Source: Eledone cirrhosa (Eukaryota). Taken from it: a stretch of 64,000 nucleotides of DNA. This document shows, in pieces, positions 1 to 64,000 of the stretch (its first letter is position 1; every line of letters begins with the position of its first letter). Made by a program: the position numbers and the translations under genes. The stretch lies in contig OZ024741.1 in assembly GCA_964016885.1 (NCBI GenBank), positions 49,786,001-49,850,000 of the forward strand, read 5' to 3'. The notes beneath the pieces were generated by a model. The model was not told the origin of the DNA and ran no database searches. It saw only the letters and a list, made by a program, of their open reading frames with translations.

Positions 1-3000
1 ATCTATGGTACAGTATAGTACAACATACTATGATATTGTCATCTATGGTACAGTATAGTACAACATACTATGGTATTGTCATCTATGGTACAGTATAGTA
101 CAACATACTATAACATTGTCATCTATGGTACAGTATAGTACAACATACTAGGATATTGTCATCTATGGTACAGTATAGTCCAAGATACTATGATATTGTC
201 ATCTATGGTACAGTATAGTACAACATACTATGATATTGTCATCTATGGTACAGTATAGTACAACATACTATAACATTGTCATCTATGGTACAGTATAGTA
301 CAACTTACTATGATATTGTCATCTATGGTACAGTATAGTACAGCTTACTATAATATTGTCATCTATAGTACAGTATAGTACAGCTTACTATGATATTGTC
401 ATCTATAGTACAGTATAGTACAACATACTATGATATTGTCATCTATGTACAGTATAGTACAGCTTACTATGATATTGTCATCTATGGTACAGTATAGTAC
501 AGCTTACTATGATATTGTCATCTATGGTAAAGTATAGTACAGCAAACTATAACATTGTCATCTATGGTACAGTATAGTACAACATACTATAATATTGTCA
601 TCTATGGTACAGTATAGTACAGCTTACTATGATATTGTCATCTATGGTACAGTATAGTATAACATACTATAATATTGTCATCTATGGTACAGTATAGTAC
701 AACTTACTATGATATTGTCATCTATGGTACAGTATAGTACAGCTTACTATGATATTGTCATCTATGGTACAGTATAGTACAGCTTACTATGATATTGTCA
801 TCTATGGTACAGTATAGTACAGCTTACTATGATATTGTCATCTATGGTACAGTATAGTACAGCTTACTATAATATTGTCATCTATGGTATAGTATAGTAC
901 AGCTTACTATGATATTGTCATCTATGGTACAGTATAGTACAACATACTATAATATTGTCATCTATGGTACAGTATAGTACAACATACTATGATATTGTCA
1001 TCTATGGTACAGTATAGTACAACATACTATGATATTGTCATCTATAGTACAGTATAGTACAACTTACTATGATATTGTCATCTATGGTACAGTATAGTAC
1101 AACATACTATAATATTGTCATCTATGGTACAGTATAGTACAACATACTATGATATTGTCATCTATGATACAGTATAGTACAACTTACTATGATATTGTCA
1201 TCTATAGTACAGTATAGTACAACTTACTATGATATTGTCATCTATTGTACAGTATAGTACAGCTTACTATGATATTGTCATCTATGGTACAGTATAGTAC
1301 AACATACTATGATATTGTCATCTATGGTACAGTATAGTACAACATACTATAATATTGTCATCTATGGTACAGTATAGTATAGCATACTATGATATTGTCA
1401 TCTATGGTACAGTATAGTACAACATACTATAACATTGTCATCTATAGTACAGTATAGTACAACATACTATAATATTGTCATCTATGGTACAGTATAGTAC
1501 AGCTTACTATGATATTGTCATCTATGGTACAGTATAGTACAGCTTACTATGGTATTGTCATCTATAGTACAGTATAGTACAGCTTACTATAATATTGTCA
1601 TCTATAGTACAGTATAGTACAGCATACTATGATATTGTCATCTATAGTACAGTATAGTACAGCTTACTATAATATTGTCATCTATAGTTCAGTATAGTAC
1701 AGCTTACTATAATATTGTCATCTATAGTACAGTATAGTACAGCTTACTATGGTATTGTCATCTATGGTACAGTATAGTACAGCTTACTATGGTATTGTCA
1801 TCTATGGTACAGTATAGTACAACATACTATAATATTGTCATCTATGGTACAGTATAGTACAACATACTATGATATTGTCATCTATGGTACAGTATAGTAC
1901 AGCAAACTATAATATTGTCATCTATGGTACAGTATAGTACAGCTTACTATGGTATTGTCATCTATGGTACAGTATAGTACAACATACTATGATATTGTCA
2001 TCTATGGTACAGTATAGTACAGCAAACTATAATATTGTCATCTATGGTACAGTATAGTACAGCATACTATGATATTGTCATCTATGGTACAGTATAGTAC
2101 AACATACTATAATATTGTCATCTATGGTACAGTATAGTACAGCAAACTATAATATTGTCATCTATGGTACAGTATAGTATAGCTTACTATAATATTGTCA
2201 TCTATGGTACAGTATAGTACAGCTTACTATGGTATTGTCATCTATGGTACAGTATAGTACAGCTTACTATAATATTGTCATCTATAGTACAGTATAGTAC
2301 AGCTTATTATGGTACAGTATAGTAGAGCTTACTATGATATTGTCATCTATGGTAAAGTATAGTACAGCAAACTATAATATTGTCATCTATGGTACAGTAT
2401 AGTACAGCTTACTATGATATTGTCATCTATAGTACAGTATAGTACAGCTTACTATGATATTGTCATCTATAGTACAGTATAGTGCAGCTTACTATGATAT
2501 TGTCATCTATGGTACAGTATAGTACAGCTTACTATAATATTGTCATCTATAGTACAGTATAGTACAGCTTACTATGATATTGTCATCTATGGTACAGTAT
2601 AGTACAGCTTACTATGATATTGTCATCTATGGTAAAGTATAGTACAGCAAACTATAATATTGTCATCTATGGTACAGTATAGTACAGCTTACTATGATAT
2701 TGTCATCTATAGTACAGTATAGTACAGCTTACTATGATATTGTCATCTATAGTACAGTATAGTACAGCTTACTATGATATTGTCATCTATGGTACAGTAT
2801 AGTACAGCTTACTATAATATTGTCATCTATAGTACAGTATAGTACAGCTTACTATGATATTGTCATCTATGGTACAGTATAGTACAGCAAACTATAATAT
2901 TGTCATTTATGTACAGTATAGTACAACATACTATGATATTGTCATCTATGGTACAGTATAGTACAACTTACTATGATATTGTCTTCTATGGTACAGTATA

Positions 3001-6000
3001 GTACAACATACTATGATATTGTCATCTATGGTACAGTATAGTACAGCTTACTATGATATTGTCATCTATGGTACAGTATAGTACAACTTACTATGATATT
3101 GTCATCTATGGTACAGTATAGTACAACATACTATAACATTGTCATCTATGGTACAGTATAGTACAACATACTATAATATTGTCATCTATGGTACAGTATA
3201 GTACAGCTTACTAGGATATTGTCATCTATTGTACAGTATAGTACAACTTACTATGATATTGTCATCTATGGTACAGTATAGTACAACATACTATGATATT
3301 GTCATCTATGGTACAGTATAGTACAACTTACTATGATATTGTCATCTATGGTACAGTATAGTACAGCTTACTATGATATTGTCATCTATGGTACAGTATA
3401 GTACAACATACTAGGATATTGTCATCTATGGTACAGTATAGTACAACATACTAGGATATTGTCATCTATGGTACAGTATAGTACAACATACTATAATATT
3501 GTTATCTATGGTACAGTATAGTACAACATACTATGGTATTGTCATCTATGGTACAGTATAGTACAACATACTATGGTATTGTCATCTATGGTACAGTATA
3601 GTACAACATACTACGATATTGTCATCTATAGTACAGTATAGTACAGCTTACTACGATATTGTCATCTATAGTACAGTATAGTACAGCTTACTATAATATT
3701 GTCATCTATGGTACAGTATAGTACAGCTTACTACGATATTGTCATCTATAGTACAGTATAGTACAGCTTACTATAATATTGTCATCTATGGTACAGTATA
3801 GTACAACATACTATAATATTGTCATCTATAGTACAGTATAGTACAGCATACTATGATATTGTCATCTATAGAACAGTATAGTACAACATACTATAATATT
3901 GTCATCTATGGTACAGTATAGTACAACATACTATGATATTGTCATCTATGGTACAGTATAGTATAGCATACTATGATATTGTCATCTATGGTACAGTATA
4001 GTATAGCATACTATGATATTGTCATCTATGGTACAGTATAGTACAGCAAACTATAATATTGTCATCTATAGTACAGTATAGTATAACATACTATAATATT
4101 GTCATCTATAGTACAGTATAGTACAACATACTATGATATTGTCATCTATGGTACAGTATAGTACAACTTACTATGATATTGTCATCTATGGTACAGTATA
4201 GTACAGCTTACTATAATATTGTCATCTATGGTATAGTATAGTACAGCTTACTATAATATTGTCATGTATAGTACAGTATAGTACAACATACTATGATATT
4301 GTCATCTATGGTATAGTATAGTACAGCTTACTATAATATTGTCATGTATAGTACAGTATAGTATAACATACTATAATATTGTCATCTATGGTACAGTATA
4401 GTACAGCTTACTACGATATTGTCATCTATAGTACAGTATAGTACAGCTTACTATAATATTGTCATGTATAGTACAGTATAGTATAACATACTATAATATT
4501 GTCATCTATAGTACAGTATAGTACAACATACTATAATATTGTCATCTATGGTACAGTATAGTACAGCTTACTATGATATTGTCATCTATGGTACAGTATA
4601 GTACAGCTTACTATGATATTGTCATCTATGGTACAGTATAGTACAACATACTATAACATTGTCATCTATAGTACAGTATAGTACAACATACTATGATATT
4701 GTCATCTATGGTACAGTATAGTACAGCTTACTATAACATTGTCATCTATGGTACAGTATAGTATAACATACTATAATATTGTCATATATGGTACAGTATA
4801 GTACAGCTTACTATAATATTGTCATCTATGGCACAGTATAGTACAGCTTACTATAATATTGTCATCTATAGTACAGTATAGTACAACATACTATGATATT
4901 GTCATCTATGGTACAGTATAGTACAACATACTATGATATTGTCATCTATGGTACAGTATAGTACAGCTTACTATAATATTGTCATCTATAGTACAGTATA
5001 GTACAGCTTACTATGGTATTGTCATCTATGGTACAGTATAGTACAACATACTATGATATTGTCATCTATGGTACAGTATAGTACAACATACTATAATATT
5101 GTCATCTATGCTACAGTATAGTACAGCTTACTACGATATTGTCATCTATGGTACAGTATAGTACAGCTTACTATAATATTGTCATCTATGGTACAGTATA
5201 GTACAGCTTACTATGATATTGTCATCTATAGTACAGTATAGTACAACATACTATAATATTGTCATCTATGGTACAGTATAGTACAACATACTATAATATT
5301 GTCATCTATGGTACAGTATAGTACAGCTTACTATAATATTGTCATCTATGGTACAGTATAGTACAGCTTACTATGATATTGTCATCTATAGTACAGTATA
5401 GTACAACATACTATGATATTGTCATCTATGGTACAGTATAGTACAACTTACTATGATATTGTCATCTATGGTACAGTATAGTACAACATACTATAATATT
5501 GTCATCTATGGTACAGTATAGTACAGCTTACTATGATATTGTCTTCTATGGTACAGTATAGTACAGCAAACTATAATATTGTCATCTATGGTACAGTATA
5601 GTACAACTTACTATGATATTGTCATCTATGGTACAGTATAGTACAGCTTACTATGGTACAGTATAGTACAGCTTACTATAATATTGTCATCTATGGTATA
5701 GTATAGTACAGCTTACTATGATATTGTCATCTATGGTACAGTATAGTACAGCTTACTATAATATTGTCTTCTATGGTACAGTATAGTACAACATACTATA
5801 ATATTGTCATCTATGGTACAGTATAGTACAGCTTACTATAATATTGTCATCTATGGTACAGTATAGTACAGCTTACTATAATATTGTCTTCTATGGTACA
5901 GTATAGTACAACATACTATAATATTGTCATCTATGGTACAGTATAGTACAGCTTACTATGATATTGTCATCTATGGTACAGTATAGTACAGCTTACTATG

Positions 6001-7190
6001 ATATTGTCATCTATGGTATAGTATAGTACAGCTTACTATGATATTGTCATCTATGTACAGTATAGTACAGCTTACTATGATATTGTCATCTATGGTACAG
6101 TATAGTACAGCTTACTATGGTACAGTATAGTACAGCTTACTATAATATTGTCATCTATGGTATAGTATAGTACAGCTTACTATGATATTGTCATCTATGT
6201 ACAGTATAGTACAGCTTACTATGATATTGTCATCTATGGTACAGTATAGTACAGCTTACTATGGTACAGTATAGTACAGCTTACTATAATATTGTCATCT
6301 ATGGTATAGTATAGTACAGCTTACTATGATATTGTCATCTATGTACAGTATAGTACAGCTTACTATGATATTGTCATCTATGGTACAGTATAGTACAGCT
6401 TACTATGGTACAGTATAGTACAGCTTACTATAATATTGTCATCTATGGTACAGTATAGTACAGCTTACTATAATATTGTCATCTATGGTACAGTATAGTA
6501 CAACATACTATGATATTGTCATCTATGGTACAGTATAGTACAGCTTACTATGGTATTGTCATCTATGGTACAGTATAGTAGAGCTTACTATAATATTGTC
6601 ATCTATGGTACAGTATAGTACAGCAAACTATAATATTGTCATCTATGGTACAGTATAGTACAGCAAACTATAATATTGTCATCTATGGTACAGTATAGTA
6701 CAACATACTATGATATTGTCATCTATGGTACAGTATAGTACAACAAACTATAATATTGTCATCTATGGTACAGTATAGTACAACTTACTATGATATTGTC
6801 ATCTATGGTACAGTATAGTACAGCTTACTATGATATTGTCATCTATGGTACAGTATACTACAACTTACTATGATATTGTCATCTATGGTACAGTATAGTA
6901 CAGCTTACTATGATATTGTCATCTATGGTACAGTATAGTACAACATACTATGATATTGTCATCTATGGTACAGTATAGTACAGCAAACTATAATATTATC
7001 ATCTATAGTACAGTATAGTACAACTTACTATGATATTGTCATCTATGGTACAGTATAGTACAGCAAACTATAATATTATCATCTATAGTACAGTATAGTA
7101 CAGCTTACTATGATATTGTCATCTATGGTACAGTATAGTACAGCAAACTATGGTATTGTCATTTATGGTATAGTATAATACAGTATAATA
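1..7190. repeat. 40-bp tandem satellite, about 180 units, open at the window start
   Basis: Unit TGTCATCTATGGTACAGTATAGTACA(ACAT/GCTT)ACTATGATAT repeated continuously, with occasional 39- and 25-nt units. Confidence 0.98.
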
Positions 7191-7285
7191 CAACATAATT
7201 CAGTGTTTGTTTCATTAAACTAACAAAACAAATTTTCGTGTTAGGCATTGTTTTATTTCTTTACATTTTTTTTTTATTCTTACAG

Positions 7286-7405
7286 GGCTGAATGTGAGTC
7301 ATCGCTATCTAACAACTGGCAGAAAAAGTGTTACCCTTTACGCAAAGAACAAAGGACATACAATCTCCACATCGAAGGAGGCATTTGGATGGAATAAGAT
7401 TTCAA
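7286..7405 (+). CDS. PKD1L1: Exon A, C-terminal half of a PKD domain (LNVSHRYLTTGRKSVTLYAKNKGHTISTSKEAFGWNKIS)
   Basis: ttcttacag acceptor, gtaag donor, 120 nt, phase 1-1; SHxY..G...VTLxAxN PKD pattern. Confidence 0.85.
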
Positions 7406-8663
7406 GTAAGGTCCAAAAAAGACTAACAACTCGAAAAATATATTTTATTCTCATGGTATATTAAATGCTGTAGTACAGGGATCCCTAACCTGTGGTCCTA
7501 AATCTGCACACAGCCCTTAAGGATGTTCAGTGTGACCCTCAGAACAAGATATTATGCTCTTATCCAGCAGATTGCTTGTTGCCAGCAACTGCATGACAGG
7601 ATTTTTTGCTACTTTTCAAATATTTGCAACAATTTTAATAATTCAAACTTCTTTGCAAAGTAGTTATAGTAGTAATAATCTATATAAAAGGAAACCTGTT
7701 TCTCTATCTCTCAGTTTGTCAGTCACACTTCATATGTATATATGTGTGTGTGTGGAAAAAATTCAACATATAGGTAGCGTAACTAAAAAGGGACAAAAAA
7801 CATGTGTATGTTTCTCTATGTCCTTCTACATATAGATAACGCGACGGACTTCAAAAGACTTTCTCAAGAAAAGACGTGTGTCTAACGTGTTTTGATTGAA
7901 AATGCGGCAATTTTAAGTGCAAGTCCGTCATAATAAATGGACTGTCTTCGATAGTGTGGTTACTTCTATGTGGCCCTCATTTAAATTTGGAATGTTAATG
8001 TGGCCCTTTCATACAAAACATTTGGGGACCTCTGCTGTAGTATATAATGATATTGTCTGAATGTGTTACTACAAACTGCAGTGTGCCTCTTTACATATGT
8101 ATTTGTTGAATTGTTCATTAAAGTGATCAGCTGGTAGATTTCTCTTCTATCAATAAATATAACTATTCTATATCATTCTTTAATTAATTTTCAAAATATT
8201 TCATCTTTGTAAAATGCAATGTTATTCATATATATATTTATATATTTATATATATATAAAGTTATACCCCTTTACAATCTGAGTTAAAATCTTGCCATGG
8301 TTAGCTTTCCCTTTCATCCTTACGGAGTCGATAAAACAAAGTACCAGTAATTCACTGGGGTCGATTTAATCGACTTTCCCCTCCCCCCTAAAATTGTTGA
8401 CCTTGTGCCTAAATCATAAACCAATATTACATTGATATATTATTAACTAAGTTTATTTTGTATTATTATAAGAACATTGAATAGATATGAAGATAGATAA
8501 GATTATAGGACTCTAGATTAACATTAACCTTCTCGACATCAAGTTGAAATGTCAGGAAGAACAAGCTTTGTTTTTCATTCCTCAAATTCAGTTACTATTG
8601 TAATCTCTAATCTGAAAAATGTCTAATTTATTTGATTCTTTAATTGATTTGATGAAATTACAG

Positions 8664-8850
8664 GTGTTCATCTCAAGAATAATGGTTCCACCATGAAGGA
8701 AGTTGTCAGGGAACCCATCTTGTTTGAAGCAGTTCTTGCCCCTAATATCAAAGATACTTTAAAATACATGAAATGGGATTTAGGTAACGATAAAAATGAT
8801 ATATTGACACGCACACCCTCATACAAAACTGTTTATCATCAAAGTGGTAG
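8664..8850 (+). CDS. PKD1L1: Exon B, PKD domain (VHLKNNGSTMKEVVREPILFEAVL...YMKWDLGND...TVYHQSGR)
   Basis: ttacag acceptor, gtaagt donor, phase 1-2; WDLGND variant of WDFGDG. Confidence 0.85.
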
Positions 8851-9889
8851 GTAAGTGAATGTTGTCTAAATCAGACTTTTTAAATCTAATTTGTAAATAG
8901 TAAAGAATAGTCTTATATTTGGGGAGAGTCATGTCCTAATATTACCAAAAAATAGTAAAACACACTCAATGTTTGGTTTAGTTTTTGTTCAGTATATTTT
9001 TATATTTCTGTAAATAATTTGGCTGGCAATCGATGTTTATCATTGATTGACCAACAGTTAAAAATATAATTATAAATAGAAATTCTCAAAGTTCTTTCAT
9101 CACACGTTTTTCTGTGACATCTTCAGTGATTATTGCTGTGTTTTTTGGTAATATTAAGATAATATAACCCACACCAAATATAACACACCATTCTATATTT
9201 TTTTTTAAACTTGCAAAACAAATACATCACCACCAAAGAATATTCTAAGTGTTTGACTGTTAAAAACTGGAATGTTAAAATTGGGAAACTGAATATCTGA
9301 TAGTTTTAATGTCACCAAGCTATCAAGCAAAGCAGTAAATAATTCACTATACAATATTTGCTTCTCCACATGAATGTATGGGCTTAATCTTCTAGCATTT
9401 ACATCACTCTATACTTATTATTGTATTTTTGTGGTAAAGGCTTTACCTCACATAATATCTGACATAATATTGAATCTATGAGATTTTGATATTATTTATT
9501 TTGAGGACAATGCCTTAACTTAAGTATGAGTGGTCAGTTATGGCCGGTTTGAACAGAAACAGGTGAGAGAATTCTGGCCGGATACGGCCAGTTTAAATGC
9601 TAAAGGATTAAACAATAATTTTGTCTTTTGATTATTTATAAATCATTAGGGTAAGCTTGCTGCTATTGGCAGCTATTGCTTCTTAGCCCATGCTGCTAGC
9701 AACATCAATAATCATCATCATCATTTCATTTTACGTCCGCTTTTCCCTGCTTGCAAGGGTGGGACGGGAACTGATACTGGCTTGATTTCTACAGCTGGAT
9801 GCCCTTCCTAACACCAACCTCATTTACAGTGAGTGCTGGGTGCTTTTTTGCCGTGGCACCTACACGACCACTTTGCAGTGGAATGATAA

Positions 9890-10050
9890 GGACCTCAGTC
9901 CCTATCATCTCATTTCTACAGCTGAGTAAACTGGAGCAATGTGAAATAAAGTGTCTTGCTCAAGGAAACAACACACCACCCGGTCTGAGAATTGAACTCA
10001 CAACCTTTCGATTGCAAGGCCAATGCTCTAACCACTAAGCCATGTGCCTC
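9890..10050 (-). mobile_element. Second tRNA-derived SINE family (CORE-like); related copies ~16890-17165, 50640-50772, 61180-61497
   Basis: Reverse strand reads ggaggcacatggcttagtggttagagc...gagttcaattctc...ttccttgagcaagacacttta. Confidence 0.7.
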
Positions 10051-10976
10051 CAATGTTTACTATATATAGCAACTGTTCTAACTTTAAATAGTTATTAAAT
10101 ATAATTATATCAAGACAAATATTTAAAGACAAAACAATGTAAAATAAAAGCATGTTTGATATATGTAAACATTTAACCCTTTAGCATTTACCTTACTTTA
10201 TATTTACTATTGTATTTTAATGGTAAACATTTTATCTCACGTAATATCGAATCTACGAAATCTTATACAATACTAAACAACTTGTAAAAACAAGTTGTTT
10301 TAATTATTTAGCTCAAATTAAAAAAAAAAAACAGACAATATCCTTCTTGACTAGTGAGGTGAAAATAGTTGTATAGCTTGGAACTTTTAGAGGTCAATTG
10401 TTGTGGAGAAAATAGACAAGGAAGATCAGAAGTTACAGCTATGAAGAGATTAAGAAAAGTGTTTAGTACAGAGTTTGGTGAGTCAGTTACAATAGGGAAT
10501 ATGAGTGGAGCACAGGTAACTATATTGCAGAAAGATGGAGGTTCATTACATTGAGGCGGGTTAGTTGTTATGTATTAATAGCAGGAAAAAAGCCTTAACG
10601 TTTCAGACTCTAGTCCTTCATCAGAAGGTAGAGTTAGAAATAGAAGATAAAAAGTGAGAAGAGGAAGGAATGGGGGAAAACACATGTTTATTCAGTAAGC
10701 CATTTGGAATATATATATATAGTTTAGAGACTGTAATTTTTAAGTTACTGTTGGTTCACCAAAGTGAGCACTCAATGTGTAGCCTCCAGTATGCACTTTG
10801 GCGTTGTACTCAGCAAAATATAATGATAATAATAAGCATGGACAAGATGTCAAATTTTCATTACGTTTATTCAGGTGTGATGTGCGTTTTGCAATTGATC
10901 AGCTCAAGGTTTGATCTCTACCGATCAGACTCGACTCTGGAATCAAAAGCTCATCAGACTTATGTTAGCATAATGT

Positions 10977-11034
<58 letters not shown>

Positions 11035-11623
11035 TTGTCTTGTCATACACTTCAGCTGTTTAGAACACAACTTTAGATGCATATTTCATCATCATTGAGT
11101 GAAAGTTTGCCTAGCAACCGGATGCCTCTTTTGAAGATGCAATGTAAAACTTACATTTAGATTTATTATAAAATTTTGAAATACTTCTTTTAGTTTTAGC
11201 CCTTTACCATTTACATTACTCTATATTTACTATAATGTTTTCATGGTAAAGGCTTTACTTCACATAATTATCTCACATAATATAGAATCTATGAGATTTG
11301 ATATCATTTATTTTAAGAACCTCAAATCCCGCCATGGTTAACTTTTCCTTTCATCCTTACGGTGTCGATCACCAGTAATGCACTGGGATAATTGCTGGCC
11401 TTCTGCCAAAAGTAGAAACAATTATTTATTTTGAGAACAGTACTTTAACATCAGTATGAGCAGCTGGTTACAGCTGGTTTGAATAGAAAGAGATGAGAGA
11501 ATTCTGGCCAGATATGGCCAGTTTAAATGCTAAAGGGTTAAAGCAATTTTCTATGAACAATAGAATTTCAATGTAAAATTACTTTCTTGTCTTTTGAGAC
11601 ATCTTCAATGTTTATTTTCCTAG

Positions 11624-11863
11624 GTACACTGTCACAGTTGAGGCATTTAATGATTTTAGCAGTGCAGTTTCAGAACCCCTCGAAGTACAAGTGTTTTCTA
11701 AAATATTATCATTAGAAATAATCATATCAGGCCCAGTAATTGTCAATGATTCAACTGAGTTTTCATCATACTACTACTCAGGATCAGATTTAAGTTATCT
11801 GTGGAATTTTGGTGATGGTACACCCGAGGAATATGAAAGAACAGTCTATCATATTTTCAACAG
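11624..11863 (+). CDS. PKD1L1: Exon C, PKD domains (YTVTVEAFNDFSS...GSDLSYLWNFGDGTPEEYERTVYHIFNR)
   Basis: ttttcctag acceptor, gtttag donor, 240 nt, phase 2-2; canonical WNFGDG. Confidence 0.92.
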
Positions 11864-11924
11864 GTTTAGTATACTTAATTTTAATTTTCTTATGTTATCG
11901 TTGAGTAAATTTTAAAATTGTAAT

Positions 11925-12325
11925 TTTTCTTCTTCTTTTCTTCTTTGCCCACTTATTCCTGAAAGAGTCGTGGGGGGGCAGAGTCTTCAAACACTCTTCT
12001 TAGTGGGTCCTGTCAGAAGCAACCATCTCCAACTGATCCAGCTGGAGCCCCAAGTGTGACCAACCAAGCTCATGGATGTTATCCAGCCATCTTGCTCATG
12101 GTCTACCCCCTCTGGGTCTCTTGCCAGTTGGTTTTGCCCGTAAAATCTGTCCAGCGATTCTTTCCTGAGACATTCTAACCACATGCCCATAGTATCGGAA
12201 CTGTGATCTCTCAATTTGGAGAAGTAGTGGCTCTACCTGGAGTGACTCTTTGATCTCCAAGCTATGCACTTTATCGAATAACATTACTCCAAAGACCCTT
12301 TGGAGGAATCCCATTTCAACCTGTC
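11925..12325 (-). mobile_element. RTE-like LINE 3' fragment; related copy ~50905-51180
   Basis: IERSQFRYYGHVVRMSQERI...KPTGKRPRG; (AAG)n tail. Confidence 0.75.
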
Positions 12326-13308
12326 AATTCTTCCTCTATCTCTCTTTATATATTTGGAAGGAGAAGAAGGGCAGCACCTATGACCTTTGTAAATCCTTCC
12401 AGACTGGTGAAGTCAATGCAGTTGATTATCAATTTCAGCTTCTCTAAATTGATGCCACTAGATGAAAAATAAGGTGAGAAGAGAGAACATTCCAACAAGG
12501 ATTGGAATGGAGGTTGATCTGGAGAGGAAGGTTCAATAAAAGTGTTTAGTGTAAAGTCTCAAGAATGATATACTGTACAGAAAAGTGTTTAGTATAAGGT
12601 TTGAGAGATGAGACACTGTATAGATAACAAGAGTTGAGGAGAGGTAAGTTAATCATCTGAGTTTTGGAGGAGATGGTCAGTGCCAGATCTAGGACAAATG
12701 AGGCCCTGTGCTAGTTAACTTATGAGGCCCCTTACTTGGGCTCTGAAAGAGGCAAAACATTTTTTTGGTAGGAGGATGTGCACACCTAAGCAGAATGGTA
12801 AATCCAGCTCTGGAGATGGTACTCAACCAGCTTGCTAGTTTAGAGCAGCAGAAGTCAGTTTGAATGAAGTAGAAAAAGTAGAGAAAATGCATCAATGATT
12901 TTAGTCAAAGAGGACAAAATAGCTTTTAACATGTTCATCCATATTGCTATTCTGCAAAATTTGATTGAACCAATGAGAGAGCTTCTATGTAACCACTTGA
13001 CCAGCTAGAAATTATAGCCAAATCTCCTTCAATCTACACTCTGTTGTTTTAAAAAAGAGAAGTCATAGATACACTGACATTTGAAAAATGGATGGGAATT
13101 CTTTTAATCATAATTTTTCTTGATCATGGCTTATCTGGATTTAAACAACAACAACAATAGTAAATATATCTCAATAATGTGTCCAGTATACAATTATATT
13201 AGTATGATAACCATTGCACTATTTAATCTATAGTATTGAGTTGTATCTGTTTTTTTATTAAATCAGTTGAACTTCAGATTAATGTGTCTTTTTGTTTCTG
13301 TTCTCTAG

Positions 13309-13441
13309 ATCTGGTGTGTATGATGTAACTTTAACAGTATTCAATGAAATCAGCCGAAGTGTTGACACAAAAAAGCTTTTTGTACTGGAATATCCTTGTT
13401 ACCCACCAGACGTTAATATCCTTGGTTCCAACAATCAAATA
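13309..13441 (+). CDS. PKD1L1: Exon D, end of last PKD domain and start of REJ (SGVYDVTLTVFNEISRSVDTKKLFVLEYPCYPPDVNILGSNNQI)
   Basis: ttctctag acceptor, gtaagt donor, phase 2-0. Confidence 0.92.
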
Positions 13442-14220
13442 GTAAGTCTCTTTTTAGCCATGCACTTACCATCTATGCAGATTACTACAGTAAGTTATAA
13501 TAGGAATGTCACAAATTTCCATTTTCTCTTTATAGATCTAAGTCTTTATATACGTATGTAAAACGTAAACAGAAATAACAAAAAGAACAAAACAAACGGG
13601 ACGGTATATGGAAGAAATATATTAGTTAAATGCTTGAAATAGCAGGAAGAGAGCGTTAACGTTTCGAACACTAATCCTTCATCAGAAGATAGTTAGAAAT
13701 AGAAGATAGATAGAAAATAAAGAGTGATAAGAAGGAACAGGGGAAATGGGAAAAAATATTGGGGAGAAAAAAAGACACAGTCTTTATATCTATACAAGTT
13801 GTTGATAAATTAATTAGTATTAATTGGTCTCTAAACTAACTCAGGATATTAAGGTTTCTTATTTTATCAGTGCCATTGTATTGATCAGACGACACATCTT
13901 ACAATATATCTGCTGACTGCTCAATACAGTGGAACTTGATTCATTCCTGATGGCCGTTCATCATCTGAAATGTTCGTAAACCCAAACTATTTATCCCATA
14001 TAAAATGTTGAGAGAGAAATACAGTGAAAGAGAAACAGTGTGTGAAAAAGACAGATAGATATCATCATAGTAACTAACTACACAGCAAGTGATGCTTTCC
14101 TGCCATTTTTTGCTGGCTTGCATGTTCGTTACTCAAGACATCATTTGTGAACCAAATTGTTTTATATTCAGAAATATTATTCATGATGAGAGGCACTTGT
14201 AAACTACCTCTCTCTCTCTC

Positions 14221-14255
<35 letters not shown>

Positions 14256-14534
14256 TACATATCTCTTACGATATATCTCCCTTATATTTTTCTCACATTC
14301 ATTCTTCAAGCTACGAGGCAAATTGGTTTATCGTATTACATTTAGCATGATTATGATAATACTACTGATGGTGTCTATCATCATCATCATCACTATTTAA
14401 CATCCATTTTTTCACGTTAGCATGGGTTAGATGTGTTGCCCCATTGTGAGACAAGCCAGGTTCAATGACCATGTTTTGCTCATACAGAACTGGTTTTGGT
14501 TTGGTTTCTATGGCTGGATGCCCTTCCTAACATC

Positions 14535-16197
14535 AACCACATTTACTGTGTATACTGGGTGTTTTGGGTCATGTCACCTACTTGACCACATTTACTGTGT
14601 ATACTGGGTGTTTTTGGTCATGTCACCTACTTGACCACATTTACTGTGTATACTGGGTGTTTTTGGTCATGTCACCTACTTGACCACATTTACTGTGTAT
14701 ACTGGGTGTTTTTGGTCATGTCACCTACTTGACCACATTTACTGTGTATACTGGATGTTTTTGGTCATGTCACCTACTTGACCACATTTACTGTGTATAC
14801 TGGGTGTTTTTGGTCATGTCACCTACTTGACCACATTTACTGTGTATACTGGGTGTTTTTGGTCATGTCACCTACTTGACCACATTTACTGTGTATACTG
14901 GGTGTTTTTGGTCATGTCACCTACTTGACCACATTTACTGTGTATACTGGGTGTTTTTGGTCATGTCACCTACTTGACCACATTTACTGTGTATACTGGG
15001 TGTTTTTGGTCATGTCACCTACTTGACCACATTTACTGTGTATACTGGGTGTTTTTGGTCATGTCACCTACTTGACCACATTTACTATGTATACTGGGTG
15101 TTTTTGGTCATGTCACCTACTTGACCACATTTACTGTGTATACTGGGTGTTTTTGGTCATGTCACCTACTTGACCACATTTACTGTGTATACTGGGTGTT
15201 TTTGGTCATGTCACCTTCTTGACCACATTTACTGTGTATACTGGGTGTTTTTGGTCATGTCACCTACTTGATCACTTTACAGAGTGTACTGGGTGCTTTT
15301 TGTCATGTCACCTACTTGATCACTTTACAGAGTGTACTGGGTGCTTTTTGTCATGTCACCTACATGACCACTTTACAGAGTGTACTGGGTGCTTTTTGTC
15401 ATGTCACCTACATGACCACTTTACAGTGTATACTGGGTGCTTTTTGTCATGTCACCTACTTGACCACTTTACAGTGTGTACTGGGTGCTTTTTGTCATGT
15501 TACCTACATTACCACTTTACAGTGTGTACTGGGTGCTTTTTGTCATGTCACCTACTTGACCACTTTACAGTGTGTACTGGGTGCTTTTTGTCATGTTACC
15601 TACATTACCACTTTACAGTGTGTACTGGGTGCTTTTTGTCATGTCACCTACTTGACCACTTTACAGTGTGTACTGGGTGCTTTTTGTCATGTCACCTACT
15701 TGACCACTTTACAGTGTGTACTGGGTGCTTTTTGTCATGTTACCTACATTACCACTTTACAGTGTGTACTGGGTGCTTTTTGTCATGTTACCTACATTAC
15801 CACTTTACAGTGTGTACTGGGTGCTTTTTGTCATGTCACCTACTTGACCACTTTACAGTGTGTACTGGGTGCTTTTTGTTATGTCACCTACTTGACCACT
15901 TTACAGTGTGTACTGGGTGCCTTTTGTCATGTTACCTACATTACCACTTTACAGTGTGTACTGGGTGCTTTTTGTCATGTCACCTACTTGACCACTTTAC
16001 AGTGTGTACTGGGTGCTTTTTGTTATGTCACCTACTTGACCACTTTACAGTGTGTACTGGGTGCCTTTTGTCATGTTACCTACATTACCACTTTACAGTG
16101 TGTACTGGGTGCTTTTTGTTATGTCACCTACTTGACCACTTTACAGTGTGTACTGGGTGCTTTTTGTTGTGACATCTACATGACCACTTTACAGTGG
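14535..16197. repeat. Bipartite minisatellite: 49-bp units (to ~15270), then 48-bp units
   Basis: TGACCACATTTACTGTGTATACTGGGTGTTTTTGGTCATGTCACCTACT then TGACCACTTTACAGTGTGTACTGGGTGCTTTTTGTCATGTCACCTACT. Confidence 0.97.
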
Positions 16198-18221
16198 AGT
16201 GTTAGGATGTGGGAGGTGCAAGAGGGGGAGGGATGTGGAAAATGGAAATATTTGAGTTTACAATGTAACTCTGAATTATGTAATTAGGCTATCTGCACCT
16301 GTGAAGGGTTTTTTTGTTTGGGACACAGTGCCACACTAATGGTAAATCATTGTTCATTCTGTTAGTTGTCTGGTAGCCTAATAAGTCAACCATCTGCAAC
16401 TGTCCAATAGTATGATATGGCATGGTTCCATAACTCCCGGTGGTGTCGTTGGGGTGCCATATTGTCATATGGCTATTCTCAGGCATTTTAAGCCTGGCAG
16501 AGCCTATCCGTCTCCAGGCCTGAGTACAGCAGACTTCTTCCAGAGAAAGATAGAAAGTGAGAAAGAGATATAGAGGAAGAATCTACCCCAGTACTAGACT
16601 GGTACTTTTTATTGACCTCGAATGGATGAAAGGCAAAGTTGAACTTGGCAGGATTTGAACTCAGAGAGCCAGAAAGAATGACATAAATCATTCTATCCGA
16701 CGTTCTAATCATCACTTTACGTCTGCTTTTCCCTGCTTGTAAGGGTGGGACGGGTCCTATTGAGCATGGCATCTCTCCATTACTAACTAATAACTCTACC
16801 AAATCAAGTTATGTTTAATTGGTGTAAAAGGTTTTATATCTTGATATTTATTTTATCAACCAGCTTTGTTTCAGTTTGTTTTATAATGTACACTTATCAA
16901 GTGGAGGTATTTGACCTAGAGGTAAGGGTATTGCACTTATGATCATAGTGTTGGGTTGTGTGTTGTGTTCTTGAGTAAAACGTTTCATTTCACATTGCTC
17001 CAGTATACTTAGTTGAAAATGAGTACCAGTGATAGCTGGGAGTTTAACCCTGCAATAGACTGGCATCCTGTCCAGGGGGATGTCTTGTACTGACAGACAC
17101 TTCATGCTACGGGAACCAGGATAAACATTGGCCTGCTGGGCCTCCAGGCTCGAGACAGACTTTAAACTTATCACGGATATTGATTAGTTTTTTCAAGGTT
17201 ATATTATTGACAAGTTAGATTAATCATTAAACTCATTAAAATGTTAACAACTTTTATTCATCTAATTATGCATGTAATTTGAAATAATTTAAATTACTAT
17301 ATTTGCTGGCCTATTGGACACCCCTTCGTATGAGATGCCCCCTGGTTTTACAAGGACATTTTAAAAAAAAAGAATTTTACTACATTTCTTCATGAATTTA
17401 TTAAAAATTATTTCATTGTTTTCTCAGAAACTCTTATATAAGTTCAACATTATTTTGCTTATATAAATTGTATTGTATTACTGTATTAGTAATACTAATT
17501 GTAATGCAAACTACATTGTTTTTTAACCATGATTGTCCAGCCCTCCATTCAACCTCCCATCGGTGATATGGTCGTATTAGATGCAGAGAAGGGTTTTTTT
17601 TAATTAAAATAGTGCATCTAATAGGCCAGAAAATAGAATACTTTTCTAATTTCTTCTGCCTTAACCCTTTAGTATTTAAACCAGCCAGAATTTTCTCACC
17701 TTTTTTGTTTAAACCGGCTGTAACCAGCTGCTCATACTGATGTTAAGGTATTTTTCTCAAAATAAATAATATCAAAATTAGATAGATTTGATATTAAGTG
17801 AAATATATGAGGTAATGCCTTTACCAGAAAAATATAATAGTATATATAGAGTAATATAAATGCTAAAGGGTTAAATAGTGAAAAATCTTTTATAAATCAC
17901 TCATACAATTATTCAACTTGTTGATTTGATACTTAACCATATGTTTGTGTGACATGGCAGTATCGGTAGAGGGTCGGATGCCATGCTTTGACGCATAGAA
18001 TTACGGCCCTTTATGATTCAAATCCTGCCAAGGTTAACTTTGCCTTTTCTTCCTTATGGGGTCGATAAAATAAAGTACCACTGGGGTTGATTTAATAAAT
18101 TGCTGGCCTTGTGCCTATATAAGAAACCATTGTTTTAGAAAATGTTCAAAAGACATAAAATAAAACAGTTTTATTCAGTTTTTTTTTTTAAACCTTAATC
18201 CTATCAATTTGATCTCACTAG

Positions 18222-18431
18222 GTTGAACGTTCTAAAGATGTTCATATTGAACCTGTTGTGTCCGTTGACTGCTCCAACAAAAGAGTTATTCTTTATACTT
18301 GGACTATCAAGAATAAAACCACCGGAGAAATAGTGAAACCTGCAAATGTTACAAGTCAAGTATTTCATGAGAGAATCCTCTTTCTTCCAAGATTGACTCT
18401 TGAATATGGAAATTATACTGTTGATTTAGAA
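18222..18431 (+). CDS. PKD1L1: Exon E, REJ (VERSKDVHIEPVVSVDCSNKRVILYTW...LFLPRLTLEYGNYTVDLE)
   Basis: ctcactag acceptor, gtaagt donor, 210 nt, phase 0-0. Confidence 0.92.
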
Positions 18432-18469
18432 GTAAGTTACCATCTTTTAACCGTTTCATCACCATATCA

Positions 18470-18760
18470 TCATCATCATCACTGTTTAACGTCCATTTTT
18501 CCACGTTAGCATGAGTCAGACGAGTTTTCTTGTTGTGAGATAAGCCAGGTTCGATGACTATGTCTTGCTCATACAGAACTGATTTTGGCTTGGTTTCTAC
18601 AGCTGGATGCCCTTCTTAATGCCAACCATATTTACAATGTGTACTGGGTGCTTTTTGTCATAGCACCTACATGACCACTTTACAGTGTGGACTAGGTGCT
18701 TTTTGTCATGGTACCTACATGACCACTTTACAGTGTGGACTAGGTGCTTTTTGTCAGTAC
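18470..18760. mobile_element. Dispersed (CAT)n-tailed non-autonomous retroposon-like element with internal 48-bp unit; other copies ~9710, 14380, 29420-29840, 33660, 35100, 36005-36575, 37540, 56920
   Basis: Shared blocks catcatcat..tttaacgtcc..gcatggg and tttctacagctggatgcccttcctaacaccaacc in many copies on both strands. Confidence 0.8.
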
Positions 18761-19635
18761 TGAAGCAGAGCCACTGATCTCCCAGACAAGCCAGGGATCT
18801 GTATCTTGCTTATGTATGGTCTCACCTTTCACTGAGTGCACAAGAGAGGTTGTGATGTCTTTGATGGCATTATTGATGGCAGAGGTTGTAACTGAACAAT
18901 TGATTTACATGCACTGAACCAGGCATACAAACAGACTACAGACATACAAACCAGTCATACAAACCAGTCATACAGACCGGACGTGCTGACCGGACATGCA
19001 GATCAGACATACAGACAAATATACAAAACAACCAAATGTTTCATTTTCTGGATTTAATCAGTTGACCAGCCAAATTAATTTACTAGCCTCCTCCAGTTAT
19101 GCCTGATTACATTTGTAATTATATGCAGCCTTGAGTGAAGATTAATCATATTCATATTGAATAATTATGAAATAATAGCTTCTGTAAACAAATTCTGTTC
19201 TTTGAGTCTGATTCTATAATATGTGAGATAATAAATTGAAGAATAAATCTATATTTATCTCTTACACCGATCAAAACCAGATTTGGGTATAGCTACATTA
19301 TTATTGTTTATATTCAAATATAAGCTGAAGAATATGTGACCAAACAAATTGATGGTAAAATAGAGAGTTGGCTTATATACGCCATCTAAAGATCATGTGT
19401 TTATTAGCTGCCTCGGCTTATAAACGGAGTTTGAATTTTTGCCCATTTCTCAGACATAAAATAAAGGGGGTTGGCTTATATTGTGATTGGCTTATATTCC
19501 AGTATGGTATTTCAGTCATGTATGCCAATGTTTCCAGCTTGTTTTGTTAATGGGCATAGTGATTCCAAAGGAAGATTATAATGTTGACAAAATTTGTATT
19601 AATGCATATTTTTACAATTTTCTATTTATTAAAAG

Positions 19636-19817
19636 GTGAAAATCAATGAGACAATTGTGTACACCAAACTAAGTATGGGCCTCACCATTATACCATCCCC
19701 TCTCCACGGCATCATTGTAGGTGGAATTATGCGACATGTGTCTCGTGCTTCAGAAAAAATTGTTCTTGATGGATCCTATTCCAAAGATCCAGATTCTCTA
19801 ACCAAGAACCATCTCAG
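19636..19817 (+). CDS. PKD1L1: Exon F, REJ (VKINETIVYTKL...IIPSPLHGIIVGG...IVLDGSYSKDPDSLTKNHLR)
   Basis: aag acceptor, gtaatc donor, phase 0-2; LDGSxSxDPD motif. Confidence 0.92.
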
Positions 19818-21108
19818 GTAATCATATTTCAAGTTAAATGTTGACCTTTTTTAAAAAATACAAAAAAAAACATTCATCATCATTTTTACGTTCATTTTTC
19901 CAATCTTGCATGGGTTGGACAGGTCCTTTTCAGCACAGCATCTCTCTGTTCATCGTGTTCTCTTTTATTAAGGCAAGAATTTTACAACTTTGTATTTTCC
20001 TTTTACTAATACTGTCAAACCCATGCCTGTGTAAAAAAAAAACTATTAAAAAAACATGAACTTTAATGGTGAAGCAGTAGAAGCTAATTAGTTTTGTTCT
20101 ACATTGTAGGTTCAAATTGTATTAACCTTGCATTTGATATCTCTGGGCTCAATAACAAAAGTAATTGTCATATCATTATCATTGTCGTTTTAACATCTGC
20201 ATTCCCTGTTAGCAAGGGGTGGATGGGTTTACATAGACCAAGTCAGCACTAAAGTGAGGCCACCAACCTCCCAGACAGACTGAGGAGTTTGTATCCTGCT
20301 TACATATGATCCTATTGAGTGAAGAGAAGTTGTCATGTCTTTTAACACAAACTGAAGGGTCCTCCTAACCCCTTGTTTGACAAGCTTTCTATTGCTGAAT
20401 CCTATTCCTAACACCAATTAATTTACAGCATGTACTGGGTGCTTTTATTGTGTAGATCACCATATATATATATTTCTTTCGAATGAAACAGTTCTAGTCC
20501 TCTAGAAGCCGTTTCTATATTAAATGTTATATATATATATATAAATATAAAGCATCCAATAATTTTATTGTGTATTTGTGAAATTTACACAATTCTATTT
20601 GCTTTAATCTGCTTAGTTGACAACATTCAACCCCCTGACTCTAGCTTTAAGTGGCTAGCAAAAGAAGTATCCACCTGTGAAAGTAATCTCTAACTGTTTA
20701 TAAGCATTCAAAATGGGGAAGTAAAATGACTTGTCTGTACTAACAAAGTCACTTCTTCATTATGTCATAGTGACCCAGTGGATTATGAAATATTATTTTT
20801 AGGTCCTATTTGATCTGTTTATTCATTGAAAAAATTTTTCTTAAAGGAATTTGTAAAGTTAATATGAAATTCTAATAAATGAAATCTCACTTGACAAAAA
20901 CAAAGTCAGGTATGATAGAATGCTTTCTCACCCTCCAACCATAATCACTTTTACAAATCACAGCAAAGCCTTTTTATTCTATACTCTTTAATCATTATAA
21001 ATTTTCTCATTTGATCTGTTTTATACATTGAAGAATTTTTTCTTAAAAGAATTTTATTACCATTCCAATATTTGAAATAACCATTCATAATGTTTGGATT
21101 CTTTACAG

Positions 21109-21324
21109 ATATCAGTGGCACTGTTTACAGCTAAACAAAAAGGCTTCTTCTTGTTTCTCTGATAATAACATTGTGAAGAATGAATCCATCTTAGCATTTC
21201 CTGGCAGCTCTCTGACAACTGAACTGAATGATTTTGAGTTTCAACTTACTGTCTCGGTTCAAAATTCTGAGAAAGTGATTGTATCACAAGTTCTTCATGC
21301 CTCACGTAGACCAAATATTCTGAA
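21109..21324 (+). CDS. PKD1L1: Exon G, REJ (YQWHCLQLNKKASSCFSDNN...FEFQLTVSVQNSEKVIVSQVLHASRRPNIL)
   Basis: ctttacag acceptor, gtatgt donor, 216 nt, phase 2-2; absent from the ORF track. Confidence 0.9.
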
Positions 21325-22975
21325 GTATGTTAATTTTTAATATTCTCTTCATCTGTAGATTGCCAGTATCGGTAGAGCATCTGACACCTTGCTTAGCGAC
21401 GTAGAGTTACGGCCCTTTACAGCCAGTTCACATTCTGCCAAGATTAGCTTTGCCTTTCATCCTTACAGGGTCAATAAAATAAAATACCAGTAATGCACTG
21501 GGGTCGATTTAATTGACTTTCCCCTCCCCCAAAATTGTTGGCTTACTGCCTAAATCAGAAAACAATAATCTGTGAAATGAAAAACTAAAAACTAATATAT
21601 AGATATATATGTGCGTCTGTGTGTCCTGAGTTCAATCGGGGCTAACCACAGTAAGGTACTCAATATATTAGTAGAGTGTAAACATTATATATCATTATAT
21701 ATATATATATGACACCATGAAGATCAACATTTAACTCTTAACATCCTGTAATTATTTAGCAGAAAATATCTAAAAATGGGTTTGTTAATACAAATGTTTA
21801 TAGTGTTTTCGTTACTTGGCTTCATTGTGAATATTTGCAGTAAACTAAAGACTTTAAGTTTGATTTATATCATTAACTGAATGAGTCATTGTTGGGACTT
21901 AGGACTAATTTATTTGATATAATTTAATAGTTGAAGTTCATTGAACATCATGATCAGAATTCACATATGTATGTGGTAAGAAACTCACAGGAGAGCTGAA
22001 CAGCAGAATGTCTTCAGAGAAGAAACCCCTCGCAAGCGAGCGTTTCAACCCTTAACTTCTATGTTATAATATTCTGACTATTTGATGGTTTATATATTGT
22101 GCTGGATTTCTAATTGAACTCTCATATCATCTGACCATATGTTCTCATTGGTCACTTTCATAACATAGGTCTGGTTGAGCCAAAGTTTAAGGAAAAAACA
22201 TTTCATTATTTATCACACTGGGATTGTGAATGAAATCCATAATATATACAATTAATAATAATAATAATTGTTTCTACTTTAGGCACAAGGCCAGCAATTA
22301 CCCAGTATTACTGGTATTTTATTTTATCGACCCCGTAAGGATGAAAGGCAAAGTTAACCTCGGCGGGATTTGAACTCAGACCATAACTGTGCTAGAAAGC
22401 ATGGCGTCCAACTCTCTACCGATACTGCCAATTTACTGCCGTATTATAATAATAATAAAATGGTAATGCCAATAATAGTTGGAGTCTTAGGAACAGTGAG
22501 GAGATATGTTGATAAGTACATTAAACAAATAGGGATTGCAATACGGATGGAACGCTAACAAAAACAGCATTGCTTGGAACAGCTTGAATATGCTGGAGGG
22601 TACTTAAAAAATAAGGGGTGTTACCTCAGTTCACTGGTAGTGAACAGCTAACACTGTAATACATCTCCAGCGTTAGAAGCTGAACAAAGAAATAATAATA
22701 CTTTCGCCGCCTTAAGCTTTTTCTTTTTTCCTTCTCCTTTGGTTCTTGATAATAAGTATATAATATGAAAAGAAACTGAGGCAGTAAATTCAATAGTGAT
22801 TAGTGATTCAATATATTATTGTTTATTATTACAGATTAGTCTGAGTTCAAATCCCGCCGAGGTTAACTTTGCCTTTCATCCTTACGGGGTCGATAAAAAA
22901 TAAAGTACCAGTAATGCACTGGGTAATTGCTGGCCTTGTGCCTATAAGTAGAAACAATTATTACAGATTAAAAGG

Positions 22976-23170
22976 GCGGTGGATTGGCAGTATCGGTAGA
23001 GGGTCGAACGCCATGCTTTGACGTATAGAGTTACGGCCTTTGCCATTCTGAGTTCAAATCCCGCCGAGGTTAACTTTGCCTTTCATCCTTATGGGGTCGA
23101 TAAAAAATAAAGTACCAGTAATGCACTGGGTAAGTGTTGGCCTTGTGCCAAAAGTAGAAACAATTATTAC
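22976..23170 (+). mobile_element. tRNA-derived SINE (representative); other copies ~8275, 11320, 17955, 21360, 22265(-), 22840, 29050, 30225, 33120, 40785-41415(-, three), 43395, 45972, 52595
   Basis: A-box-like TGGCAGTATCGG, B-box GAGTTCAAATCC, core gcctttcatccttacggggtcgataaaataaagtaccag, (ATT)n tail. TSDs visible, e.g. attatctaactataatatt at ~29012 and ~29225. Confidence 0.9.
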
Positions 23171-23305
23171 AGATTAAAGATGGTATTCAGTGTTAGTAGG
23201 ATCAAATATTTTGTTTCAAGTATTTTATTTAATTTTTGTTCCTGTTCGTTTTATTCAATATGATGAATGCAACATTGTTTTCATTGATGAAACTTTTTTG
23301 TCTAG

Positions 23306-23649
23306 TGTGATGGTTGCATGTACAACATGTGTGAACAATGTGATGAATGCTAATGAGAAGCTGACACTAGAAACTACATGTAATAACTGTGGTGATGATG
23401 CAAATTCCCTGACATATGAATGGAAAGTCTTCCGAATTATTGATGATAAATACAATAGAAACTTCGGCGCTCATGACTATGGTAAATGTGTTGAAGCCAA
23501 TGGTTCATCTTACATACATATCAAATTGAATAACACCAAGGAAAACAACAACACTAACACAAATACTACACAACCACCAACTACAACTACAACTACATCA
23601 ACAACTTCATCAGCCATTCTGCCCAAAATGCCACCTATGTATGATCCAG
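23306..23649 (+). CDS. PKD1L1: Exon H, REJ plus start of Thr/Asn-rich insert (VMVACTTC...CNNCGDDANSLTYEWKV...TTTTTTSTTSSAILPKMPPMYDP)
   Basis: ttgtctag acceptor, gtatgt donor, phase 2-1. Confidence 0.92.
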
Positions 23650-24025
23650 GTATGTAGTCTTAAGATTTATCTTGTATAATTTTGTAATGATCAACAAAAT
23701 AGTTTTACTGGTGGCTTTGAAAATGGCTATGTCCTAGTTTGGATTTTTTAAAACTTCTTTTAGAACTGGTTAAAATCTGTGTTTTTGTTTTGCAGAGAAT
23801 CAAGAATCAGTTGTGTAAATGGGGTAGGAGTACAGTCATTTCAGTTGGCTTCAGTATATTACTGGGACTCGGGGACTCTGTTTAATCTAGACATTTCATT
23901 GTTGCAGTTAAAATGTAAAGCAGAACTGGAACACTTTGATTGATCATAGTTTTTCATAATGGCTGCCCTCATAAACAAGAAACTAATTTAGTGAAATAAA
24001 ATGGTCATTTTTTTTTTTTTTTTGC

Positions 24026-24242
24026 TTAACCCTTTAGCATTTACATTTCTTTATATATACTGTTGTATTTTTGTGGTAAAGGCTTTATCTTACATAATTA
24101 TCTCATATAATATTGAATCTACAAGATTTTGATGTTATTTATTTTGAGAACAATACCTTAACATCAGTATGAGTGGCCTGTTACGACCGGTTGGAACAGA
24201 AAGAGGTGAGAGATATGGCTAGTTTAAATGCTAAAGGGTTAA
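24026..24242. mobile_element. piggyBac-like MITE (representative); other copies ~9390-9612, 10172, 11195-11541, 17661-17874, 28418-28538, 30410-30620, 38187-38390, 57938-58154
   Basis: TTAA-CCCTTTAGCATTTA ... TAAATGCTAAAGGG-TTAA: terminal inverted repeats with CCC ends and TTAA target site. Confidence 0.85.
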
Positions 24243-24674
24243 ATGTTTCCTAGACTTCAAACCAATAACATTTCTTTTTGCCATGAAGAAGAAAAGTTTC
24301 TGAGATGTTTGTGCCATACTTATTTTTTTATTCTTTCATACAAAATTTTAGTATTAACATATTACTTAGCACATGACCTAGGATGTTGACTCATGATCAT
24401 AAGGTTATGAGCTTCATTCATGAACTGGGTGGCAAGTTGTATTTTTGAGGAAAATACTTATATTTCATATAGCTCCTTCTGCTAAATGTTGCAACTGGCA
24501 GATATTAGCATTGGAAAAACTTGTGGAAACATTTTCTCTTTGATCCAATCTGACAATCAGCACCTTTCCTTTTCATATCACATTAAAATTGTTAAATCCT
24601 TGTTGAAATATCATCATCATCGTTTAACGTCCATATATATATATATATTTTTTTTTTTTTGCTACCATTTCTAG

Positions 24675-24716
24675 TTGGAAGAATAGCGGAAGGCCCTTTT
24701 CCAGAATACATAGATG
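24675..24716 (+). CDS. PKD1L1: Micro-exon W, 42 nt ((V)GRIAEGPFPEYID)
   Basis: poly-T...catttctag acceptor, G|gtaagt donor, phase 1-1, open frame. Confidence 0.7.
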
Positions 24717-25680
24717 GTAAGTTTGGTATTGCTTCTATATTTTCTTTCTTGTCTAATTTTCATTTTTAGAATGTTTTAAATAAGGTCCTTAAATGAGTTG
24801 TAACTAGGTATCTAAAATCAGGAGCTTTAGAATCTCCTTTCTCTCCCTTTTCTCTAATACAGCAGTTAAAATTGTTGTATTATGTGGGCTTCATATTTTT
24901 TTTTGGGGGGGCCCTTTTGTTATAATTATTGATTGTTTGATAAAGTATTTGAACAACTTTTATTGATTCAAAATTACAGTCCATTGTATATATTTACAAA
25001 CTAGAAGAGAGAAAACTGGAAAAAAGGCAGCATACTATTTTTTTTTAGTATTTCATATACTCTCAGATTCCAAATAATGGGAGGGTTGGAATAAGATAGA
25101 GGGAGGGGGTCGCTAATTTTTCTAGGTTATCTCTGAAAAACCAAAATTAGTTGTTTAATTTACATATTGAGATTAAATTTTGCTAATCTATCTCCTGCAA
25201 AATGTTATTTTCTGCAACAAGTAATTTTCTTTAGGCATTAAAAAACATTATACATGTCAAAAGAAGTATATTACTAGAAATCCCTTTTATTATAAAATAA
25301 ATAGGATGGGTTTGGGGGTTTCAATATGTAAAACAAATGACTAATTCTGGGGGGGGGGTTTTAAATCAACGGAGGCAACCTAGAAAAATTATCAATTTTT
25401 TAATCCCCTCATGTATTTATTCCAACTTCCCCGTTTATTCCAGCCTCCCACTTATTCCAACCCCACCTATTATTTGGGGCCCGAGAGTAGACGATATTCA
25501 TCTTAAACAGAGGTATTTTGGATATATTAGGATGAAGTAACATTTCAAAAAGACATGGTCTTCCAATATTTTACTCTGTCCATAATGATCAGAACTAAAT
25601 TTTTATCTTATTTTCCTTTTTGTGTGAAGAGACTTACAAATTTTATATTTCTCTTATGTACTAACATTTTCTTCCTACAG

Positions 25681-25728
25681 AGGTTTTTGAAGAAAAACCT
25701 AAAGGTAGCAGACCAGATCGTAGGCAAA
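25681..25728 (+). CDS. PKD1L1: Micro-exon X1, 48 nt ((E)VFEEKPKGSRPDRRQ)
   Basis: Perfect TACTAAC branch point, ttttcttcctacag acceptor, gtaagc donor, phase 1-1. Confidence 0.78.
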
Positions 25729-26690
25729 GTAAGCAGAATTTTCATAAATTTTGATTTTTTTTTGCTTTTCTCTCTTTTTTTTTTTTTTTTTCATTTCTTA
25801 TCAGAGAAAATCTCTCAACCAATATCAATCACTCTTACTCATCTACACCATGATGGATATCAATAGAATACCATTTTATTTTGTGAACACAGAATTAACA
25901 TTAAAGATAAAATTAAAAGTAGATCAATCAAGGTGTTTTTATACTTAGGAATTACTTGTTGATTCCTAAGTTGTTGTATTTCCTCAGAGTTAGTCCTTCT
26001 TACAGATTCTTGTCTCTCCAACACTTTGACTTAATCTTGGGCCGCTGATAGCAAAGTTCTTATCGTTGGTGGCTTGCCTTATCGATGTATCAGGTTATGC
26101 CCGTGAGGGTGTCTGGTTGTTTCAGTGCCTTAGCCCCACTATCACCTGCAGTAATGCTGCGAGTGTGTTGGCTTACCTCAAAAATTTCTGTTGACCCTTC
26201 TGGTGTATGGTATGGTGTGGTGTGCAGCCAATTATTACACTTGGTGGTAAATTGATGGTTGTTATTGTTTGTTTGTTTTTTTCCTTTTCTTTTTCTCTCA
26301 CTTCGATCATACACTTTTGTGCATTATATTTGTGAGGACCCTAGCAATAATTAATTATATTTGTTATATGTGACCCTCACATATTTTCATTCAGTAAGAA
26401 TTATAAACAATTTTTAATGTTATTGATTAATCTGCAAATGGTTATTGATGTTTTCGATAAATCAAAACAATGATGAAATGAATAAATTGATTTGAACTAT
26501 TTTACAAAGCTAACCAGGTGCACTTCATCAAGGCATCAATACTTAATTTTTAATTATTATTTATCAATATTATTATTGTTATGTCTACAATATATTATGT
26601 CTTGACTTTTAATCCATAGTTCATCAGTTAGTTGTTTCATCAATCATATAAATGTTGGCTGAAAATAGAATATATCTTCAATTGTATTCC

Positions 26691-27105
26691 CTCAAACCAC
26701 GGTACTGTGGTCTGCAATGCAGGGGACAAGAAGACAAACAAATACCAGAGATTGTCCGGTCACTTCCTCTTCGCACCAGTTGCCAGTGAGACATCAGGCA
26801 TCCTTGGATCTTGTACTGCCGAGCTCCACCACAAAAACAGAACATCAGCAGCTCGTCTGAGGAAGAAACTCCACGAGGTGGGGTGGCTGTTGCAGTGGGC
26901 GTCACTGGCTATTATTCGCGGAATGTTTTTGCAGTTTTGTCCGCGGGACGCAACCTCAACATCACCATGCTCTAGGTCCAGAGCCCCTCATCTTCTTCCT
27001 TTCCCTCTCCATTTCTTCTGTGGTCCTAGAGTCCTTGCTTTTCACCTCCTTTTCCTCTCATTTATGGCTTTTATAGTCCTTTTCTCCTTCTAATTTTAAA
27101 TAGTA
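26691..27105 (+). mobile_element. CRE-like non-LTR retrotransposon 3' fragment inserted in one copy of the local duplication
   Basis: KKTNKYQRL..HFLFAPVASETSG...LLQWASLAIIRG. The segment is absent at the homologous position (~30738) of the second copy. Confidence 0.55.
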
Positions 27106-27212
27106 TTTTATTAGATATATAAACCAGAGTAGGAGAATATATGATAAAATGGCAGTTATGGAAATTTTTGATTTCTGTGAATTTTCACTATTTTTTTTTT
27201 TTCAATTTTTAG

Positions 27213-27248
27213 TCGACATCCCATTGCATCCTCTTCAGGAGGAAACTG
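27213..27248 (+). CDS. PKD1L1: Micro-exon Y1, 36 nt ((I)DIPLHPLQEET)
   Basis: poly-T acceptor tttttag, G|gtatgt donor, phase 1-1. Confidence 0.72.
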
Positions 27249-27367
27249 GTATGTTTAATTTTTTACTTCATTATTTCCATGTTGAAGTTGAATAATATTT
27301 TCATTTTTGTGTGAAGAGACTTACAAATTTTATATTTCTCTTATGTACTAACATTTTCTTCCTACAG

Positions 27368-27415
27368 AGGTTTTTGAAGAAAAACCTAAAGGTAGCAGAC
27401 CAGATCGTAGGCAAA
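27368..27415 (+). CDS. PKD1L1: Micro-exon X2, 48 nt, identical to X1
   Basis: Same branch point, acceptor, exon and donor sequence as 25681-25728. Confidence 0.75.
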
Positions 27416-29388
27416 GTAAGCAGAATTTTCATAAATTTTGATTTTTTTTTCGATTTTTTTCATTTCTTATCAGAGATAATCTTTCAACCAATATCAATCA
27501 CTAGAATAATAACCAGCCTTGCTGCATTTCACACATTTCTTTTGTAAGAAAATGATGATTGATTTTAAATCAGTGATATAATTTATGGAGAAAAAATAAA
27601 GGGAAAATGTTAAAAAAGTAGGGGCATTAACTAATAATTTTTGTTGTCATAATTCTAGTAATGTTTTACCATAGATAAAATGTCTAAATTAGCCAAATTT
27701 TACTATAAAAGAGAGGTACTTTTTTTGTTGATTTATATTTAACTAATAGAAAAACTCTGTGATAATAGAGGTTCCAATACTCAAGTTATGGGCTTTCAAA
27801 ATTTTCACTATAGGGGGTTTAACCCCCATTAGGGTGTCTTAATATTATTGAAATTTGCTAAAATTTTATGAATAGGCATCATATCTTGTCATTTACCTAT
27901 GGTTTAAATTTCATATAAATCGAAAGGAAAAAATTTTCAGAAGGGGTTTGTGCCCCCGGGGAATCCTTTCATTAAAATGAAATAAGGTACTCTGCTATAG
28001 AAGCGAGGTGCTTTTTTTGTTGATTTACATTTAATTAATAGAAAAACCCTATGATAAAAATGAACCCTTTGATTAAAATGAAATATACTTATCCAAGTAC
28101 CCTGGGCAATGTAGTTTCAGAATATATATAGTTATGGGGTCTATCTCCAAAACAATAGGAGGAGTTCGTGAACAAACAAACAGACAGGAACTACAACTTT
28201 ATTATATAAAATGAAAATTATTGTGTACAGTGCTCAGGTGCATTACAACTCATCAAAGGTCCATGAATAATATACAAATGTCAGGAAAGTGAACAGTGTG
28301 TGGGTCATGATATACACACAGATACATGCATGTGTGTGTATGGAGGGGTAATATTAGGTGTAGTGTTGGTGAATTTCAGGAAGTATGGAAGCTAATTTAT
28401 TGTAGGTTATTCTCTCTTTAACCCTTTAGTATTTCCATTACTCTATATTTACTGTTGTATTTTCACAGTAAACACTTTATTTCACATAACATCAGTATGA
28501 GCAGCTGGGTACGGCCAGTTTAAATGCTAAAGGGTTAAATATGTTTAGATCATTCTATATGTTTGGCTAAATATTAAATTCTTTATTATTTCTATGTAAT
28601 TTTATCCTAAATATTTATTGTCTGATTAAATAAAAGCACAATCTTTAAACAATATTTCAAGCTATCTATATCATCAGCAAATTTGATATATAATATATAT
28701 GTTTATGAAATAAACATGATTCTATGTCGTGTAACATTTTGCTGTCTGTAACACAGTCTAATGCATAGGAATCCTAAGAAGAAATTGTTCAATACATGGG
28801 GCAATTCCATCAGCAAAGGCACAGACCCTCATGAGAGACACATTCAGGCAACAAAAATCAAATGTGACCTCAACAGAGCATAGTTAGTCAACAACTCGAA
28901 TAAAGCCATGGAAAATATATCTCCTATGTGTGGTCATTAATTCTGTGATAGAATCACACACAGCAGCCATCTTTGGTCACAAAAGTCAATCAATGGAACA
29001 AAATCAAAGACATTATCTAACTATAATATTATAAGTATCGGTATAATATTAAGTATCGGTAGAGGGTCGGACGCCATGCTTTGACGCATAGAGTTACGGA
29101 CCTTGCCATTCTGAGTTCAAATCCCGTCGAGGTTAACTTTGCCTTTCATCCTTACGAGGGTCGATAAAATAAAGTACCAGTAATGCACTGGGTAGTTGCT
29201 GGCCTTGTGCCGAAAGAAGAAACAATTATCTAACTATAATATTCTATTATAGTTCAACTATATTATTAAATCTTAACAAAACTACTATATCCATATTTTT
29301 ATACCAAAGAAAAGTGCATATGGCTAGATTTGAAATTACAGACCTAGTCAATGAAGTACAGTTACTGTCCTACTGAGATGCAGATTCT

Positions 29389-29426
<38 letters not shown>

Positions 29427-30851
29427 AAGTTATGTTGGTGCCACAACATCCAGGCCGAAACAAATGAGATCGTGTAGGTGTCACGACAAAAAAAAAACAC
29501 ACAGTCCATGCTGTAATGTGGCCGTGTAGGCAACACGGTAAAAACCTGCCAGCCCCACACTGTAAATGTGGTTGGTGTTAGGAAGGGCATCCAGCTGTAG
29601 AAAACCCGCCAGACAGTCCACGCTGTAATGTGGCCGTGTAGGCAATACGGTAAAAACCTCCCAGCCCCACACTGTAAATGTGGTTGGTGTTAGGAAGGGC
29701 ATCCAGCTGTAGAAAACCCGCCAGACAGTCCTATGCGAGCAAGACAATCACTCTTGCCTCAAGTGGGAAAACCCCCGTCCCAACCCATGCAAGCGTGGAA
29801 CACGGACGTTAAACGATGATGATGATGATGATGATGATGATATCTGTTATATATATATAATATATATATGTATGTAATATATATATTATATCATCAATAT
29901 AAGCCCACATTCCATGCTGACATGAGTTGCACAGTTTGTCATGGTGTGAGACTAAACAGGCTGGAGAGAGCTCATATATTCCATATTTGGCATGGTTTCT
30001 ACAGCTTTCTAATGGCAACCCCTTTAGAGTGTACAAGGTGCATTTTATCAAGGCACCAGCACCAGAGATGTCAACATATACTTGGTCTGACTGAAGAGGC
30101 TTCTTTACCATGTATTGTCTTTATTCAATTACCAACCATTTTACAAAGAGTACCAGGTGCACTTCATCATCATGGCATTAATATTTTTTTTTTTTTTTTA
30201 TTATTTATCAATATTATTCCTTGTGGATTGGCAGTATCGGTAGAGAGTCGGACGCCATGCTTTCCAGCATAGTTACGTCCCTTTACGATCTGAGTTCAAA
30301 TCCCGCCGAGGTTGACTTTGCCTTTCATCCTTACAGGGTCGATAAAATAAAGTACCAGTAATACACTGGGTAATTGCTGGCCTTGTGCCTAAAAGTAGAA
30401 ACAATTATTCCTTTAGCATTTACATACTATTGTATTTTGGTGGTAAAGGCTTTACCTTACAAAATTATCTCACATAATACTGAATCTATGAGATTTTGAT
30501 GTTATTTACTTTGTGAACAATACCTTAATGTTAGTATGAGTGGCCAGTTGCGGCCGGTTTGAACAGAAAGAGGTAAGAGAATTCTGGCTGGATACGGCCA
30601 GTTTAGATGTTACAGTGTTAATATTGTTGTGTCTACAATAGATTATGTCTTAACTTTCATTCCATAGTTCATCAGTTAGTTGTTTCATCAATAATATAAA
30701 TGTTGGCGGAAAATAGAATATATCTTCAATTGTATTCCATAACGTATTAGATATATAAACCAGAGTAGAAGAATATTTTATATGATGAAATGGTTGTTAT
30801 TGAAATTTATGATTTCTATGAATTTTCACTATTTTTAAAAATTATTTTTAG

Positions 30852-30893
30852 GCTATAGCAGAAAACCATCGCATACTCAACAGAAGAAATCTG
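30852..30893 (+). CDS. PKD1L1: Micro-exon Y2, 42 nt ((S)YSRKPSHTQQKKS), paralog of Y1
   Basis: atttttag acceptor, G|gtatgt donor, phase 1-1; upstream intron homologous to that of Y1. Confidence 0.72.
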
Positions 30894-31229
30894 GTATGTT
30901 TATTTTTTGACTTTGTTGAGAAGCAGTTGATTGGAGCATTGTACAAAATACTTTGCAGTTTCTAGTTATGTCTCTTTATGTTCTGAGTTCAAATCCTGCT
31001 GAGCTCAACATTACCTTTCATCCTATTCAGATCGATAGAATAAAATACGAGTAAAGTAATAGGGTTGATACAATTGACTGTCCCCTCCCCTGTAAATTGC
31101 TGCCATTGAACGCAAATTAGAAACTTAGTTATCTGCATTGTGGCAACTTTACTTTCAAATTTCCCAATGCTATATAAGTCAACCAATCTTGTTTGCTCTT
31201 TTAACTACACACTTAAATATTTATTAGAT

Positions 31230-31971
31230 GAAAAATGCTTGTTCAAACTACACGTTTTCCCCTTCAAAATAATCCCTCTTGTGTCTAATTCACTCTCCCA
31301 GCCTTCTTTACCATGCCTCTATGCACTCCTAATAGGATTCTCCACAGCTCCATCTTCATGGCCCTCTTGATGGCTTACATGTTCAGAAAAGTGGTTGTAC
31401 TTGAAGATCCATGACTCATCACTGGTGATAACTCTCCCCAGCAAGTCTGGTTCAGTTTCAAGAACCAGACTTGCTGGAGAAAGTCATCCTGCAGACACTG
31501 ATCATTTTTCAGCAGCTTCAGCACCATCTTTGTGCAGATCTTCCACATACCAAAATCTTAAGTGATAATTTTCCAAACACTATCGCGGTTCATGCTTGTG
31601 ATCAGCCGAACAGTCAGCCAATGATAGCCATGCACCACCTACCTCACATGCTCAACATTGACCTCAGTCCTTCCGCTCCTAGGATCATCTTCCACCTTTT
31701 GTGCCACTCAAAAACCCGTGAGCATGACATTGTCTCATCTACGTACACTTGCTGCATTATTCCGAGTGCTTCTGACAGTTTTCCCCAGCTGGATCAGAAA
31801 CATCAGGTTGATTCGTTGCTCTGTGCCCATTACTCAATGGCCTAAAATTGAGATGTTAACAAAAGCATGTGAAAAAATCATACAATGGCTGCAGAGAGTT
31901 GAGATCACAGTTATATACTCCCCAGATATTACAGGACACTAAGTTCAGTTACTTTTCTGACACACCTTGTA
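31230..31971 (-). mobile_element. Probable decayed mariner-like transposon remnant
   Basis: Ends in agttacttttctgacacaccttgta, resembling a mariner TIR plus TA; higher-GC interior; no intact ORF. Confidence 0.4.
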
Positions 31972-32200
31972 TAATGTGTATTGGATGTCCAAACACTTTA
32001 AACCAAAACCAAGGGATCAACATTATTTGTATTTAATCAAAACAGGTGAAAAAAATAATGAGGATTCAAGTCTGTATGAAGTCTGAACATTTTCAATTAA
32101 TCACTAGGGTTGTTCTGTTTTCTACTTGAAAATAAAGCTATTCTATTTGTTACTCTTTGTTTACAACTGAAATCTACTTTACTAATGTTATTGTTTTCAG

Positions 32201-32386
32201 ATCCAATTGCATCTGCTAAGAGCAAGCCACACATTGAGGAACATATTGTTAGAAAATCACGTCGGGAAGTTGTGTTAAGCAACAATGATACTTTAAGTAT
32301 GATGAGTGCTCAGTCTCTTGTTATTAAACCAGGTGTGCTGTCTCAGGGACGAGACTACTTCATCAGTGTAAATGTCTCAAAAAAAG
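32201..32386 (+). CDS. PKD1L1: Exon I, end of insert and return to REJ (PIASAKSKPHIEEHIVRKSRREVVL...SLVIKPGVLSQGRDYFISVNVSKK)
   Basis: ttttcag acceptor, gttggt donor, 186 nt, phase 1-1. Confidence 0.88.
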
Positions 32387-34444
32387 GTTGGTAGTTGGTT
32401 GTCCTTTAACATTTTTTTAAGCTGCTATTTCTAAAATCAAAACAGATACTTAATTTCCAAATTTACAAGCAGATGAGAACTGATGAGAGTGAAGATGTGT
32501 GTGTGTGTAAACTTGTCTTGTACATCACCTTCCTTTATTTCCTTCTTCCAGTCACTTCTATGCTACAACACACTTCTCTTTGTCCTTCTCTTTCATTCTT
32601 TCTATATTTCATCAGCCTGTCACCCACTTCATGGATTGTCTCTCTGCTGATCACTGGCCTTTGAGGCATTTTCACCCATCGCTGTCATTGACAGCATTTG
32701 GCTGTTTTAACAGCTGTTCTAGTAATGAGTTTTCTCATTTTTATATGAACTAGGATTTGTTTTCAACATGCTGACATGTATGTGCATATGTTTGTGAGTG
32801 TGTGTATGTGTATATGCATACATTTATATGTATGAGTATATAAATATAAACGTAAACAGACACACTTACAAAAATACACACTCACAGACATACATTCACA
32901 CACAAGCACACATACATTTACATAAACACACACATACACACAGCATAGGAAATGGAATGCCAGCCACTGTTTTGCTATAGTTTTTCACCATCCCCTTCCT
33001 TCTTTTTACACGCACATACATTCACATAAACACACACACACATTGTGTGACAGACGGATTTCGCTCAAATTTATATATAGATTATATGTGTGTACAAACT
33101 TTAAAACATTATTACACATAGGATGGTGAATTGGCAGTATTGGTAAAGGGTTGAACGCCATGCTTTCTAGCATAGTTACGTCCCTTTACGGTCTGAGTTC
33201 AAATCCCACCGAGGTTAACTTGGCCTTTCATCCTTACGGGGTTGATAAAATAAAGTACTAGTAATGTACTGGGTAATTGCTGGCCTTCTTCAAAAGTAGA
33301 AACAATTATTACACATTGGGTTGGATTACCATTGTTTCTCATCTTAATCTGTAATTGATGTGAAAATCACAACATGGTTCCATCAGACTTGCTACATTTT
33401 GAATAGAGCTGTACAATTGCCTATCCTAAATTGGAGTACTTGGACATGTTTTCAAGAGTAGTAAATAATCGATGCTGTGGCAATAAACTTGTCATTCTAT
33501 ATCAGGGAGTTGTTTGAAGGTTAGAAGATGTGTATAGTGGGGATATTTTAGAAGTTTGTATAGCAAATTATAGATGTATGTGAGGAGGTATCAATCAGTC
33601 TTGGGATGGCTGGTTATTTGGCAAATTTCCAGCATTTCGGAATATATTTGCAGAAATGTAGGTGCCACGGCAAAAAAGCACCCAGCACTCACTGTAAATG
33701 AAGTTGGTGTTAGGAAGGGCATCCAGCTGTAGAAATCAAGCCAGAATCAGTTCCCGTCCCACCCTTGCAAGCAGGGAAAAAGCGGACGTAAAATGAAATG
33801 ATGAAATGATGTGAATGTCTGGCTCTTCGAGTTGAGATAGTCATTGTTAAAGGATTAGTGAATGTCAGCTTTAGGTTTCTCAACAAGCCTCTATTTGATA
33901 TTATAGAATTATTTCCTGTCTCTCAAAGCTTAAGTGTAGTTTGCTAATGCTGTGCAGGCTCTCATATTTTTATGGTTTAAGGATGAAATATGAAAACAGT
34001 TAATTACTCTCACATCTCATCCTTTAAGCATGCAGATATGAGAACCTACTCAGTTTTAGTAAACCATGTATGGGCCTTGAAAGACAAGAAATGACACTAT
34101 AGTATAAATGGAGGGAGCCTGAGAAACCTTTAAACTGCATTAATAGATCCAGGTGCAGTGCAGGCTTAGAGGGGAAGGAGCTGAGAATCCTAAAGCCTGC
34201 AGTAACTGATCTAGATGCAGGCTTGGAGGGGGCCTGAGGAACCTAAAACCTCCAGATGTAGGCGTTGCATGACTGCAATGACACTAAACTTAACTATAAG
34301 AGTGAAATATTTACATCTTGCCCTCAAGTCAAAAATACATTCTTGCATGCTGGAAAACACAACCTCTGGACCCCCACCCCTCCTCAGCTGATTGATCCAT
34401 TGTGGATTGACACAGTCTCTGTCTTTCAAAGGGAAACAACCCAT

Positions 34445-34494
<50 letters not shown>

Positions 34495-35442
34495 CCTGAC
34501 AAGGTTGTTGCCCCTGCATTAACTCTTTCTCTTGCAAACATACTGGGTTTGATGAAATGTATTCTCAACCATGATGGAATTTGAACAGTAATTAAGGCAT
34601 GATTAACACAAAATATCAATGGTAACCCAATTAATTGTTGTGTAATACTGCTATAAAGAAACTATATTGTTCATTTAAGAAAATTAACAAATAAAGGACA
34701 ACGAACGGAAGCAAAAACCAAGAAACAATTTAATATGGGGGAACCTCAAAAAATTATTTAAAAAAAAATAAAAATATAAACGAAGGACACAGAACTCCAT
34801 GGTCATCGGCCGTTTTAATTGGTATAGAGCTCTCTTTACATCTATTGAATATAACAGTAGACACGTGTGTACATCATCATCATCACCGTTTAACATCCAT
34901 TTTCCATGCTTGCATGGGTTAGATGAGTCATCCACGTCGAGAGACAAGTCTGGCCAGAATTGGCCATGCTGTACCTTGCTCCAATGAGACTGAATTTTGC
35001 CGCGATTTTTACAACTGGATGACCTTTTTAACATCAACCACATTTACAGTGTGGAACTGGATGGCACTGTTATGAGGAGGGACAGGCCAGCTGCATATAT
35101 ATATCATCATCATCACCATTTAACATCCATTTTTCCATGCTAGCATGGATTAGAGGAGTTGTCTTGTGAGCAATGCCAGGTCAGGTGATCATGTCTTGCT
35201 CATACAGAACTGGATGCCCACCTCATTTACAGTAAGTACAAGGTGCTTTTTGTCATGATGCCTACACAACCATTTTATAGTGTGGGCGGGGTGCTTTTTG
35301 TCATGATGCCTACATTACCATTTTACAGTGAGGGCTGGGTGCTTTTTGTTATGACACCTACATGACCACTTTACAGTGTGGGCTGTGTGCTTTTTGCCAT
35401 GATAATATATATGATATATATAAATATATATATATATATATA

Positions 35443-35935
35443 CCACTATTGGCCGCTAAAGGGTTCTCTATAAAAATGAAAGGCAGGTTGTATGATGCCT
35501 GCATACGAACAGCAATGTTACATGGCAGTGAGACCTGGGCATTGTGTGCAGAGGATATACGCAGACTGGAGAGAAACGAAGCTTGCATGCTCCATTGGAT
35601 GTGTAATAGTAATATACGTGAACAGCAAAGCATAAACAAACTAAGGGAGAAATTAGAAATAAGAGGGATCAGATGTTGTTTACTCGAGAGAAGACTACGT
35701 TGGTATGGTCACGTGATGCGCATGAAAGACGACAGCTGTATAAAAAAGTGTAGGGCAATAAAAATAGACGGTAGCCACGGAGTAGGCAGACCCAGAAAAA
35801 CCTGGGACGACTTGATAAATTCCGACCTCACACACTTACACCTCTCCAAGACAATGTCACTGGACCGAGATCTTTGGCGCTACACAGTAATAGAGAAGAC
35901 CCGCCTTACCTAAATACAAAGTAAAAACCTACTAC
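35443..35935 (+). mobile_element. RTE-clade LINE 3' fragment
   Basis: KGRLYDACIRTAMLHGSETW...RRLRWYGHVMRM...GRPRKTW. Confidence 0.85.
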
Positions 35936-36633
35936 AGTCAGTAGGCACCTCTAACAAAATACACCCCCGTCCCACTACCCCCACCCCATCCACACCACCC
36001 CTTTCAATGTAAAGTTATGTTGGTACCACAACATCCAGGCCGAAACAAATGAGATCGTGTAGGTGTCACAAAAAAAATACAGTCCACGCTATAATGTGGC
36101 CGTGTAGGCAACACGGTAAAAACCTCCCAGACCCACACTGTAAATGTGGTTGGTGTTAGGAAGGGCATCCAGCCGTAGATAACCCGCCAGACAGTCCTAT
36201 GCGAGCAAGACAACCACTCTTGCCTCAAGTGGGAAAACTCCCGTCCAAACCCATGCAAGCGTGGAATATGGACGTTAAACGATGATGATGATGATGATGA
36301 TGATGATATCGACCACACCACCCTCTCTCTGTAAAATTATGTTGGTATCACAGAACATGCAGCCCACACTAAAGTGGTTATGTAGGTGTCACTACAAAAA
36401 GCACCTGGCACACACTGTAGATGTGGTTGGCGCTAGGAAGGGCATCCAGCTGTAGAAAACCAGCCAGAAACTGTCCTATACGAGCGAGATACGGTCACCA
36501 GACCAACTTCCCTCAAGTGGGACAAACCTGTCTAACTCATGCTAGCGTGGAAGATAGGTGTTAAATGATGATGATTATATATATATATATATATTAATTT
36601 ATGTTCATATCGAGTTCTCTTTCACTTTTTCAG

Positions 36634-36785
36634 ACAATAACACAGAGAAGGGTACATATGGCATTGCAATAGCTCATTTCCATATTAATGAGAGCCCTTA
36701 CTTAGGCAGCTGCAATATCAAGCCAGTACAAGGGATAGAAATGAAAACATCATTCAGTGCATTCTGTTATGAATGGAAAGATGAA
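36634..36785 (+). CDS. PKD1L1: Exon J, REJ (NNTEKGTYGIAIAHFHINESPYLGSCNIKPVQGIEMKTSFSAFCYEWKDE)
   Basis: tttttcag acceptor, gtaagt donor, phase 1-0; GxCxxxPxxG..T.F...C..W.D REJ pattern. Confidence 0.92.
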
Positions 36786-36928
36786 GTAAGTATTTCTGTG
36801 CTTCAACTTATTCTTACATACATCAACACCATTTAATCTATGAAGCTTAACTTCCTAAACTTTAATGACTACCAATTCCTGAAATTTTGTGTTGCAAACA
36901 TTTTCTTTTTTTTCTAAATCTATTTTAG

Positions 36929-37058
36929 CACCAGCCATTGATTTATGAGGTTAGTTATAATTTAGAAAAGAACCAAAGGAAGAAATTGCTTTATCGTGGT
37001 CTTAATGCCACTTTGAATTTTATGTTACCAGCAGGAAAACCAGAAAATGATTATAAAG
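36929..37058 (+). CDS. PKD1L1: Exon K, REJ (HQPLIYEVSYNL...LLYRGLNATLNFMLPAGKPENDYK)
   Basis: attttag acceptor, gtatgt donor, phase 0-1; PLxY and LPAG motifs. Confidence 0.92.
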
Positions 37059-37942
37059 GTATGTAAAACCTCTTTGTTATGAAATAAAATAATGAAAATT
37101 ATTGTGTTCAGTGTTTGGGTGCACTACAACTCATGAAAGGTGCATGTGTTGTACATAGAATAATGTACAGATGTCAGGAAAGTGAACAGTGTATGAGTCA
37201 TGATATACACACAGACACACAGACACATGTGTATGGAGGGGGGAATATCAGGTGAAGTGTTGACAAATTTTGGGAAGCATGGAAGTTTTGAAGGCTGCAG
37301 TGTCCTGACAGCTAATAACTGGTGCAGGTAGTTTGTTCCATGCTTCAGCAACTCTGAAAAAATGTTTCTGAAAGTCATGGAAGCTGTACTGTTTTCTTAT
37401 TTTGTATTCTCTAACACAATATTAAATGTGTGTGTTTGTGCACATTTGATCATTTAAAAAATTGGTTAATTCAAAAATACCAAACACAGATAATGCACAT
37501 CTCTGAAACAGTTTTCACAGCACTTCCTCCTCCTCCTCATCATCATTTAATGTCTATTTTTCAAAGCTAGCACGGGTAAGACAAGTCAGATTAGATGACT
37601 GTGTCTTGCTCACACAGAACTATTTCTGGCTAAGTTTCTACAGCTGGATGCCCTTCCTAACACCAACCACATTTACAGTGTGAACTGGATGTCTTTTATC
37701 ATGGCACCTATGAGACCACTTTATAGTTGTGGGCTGGGTGCTTTTTGTCGAGACACCTACACAACCACTTTACAGTGTGGACTGGGTGCTTTTTATCGTG
37801 ACACCTACACAATCACTTTACAGTTTGGGCTGGGTGCTTTTTATTGTGACACCTACAAATTCATTTAAATTCCTTCACATTATTTGACATTTTCTGTTGT
37901 ATAATGCCATATATCAATACAGATTTTATATTTTCTTTTCAG

Positions 37943-38045
37943 TCAATGTATACATTGCTGTTGTGGACAACTTGGGAGCTCGAACATCTGTTTGTTTCAT
38001 ACCTATCACTGTCACACCAATTGACAGTGGTGCAGATGATGATCT
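37943..38045 (+). CDS. PKD1L1: Exon L, end of REJ (VNVYIAVVDNLGARTSVCFIPITVTPIDSGADDDL)
   Basis: ttttcag acceptor, gtaagt donor, phase 1-2. Confidence 0.9.
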
Positions 38046-38729
38046 GTAAGTATAAAAATGTCTCGATTCTTTCCTCTTTAACCCTTTTCCTACCATATTT
38101 CTACTGAAACACATTGTCTTTAATTTTCAAATAATTTTGAAAATAATCAAGAATTTGGAGCGACTCTTAAAATCTCAAACTTTTCTATTAACCTTTTATC
38201 ATTTAAAGCAGTGTATCTGACTAGAATTCTCTCACCTCTTTCTGTTCAAACTGGCTATAACCAGCCACTATACCAACATTAAGATATTGTTCTTAAAATA
38301 AATAACATCATCAGAATCTCGTAGATTTGATATTATGTGAGATAAAGCCTTTACCACAAAAATACAATTGTAATGTAAATACGAAAGGATCAAGCTAGTT
38401 TCAAAACATAACTAAACAAAGGATTGTATATGAATTTATGATGGGAAGTTTTAGATAAGTATAAAGATTTTAAATGAAAGTTTCATATCATAATACCAGG
38501 AACAGTTTTGGATGGTTTGGTAACATAGTGGTTAAATAAATGAGCTCTTTATTGTCTTACATTATTTATCATTATTAGATAGATGGGATGATCTCAGCTT
38601 TATAGTATGAAATTGTGTACAGTGCTCAGGTGCACTACAACTCATCAAAGATGCATGTATAGTGAACATGAAAGTGAACAGTGTATAAGTCATGAAAGTG
38701 AACAGTGTATAAGTCATGATATATAAAAA

Positions 38730-39886
38730 AAAGGGTGGCTGCACATCACCTGTCAACTATCGTCCAGTCAGTCTTACGAACTGCATTGTCAAACTGATGG
38801 AATCCTGTGTCAGAGAAACACTTTGGAACTTCTGGAACTCTCACAGTCTTATCCGGCCCTCGCAATTTGGATTTATCCCTAACTCCAGCTGCTGTGATCA
38901 ACTTATCGAGCTTCTTGAAGACATCACCCAGATCACTGATGGCGGCTCAATTTTGCGCCACACAAAAGACTTATGGCAAAACTCTCTGCAATGGATGTGA
39001 AGGATGATCTTTTTAACTGGTTGAAGTCCTTCACTCTCAGTCGAAAAGAGGTAGTCATGGACTGGCAACTCATGTTGGCTGTGGACAAGTGTACCACCAT
39101 GCATTTTGGGAGGAAAAACCCAGCATCCACATACTCCCTCCACAACACTAATATCAAGAAGTCTTCTTGTGAACAAGACCTGGGCATTACTGTCAGCAGC
39201 AATTTGCATTGGACGAAGGCCAAGGGTGTCTTAGCAAGACCTTTGTCAGCCGCTCTCCAGCTATCTATTTAAAGCTGTATATAGCTATGGTGCGGCCACA
39301 CTTAGAATTTACTTCACCAGTCTGGAACCCCTATCTTGCTCAGAACATTGACCACCTGGAAACTGTTCAGAGACGTGTAACCAAGCGAATACCCTCCATC
39401 AGGCATCTACCATACTCTGAATGCCTTGCTTCCCTGGGCATGGATACATTGACGCTCCGACATCTGGCAACTGACTTGGTAAACACACACAAAATTATTA
39501 ACCATCTTGCCAACAACAACCCTGAGCACCTTTTTGATTTCCATGTGTCTAACACACGTGGGCATGCGTACAAAGTCAGAAAACAGCACAGCTTCCATGA
39601 CTTTCGGAAACAGTTTTTCACGCTTTGAGTTGCTGAAGCATGGAACAAACTCCCTGCATCAGTTGTTAGCTGTCGAGACACTGCATCCTTTAAAACCTCC
39701 ATGCTTCCTGAAATTCGCCAACACTACACCTAATACTCCCCTTCCATACACACGCACACATGTATATCATGACTTATACACTGTTCCTTTTCCTGACGTT
39801 TGTACATTATTCGATGTACTATACATGCACCTTTGATGAGTTGTAGTGCACCTGAGCACTGTACACAATAATTTCATTATTATTAT
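38730..39886 (+). mobile_element. Decayed CR1-group LINE (RT and 3' end)
   Basis: NYRPVSLTNCIVKLME, SQFGF, LYIAMVRPHLEF..VWNPY..LETVQRRVTKRI in shifted frames; (ATT)n tail. Confidence 0.88.
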
Positions 39887-40109
39887 ACACACAGACACAC
39901 ACACACACATGCATGCATGTGTATGGAGAGGGAATATCAGGTGTTGTGTTGGCAAATTTCAGGAAGCATGGAAGTTTTGAAGGATGTAGTGTCCCGACAC
40001 CTAACAACTAATGCAGGTAGTTTGTTCCATGCTTCAGCAACTCTGAGCATCGAAAAGTGTTTCCGAAAGTCATGGGAGCTGTGCTGTTTTCTGATTTTGT
40101 AAGCCTATA

Positions 40110-40785
40110 TGTACTACACTGAAGCAGGAGGTGAAATGTTTAACGCCAATCTACAAACTCAATAGAATACAGTAACTGTAGAATATGTGGATGTGGGGAA
40201 GAAACAGTTGACCACATTGTCACTGACTGCCCAGGCTTAGCCAAGAAAGAATATATCCACATGCATGATAGAGTTTGAGTTTACATACACTGGAAGTTAT
40301 ACCAGCATTATGAAATACCATCAGCAAAGAGATGGTACAGGCGTATGTTGTACAGAAAAGGTGTCAGAGAATGACAAAGCAACTATATTCTGGTATATAC
40401 CAATACACACAAACATGCACATTAAAACCAATCAACCAGATATTGTATACAAATACTGCAAAGAAAAGAAGTATCTTCTAATTGTCATATCAGTCCCCAC
40501 AAATGACAATATATCTCTAACAGCAATTGAGAAATTATCCAAATATAGAGATCTAGAAATAGTAATAACTTGAATGTGGATGATGAAAGCAGGAATAAAC
40601 TCTATAATAATAGGTGCTCTTGAAAGGATAAAAAAAACACACAGACTGATACATAACTTGGGACTTACAAATATATACAACATACAGAAAATACTGCTAT
40701 TAGACACTGCACATAACCAAAATCCATAGAGTTGGGCTTAGTAATGCAGTAACAGCACGCAATGAAGATAAGACTGATAATAATG
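40110..40785 (+). mobile_element. Degenerate restriction-like-endonuclease (R4/Dong-type) LINE 3' fragment; similar 3' piece ~22460-22700
   Basis: CRICG..EETVDHIVTDC zinc knuckle, NQPDIV, EKLSKYRDLEI. Confidence 0.65.
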
Positions 40786-41449
40786 GTTTTCTGATTTAGG
40801 CACAGGGCCAGCAATGTGGGGAGAGGGGGGAAAATCAATTAAATTGACCCTGGTGTATTACTGGTACTTTATTTTATCAACCCCGTAAGGATGAAAGGTA
40901 AAGCTAACCTTGGCGGGATTTGAACTTAGAATGTAAAGGGCCATAATTCTATGCTGCGAAGCAGGGTGTCCAATTCTCTACTGATACTGCCAATCCACCA
41001 TAATAAGGGTTTCAGATTTAGGCACAAAGCCAGCAATTTTGGGGGAGGGGAAAGTCAATTAAATCAACCCCAATACATTACTGGTGCTTTATTTTATTGA
41101 CCCCGTAAGGATGAAAGGTAAAGTTAAGCTTGGCAGGATTTGAACTCAGTATGTAAAGGGTCGTAACTCTATGCTACGAAGCATGTTATCCAATGCTCTG
41201 TCGATATTGCCAATCCACCGCCCTACAATCCACAATAATTGTTTCTACTTTTGGCACAAGGCCAGAAATAATCCCAGTACATTACTGGTACTTTATTTTA
41301 TCGACCCCGTAAGGATGAAAGGCAAAGTTAACCTCAGCAATTTGAACTCAGAACATAAAGGGTCATAACTCTGTGCTGCAAAGCATGATGTCTGACGCTC
41401 TACCAATACTGCCATAATAATAATAATGTAATTTCTTTGTTATTTGCAG

Positions 41450-41630
41450 AAATGACACATTACAACGATATTTGGATGAAGGAGATGACCGAAATGCCCG
41501 AATATTTGTCAACATGCTAGCAATCCGACTAAACCGGCTTAATCCTACAAATGATTCCATGAAGAATTCCAGCTGGAAAACCAGGCATTCTCTTTTGAAG
41601 ATATTACACAATTTACCAGTTCGAGATGAG
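41450..41630 (+). CDS. PKD1L1: Exon M (NDTLQRYLDEGDDRNARIFVNMLAIRLN...LHNLPVRDE)
   Basis: tttgcag acceptor, gtttgc donor, phase 2-0. Confidence 0.85.
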
Positions 41631-42310
41631 GTTTGCACATTCTTATTTTTTCATATTTTAAAAATCTATTTTAATATTTTAATTGATTAAAATTATTTCT
41701 GCAGAGAAGTTGGTTGATTTATAATTTTTATTATGTTTTTCAAAGTTTGATAATGAAATCATTTTTAAATTTCAAGAAAAATTTAGTGTCAGTGGTCAGA
41801 AACTCTCCAGAGAGTTGGACAGCAGGTCTTCAGAGAAACTATGTAAAGAAACAATGCAGTTATTAAGAAGAGTTGAAATTAATGCATACAAGATTTCACA
41901 GCTCTAACATCACTCCTTCATGGGCTGACCAAAATATTCTCATGGAATGACCAAATGAGCTTTATTTTTCAACATAGCCCCTGGAAAGAAACAATACAGT
42001 TATTAAGAAGAAAAATTGAAATTAATGAATGCAAGATTTCACAGCTCTAGCATCACTCCTTCATAGGCTGTCTATGAACTTTTCAGTCCACTTTTGTAAA
42101 CTAAGACTTACTTAATCTTTTGTTCCTCTACAGATGATGAAATAAATACCAGTAATATACTGGTACTAATTAACTATATTTTTAAGTTTGGGCTCCTTTA
42201 AAATGTAAAGATTTTATGCTTGCCATGTCTACTAAGACCAATACTTGTCCTGTTTGTTCTCATCTATGTCATGTCAACTTATTAAATATATCTAATCTGT
42301 ATAATTTCAG

Positions 42311-42367
42311 TTGGAAACTCTTCAGACAATACAAGCTGTTGAAACCGTCACATTGAAAACACATGAG
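42311..42367 (+). CDS. PKD1L1: Exon N, 57 nt (LETLQTIQAVETVTLKTHE)
   Basis: atttcag acceptor, gtaatc donor, phase 0-0. Confidence 0.78.
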
Positions 42368-44039
42368 GTAATCCTTTTGTTTCATTTTTTGTATTATTAT
42401 AATTCTGATATTATGATGTAGTACAATTGATTAGGAACAGAATTATCACATTCTTGTTTCTGAAAAAGCAGAAACTCACAATGGAGATAACACACATCCA
42501 CTTTCTTCTATCAGTCTGTTTCCCCAACCCGACTCATACTCAGAGTCGGATAGAATGCTTTGCAGTATTTGTTCTGGCTCTCTGCTCTCTGTTCTAATCC
42601 TGCTACGGTCAACTTTGCCTTTCATCCATTTAAAGTTGATAAAAAAAAGCACCAGTTTAGTACTGGGGTCGATTCTTCTATATCTCTTTCTCACTTCCTT
42701 TCTCTCCCTCTCTTTCTTTCTCTGGAAGAAATCTACCTGAAGAGAAAATGAGCTCAGCCAGGTTTTAAAATTCCCTAGAAACGCTGTATGCCACTACAGC
42801 ATCCATACAACTCCCTCAGGAGTTGTGGGTCCATACATACGTATGTACATACACACACACCGATCTCCTCTTCTCCAAACATTTCTAGCCTAGTGTCTAA
42901 AGTATGTAGATATTATTTTTATTATTAAGATGGAGGATAACAGAATTGGTAATACAGCAGATATGATGTACCGGTGAATTTATTTTCATATCAACTTTGC
43001 TTTTCATTCTTTCAGAGAGGAGGGCAGAGGTAAAACAATAAGTAGCAGTCATATATTGAGACTTATCTAATAGATTCTGCTAAATAATATGGCCAAATTC
43101 CTGATAGAAATATTATCTTTTTTTGTTCTTAAGTGATTATTCTAAAATGCTTGATCTGTGATGGTGTTATGTCTCATATCTTTTTTTAACTCTTTTCTGA
43201 CTGGATCTCATTTAACAAATGAAAGATTTTGTGGGACTTACTAAAATTATTATTTCATTACTAAGACAGTAACTTACAATATGATTCTTATACATATATA
43301 TAAACTGGAAAATTTTAATCTAAATGATGAGTTGTAGTGCACCTGAGCACTGTACACAATAATTTTCATTGTTATTATTAAATGGAAACCGGGCAGTGGA
43401 TTGGCAGTATCGGTAAAGTGTTGGACAACATGCTTTTTGGCAAATAGTTACAATCCTTTACAATCTGAGTTCAAATCCTGCCGAGGTTAGCTTCACTTTT
43501 CATCCTTTGGGGGTTGATGAAATAAAGCACCAATAACACACTGGGGCGATTTAATCAACATTCCCCTTCCCCAAATTGTTGGCCTTGTGCCTTTAGTAGA
43601 AACCATTATTAAATGGGAACCCATTAAAATGTGTGGCCTTGTCTAATAGAACCAGAGCTGGTTTTGACCAGGTTAGTAACAAAAGGGTTAAATATGTAAT
43701 ATATGAAACTGTAGTATGCAGCTTGTAACAATATCAAACCTTGTCCCTTGAATATATATATTTTTTGTAAAAATCAGGGTTAGTATCAAAAGGGTTAAGA
43801 TGAGAAGCTAAAAACTGTGTTGTATCTGGAAATGAACCAAAAGAGGACAGAGCAATATAATCTTGACAGGAAGAGGAAGATAGTAAAACCTCTAAACTGA
43901 ACAAGAATATGAAGAAAGTCAGTTTTACATCTCTAAATGTATTGATTTATTTAAGAATGATCACTAAACTACCTTCCTTGTCCCAACATGAATTGGAAGA
44001 TAGGAACTCCAACACCAGTAGCAGCATGGCAACACCTGT

Positions 44040-44200
44040 GCAACTACTACTGCTGTTGTTGTTGCTGCTACTTCTACTACTATTACTACCACCACCACCA
44101 TTACTACTAATACTACTGCTATTACCATTACTATTAACTACTAGTACCACTACCACCACTACTATTACTACTACTGCCACCACCACTAACACTACCATCT
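44040..44200. repeat. Imperfect (CTA/CCA)n trinucleotide tract; also (TA)n at ~10982 and ~34448, (CT)n ~14208, (GATA)n ~50107-50375
   Basis: Direct reading. Confidence 0.9.
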
Positions 44201-45354
44201 TCCTACTCACCTTGACAGTTTCACTGCCAATCTTCACTCCACCTTCAATATCTACTACCTCTGCTATATCACTGTCAATTATATTCTATCAGAAACATTG
44301 CTTTACTACTTGGACACTCCCCTTATTTGTTTTCCTCTTTCTTTCTTTCTCTCAACATCTTCGTTTTAGCCTCTTTCATATTATTTATTTAATCTCCTTC
44401 AAAGAACGACAGAATGAAACAAAGGAAAATAGGAAAGAAATGATGATGAAACATTTTTCTTCTCCAGGGATATTTTACCCAATTTATTCAACTATTTATA
44501 TTTATCAACTATTATTGTAGTTATCTAGGCAGCGAATTGGCAGAATCATTAGAACATCAGATAGAATGATTTGTAACATACATTCCAACACTCTGCTCTC
44601 TGAGTTCAAATTTCGCTGAGGTCAACTTTGCCTTTCAGCCATTCATGGTCGATAAAAAAAAAGTACCAGTTAAGTACTGAGGTTGATTCTTCCTCTATAT
44701 CTCTTTTTCACTTCCTTTCTCTCACCCTGTCTATCCTTCTCTGGAAGAAATCTGCTGTATTCAGACCTGGAGAGGAGATGGGCTCTCCCATATTTTAAAA
44801 AAATGCCTTAGAACCCCTATATGTCTATATGGTGCCCCTATGACTCCCTCAGGAGATACAGATCCATACCATTGTAGTTATCTACATCGTAGCGACTATA
44901 TTTTCAAATATTTATTTATATTCTCTATAATCTTGTTTTCTCATTTAAATGAGTTTCCTAAAATAATGAGCTATGCTAAACACACACAAACAAAATTGCC
45001 TAGATGAACCAATAATGAAATGTTTTCAGTTTTGTTTTTGTTTGTTTTTTCTTCCATAAAATTTGTTAATGTGTGAAATGAATACTCATAACCTCTATCC
45101 CTATTTCTCTAACTTTAATTTAAAAATGAAGTGGTTGTAAATTCCTGTGTAATCAGGCCACTACAGATGTGGATATTAAATACACCTTTTTGTAACTCTG
45201 CAGCTTAGCTGTCCTAAGTGACTTATTGAACTGAATGCCTAGAAAATAGATTTATTTAACAAGAACAATCCAGAAGTTAAATATATAGGATATATATAGC
45301 AAGAACAGTTCTGGAAAGAGAGAGAGATGTAGATATGTAAAAAGGTCAGTCAAG

Positions 45355-45625
45355 ATGAGAGAAAGATAAAATATAGATATATAGCATGCAAGAGAAAATA
45401 GATTTATTTAGCAAGAATAATCTAGAATAATGGGAGAAAGATAAAATATAGATATATAGCAGGCAAGAGAAAATAGATTTATTTAGCAAGAATAATCTAG
45501 AATAATGGGAGAAAGATAAAATATAGATATATAGCAGGCAAGAGAAAATAGATTTATTTAGCAAGAATAATCTAGAATAATGGGAGAAAGATAAAATATA
45601 GATATATAGCAGGCAAGAGAAAATA
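45355..45625. repeat. 75-bp tandem repeat, about 3.5 copies
   Basis: agagaaaata recurs at 45391, 45466, 45541 and 45616. Confidence 0.93.
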
Positions 45626-46405
45626 ATTCATTGTTAAACAATCATCATACTGACACTCTGCTATAACTGTCTTTCATGGTTCACCAACATTATCAATGTC
45701 ACACACTAAAACTGTTCTTAAGATGGAAACAACAAGCATGTTTCATTTATGCCCATATCTCTTTTTAGTTCTTTTGTGATTGTATTTCTAATGAAATGCC
45801 CTTTATTTCATTTAACAAATGAAAAATTTCAGGGGATTTACTAAAATTAATTAATTCATTACTATGACAGTAACTTATAATATGATTCTAATATAAGCTG
45901 GGAAATGTTTATTTAAATGATGAGTTGTAGTGCACCTGAGCACTGTATACAATAATTTTCATTATTATTATCGGTGGATTGGCAGTATCGGTAGAGGGTC
46001 GGATGCCATGCTTTCCAGCATAGTTACGTCCCTTTATGATCTGAGTTCAAATCCCGCCGTGGTTAACTTTGCCTTTCATCCTTACGGGTTCGATAAAATA
46101 AAGTACCAGTAATGCACTGGGATAATTGCTGGCCTTGTGCCTAAAGTAGAAACAATTATTATTATCAAATGGGAACCCTTTAAAATGTGTGGTTTTGTTT
46201 CATAGAACCAGAACTAGTTTTGGCCATGTTGGTAACAAATGGGTTAAATATGTAATATATGAAACTGTAGTATGTAACTTGTAACAATATCAAACCTTGC
46301 CCCTTGCATGTACATTTTCTTTTTGTAAAAATAAGGGTTAGTATGAAAAGGGTTAAGATGAGAAGTTAAAAACTGTGGTGTATCTGAAAATGTTATATAT
46401 ATATA

Positions 46406-46461
<56 letters not shown>

Positions 46462-46876
46462 GGAAAATTAACAGAGAGAAGACTAGACAACAAACGAAAA
46501 CAATTTTTTGAAGGGGAAACCTTAAAAAATTATTTTTTAAAAATAAAAATACAAACAAAAGACATGGAACTGCAGATTCTTCAGCTGTTGAGATGGCTTT
46601 GGAAGGTTTGATCCCTACTAACGGTACTGCTGGTCCAACCGGGGTCACAGCATCTGACACAAGCCAAAACACTGTCCATGGAGTAAGGGACAAGACAAAA
46701 TAATAATTTATAGCAATTAAGCTATAACATGTACACATAGAATTTATGTGATGTCAGGGAAAAGGTATTGTAATTTTTGTAGTACAAGAGTCTCATGAAA
46801 CAATACAACTAGTATTCTGATTTTAACTTTTTTCAAGGATTATTTTATATATTTTTATTTCTATTTATATTTGCAG

Positions 46877-47089
46877 CTAAATTTGGAATCAGCAAGTTTG
46901 GCATTAAATATACTCCAATCAATTCTTGATGCTTCAAAGAAACTTTATGATGTGATGGGTCACCAGACAGAAAACCTCCTTCAACTTGCCATTGATTCTT
47001 TATCAAATATAGTTGAAGCATCATCTACATCAGTAGATTCCACAAAATTCATTGTAAAATCATCAGATGTGGCAAATGGATTCATTACG
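46877..47089 (+). CDS. PKD1L1: Exon O, helical region (LNLESASLALNILQSILDAS...SLSNIVEAS...GFIT)
   Basis: tttgcag acceptor, gtaact donor, 213 nt, phase 0-0. Confidence 0.87.
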
Positions 47090-50000
47090 GTAACTAGTAA
47101 TTTTATTTTGTATATTTCTGTAGCAATCCAACATGCGTAGAGGAAGTTTGTGTGTGTGTGAAAAAGGGGGAATTATTATCATCATCATTACTGTTTAACG
47201 TCCATTTTTCTATGCTTGCATGGGTCAACCTTTACACTCCCCAGCAACTACTGGAGTGCAGTAGAAATACAATCCTAATCATAACGGGTTAAGGACTAAT
47301 TATTGTACTCTAGATATTTTTATTCTAATAACATTTGCCAAGTGAGACCTCATCCAGGACCCCACATCTAAACCAGCCAGTTTTTACCTTCCCAGAAGGC
47401 AATGGTGTCTCTTAATCGGAGCTTCACAACATATGCCAGGAAAGCCCATCATTTCCATTGATGGAAAATGAAAGACAGCCCTGCATGTGACTGTGGGGAT
47501 CCTAACCAGACAGTACTGCATGTTGTTTGGGATTGCCCCCTCAGACATTTTCCCGGCAGCCTGGTAGCAATCCATAATGCTGCAAATGATTTCTCGGTCT
47601 GGCTCACTGGTCTCAACCTGCCTCTCTAACTATTGCGCATATGTCATACAAGAAGAAGATTCTAACAGCCAATCTTGTGGTTGATTAAAATGACATACCA
47701 GTAATATATGGGAAAGGGAGAGTACATCAAATATATTTTATCTTGTATAAACTTGCATTGTTCTTAATCAAAATCAAAAAATATTTTTGTTATTGATATA
47801 GAGTAAAATTTCCTTGGCAAATTGAGTTTTTAAACTAGTATTGACCCCTTCAATTATAATAATTACAATAATTATAATCCTAACTTCTGGAGTTATTTAA
47901 GATAATAATTATTTCTACTTCTGGCATAAGGCCAACAATTTGGGGAGAGGAGAAAGTCAATTATATCAAACCTAGTACTTAACTGGTACTTTCAGGTCTC
48001 GCCCCCCCCCCCCCCCCCCCACCCCTCCTGCACTTATTAATTAACTCTGATTAACTTTCCTATGTAGTTCATTTTGGTATTGAATACCTTGTTTTAAAAG
48101 TGCCATTTAGCAAGTCATATGTTGGAGCAGGTAATAAAGGGCCCACAGATCCATTGGGATTTATGTACAGTTGTGCATAGTATGCAAAGGTGGTTTTCAC
48201 CCACAGCCTATCTGCCACATGCTCCATATCATTGGGACCCATCTCTTTGCAAATCAGAACTCTCTCTCTCTTTCTCTAAATGTTTATCAGTTCTTCATTT
48301 GTTGTAGGAAAAACTGTGAAGAACATGGAGTTGTGGATGGGTTCCACCTTTGGCATTCTACCAGAGCTACTTCCAGTTGATCTTTTGAAAGCATAAGGAA
48401 ATCTCCATTCTTGGCGATGCATAGATAGGCAGCTTACCCTTCTCTCGCTTTTGGATGAAAAACTTTATTCTGACAAAGATGCACATTTCCTGGTCACAAA
48501 ACTCAGATTTCTTTCTAGGCCAGGTGGTTCTTGTTCAGTACATGTTTGTTACTGGAAGAATTAGTAAAAATAAAACTAATATATTTTTCAATGTTTTCTT
48601 TATTTGGCAAAATGTGCGCGCATTGTTGATTTTATTGTTTGAAGCATATCATTGGAAATATCCAAGTTAATGTCACCATTTTCTGTCAAAAAGTCCTATG
48701 TAATTAAATTGTATTTTGTTTTTTTTTTGTTTTGTTAGTTCTGTGTTGTTGCATTCAATTTATTTGTGTATGAGGAAGGGGAGTTCTGACAGAAAAACAT
48801 CATAAGTTGAATGTAAACGAAAATGAAATTATGTTTTTAAAAAATCACCAAAACTGATAGACTTTAATTGTACTCTGATGGATGTGTAACATTAGTTGCA
48901 TGAGCAAGTTGAGAGAAAAATGTGGCATAAAAGGAATTTGTTATGTGTATAAAAGAGTAAACTGTATTGGTATAGACATGTGATGTGTATGGAAGATGAC
49001 AGATGTATAAAGAAATGCAGAGAAATCTAAGTGATTGGTAGCCATGGAAGTGACAGAGCCAGGAAAACCTAGGATGAGGTAGTGAAGACTGACCTAAACA
49101 AGCTGAACTTCACAACAGGGATAGTGAAGGACTGTAATGTGATTGACAATAGGAAGTAATCCCTGCTCTAGAAACCATGCCAAAGGGGGCTCTTTAGCTG
49201 TGTCAATGGCACAACAACTTTTCTAGTGTTGATGATCGACATGATAAACACATCCAGTACACTCTGTAAGGTTATAGGAAGAGCATCCAATGGTAAAATA
49301 CACCCAGTACATGCTGTAAAGTGGTTGGTGATCGGAAAGGCATCCAGCTGTAGAAAGCTTGCCAAACAATGGGTTGTGAGGACCCTTTGTGTCAAAAATA
49401 TGACGACCTCCCTAGTATTAGTGATCCACATAATAAATGTACCCAGTACATGCTGTAAAGTATTTGGTGATAGGAAAGACATCTAGCCATAGAAAACTTG
49501 CCAAACAAGGGGTCATGAGGACCCTTCAGCTGTGTCACAGACATAACAACCTCCCTAGTGCTAGTACCATGATATATAAATTGCACTCAGAGCATGGGAT
49601 TGTAGTTAAGCCTCCAGCTTATTTGAGAGGTTAGGATCCTAACTTGAGTACTGACAGTCCATGTAGATCTGTTCGTGCTATGAGACAAGTCTGGCAATTT
49701 GGCCAGACTTTTACAGTTTGATGCCCTTCCTAATACCAACCACATTATATGGAACTGGGTTGTCAGGCCAGTTGGCCAAGCCGTCACTTTAAAAGTAAAG
49801 AAAAAACAGTTCCAAGTGGTTTGGTATTGAATGAACTATTCTGGACATTATTTTTAATAACTATCACAGTACCCATCAAAAATGACAGGGTTTATAATAA
49901 AAAATATTGAATTTAATATTTCTTTGATTACATCATTCTATATAAAGCTGTTTGAGCCCTTGATAAACCTTAACCTTCTCCCTCATGTCACTCCAGCTGT

Positions 50001-51252
50001 TGCTGTATTTCATGTTACATACATTTAAATCATTTGAAATAATATTTTTCCATATTTTCTTTAATCATTATCAAATGTATACCCACTAAATTATGATGAC
50101 TTTGTTCTATCTATATATCTATCTATCTATTATCTATCTACCTGTCTATCTTCTGACTTCCATTGGATTCCTATTTTTATTTTATTTTGTTTGTTGTTGT
50201 CTATACATGGATAAATATACATAAATAGGTAGATGGTTAGTTAGTTAGATAGACACACAGAGAAATAGACAGACGGACAAATATACAGATAGACAATGAG
50301 ACAAGCATGCAGATAGACAGATAGATAGATAAATAGATAGATGTTGTTTTTATTATTGCAAGATAGATAGATACATAGGGACATGGGCATTGGCTGTTTC
50401 CATCCAACTGACCAGAGAGTGGATATGACCTGTCAATACTGTGTGTGACAGAGGGAGGTAGGGAGGAAGATATCACAGTACATACATTCTCAAATTACTG
50501 TTTACCAAACAAATCTACCACAAAGTGGTCAAATGATTTTGAGTTTTATTATATAAAGGAACGATTGACTTTCGTCAAATCAGACCGAGGAAACAATGTT
50601 TCTATCGGTCTTTCCAGTTACTAATACTATCTATCAGTTGCAACTCCAGGTAGAAGGAGCAACGTGAAATAAAGTGTATTGCTCAAGGACATAACGCATC
50701 GCCCGGTCTGGGAATCGAACTCACAACCTCACGATTGCGAATCTAAATCTCTAACCACTCAGCCACATGCCTTTATTATAAAAGATTATAAAAATTTTCA
50801 AAACCAATAACTGCTTTCAATAAGATGTAACTACATTGCCTAATTGTTTCTGCTTTGTATTCTCAAAATTATTCAACTGGTTACAGTAGAAATAAATAAA
50901 ATGCTTCTTTTCCTTCTTCTTCTCCTCGTCCTCCTTCTCCTTCTTCCTGAGAGGGTTGTGGGACAGTCCTCAAACAGTCCTTCCAGCAGGTCCTGTCAGA
51001 AGCAACTGTATCCAACTGATCTGGCCATATCCCCAAGCGAGACCAGCCAAGCTTATGGATGTTATCCAACCATCTTGCTTGGGGTCTACTCTGGGTCTCC
51101 TGTCAGTTGGTTTTGTCCGTAAAAATCTATCCAGAGATTCAAACTACATGCCCATAGTATCGGAGCTGTAATCTCTCAGTTCAGAAATAAAATAAAATGC
51201 TTGTCATCTTAAAATATTACTTCAATGGATTTATATTTTTTTTTCTTATTAG

Positions 51253-51531
51253 AATGAATTGAAGTTTGCTGCAGTTGAAGAAAATCCAATCCAACACAAA
51301 TCTCCTGGAATCAGTATCTATGCAGCTCGATACAATGTTAACTTCAAGCCAAAACTAACCATAGGCGAAGCATCATTTGACCTACCAGAAGAATTAACAA
51401 AACTTGTTGATCTTAACCCTAATGAAAACAAAGAATCTCCAAAGCAAGGAATTAGGCGTAAATGTTATCAAGCACAAATGACATCTTTTCACAAAAAACG
51501 TTATCCTCTTGGAAGTATGGAGACCAATAAG
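51253..51531 (+). CDS. PKD1L1: Exon P (NELKFAAVEENPIQHKSPGISIY...FDLPEEL...KRYPLGSMETNK)
   Basis: ttcttattag acceptor, gtatgt donor, 279 nt, phase 0-0. Confidence 0.87.
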
Positions 51532-52369
51532 GTATGTATTACATTTCCCGTTCCTTCTTTTTATTTCATGCAACCATGTTTGTATTTTCATGTGGATTGA
51601 ATAGGTTTACATACTTTGACATTCATACCAAGTAATCTTAACTAATTCTAACTAGAATTTATATATTCTTATTTTATACATCAAATACCCATAGGAGATA
51701 AGGGCTTGTAATAAATCCTGTAATATACAATAGAGCTTTGAGTCCCATTCATATATTTACATCCATTTTTTTTAAATTTTAATATGGGTAAGCAGATTTT
51801 TGTTGGAACAATTGGTCTTACTGCTGAATGTCCTCAAATTTGACCTAAAACTGAGCAGGGAAAATGCTACCATTTACACTCGAATATAAGTTGAGGAATA
51901 TGTGATGAAAACAATCGTTGATAGAGGGGGTCGGGTTGGCTTATATTTGGGGGTCAATATTTTGATGATTTTCACCAACTTAAAATTCTACGTAAATAAG
52001 GTTTGGATTTTTGCCCATTTCTCAGACAAAATATTGGGGTCATCTTATATTCGAGTGTATACGGTAATTGAAAACAGAAGGAACCAACATTAGTATTAAC
52101 TTACCTTTGTAATATACAAACTTAATTGCCCTTTATATGATTTTGTAAATTTTTTTTTCCATTTAGTTTTGCTATCAAAATTTTTTTCTTGTTTCTTCAA
52201 TATTTTTCAACATGAAAAGGTTCCCATCTTTTGTTTAGTATTAGATACACTGGAATGATTTTCTGTCCCTCTTCATTTCATTTGCAGGAGAAAGTGTATA
52301 ATTCTCATAGTTGTTGCATGCAGTTATGTTTTGCATAATGTGTTCTTCATGTATGATATATTTTTATAG

Positions 52370-52486
52370 GTGCAATCTCAGGTTACATCACTCAAGTTGT
52401 ACAGTTGTGATGGTAAAGCTATCATTGTCGACCATTTACCTAAAGAAGAACTCATCACTATTGGTATTCCATCTGAAATTAATGCA
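52370..52486 (+). CDS. PKD1L1: Exon Q (VQSQVTSLKLYSCDGKAIIVDHLPKEELITIGIPSEINA)
   Basis: ttttatag acceptor, gtaagt donor, phase 0-0; SxVxSL...G..I.V..L pattern typical of PKD1-like proteins. Confidence 0.88.
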
Positions 52487-54453
52487 GTAAGTACCTAGTA
52501 CGCTGACACTTGTATTGGGATCTCTATTTATCTTAAAAGCATTCTGCATGGTTTGGTAGGGATTCATCTTAGTGTCATTATTATCCCATCCGATGGCAGT
52601 GGATTGTCAGAATCGGTAGAGCATCGGTCAAAATGCTTTGCAATATTTAGTTATGGCCTTTAACTTCTGAGTTCAAATCCTGTCGGGGTTAGCTTTGCCT
52701 TTCATCATTACAGGGTTGATAAAATAAAGTACCAGTAATGCACTGGGTTTGATTTAATCAACTTTCCCCTCTCTCAAAATTGTTGACCTTGTCTAAATCA
52801 GAAACCATTATTATCCCATCCTAATTATATATTGTGAATAGCTTTATTCCCTGTAAGATAATACTTAATCTATCCTGCATAATATTGATTGAATAAATAT
52901 TGTATGGTGGGGCAAAACTCTAAAGCAAGAAATAAAACTGCCACAAAAAAATCTTTCAGAAAGTTGGAGAATTGAGTTACAATTCTCCAACTGTAATTAA
53001 CTCTTGACATCCTGTAATGATTTAGTAGAAAATTCTTAAAGAACAGATTTGTTAGTTCAAATGTTTATAGAATCTTTGCAAGTGAACAGATTGTTGTGAA
53101 AATGTGCAGTATTATTTTATGAGCTTTAATTTTTAATGTGATCAGCTATTATGCTGTTTTGCTAATGCATTTTCACAGGATATTAAGATTTAAAAGGAAA
53201 AACAAAGAAAAATGATTCTGGTTAAATATAATATAAGAGTCAAAATTATTGAATATCTAAAAATATGTCCTATATATGAATATTTATACCTCTTGACAAA
53301 AGCATCCCGTTCATCCTGGCACTATGATAAAAACATTCTGTCCATTCTCTAAAGTGGTCGTGCTTGTGTCATGGCCAAAAAGTACCTAGTCCACTCAGTA
53401 AAGTAGTCATGCTGGTGCCACAGTGAAAAAGCACCTAATCCAATATATAATATATAAGGTGGTTGGTGTTAGGGAGGACATCCAGCCATAGAAAACCAGA
53501 CCAAAAGATGAATCATATGAGCAAGACATCACCTGACCTGTCTGGCCTCATTGAAAATAGACATTAAATTGTGATGATATCAACAAGCCTCTATCACTAA
53601 TTAATATCCATTGTTTGTTAGTGAATTTTACTGAAACCAGCTTTAATTTCTAGCTTCAACTAAATTTCTTTAGGTTCACTGGTTACTTGACATAAAAATG
53701 TTTAGAAAATAAATTCTTTATTATCCAGTTTGACATAGACTGAGAGATCATTATTTCTTAAATTGGAAGACCAGAAATTTGTAAGAGTTTGGTACAGTCC
53801 TAGAAATTTGAATTAACACTAATATATGACTGATAGTTTCCCCCCCCCCCTCCCCGGCCCACACACACACACACACAACAACAACAACAAATCAGAATGT
53901 AAATGGACATAACTAAATTATACAAGAACATTTAGTCCAGCACGCTAGTTTCTGACATTGCTCTACTCTCGGGTCTTGAATAATCTCCCCTCTCCTCCAT
54001 TCTTATCCCAACCACCACACACACTTATTAAATTTTGTGTGGTAGCATTCCTGCAACAATAAATTTTCTTTAAACATTAAAAGACATTATACATGACAAA
54101 AAAAGTACATTACTAGAAATACCATGTGTTATATTCTAAAATAAATAGGATGGGTTGGAGTCTCAATATGTAAACTAAATGACTAATTCTGGTTTTTAAA
54201 AAAATCAACAGACAACCTAGAAAAATTACTGATCCTGCCTTCCCTGCTTATTCCACACATAGACATACACACACCCTATTATTTGGGACCTGAGAGTACC
54301 CCCTTTGCATGAGAAATAAATAGCAACACCAGTAAAGAATAAAGGAAATTATTTTATGAAAAATATCAAATGATTACAATTTTCTCAGAAAATTTAACAA
54401 TTATTATTGTTTTTATTATTTTTATTATCATCTTTCCTCCATTTTATTTCCAG

Positions 54454-54608
54454 GATAAAACTGTTGGTAACCACACCTTACATCGAATACACATGAACAT
54501 TCATCAGTTTAATGTTTCAAAATTAAATAGAAACCAATCTTTTCATATATTGGTCAACTTTACTCCAGTATACACTGGTCAGCTATTCCCTATTACTATC
54601 TCTATAAG
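54454..54608 (+). CDS. PKD1L1: Exon R (DKTVGNHTLHRIHMNIHQFNVSKLNRNQSFHILVNFTPVYTGQLFPITISI)
   Basis: atttccag acceptor, gtcagt donor, phase 0-2. Confidence 0.85.
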
Positions 54609-55558
54609 GTCAGTAACAAATCTTATATTTTTATGATTTTACTCAAATACTAAATACTTTAACCCAATTGAGTGGTTTAGTAGAAACTTTTAAAAGCAAT
54701 CTACTTTGAATTATAGCCCCAAAACCTTATGAGGATTATTAGCCAAATATTAGCAGATTTATGGCAAAATTCTCATGGAAGGTAGCAGGTTATTAGAATA
54801 GATGGCAACATAGCTATGACAAAACTGAAACAAATCAGAACTTTCAAATGAATATACTTTATTAGGTGTTCCAGCCAACAGGCTGAGGCCATGCTGGGGC
54901 ACTTTGATGTAATTTATAAATTATTAACTACATACCATATCTTCAAGAACTAAAAAATCCAAGTAAAAGATAAACTATAATGGCTACCCATACCTAGTTC
55001 AGTTATATTTCATACTATGTGGGTCAACTGAAAAGTTTGTTGGTTGAAAAGTTCATAGGCTGACCAAGATACTCATGGAATGACCAAATAAGGTTTATTT
55101 TTCAACATAATCCCTGGAAAGAAGCAATGCAGTTATTAATAAGAAGTTGAAACTAATGCACGCAAGATTTCATAGGCTGACAAAGATAATCTCATGGAAA
55201 GACCAAATAAGGTTTATTTTTCAACATAGTCCTGGAAAGAAACTTGAAATTAATGCATGCAAGATTTTACAGCGCTAGCATCAATCATTCATAGTCAGTT
55301 TATTAACTTTTCAGCCGACCCTCATACAAAGTGGTCAAGAGAATTACTTGAGTTTAAATTTGAATTCTGGTCTGTCAGTCCGGCCTGAAATTTTGACTCT
55401 GACCTCATCATAAAAGAAGGTGAGCAAAGTTTCAGGTGTAGTTGATGGCCCAAAAAATCATCTTATCCATTCAGATATCTCCATTTAGAAATGTAATTCC
55501 AACAGCAATGATTACAAGAGTTGGTTTTTTCCAGTGTGTCTATGTGTATGCGTGTGTT

Positions 55559-55596
<38 letters not shown>

Positions 55597-55736
55597 CACA
55601 TAACTACCACTACTCATTTCGAAAATATGTCTTTTTATAATAATCCTGTTAAAAAACACCTTGCCCTTTTTTCCTTTCTTTTTTTTCATCTCTTTCTTTA
55701 TCTCCCTTTTTTTTTACAAAACTATCCTTGTTATAA

Positions 55737-56640
55737 AAAGCACAATACCTTCTCCTAGTCACATTAACCTCTATGTGTACCTGTTATGGCTTAATTGCTA
55801 TAAGTTATTGTTTTGTCTTGTCTTTTACTCCATGGACAGCGCTGTGGCTTATGTCAGATGCTGTGACCCCAGGTGGACCAGCAATACAGTTATTAGGGGT
55901 TGAAACTGCCTGAAGTCCATTTTCATGGCTGAAGACCTTGGAGTTCTGTGTCTTTCGTTTATGTTTTTATTTTAAAAAAAAAATGTTATGGTTTACACTT
56001 CAAAAAAAAGTTATTTCGTTTTGCCTTGTTTTTGTTCATTTTCTTCAAAATGGACTTTGGGCAGTTTCAACCTCTCATAACTGTACTGTAAACCATTAAA
56101 AAATTTTTTTAAATAAAAAGGTAAACAAAAGACACAGAACTCCAAGGTCTTCAGCCATGAAAATGGACTTCAGGCAGTTTCAACCCCTAATAACTGTATT
56201 GCTGGTCCACCTGGGGTCACAGCATCTGACATAAGCCACAGTGCTGTCCATGGAGTAAAAGACAAGACAAAACAATAACATATAGCAATTAAGCCATAAC
56301 AGGTACACATAGAGGTTTATGTGACTAGGAGAAGGTATTGTGCTTTAACCCCTAATAACTGTATTGCTGGTCCACCTGGGGTCACAGCGTCTGACATAAG
56401 CCACAGCGCTGTCCATGGAGTAAAAGACAAGACAAAACAATAACATATAGCAATTAAGCCATAACAGGTACACATAGAGGTTTATGTGACTAGGAGAAGA
56501 TATTGTGCTTTAACCCCTAATAACTGTACTACTGGTCCACCTGGGTTCACAGTGTCTGACATAAACCAAAGTACGGTCCATGGAGTAAAAGACAAGACAA
56601 AAAATAGCTTATAGCTGTTAATACATAACACGTTCACATC
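55737..56640. repeat. ~250-bp inverted repeat followed by 165-bp tandem copies
   Basis: 55737-55985 is the reverse complement of ~56100-56346; aacccctaataactgta recurs at 56182, 56347 and 56512. Confidence 0.93.
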
Positions 56641-59447
56641 TGTCGTACAATGCACAGAATCTCTTTAGTCTTCTCTCGAAATAACATTTAGTATAAATGA
56701 CATACATACACTCTCTCTGTTAATTTTCCTAATTCTATTATTACTAACCAGATGGAAGGCTAGTGCTAAGCTGATTACACTACAGTCAGCTTATGCCTTA
56801 TATCTGTATCTTATAGTCTACTATAATTTATATATATGCTGTATCTTATAGTCTACTATAATTTATAAATTATTTTAAACTTTCAGATGCCACTTGATTT
56901 GCTTAATATTTTTATGTTTCGCCATCATCATCATCGTTTAACGTCCACTTTTCATGCTAGCATGGATAGTATGTGCTGTCCCGTTGTGAAACAACCAGGT
57001 TGGAGGATCGTGTTTTGCTCATAGAGAACTGAGTTTATCTTGGTTTCTACGACTGGATGTCTTCTTAATGCCACCACATTTAAAGTGTGAGCTGGACATT
57101 TCTGGGTGCTTTTTATTGTGTCACCACCACAACTACTTTACAATGTGGACTGGGTACTTATATTAATGCATATTTCTTTATGTTCTGTTACTTTCAACTA
57201 AGCTCAATAAAATATCTATTATAGATAAAATATATATTTTGTAAGGGTTAGCATGAGAAGGAAGAACATTTCTGGGTTTCCAAACATGCTGAAAGATGGC
57301 ATTTGTAGGTAGGGGCCATGACTCGTAGATTGCTGTAATAGGAAGCAGGGTATATAAATAATTGATTTATCCTCAGACCAGAGCCCTAATCAAAATCCTT
57401 ACAGCAATGATGACTCTGCTAAATGCACTGAAGAGTTATGTAGTGTTGGTATTAAGCAAGGCAATAGTTGTATCTTATAACCATGCTGTCCATCTTTTCC
57501 CCTGTACTCACTGATTTCAGTGATTATAAGGTTCATATACCTTTTTGACTGCCTTATTCCATCTTCACTGGCCTATAGGTTGATTTGTATAGTGGTATAC
57601 TTGTAAAACCCTTTGAGTATAAACTTGAATCCCTGTGTTGGTTTGTGGTTCTTTTTTTGTTTTTGGAAAAAAAATTCTTTAATTTTGCTTTTTGTTTTTA
57701 ATACTAGGAAAAGTAGCGATGTTAAAGTGACATAATAAATAAATAACCGTTCTCGCTATGCCAATAGGTAGACTTGAGATGTCACCCATGTGTAAGGTGG
57801 GAATTTCAGATATATTCTGTTTCAATTTAATGTTTTTTTAATTCACCAAAAATGTAGAAGTGTAAATACCTATATATCATTATTGAAAAGATTTTATGTA
57901 CAACTCTCTTGAAACATGTCTAAGGAATTAAAAATGATTTAACTCTTTAGCATTTAAACTGGCTGTATCTAGCCAGAATTTTCTCACCTCTTTCTGTTCA
58001 AACTGGCTGTAACCAGCCACTCATACTGATGTTAAGATATTGTTCTTAAAATAAATAATATCAAAATCTCATAAATTCAATATTATGTGAGGTAAAGCCT
58101 TTACCACGGAAATATAATAGTAAATATAGATTAATGTAAATGCTAAAGAGTTAAAAGGTAATTTTTCCATATATATATGGCTAAGTTCATACAAAATGAA
58201 AAAAAATGTGGATGAAAAGAACAGAAAAATGGATGAAAAAAAGGGCAGTCCCTTCTTATCATTCAATTGCTTGAGGTCGTCATGGTTTTGGTACTTTAAG
58301 GCCGATACCACTAGCTCCAATGCACATGGGACAGTAACAATAGATAACTGGTTATGCGTACATTGGTTCCTATCATAGATGCATTAAATCATTTTTTTTC
58401 TTTTCAAATTGTAATGTTTATGTATGTAATCTGTTTAAAATATATTTACATATGTTAATTTTGATTCAATCTTTCAGTTTTTATTTCAGTTTTCTATACA
58501 TTTTATTTCCTTTCATTAACTTTAAACTTTGCTTTATTCCTCAAAATAGATTAACCTTTTCTTTCTTTCCTTTTTTTGTCTCCTGCTTTTTAAGAATTTC
58601 TTTCAAAAGAATTAGGAAATAATTTAATTACACACATGCATATATCATTATCAGTGACAGATTTACAATTGTGCTTAGGTGTGCTTATATATTTTACAAT
58701 GAACTTTTCAAATGTTTGGGGCCTCATAACTTAACTAGCACAGGGCCTCATTTGTCCAAAATCCAGCATATATCATTATCATCACTATTTTACATTCAGG
58801 TTTCCATATTTCCCCTGTGTTAGCTGGGTCTTTTTTCAGTACTATGTCTCACTATTTCTTGTAGTCTTTTGCTCTCTTCTTTATGAACTTCAACCTCCTG
58901 AGATCAGCTTTAACCACATATATCCATCTATTCCTCAGTAGTCTTCTGTGTGTAGGTTTTTACCATTTGAATTACATGGCACTTCTTTATCCAACCATCC
59001 ACCTTCATACATATATACCCATATCTGCTCAGTCATTCCTTTTGCACACTTTATCTGATTCCTATTATACTCAGTGTTTTTCTCAACTTATTGGTCATTT
59101 GTCATTTAAGTACTCTAACATTACATATCCAGTGGAGCATGCGCACCTAATTTCTTTTCAGCCATTGCACTACCTTCTCATTCAATGCCCATGTTTCACT
59201 GCCATGCAACATTGCACTTCATATACAAACATTGTATAATCCACCCTTCACTTGGACAGAACACTCTTCACCACTGCTAATTAGGTTGCCTAGATAACAG
59301 AAGTTATCAAATATGTACTTTTAGAGATTCTTCCTCATATATGGAAGTATTATTTTATGGTTGCTCTTAGTGCTGACTAATATTTACACATCTGCTACAG
59401 ACAGTGATTCCACTGTATCTCATATGCAACCATAGTGTAAAATATAA

Positions 59448-60124
59448 TAATAATAATGAAATTATTGTGTACAGTGCTCAGGTGCACTACAACTCATCAA
59501 AGGTGCATGTATAGTACATAGAATAATGTACAAATGTCAGGAAAATGAACAGTGTATGAGTCATGATATAATAATAATAATAATGAAATATTGTGTACAG
59601 TGCCCAGGTGCACCACAACTCATCAAAAAGTGCATGTACAGTACATAGGGCAATGCACAAACATCAGTAAAATGAACAGTGCACGAGTTATGATACACAC
59701 ATGTGTGCATGTGTAAAGAAGGGGTACATCAGGTGTAGTTTTGGCGTATTTCGGGAAGCATGAGTGTCTTAAAGGATGCAGTGTCTCGGCAGCTAATAAC
59801 TGACGCAGGCAGTTTGTTCCATGCTTCAGCAACTCTGAGCGTGAAAAAATGTCTACGAAAGTCATGGGAGCTGTGCTGTTTTCTGATTTTGTAGGCATGT
59901 CCACGTGTGTTAGACACATGGAGATCAAAAAGGTGCTCAGGGTTGTTGTTGGCGAGATGGTTAATAACTTTGTGGGTATTCACCAAGTCCATTGCCAGAC
60001 GTCGGAGCTTCAATGAATCCATGCCTAGGGAAGCAAGGCGTTCAGAGTATGGTAGGTGTCTGATGGAGGGTATGCGCATGGTTGCACGTCTCTGAACAGA
60101 TTCCAGGCGGTCAATGTTCTGCAT
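59448..60124 (-). mobile_element. 5'-truncated CR1-group LINE with a second 3' tail fragment; more tails at ~28210, 37090, 38600, 39905
   Basis: ORF 59729-60124 (LESVQRRATMRIPSIRHLPYSERL...FFTLRVAEAWNKLP) is near-identical to 39209-39700. Confidence 0.88.
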
Positions 60125-61629
60125 TGGTTACACCATATAGAATTCCTACTATACTACTAACCCCTTTTCTATTTATCCAACATGGATATTCTCATGATAG
60201 TACAGTTCTGTTTTTTTCTGCTTTTTTTTTTATTGTGTGTTTGCAGTAAGATCTCTCTGTTTGGAAATTCTTCATTAATATTTCAACAGATTGATTCAGC
60301 TCTGAGAGCAAGTGCATCAGCATACAAAAGTTTCTCATAGACAACCAGTCTTAAATTTCTCTGCTATGGGCTTGAGATCTATAATAAACAGGAAGATACT
60401 GTGAACTAAGCCCTGATATACACTAAATTCTTCATTAACTCATTAACAGCTCTCATGTTGCTGACAGCATTTCTGTTCTTGGTTTGCATTGTTCACACAA
60501 GCCATTCATTTACACTTAATTTCTTAGTAACCATCAGGCTTATTTTTTAGTAACCATCAGACTTATTTTCTTAATAACCATCAGACTTATTTTTTTAGTA
60601 ACCATCAGGCTTATTTTCTTAGCAACTATAAAACTACAGATAGTGGAACCCAGTGTGAGGCCTTCTCCAGTTCTTTGCTAAAAACTTCAGTAATTGCTTC
60701 ACTAGGAAAAGGGGTATCAGTGGTACTCTGTCTTGAAACAAATCTAAACTGAAACATCTAAGTGAATTTTCTACCTAATCAGTTATGAAGTAAAACTCTC
60801 TTGATGCTTTCATACTTTCATAACCTGGTCCATCAGTTCAGTGTCTCAGTTTTTGCATCTAAGCCATTGTAGCAGTTGTTGGTGACACTACTATGCTAGT
60901 CATGTGAATGACTGCTTCCTAAACTACCTGATTGACTATGTGAGTTTCTAGGACATTTCCTACATCACTGGATATTTTCAGTAACCCAGTGACTACTTCT
61001 AATGCTCCGGCTGTTGACTTCAATACCTGGCTCCTCTTTTATGTCCACATGTGGTAGGCCTCTACTGTCTCATCCACACATTTCTCACACTTAACAACCT
61101 ATTGTGCTGTGTTTCCTCTCCCTCACTATCAATGAGGGCATCACTAGTTTAAATACACATATATATATATATACATATGTGGCACTCTGTTGGTTATGAG
61201 TATTCCTATTGATATGATCAACGGAACAGCCTGCTCATGAAATTAACATGCAAGTTGCTGAGCATTCCACAAACATGCATACTTTTAACGTAGTTCTCAG
61301 GAAGATTCAGCATGACAGAATGTGACAAAGATGGCCCTTCAAATTACAGGCACAACTTATTTCTGCAAGCTGAGTGGACTGGAGCAACATGAAAAAATAA
61401 AGTGTCTTGCTGAAGGACACAGCATGCTGCCAGGAATCAATCTCACAATCTTACGGTTGTAAGCTGAATACCTTAACCACAAAGCCATGTACCTTCACAC
61501 AGGTGTGTGTGTGTACACATATATATATATATATAGATATATATATATATATAGATATATATATAACAAAGGAACCAGGTGGACCATAACACACCAGAGT
61601 ACTCGATACTTAGGGTAGTAGAGTGAGTA

Positions 61630-61757
61630 ATAGGAAAGGAGTCAGGACCCCGATGGCTGAGCTCCAGCCGTTTCGACAGCTAGATCTGAACGGATGTTTA
61701 GATCTAGTTGTCGAAACGGCCGGAGCTCAGCCGTCGGGGTCCTGACTCCTTTCCTAT
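61630..61757. repeat. Near-perfect hairpin: 62-bp arms, 4-nt loop
   Basis: 61630-61691 vs 61696-61757: 58 of 62 Watson-Crick pairs; loop GGAT. Confidence 0.97.
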
Positions 61758-62051
61758 ATATATATATATGTGTGTGTGTCATAATGCAAATGACCATAAT
61801 AAATAATAGTTAAATATTAGTTGAGGAAATCAGGTAGAGTAGTCCTGGAGATGGAAAAAAAACTGGAGATAAGCGCTTGCCTGGCATCTGAAAATATAGG
61901 GTTTAATTCCTCACAAGTGCTTATATAGAAGCCTGTAGTTAGAGGTGTAAACAATGGTTGACTTAAGAAGCATCGGGGAAATTTTAAATGTGTGTTTCAA
62001 AATGACTGTAATGGCAGCTGTCAAATGACTAAAACCAAAGGAGCAATAGTG

Positions 62052-62510
62052 TATGAGAGTTAGCTGAAAAGTTCATAGGCTGACCAAGATACTCTCATGG
62101 AATGACCAAATGGGGTTTACTTTTCAACATAGTCCCAAGAAAGAAACAATGCAGTTATTAATAAAAAGAATTGAAATTAATGTATAATTTCACAGTTTTA
62201 GCATCACTCCATCATAAGCTGACCAAGATACTCTCATGGAATGGCCAAATAGGGTTTATTTTTCAACATAGTCCCTGGAAAGAAACAATGCAGTTGTCAA
62301 TAAGAGTTGAAACTAATGCATGCGAGATTTCACAGCTCTAGCATCACTCCTTCGTAGGCTGACCAAGATACTCTCATGGAATAACCAAATGTGGTTTATT
62401 TTTCAACTTTACTACCTGGAAAGAAACTTGAAATTAATGCATGCAAGATTTCACAGCTCTAGCATCACTCTTTCATTGTCAGCCTATGTACCTTTCAGCT
62501 GACCCTCATA
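62052..62510. mobile_element. Tc1/mariner-like MITE with internal ~140-bp tandem units; relatives at ~41845-42090 and ~55015-55326
   Basis: TIRs tatgagagttagctgaaaagttcataggctga / tcagcctatgtacctttcagctgaccctcata with TA ends; internal repeat ggctgaccaagatactctcatggaa... Confidence 0.7.
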
Positions 62511-62713
62511 CAAAGTGGTCAAGAGAATTACTCAGGTTTAAATTTGAATACTGGTTTTCAGCCTATGAACTTTTCAAGCCACCCTCTTATGTATGTATAT
62601 TCATACATACATAAAACATAGCATGCACATGTATATCTGTATATTGACAGTTCTTGTAAAGACAGTTTAGACATATATTCAGAATATGTTCTTTTCTTTT
62701 TCTTGTATGTCAG

Positions 62714-62814
62714 CGAAAATCGACCAAAGAAATCCATTCAATATATCTATACTAAGAAATTCAACCCTGATGAAAATGTTGTGAAAATATTTTTACCATC
62801 TGGAGAACTTGAAA
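62714..62814 (+). CDS. PKD1L1: Exon S (ENRPKKSIQYIYTKKFNPDENVVKIFLPSGELE); the gene continues beyond the window
   Basis: Pyrimidine tract plus tgtcag acceptor, gtatgg donor, phase 2-1 matching exon R. Confidence 0.78.
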
Positions 62815-64000
62815 GTATGGTTTTCCTCTTATTTGTTCTGATAATATGAATTGTGATAGTTTTTTTTTTTCCCCCTCTATATACTAGCTGACTAACTATA
62901 GTTTGTGAGTGGCTTATATATATTTATTTTCCAGCTAACCAATCAGTAACAAAGTAAAGTAAGACTAATGTTTTACTATGTATATCAAATATAAACCGAG
63001 GAATATGTAACAAAAAAATTGATGGTAAAATGGTGAGGTTGGCTTATATACGCCATATAAACAATGTGTTGATTAGCCGCCTCGGTTTATAAATAGGGTT
63101 TGGATTTTTGCCCATTTCTCATAAAATGGGGGTGGGGCTTATATTCAGATAGACTTATATTTGAGTATATATGGTAATTTTTATTTCATGTCACATTTTA
63201 TAAAAAGGTTTCCAATGGACCAATCACTACATTTCCAATGTCAAGTGTGACATTGGGAGCATCATCTGTAAAACTTGAGCAGGGAAAATACTACAAGGTG
63301 TTTTTGTTCAAAGCATTGATTTATCTGCTTTCTAACTGAATTCTACTTTGCTGATATACAATAGTGCATGATATATATCGAAATGTCATTTCTCCAAATT
63401 TTAAAGCTATGACTTTTCCTTTAATTTAGTCATGGTTTTCAATCAACTGTTAATTTTGTTGTTTTTATTTTCAGTAATATCTTAAATCTTTACTTCTCTC
63501 GCCGATTTTATAATCATTAACCATGATTGAATGCTCTGTTTAATGTTTATTTTCTATGTTTGCATGAGTTAGACAGCTTATCATGTTATGAGGACAAGCA
63601 GGTCACATGACTACATCTATATATTTGAATGACTAACACAGCATACAGAATCTAAGTTACCATGAAAGTAAACTTGAGGTCTCTCTCTGAACATCACTCA
63701 TCCATTCTTCATCTGCCTCCTTGTTAAAGGCTGTCCTTACTTCCTGTCCACATTTTATATCTGGCCTTCTGGCGACCACTTACTTACTGGACTTATAATT
63801 GCGCTATAAACTTACATAACTAATTCCTCCATATGCAATAACTGCTTCAAAAATTAGCCATCTATAATTGTACTATCATTGTCTTTGTATCTATATGTGT
63901 ACCTACCAGAAATGTACAATTAGTTTACACACTTATCTGTGTTTCTGAATGTGATTGTGGCCTCCATAAGCTACAGGGAAGACAGCCGATCTAAGATGGG

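What the first reader, a model, noticed from the sequence alone, without database searches (positions are those of the whole stretch)
24675..30893. Cassette of five frame-preserving micro-exons building a variable insert inside the REJ module of a PKD1L1-like receptor
Seen: the 8.5-kb gap between exons H and I holds five tiny exons (42, 48, 36, 48, 42 nt). All have AG/GT sites, all are phase 1-1, all are multiples of 3, and none is called in-frame by the ORF track. Fully included they read ...PPMYDP-VGRIAEGPFPEYID-EVFEEKPKGSRPDRRQ-IDIPLHPLQEET-EVFEEKPKGSRPDRRQ-SYSRKPSHTQQKKS-DPIAS... Known (from recollection): PKD1L1 has a low-complexity insert at this point of REJ. Inference: any subset can be skipped in frame (up to 32 combinations), so splicing could tune the length and charge of an extracellular loop in a ciliary or sensory polycystin.
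Basis: partly seen in the sequence, partly recalled or inferred. Interest (0 to 1): 0.85.

Follow-up and report, generated by a model that had tools for sequence, protein, structure and literature searches.

The report
Duplicated micro-exons in cephalopod polycystin loop
Five tiny exons in a cephalopod PKD1L1 (polycystin) gene encode part of a predicted floppy outer loop typical of this gene family; two are local duplicates, and the one RNA sample available likely includes all five together, so mix-and-match splicing is possible but not shown.

Summary
The five exons are real: AG/GT, phase 1-1, open frame, at the stated places; 5 found against 0.2-0.3 expected. They are not five independent units. 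m2 and m4 are identical and m3/m5 are paralogues from a 1.7-kb tandem duplication, so there are 28 possible mRNAs, not 32. In one spliced RNA assembly of the same species, two contigs end exactly where full inclusion predicts (72 and 71 letters); 1 of 28 single isoforms fits, the all-five form. This is inferred from lengths; junction letters were not seen. Depth was 6-10, and skipping of the duplicated pair would be invisible. The gene is PKD1L1-clade; 53 of 54 rows of that clade carry a long loop here, other REJ proteins do not. A cuttlefish model puts it at pLDDT <50 inside the third REJ sandwich. Verdict: a family-typical disordered loop lengthened by exon duplication, probably mostly constitutive. 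Residual interest: m3/m5 diverged faster than their introns with a charge flip, and furin-type sites are enriched in this loop across the clade.

The parts
23306..23649 (+). Exon H: first half of the third REJ sandwich domain plus the Thr-rich start of the loop; ends in phase 1
   Evidence: (Pfam REJ); RNA contigs match 23306-23447 and 23484-23647 with 0 other letters
24675..24716 (+). Micro-exon m1, 42 nt, phase 1-1, net charge -2; UGC at -15 and the longest AG-free zone (112 nt) of the 22 acceptors scored
25681..25728 (+). Micro-exon m2, 48 nt, phase 1-1; matches one segment of the Argonauta loop
   Evidence: 0 of 1000 shuffles as high; inclusion inferred
27213..27248 (+). Micro-exon m3, 36 nt, phase 1-1, net charge -3; diverged paralogue of m5
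   Evidence: inclusion inferred only from the two contig break points
27368..27415 (+). Micro-exon m4, 48 nt, identical to m2; only 119 nt of intron after m3
30852..30893 (+). Micro-exon m5, 42 nt, phase 1-1, net charge +4
32201..32386 (+). Exon I: end of the loop and second half of the third REJ domain; phase 1-1
   Evidence: RNA contig matches 32200-32386 with 0 other letters
25609..27295 (+). Tandem duplication, copy 1 (about 1,687 bp; holds m2 and m3)
   Evidence: (D2, D5, D8, D13, D19)
27296..30913 (+). Tandem duplication, copy 2 (holds m4 and m5; its middle intron is 3.4 kb against 1.5 kb and carries interspersed repeats)
25617..25763 (+). 147-nt block identical to 27304-27450 (m2/m4 with flanks): likely later gene conversion
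   Evidence: two copies only in G000

Best explanation
These are five real micro-exons of a cephalopod PKD1L1 gene that are likely spliced in together as the main form, and they encode 72 residues of a predicted disordered loop in the third REJ domain; the set likely grew from three to five by a local tandem duplication. Steps: (1) shown: the PKD1L1 clade carries a long, length-variable, low-complexity loop at this point. (2) shown: a 1.7-kb unit holding two micro-exons was duplicated head to tail (m2+m3, m4+m5). (3) inferred: because the unit was phase 1-1 and the loop tolerates any length, both copies could be included in series and the loop gained 28 residues. (4) inferred: m2/m4 were later homogenised by gene conversion while m3/m5 diverged by amino-acid-changing substitutions. 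(6) inferred, untested: the loop acts as a glycosylated, charged, protease-accessible spacer on the ectodomain of a PKD2-partnered sensory receptor; its length changes mainly between species, by exon gain, rather than between cells, by splicing.
For: RNA run X11 (table 8): record 2 is 236 nt, matches 23484-23647 and has 72 more letters; record 8 is 1094 nt, with 71 letters before 32200. With k=31 (Logan preprint) only the all-five isoform predicts 72/71: 1 of 28 singles, 2 of 378 pairs, 1 of 3276 triples, each containing the full form. The sums are exact: 166+42+28=236; 30+42+exons I to O=1094. 25 of the 27 other isoforms would move the breaks if present in the graph. Three Logan ORFs of a cuttlefish-like species (2220, 2220, 3195 aa) run through the loop unbroken with the same 138-aa span. 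Duplication. Loop length: Argonauta 104 aa between flanks with one m2-like segment; the window has about 129 with and 101 without the duplicated 28 aa (my count). Clade: 53 of 54 rows long, 33 of 33 outside short. Model: pLDDT <50 over residues 291-390, about 85-98 in the strands on both sides. m3-m4 intron is 119 nt with a branch motif at -20, leaving about 99 nt, so no steric exclusion is expected (the roughly 50-nt limit is recalled).
Against: The junction letters were not seen: table 5 was swamped by repeats (3027 rows not shown). X11's kind is not on record; I read it as RNA because its matches start and stop at exon edges. One sample, tissue unknown, depth 6.4 and 9.5; at depth 10 a 20% skip form has a 0.38 chance of one read or none, at depth 6 a 30% form 0.42, and Logan contigs are simplified graphs. 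Isoforms lacking m2+m3, m3+m4, or m3 alone are invisible beside the full form. In relative B (run X5) the listed contigs stop on both sides of the loop (records 17 and 24), which may be low complexity, alleles or splicing. The Sepia pharaonis model is 10 aa shorter in the loop than the Logan form (128 vs 138), which may be a species difference, a missed micro-exon or a skip. The structure model and the tree use orthologues, not the window's own protein.
Confidence: 0.65

Rival explanations
1. Two-length switch: m1 and m5 are constitutive, but the duplicated pair is optional (skip m2+m3 or m3+m4, same product), giving the ancestral-length loop or one 28 aa longer.
For: This is exactly what the contig breaks cannot exclude. 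m2 and m4 have identical acceptors and branch motifs, so m1 could splice to either. Tandem exon duplicates are generally linked to alternative use (PMC3342872).
Against: No direct evidence. The full path must exist at enough depth to survive graph simplification. No depth for the 50-nt and 94-nt loop contigs was shown; Logan reports contigs over 150 bp.
Confidence: 0.2
2. One reading: regulated combinatorial skipping of several micro-exons tunes loop length and charge by tissue or cell type; m1 could be a neural eMIC/Srrm-type exon.
For: All 28 products are in frame. Exons differ in charge (-2, +2, -3, +2, +4). m1 has UGC at -15 and a 112-nt AG-free zone, both listed as eMIC features in Drosophila (PMC8797185). 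Break at the loop in relative B. One predicted bowfin PKD1L1 lacks the loop altogether (P0055), so the domain may fold without it.
Against: 25 of 27 alternative isoforms would have moved the contig breaks and did not. Only three independent exons; 8 of 15 other exons are symmetric too. UGC in 1 of 5 acceptors is near chance. Annotated Haliotis isoforms differ at the N-terminus, not in the loop (2 of 2 pairs). P0055 may be a prediction error.
Confidence: 0.12
3. Some of the five are pseudo-exons left by the duplication (m3, or one of m2/m4), or the identity of m2 and m4 is an assembly artefact.
For: m3 diverged quickly from m5; its use is inferred only from break points. 147 identical nt within otherwise 78-93% alike duplicates.
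Against: Both RNA contigs break exactly where a repeated m2/m4 with m3 between them demands; without m3 the prediction is 74/71 or no break. The RNA run is a different sample from the DNA runs (S9 vs S8), so exon identity is not only the assembly's. m3 has the best splice-site score in the region.
Confidence: 0.03

Closest known systems
PKD1L1 (polycystin-1-like 1) of vertebrates and its invertebrate orthologues (Sepia pharaonis CAE1153380.1, Argonauta hians GAB1601011.1)
   Same: PKD repeats, REJ, GPS, PLAT, polycystin channel; long low-complexity loop at the same REJ position; same side of the tree as named squirrel, mole-rat, wrasse, toad and bowfin PKD1L1.
   Different: Here the loop is built from micro-exons with a lineage-specific duplication. 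Exon structure of the loop in relatives could not be read. Cilia and flow sensing are shown in mouse (PMC4894641), not in cephalopods.
Tandem exon duplication with mutually exclusive splicing (Dscam type; PMC3342872)
   Same: Intragenic head-to-tail duplication of exons with their flanks, followed by divergence of the copies.
   Different: The copies are likely included in series, not exclusively; the duplicated unit holds two exons; one pair stays identical.
Schistosoma micro-exon genes (MEGs; PMC5825161)
   Same: Run of short symmetric exons coding an exposed, low-complexity peptide; any subset in frame.
   Different: MEGs have about 80% of the coding region in 6-36 bp exons and shown protein variants; here 216 nt in a gene of roughly 4,000 codons, exons of 36-48 nt, no variant shown.
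Neural micro-exon programme (Srrm4/eMIC; PMC8797185)
   Same: m1 has UGC near the 3' splice site and a long AG exclusion zone.
   Different: The other four lack UGC; splice sites are not weak by my crude score; no tissue data.

Membership tests
PKD1L1 clade | PKD repeats + REJ + GPS + PLAT + polycystin channel | tested here: met
   Pfam on window exons and on orthologue P0013; colinear exons to the C-terminus in G000
PKD1L1 clade | Groups with vertebrate PKD1L1 rather than PKD1 or other REJ proteins | tested here: met
   Quick IQ-TREE of 87 REJ flanks: cephalopod orthologues fall with named PKD1L1 (SH-aLRT 99), Anolis PKD1 on the other side. Midpoint root, no bootstrap, window protein itself not a row. 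PMC13402157 did not resolve invertebrate members into vertebrate subgroups.
PKD1L1 clade | Long low-complexity loop in the third REJ domain | tested here: met
   Anchor distance 75-722 aa in 53 of 54 clade rows, 20-29 aa in 33 of 33 others; low pLDDT
PKD1L1 clade | Ciliary location, PKD2 partnership, flow response | not testable with these tools
   Mouse data only (PMC4894641, passages)
Schistosoma-type micro-exon gene | About 80% of coding region in 6-36 bp symmetric exons | tested here: not met
   5 exons, 216 nt, 36-48 nt each in a gene matching a 4,075-aa orthologue; definition
Schistosoma-type micro-exon gene | Many splice variants by exon skipping | tested here: inconclusive
   One shallow RNA assembly fits full inclusion
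Mutually exclusive tandem exons | Duplicated exons | tested here: met
Mutually exclusive tandem exons | Only one copy per transcript | tested here: not met
   Every isoform set that fits the contig breaks contains the all-five form; inferred from lengths
eMIC/Srrm neural micro-exons | UGC near the 3' splice site, long AG exclusion zone, weak 3' site | tested here: inconclusive
   m1 only: UGC at -15, zone 112 nt; acceptor score 5.3, not weak
eMIC/Srrm neural micro-exons | Neuron-specific inclusion | not testable with these tools
   No tissue-labelled RNA run was listed

The most novel reading that the evidence does not exclude
The PKD1L1 loop is a regulated, protease-accessible element of the receptor across animals (furin-type sites in 14 of 53 loops against 2.7 by shuffling), and in this cephalopod it has become a fast-evolving, splice-tunable module: duplicated micro-exons under positive selection for opposite charge are switched by tissue, giving sensory cells polycystin receptors with different loop length, charge and cleavability.
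Probability: 0.12. Interest if true: 0.7.

Novelty: new variant of a known kind. Interest (0 to 1): 0.3.

Why it matters
As it stands it is a clean example of how a disordered extracellular loop grows by micro-exon duplication with both copies kept in series, and it gives the correct gene model where predictors would drop 72 residues. It also pins down a clade-wide marker of PKD1L1, a long loop in the third REJ domain, often with convertase-type sites, which my searches did not find discussed (listings only). If tissue-specific skipping were found, it would offer a natural series of loop variants for asking what the REJ module does in flow or ligand sensing.

Tried and rejected
No RNA holder on record was listed. 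The joint, loose-end and depth tables were dominated by interspersed repeats and showed no splice joint; run X4 showed no exon piece among its 8 listed records; these blanks are not used. No solved structure covers REJ (hits only from PLAT/TM1 onward and PKD domains), so no fold search was run. Homologue searches found no named Octopus protein with the loop. m1, m3 and m5 peptides show no significant local match to the three cephalopod loops, and m2 matches only Argonauta (1 of 12 comparisons). A self-BLAST for internal repeats in loops gave 0 of 53 although the Haliotis loop visibly repeats, so that test is unreliable. The first exon-D boundary was wrong and was fixed; phases printed are therefore offset. 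Earlier scan notes: none. Rejected: chance splice sites, a dispersed repeat as source of m2/m4 (two copies only), a second gene copy (one match), steric mutual exclusion of m3/m4, the extra candidate at 50416-50457 (stop in the phase of its intron). No supplements were read.
Full report
Observation. The five exons are at 24675-24716, 25681-25728, 27213-27248, 27368-27415 and 30852-30893, each with AG/GT, phase 1-1, in one open frame with exons H and I. A crude splice-site scan returns exactly these 5 in the 8.45-kb interval, against 0.22 per 8.45 kb in the gene's other introns and 0.33 on the minus strand (thresholds were set after seeing the true exons). The window is G000:C2:49786001-49850000 of a 3.0-Gb genome. 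Its exons match Argonauta hians at 59-95% and a cuttlefish protein at 35-86%, so I call the animal a cephalopod, likely an octopod; the species was not determined.

m2 and m4 are identical, inside a 147-nt identical block (25617-25763 and 27304-27450) that occurs twice in the genome. m3 and m5 are paralogues, with upstream intron blocks 81%, 93% and 78% alike. The unit is about 25609-27295, repeated from 27296; the second copy's middle intron grew from 1,484 to 3,436 nt. So three independent exons became five, and the 32 subsets give 28 distinct products, none with a stop. The phase pattern is less striking than it looks: 8 of 15 ordinary exons C-Q are also multiples of 3 (boundaries picked, frame open from C to R). 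Argonauta's loop has one m2-like segment (0 of 1000 shuffles) and 104 residues between flanks, close to the window's length without the duplicated 28 residues (about 101, my count). The Argonauta model could have missed micro-exons.

The copies evolved unevenly. m3 and m5 differ at 13 of 36 nt against 23 of 229 in two flank blocks (Fisher p 1.7e-4; against the nearest block alone 0.0065; for the last 28 nt alone 0.03). About 10.8 changes are amino-acid-changing and 1.2 silent (pN 0.41, pS 0.17), and net charge goes from -3 to +4. This hints at positive selection, but there are only 6.8 silent sites, one flank block was picked by BLAST for its likeness, and a shifted acceptor may inflate the 5' mismatches. 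The perfect m2/m4 block is best read as later gene conversion (inference).

RNA evidence. No holder was on record as RNA, but run X11 (kind not on record, a different sample from the DNA runs) behaves as spliced RNA of this species: record 1 begins matching exactly at 23306, and records 1, 2 and 8 have 0 other letters (table 8). Record 2 (236 nt) matches 23484-23647 and has 72 more letters; record 8 (1094 nt) has 71 letters before 32200. Logan contigs are non-branching paths of a simplified k=31 graph in which each 31-mer occurs once, and contigs over 150 bp are reported (10.1101/2024.07.30.605881, passages). Simulating that graph, only the all-five isoform gives 72 and 71: 1 of 28 singles, 2 of 378 pairs, 1 of 3276 triples, always with the full form. 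The lengths add up exactly: 166+42+28 = 236, and 30+42+exons I to O = 1094. A break after 23647 also fits m1, m3 or m5 as next exon and not m2, m4 or I. So H is not joined straight to I, and m1, m2, m3, m4, m5 are likely all used in one path.

Limits of that evidence. The junction letters were not shown; the joint table was filled by repeats, with 3027 rows not shown. Depth was 6.4 and 9.5. Of 27 other isoforms, 25 would move the breaks, but a form at 20% has a 0.38 chance of at most one read at depth 10, and simplification drops rare paths. Two are invisible in any case: loss of the duplicated pair, and loss of m3 alone. In relative B (run X5) the two listed contigs stop on either side of the loop, which is open to several readings. 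In a cuttlefish-like species three Logan ORFs cross the loop unbroken with the same span, while the Sepia pharaonis model is 10 residues shorter. Haliotis isoform pairs differ only at the N-terminus.

The gene and the loop. Window exons hit Pfam PKD and REJ. The full-length orthologue P0013 has PKD, REJ, GPS, PLAT and channel domains, and matching exons continue in order to the C-terminus in G000. A search of 50% representatives with the REJ stretch gave 1111 hits, 150 listed. Of 164 proteins held, 129 had both loop anchors measurable: 69 under 60 residues apart, 59 at 100 or more, a few of these mis-paired. In a quick tree of 87 rows (both flanks near complete, combined score over 270, one duplicate isoform dropped) the long loop marks one side: 53 of 54 rows, with named squirrel, mole-rat, wrasse, toad and bowfin PKD1L1, Saccoglossus, Limulus, Lottia and Nematostella proteins; the other 33, with Anolis PKD1, have 20-29 residues (SH-aLRT 99, midpoint root, no bootstrap). 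A published TRP tree did not place invertebrate PKD1L1-named proteins in a vertebrate subgroup (PMC13402157, passages). An AlphaFold2 model of the cuttlefish-like stretch (37 sequences, mean pLDDT 80.6) shows four beta-sandwich blocks, with residues 291-390 under 50 and strands of the third block on both sides. The REJ module is described as FNIII-like domains (PMC3677617, passages).

How it likely works. The loop is a family-wide, length-tolerant, Ser/Thr/Pro/Gly-rich and charged insert (composition). In this lineage it is coded by small phase 1-1 exons; a two-exon unit duplicated in frame and both copies were kept in series. Its job is likely that of a glycosylated, flexible spacer on a PKD2-partnered sensory receptor (mouse PKD1L1 mediates a flow response through its ectodomain; PMC4894641, passages; nothing shown in cephalopods). 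R-x-K/R-R occurs in 14 of 53 loops against a shuffled mean of 2.7 (0 of 500; rows are related), so the loop may be convertase-cleaved in some lineages; the window's protein has only minimal R-x-x-R sites, two of them from m2/m4.

Comparison and novelty. Tandem exon duplications occur in 7-17% of metazoan genes and are usually mutually exclusive (PMC3342872, passages); here exclusivity is not met. Schistosoma micro-exon genes need about 80% of the coding region in 6-36 bp exons (PMC5825161, passages); not met. Only m1 carries eMIC-type marks (PMC8797185, passages). Searches for micro-exons in cephalopods (2 papers), PKD1L1 with octopus, PKD1L1 splicing and PKD1L1 with furin listed nothing on this loop or these exons; apart from the papers named I saw listings only, no supplements, and PMC5318412 in passages. 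Searches were further listings.

Verdict. Real exons, real duplication, known gene family and family-typical loop. Mainly constitutive inclusion 0.65; only the duplicated pair optional 0.2; regulated combinatorial use 0.12; pseudo-exons 0.03. New variant of a known kind; interest 0.3.

Noticed in passing
PKD1L1-clade proteins (e.g. P0042, P0046, P0064, P0016, P0031): Furin-type R-x-K/R-R motifs are enriched in the REJ loop: 14 of 53 against 2.7 in shuffles. A possible conserved convertase site in PKD1L1; one search listed nothing on it.
   Followed up: partly
window 46877-47089 (exon O): RNA record 8 of X11 ends exactly at this exon's 3' end, which implies a branch there (retained intron or another next exon). 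The candidate at 50416-50457 has a stop in the needed phase.
   Followed up: partly
P0017/P0025 (Haliotis asinina) loop: The abalone loop holds its own internal duplication of about 65-70 residues, so loop growth by duplication recurs.
   Followed up: no
P0055 (bowfin PKD1L1): The only clade member with no loop (21 residues between anchors); a natural skip or a prediction error.
   Followed up: no
window 1-7183 and 14536-16196: Intronic tandem arrays inside the gene: 40-bp unit x 182 and 48-bp unit x 34; the 48-bp unit recurs at 18631, 35242 and 37664.
   Followed up: no
window 23000-23167, 29063-29229, 30242-30407, 30935-31031: A high-copy interspersed repeat (SINE-like, name not tested) with very high depth in all four runs; three copies lie in the expanded intron of the second duplicate or just after it.
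   Followed up: no

Follow-up and report, generated by a model that had tools for sequence, protein, structure and literature searches.

Tandem duplication of predicted micro-exons in a variable REJ-domain loop of a polycystin-1-like gene from Eledone cirrhosa

Introduction

The described systems closest to the locus analyzed here are PKD1L1-type proteins and the REJ proteins of sperm, PKDREJ in primates and suREJ1-3 in sea urchins, which have the REJ domain and membership of the polycystin-1 family in common with the Eledone gene. Passages of PMC4700764 report, for primate PKDREJ, positive selection within the REJ domain and adjacent to it (citing Hamm et al. 2007) and, for suREJ, selection within its carbohydrate-recognition domains (citing Mah et al. 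2005). According to parts of PMC1934368, the human PKDREJ gene lacks introns and is specific to the testis, human PKD1L1 has high expression in Leydig cells and heart, and the majority of sea urchin REJ genes are active across many tissues; zebrafish pkd1l1 is described in a section of PMC5318412 as expressed in Kupffer's vesicle. Invertebrate TRPP sequences were not resolved into vertebrate subgroups in the relevant part of a cephalopod TRP survey (PMC13402157), and none of the motifs sought was present in the one supplementary file of that survey examined.

Two further bodies of work concern the behavior of duplicated exons and genes. As described in sections of PMC3906575 on accelerated exons in segmental duplications, the same test as the one used below gave the same kind of signal, a duplicated exon diverging above its flanking introns. 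That study used an 800 bp reference intron and false-discovery control and filtered out tandem domains, whereas the Eledone comparison involves one 36-nt exon and 318 intron columns, with no such control. In interlocus conversion mosaics, as set out in part of bioRxiv 10.1101/2025.10.29.685298, neighbouring segments of a tandem pair diverge unequally, as they do here (approximately 2%, 10% and 30% in the Eledone pair); those cases are whole genes with population data, whereas the Eledone case is a sub-gene cassette from one genome. Accelerated duplicated exons, selection in disordered regions and conversion mosaics are all already-described kinds of phenomenon, and in the open literature searched we found no publication on the micro-exon duplication described below.

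Results

The window analyzed is a stretch of 64,000 nucleotides of E. cirrhosa DNA (assembly GCA_964016885.1, contig OZ024741.1, positions 49,786,001 to 49,850,000 of the forward strand), and it contains the middle of a large gene. We modelled 23 exons on the plus strand between positions 7286 and 54608, all of them bounded by AG/GT; joined, they give 1,139 codons with no stop. The gene model is 54% identical over 902 aligned columns to CAE1153380.1 of the cuttlefish Acanthosepion (Sepia) pharaonis, a protein named PKD1L1. A full-length cuttlefish relative comprises 3,195 amino acids and carries PKD repeats and REJ, GPS, PLAT and channel domains (Pfam), and 2,924 of its 3,195 residues were matched in order by the window together with 20 neighbouring stretches. 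A Pfam scan of 13 window exons (E ≤ 0.1) placed REJ on five and PKD on two, with REJ after the PKD repeats, the arrangement that marks the polycystin-1 family. Neighbouring stretches match the GPS, PLAT and channel parts of the cuttlefish protein exon by exon, an assignment made through the Pfam hits of that protein. One REJ exon searched against the genome matched only itself. On the strength of the stop-free exon model, the cuttlefish match, the domains and this single genomic REJ exon, the locus is, as judged from its sequence, an intact cephalopod polycystin-1-like gene, PKD1L1-type by the names of its hits.

Seven of the eight protein-search hits bear a PKD1L1-type name and the eighth is uncharacterised; the nemertean and brachiopod hits are named likewise, so that the PKD1L1 label follows the database names of the hits and not a tree. 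No PKDREJ, PKD1 or suREJ sequence was among the protein search results, in which the named relatives were PKD1L1 or PKD1-related. The human PKDREJ gene is intronless, whereas the Eledone gene has 23 exons in the window alone, and no lectin or carbohydrate-recognition domain occurred among the nine Pfam hits of the cuttlefish protein; neither structural hallmark of PKDREJ and suREJ was therefore found in the Eledone gene or its cuttlefish relative. The link to rapidly evolving gamete-recognition proteins that the earlier note had drawn from the REJ domain thus finds no support here. Protein searches for close relatives, one of which came back empty, brought up sequences from cuttlefish, chiton, limpet, nemertean, brachiopod, crinoid and fish, none of them close enough for dN/dS.

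The exon at 23306-23649 (plus strand) has an open frame in the model and holds a conserved REJ stretch (Pfam REJ, E=2.9e-5) followed by the Thr-rich start of a loop; its first 72 amino acids are 66% identical to cuttlefish PKD1L1. The loop is closed by the exon at 32201-32386 (plus strand), in which the folded REJ domain resumes and which is 63% identical to the cuttlefish protein. Between these two REJ exons lie five predicted micro-exons, all on the plus strand and all of phase 1-1: W (24675-24716, 42 nt, with AG/GT bounds and the frame kept), X1 (25681-25728, 48 nt), Y1 (27213-27248, 36 nt), X2 (27368-27415, 48 nt, equal to X1 at 48 of 48 positions) and Y2 (30852-30893, 42 nt). Since all share the same phase and have lengths divisible by three, any combination of them keeps the reading frame. 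Genome searches returned two copies each of the X block and the Y block. The earlier note described Y1 and Y2 and missed the second duplicated pair, X1 and X2; because X is also duplicated, the duplicated unit is X then Y, and this tandem duplication is one way in which the Eledone loop differs from its family match, cuttlefish PKD1L1. Among the two X-to-Y spacers and among W, X and Y, we found no convincing homology (10 of 11 comparisons lay within the shuffle range, and the eleventh was a gapped AT-rich match), a result compatible with one tandem event or with two separate duplications.

Both Y copies have AG/GT bounds, a length divisible by three and no stop. In leave-one-out scoring, the acceptors of Y1 and Y2 reached 11.0 and 9.0 and their donors 9.3 and 9.3, values also spanned by the remaining exons of the gene. 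Within Y2, at 7 and 10 nt from the 5' end, lie two extra AG dinucleotides, which would shift the frame if used.

As the earlier note had described, the 3' 28 nt of Y1 and Y2 align without gaps, with seven mismatches in six codons (PLHPLQEET against PSHTQQKKS, including EE against KK), and the 5' parts differ by a frame-keeping 6-nt indel. Its statement that none of the differences is silent did not survive recounting. The third-position difference in CTT/CAA is silent by one of the two paths, which leaves 6.5 non-synonymous and 0.5 synonymous differences, and in the 5' part, omitted from that count, the GAC/TAT difference is silent by either path. Over the whole Y exon there are 9.5 non-synonymous and 1.5 synonymous differences, and the copies are approximately 30% apart; silent sites also differ, at 17 to 20%. 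Approximately three quarters of Y sites are non-synonymous, and the chance that all seven of seven substitutions are non-synonymous is 0.11 to 0.18. Every differing codon was amino-acid-changing in 29 to 38% of neutral simulations with seven substitutions (four settings, 20,000 runs each). Whole-exon dN/dS was approximately 2 to 2.5 (Fisher p=0.13 to 0.53), a non-significance that says little because the power of the test is approximately 0.2 (0.22). Given this neutral chance and the non-significant dN/dS, the non-synonymous-only pattern is no evidence of selection.

The acidic-to-basic switch proposed in the same note stands as a contrast of net charge (-3 in Y1, +4 in Y2) but not as a direction, since the cuttlefish outgroup cannot polarise it. 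Y1 and Y2 scored 119 and 120 against one cuttlefish protein and 110 and 120 against the other, with one or two in-register identities, and because they score alike the derived copy is not identifiable. The exchange of EE and KK requires just two G/A transitions.

The fixation of A-to-I edited codons is an idea from cephalopod editing work. We rejected it as a source of K to E changes in this pair, in which two of the 11 differences are A/G, without enrichment.

Four of the 11 differences fall at alternating positions over 8 nt, next to the 6-nt indel. At the same place, the 5' end of Y2 and the end of the upstream intron make up an imperfect inverted repeat (window 30845-30866; 8 of 10 pairs), and a match as good was found at 37 of 14,000 nearby centres. 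A single template-switch event is a possible source of these clustered differences.

The earlier note further held that similarity looks greater between the upstream introns than between the exons, and this was borne out. Intron segments A0 and A, whose first copies span 26495-26690 (plus strand), have their only long second genomic match at 30134-30213 (11 of 75 columns mismatched) and 30618-30738 (8 of 121, against 26570-26690), and segment B (27109-27212, plus strand) differs from its partner at 30745-30851 by 12 of 102. Pooled, mismatches in the four paired intron segments amount to 33 of 318 columns, or approximately 10%; the three long ones were not heterogeneous (p=0.17). Against this pool, the excess of divergence was nominally significant in the 3' part of the exon (7/28, p=0.030) and in the whole exon (11/36, p=0.002), but not when the 3' part was set against the nearest segment (7/28 versus 12/102, p=0.13). 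Dropping the 50 bp nearest the exon (introns 24/250) gave p=0.024 for the 3' part and 0.0013 for the whole exon. The excess could not be put down wholly to GC content, as two corrections showed, one from intron rates (P=0.026 and 0.001, respectively) and one from the repeat's rate ratio (P=0.064 and 0.005). When directly adjacent differences alone were merged, we obtained p=0.04 for the 3' part and 0.0005 for the whole exon; merging differences up to 1 base apart gave 0.03 and 0.06. Non-synonymous Y sites (9.5 of approximately 27) also exceed a 10% clock, with P of approximately 0.001 to 0.002.

Other comparisons were less one-sided. X and Y exons pooled against all paired introns gave 11/84 versus 37/477 (p=0.14), and at a 20% clock the whole Y exon gave P=0.09. 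Some 28-column window reached seven mismatches in 56% of neutral simulations, a result to which we give little weight because the position of the exon is not a free choice. Although the exon-over-intron excess comes from one exon pair singled out post hoc, it has not been wholly accounted for, and it is a better argument for selection than the absence of silent changes.

The age of the duplicated block is not uniform. The first copy of the X block (25609-25833, plus strand) is approximately 98% identical to 27296-27502, differing at 4 of 207 columns (6 by an alternative gap placement), compared with 33 of 318 in the Y introns (p=0.0002). With X1 and X2 identical and the Y introns approximately 10% apart, the block is therefore of mixed ages. 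The near-identity of the X block points to gene conversion or to X having been copied later; in this cassette, conversion is indistinguishable from a second, later X duplication.

Dispersed repeats, none assigned a strand, differ between the units. An old repeat at 26037-26427 is found in unit 1 alone and has many genomic matches at 72 to 82%, most of them with the same ends. A second element of unit 1, a fragment of approximately 410 bp from the inside of an old dispersed repeat (26691-27100, recognized by its family copies), lies upstream of Y1 alone, at the site where unit 2 has a 7-nt filler. Among 40 copies scored of 4,285 candidates, 39 others matched it at 75 to 79%, and it differs from five copies by 19 to 21% substitutions. 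One other copy of its family has a 328-codon open stretch nearby. In unit 2 alone, two adjacent short dispersed repeats lie between A0 and A (30216-30621, delimited by their junctions), with a clean empty site in unit 1; the right-hand one is 84 to 90% identical to other copies, consistent with the 10% clock as a lower bound.

If the 410-bp fragment was inserted after the units split, the neutral expectation for the exon rises to approximately 21% and no excess remains (P=0.39 and 0.135). Under that clock, which is based on five copies, the paired introns are too alike (P=0.0004). The dating of the fragment is uncertain: compared with other copies it is truncated at both sides, and it could therefore be an older remnant that unit 2 has lost. 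The identity of the X exons, the 10% divergence of the Y introns and a one-copy repeat that looks older than 10% together make the intron clock unreliable.

We also considered the protein context of the loop. In an AlphaFold model of the cuttlefish region, residues 73-181 had pLDDT below 50 and no secondary structure and the flanks folded as strands; the model was built on a 13-sequence alignment (pTM 0.54), so shallow that low confidence predicts disorder without proving it. No solved structure of the REJ region was found. The two cuttlefish proteins show twice the variability in the loop (23 of 117 aligned residues) that they show in the REJ flanks (45 of 511; p=0.0015), and in the stretch corresponding to W to Y 13 of 46 residues are different. 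Their loops also differ in length by 11 residues, which are absent from the genome-derived cuttlefish protein and present in the other loop-spanning members of the cluster, a gap that fits a further micro-exon, skipped, missed or lineage-specific. Between anchors the loop measures 138 amino acids in Eledone versus 118 and 128 in cuttlefish, and PKD1L1-named proteins of chiton and fish likewise have a long hypervariable REJ insertion. Over 13 homologues, the segment that spans the loop has a net charge ranging from +10 to -35, and on that scale the predicted shift of seven charge units between Y1 and Y2 is small.

A basic motif, RKSRR, lies at the end of the loop (window 32250-32270, in the closing exon), with KSRRK as its cuttlefish counterpart. 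R-X-K/R-R motifs occur in the chiton, nemertean and brachiopod loops (3 of 13 homologues); the strict motif is absent from the Eledone gene. The basic motif might be a convertase cleavage site.

Discussion

The locus looks like a case of ordinary tandem exon duplication in a variable loop. We put the probability that near-neutral drift and a mosaic duplication history account for the differences between Y1 and Y2 at about 60%. A two-exon cassette, X then Y, would have been duplicated in tandem inside a PKD1L1-type gene, probably lengthening a REJ-domain loop that is predicted to be disordered and weakly constrained. Such a loop would tolerate most amino-acid changes, and with that tolerance the non-synonymous share would lie near the neutral three quarters and the Y copies would likely have drifted at close to the neutral rate. 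The apparent exon excess would then arise from the small sample, from the clustered changes beside the 6-nt indel and from an intron clock set too young, parts of the block having been homogenised by gene conversion, copied later (the X block) or constrained by splicing.

Several points weigh against drift. Weak constraint alone gives exon divergence equal to that of the introns, not higher. The whole-exon excess survives near-exon trimming, both GC corrections and the merging of adjacent differences. Because segment B passes straight into Y, any conversion must have halted at the exon. Finally, the intron segments are not heterogeneous, and the younger repeat of unit 2 fits the 10% clock.

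Positive selection after the duplication, as the earlier note proposed, would have split Y1 and Y2 into acidic and basic modules of the extracellular loop that change its binding or processing; any connection with gametes would be a further step. Of that proposal, the duplication, the REJ setting and a nominal exon excess remain. The case built on the lack of silent changes does not, since chance yields such a pattern in roughly a third of cases and dN/dS is not significant. The exon excess favors it and is robust to GC correction and to the removal of near-exon intron, as do the non-synonymous excess over the 10% clock and the retention of frame and strong splice sites in both Y exons. From the literature, parts of PMC3906575 describe duplicated exons as enriched among accelerated exons in primates, and a section of PMC3218827 reports more positive selection in yeast disordered regions. 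The signal, however, comes from a single pair chosen post hoc, whose sister pair X shows 0 of 48 differences, and it depends on the assumed age. Within the exon dN/dS is non-significant and silent sites differ as well, the cuttlefish outgroup cannot show which copy changed, loop charge is not conserved across homologues, and PKDREJ and suREJ are absent among the named relatives. We regard selection on Y as unlikely, though deserving serious attention because the exon-over-intron excess is not fully explained away. If it did act, the variable REJ loop in receptors of the PKD1L1 type would probably have a function, and the locus would offer a small testable element for studying what such cephalopod receptors sense.

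A more elaborate scheme, in which conversion holds X identical, selection drives Y to acidic and basic forms and splicing sets the charge of an extracellular sensor loop, strikes us as distinctly doubtful. Doubt is stronger still for the idea that one of the Y copies, or one X-Y unit, enters the transcript seldom or not at all and is degenerating into a pseudo-exon. The internal AG dinucleotides of Y2 would suit such decay, but both copies keep AG/GT bounds, frame, a stop-free sequence and splice scores within range, and decay would not raise exon divergence above that of the introns.

An assembly error that placed two divergent alleles in tandem, for which the X blocks lie at an allele-like distance and for which none of the contigs listed spans both units, is almost certainly not the explanation, given that the units bear different old repeat insertions and that contig depth in one run was 15.7 in unit 1 and 14.4 to 16.1 in unit 2 against 10.9 to 13.3 outside, with no halving in the units in the other two runs either. 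These depth data come from three runs of one sample, probably the assembly's source. Y1 was not among the contig pieces listed; Y2 was covered by a contig without differences in all three runs (one sample).

Favoring drift with a mosaic history, we draw two cautions from the locus. Selection cannot be demonstrated from seven differences in nine codons, and where a duplicated block has mixed ages the introns nearby can mislead as a clock.

Two tandem arrays were seen elsewhere in the window. A 40-bp array of approximately 182 copies (window 1-7183) occupies most of one intron of the gene, and a 48-bp array of approximately 34 copies (window 14536-16196) has expanded from the tail of a common dispersed repeat.
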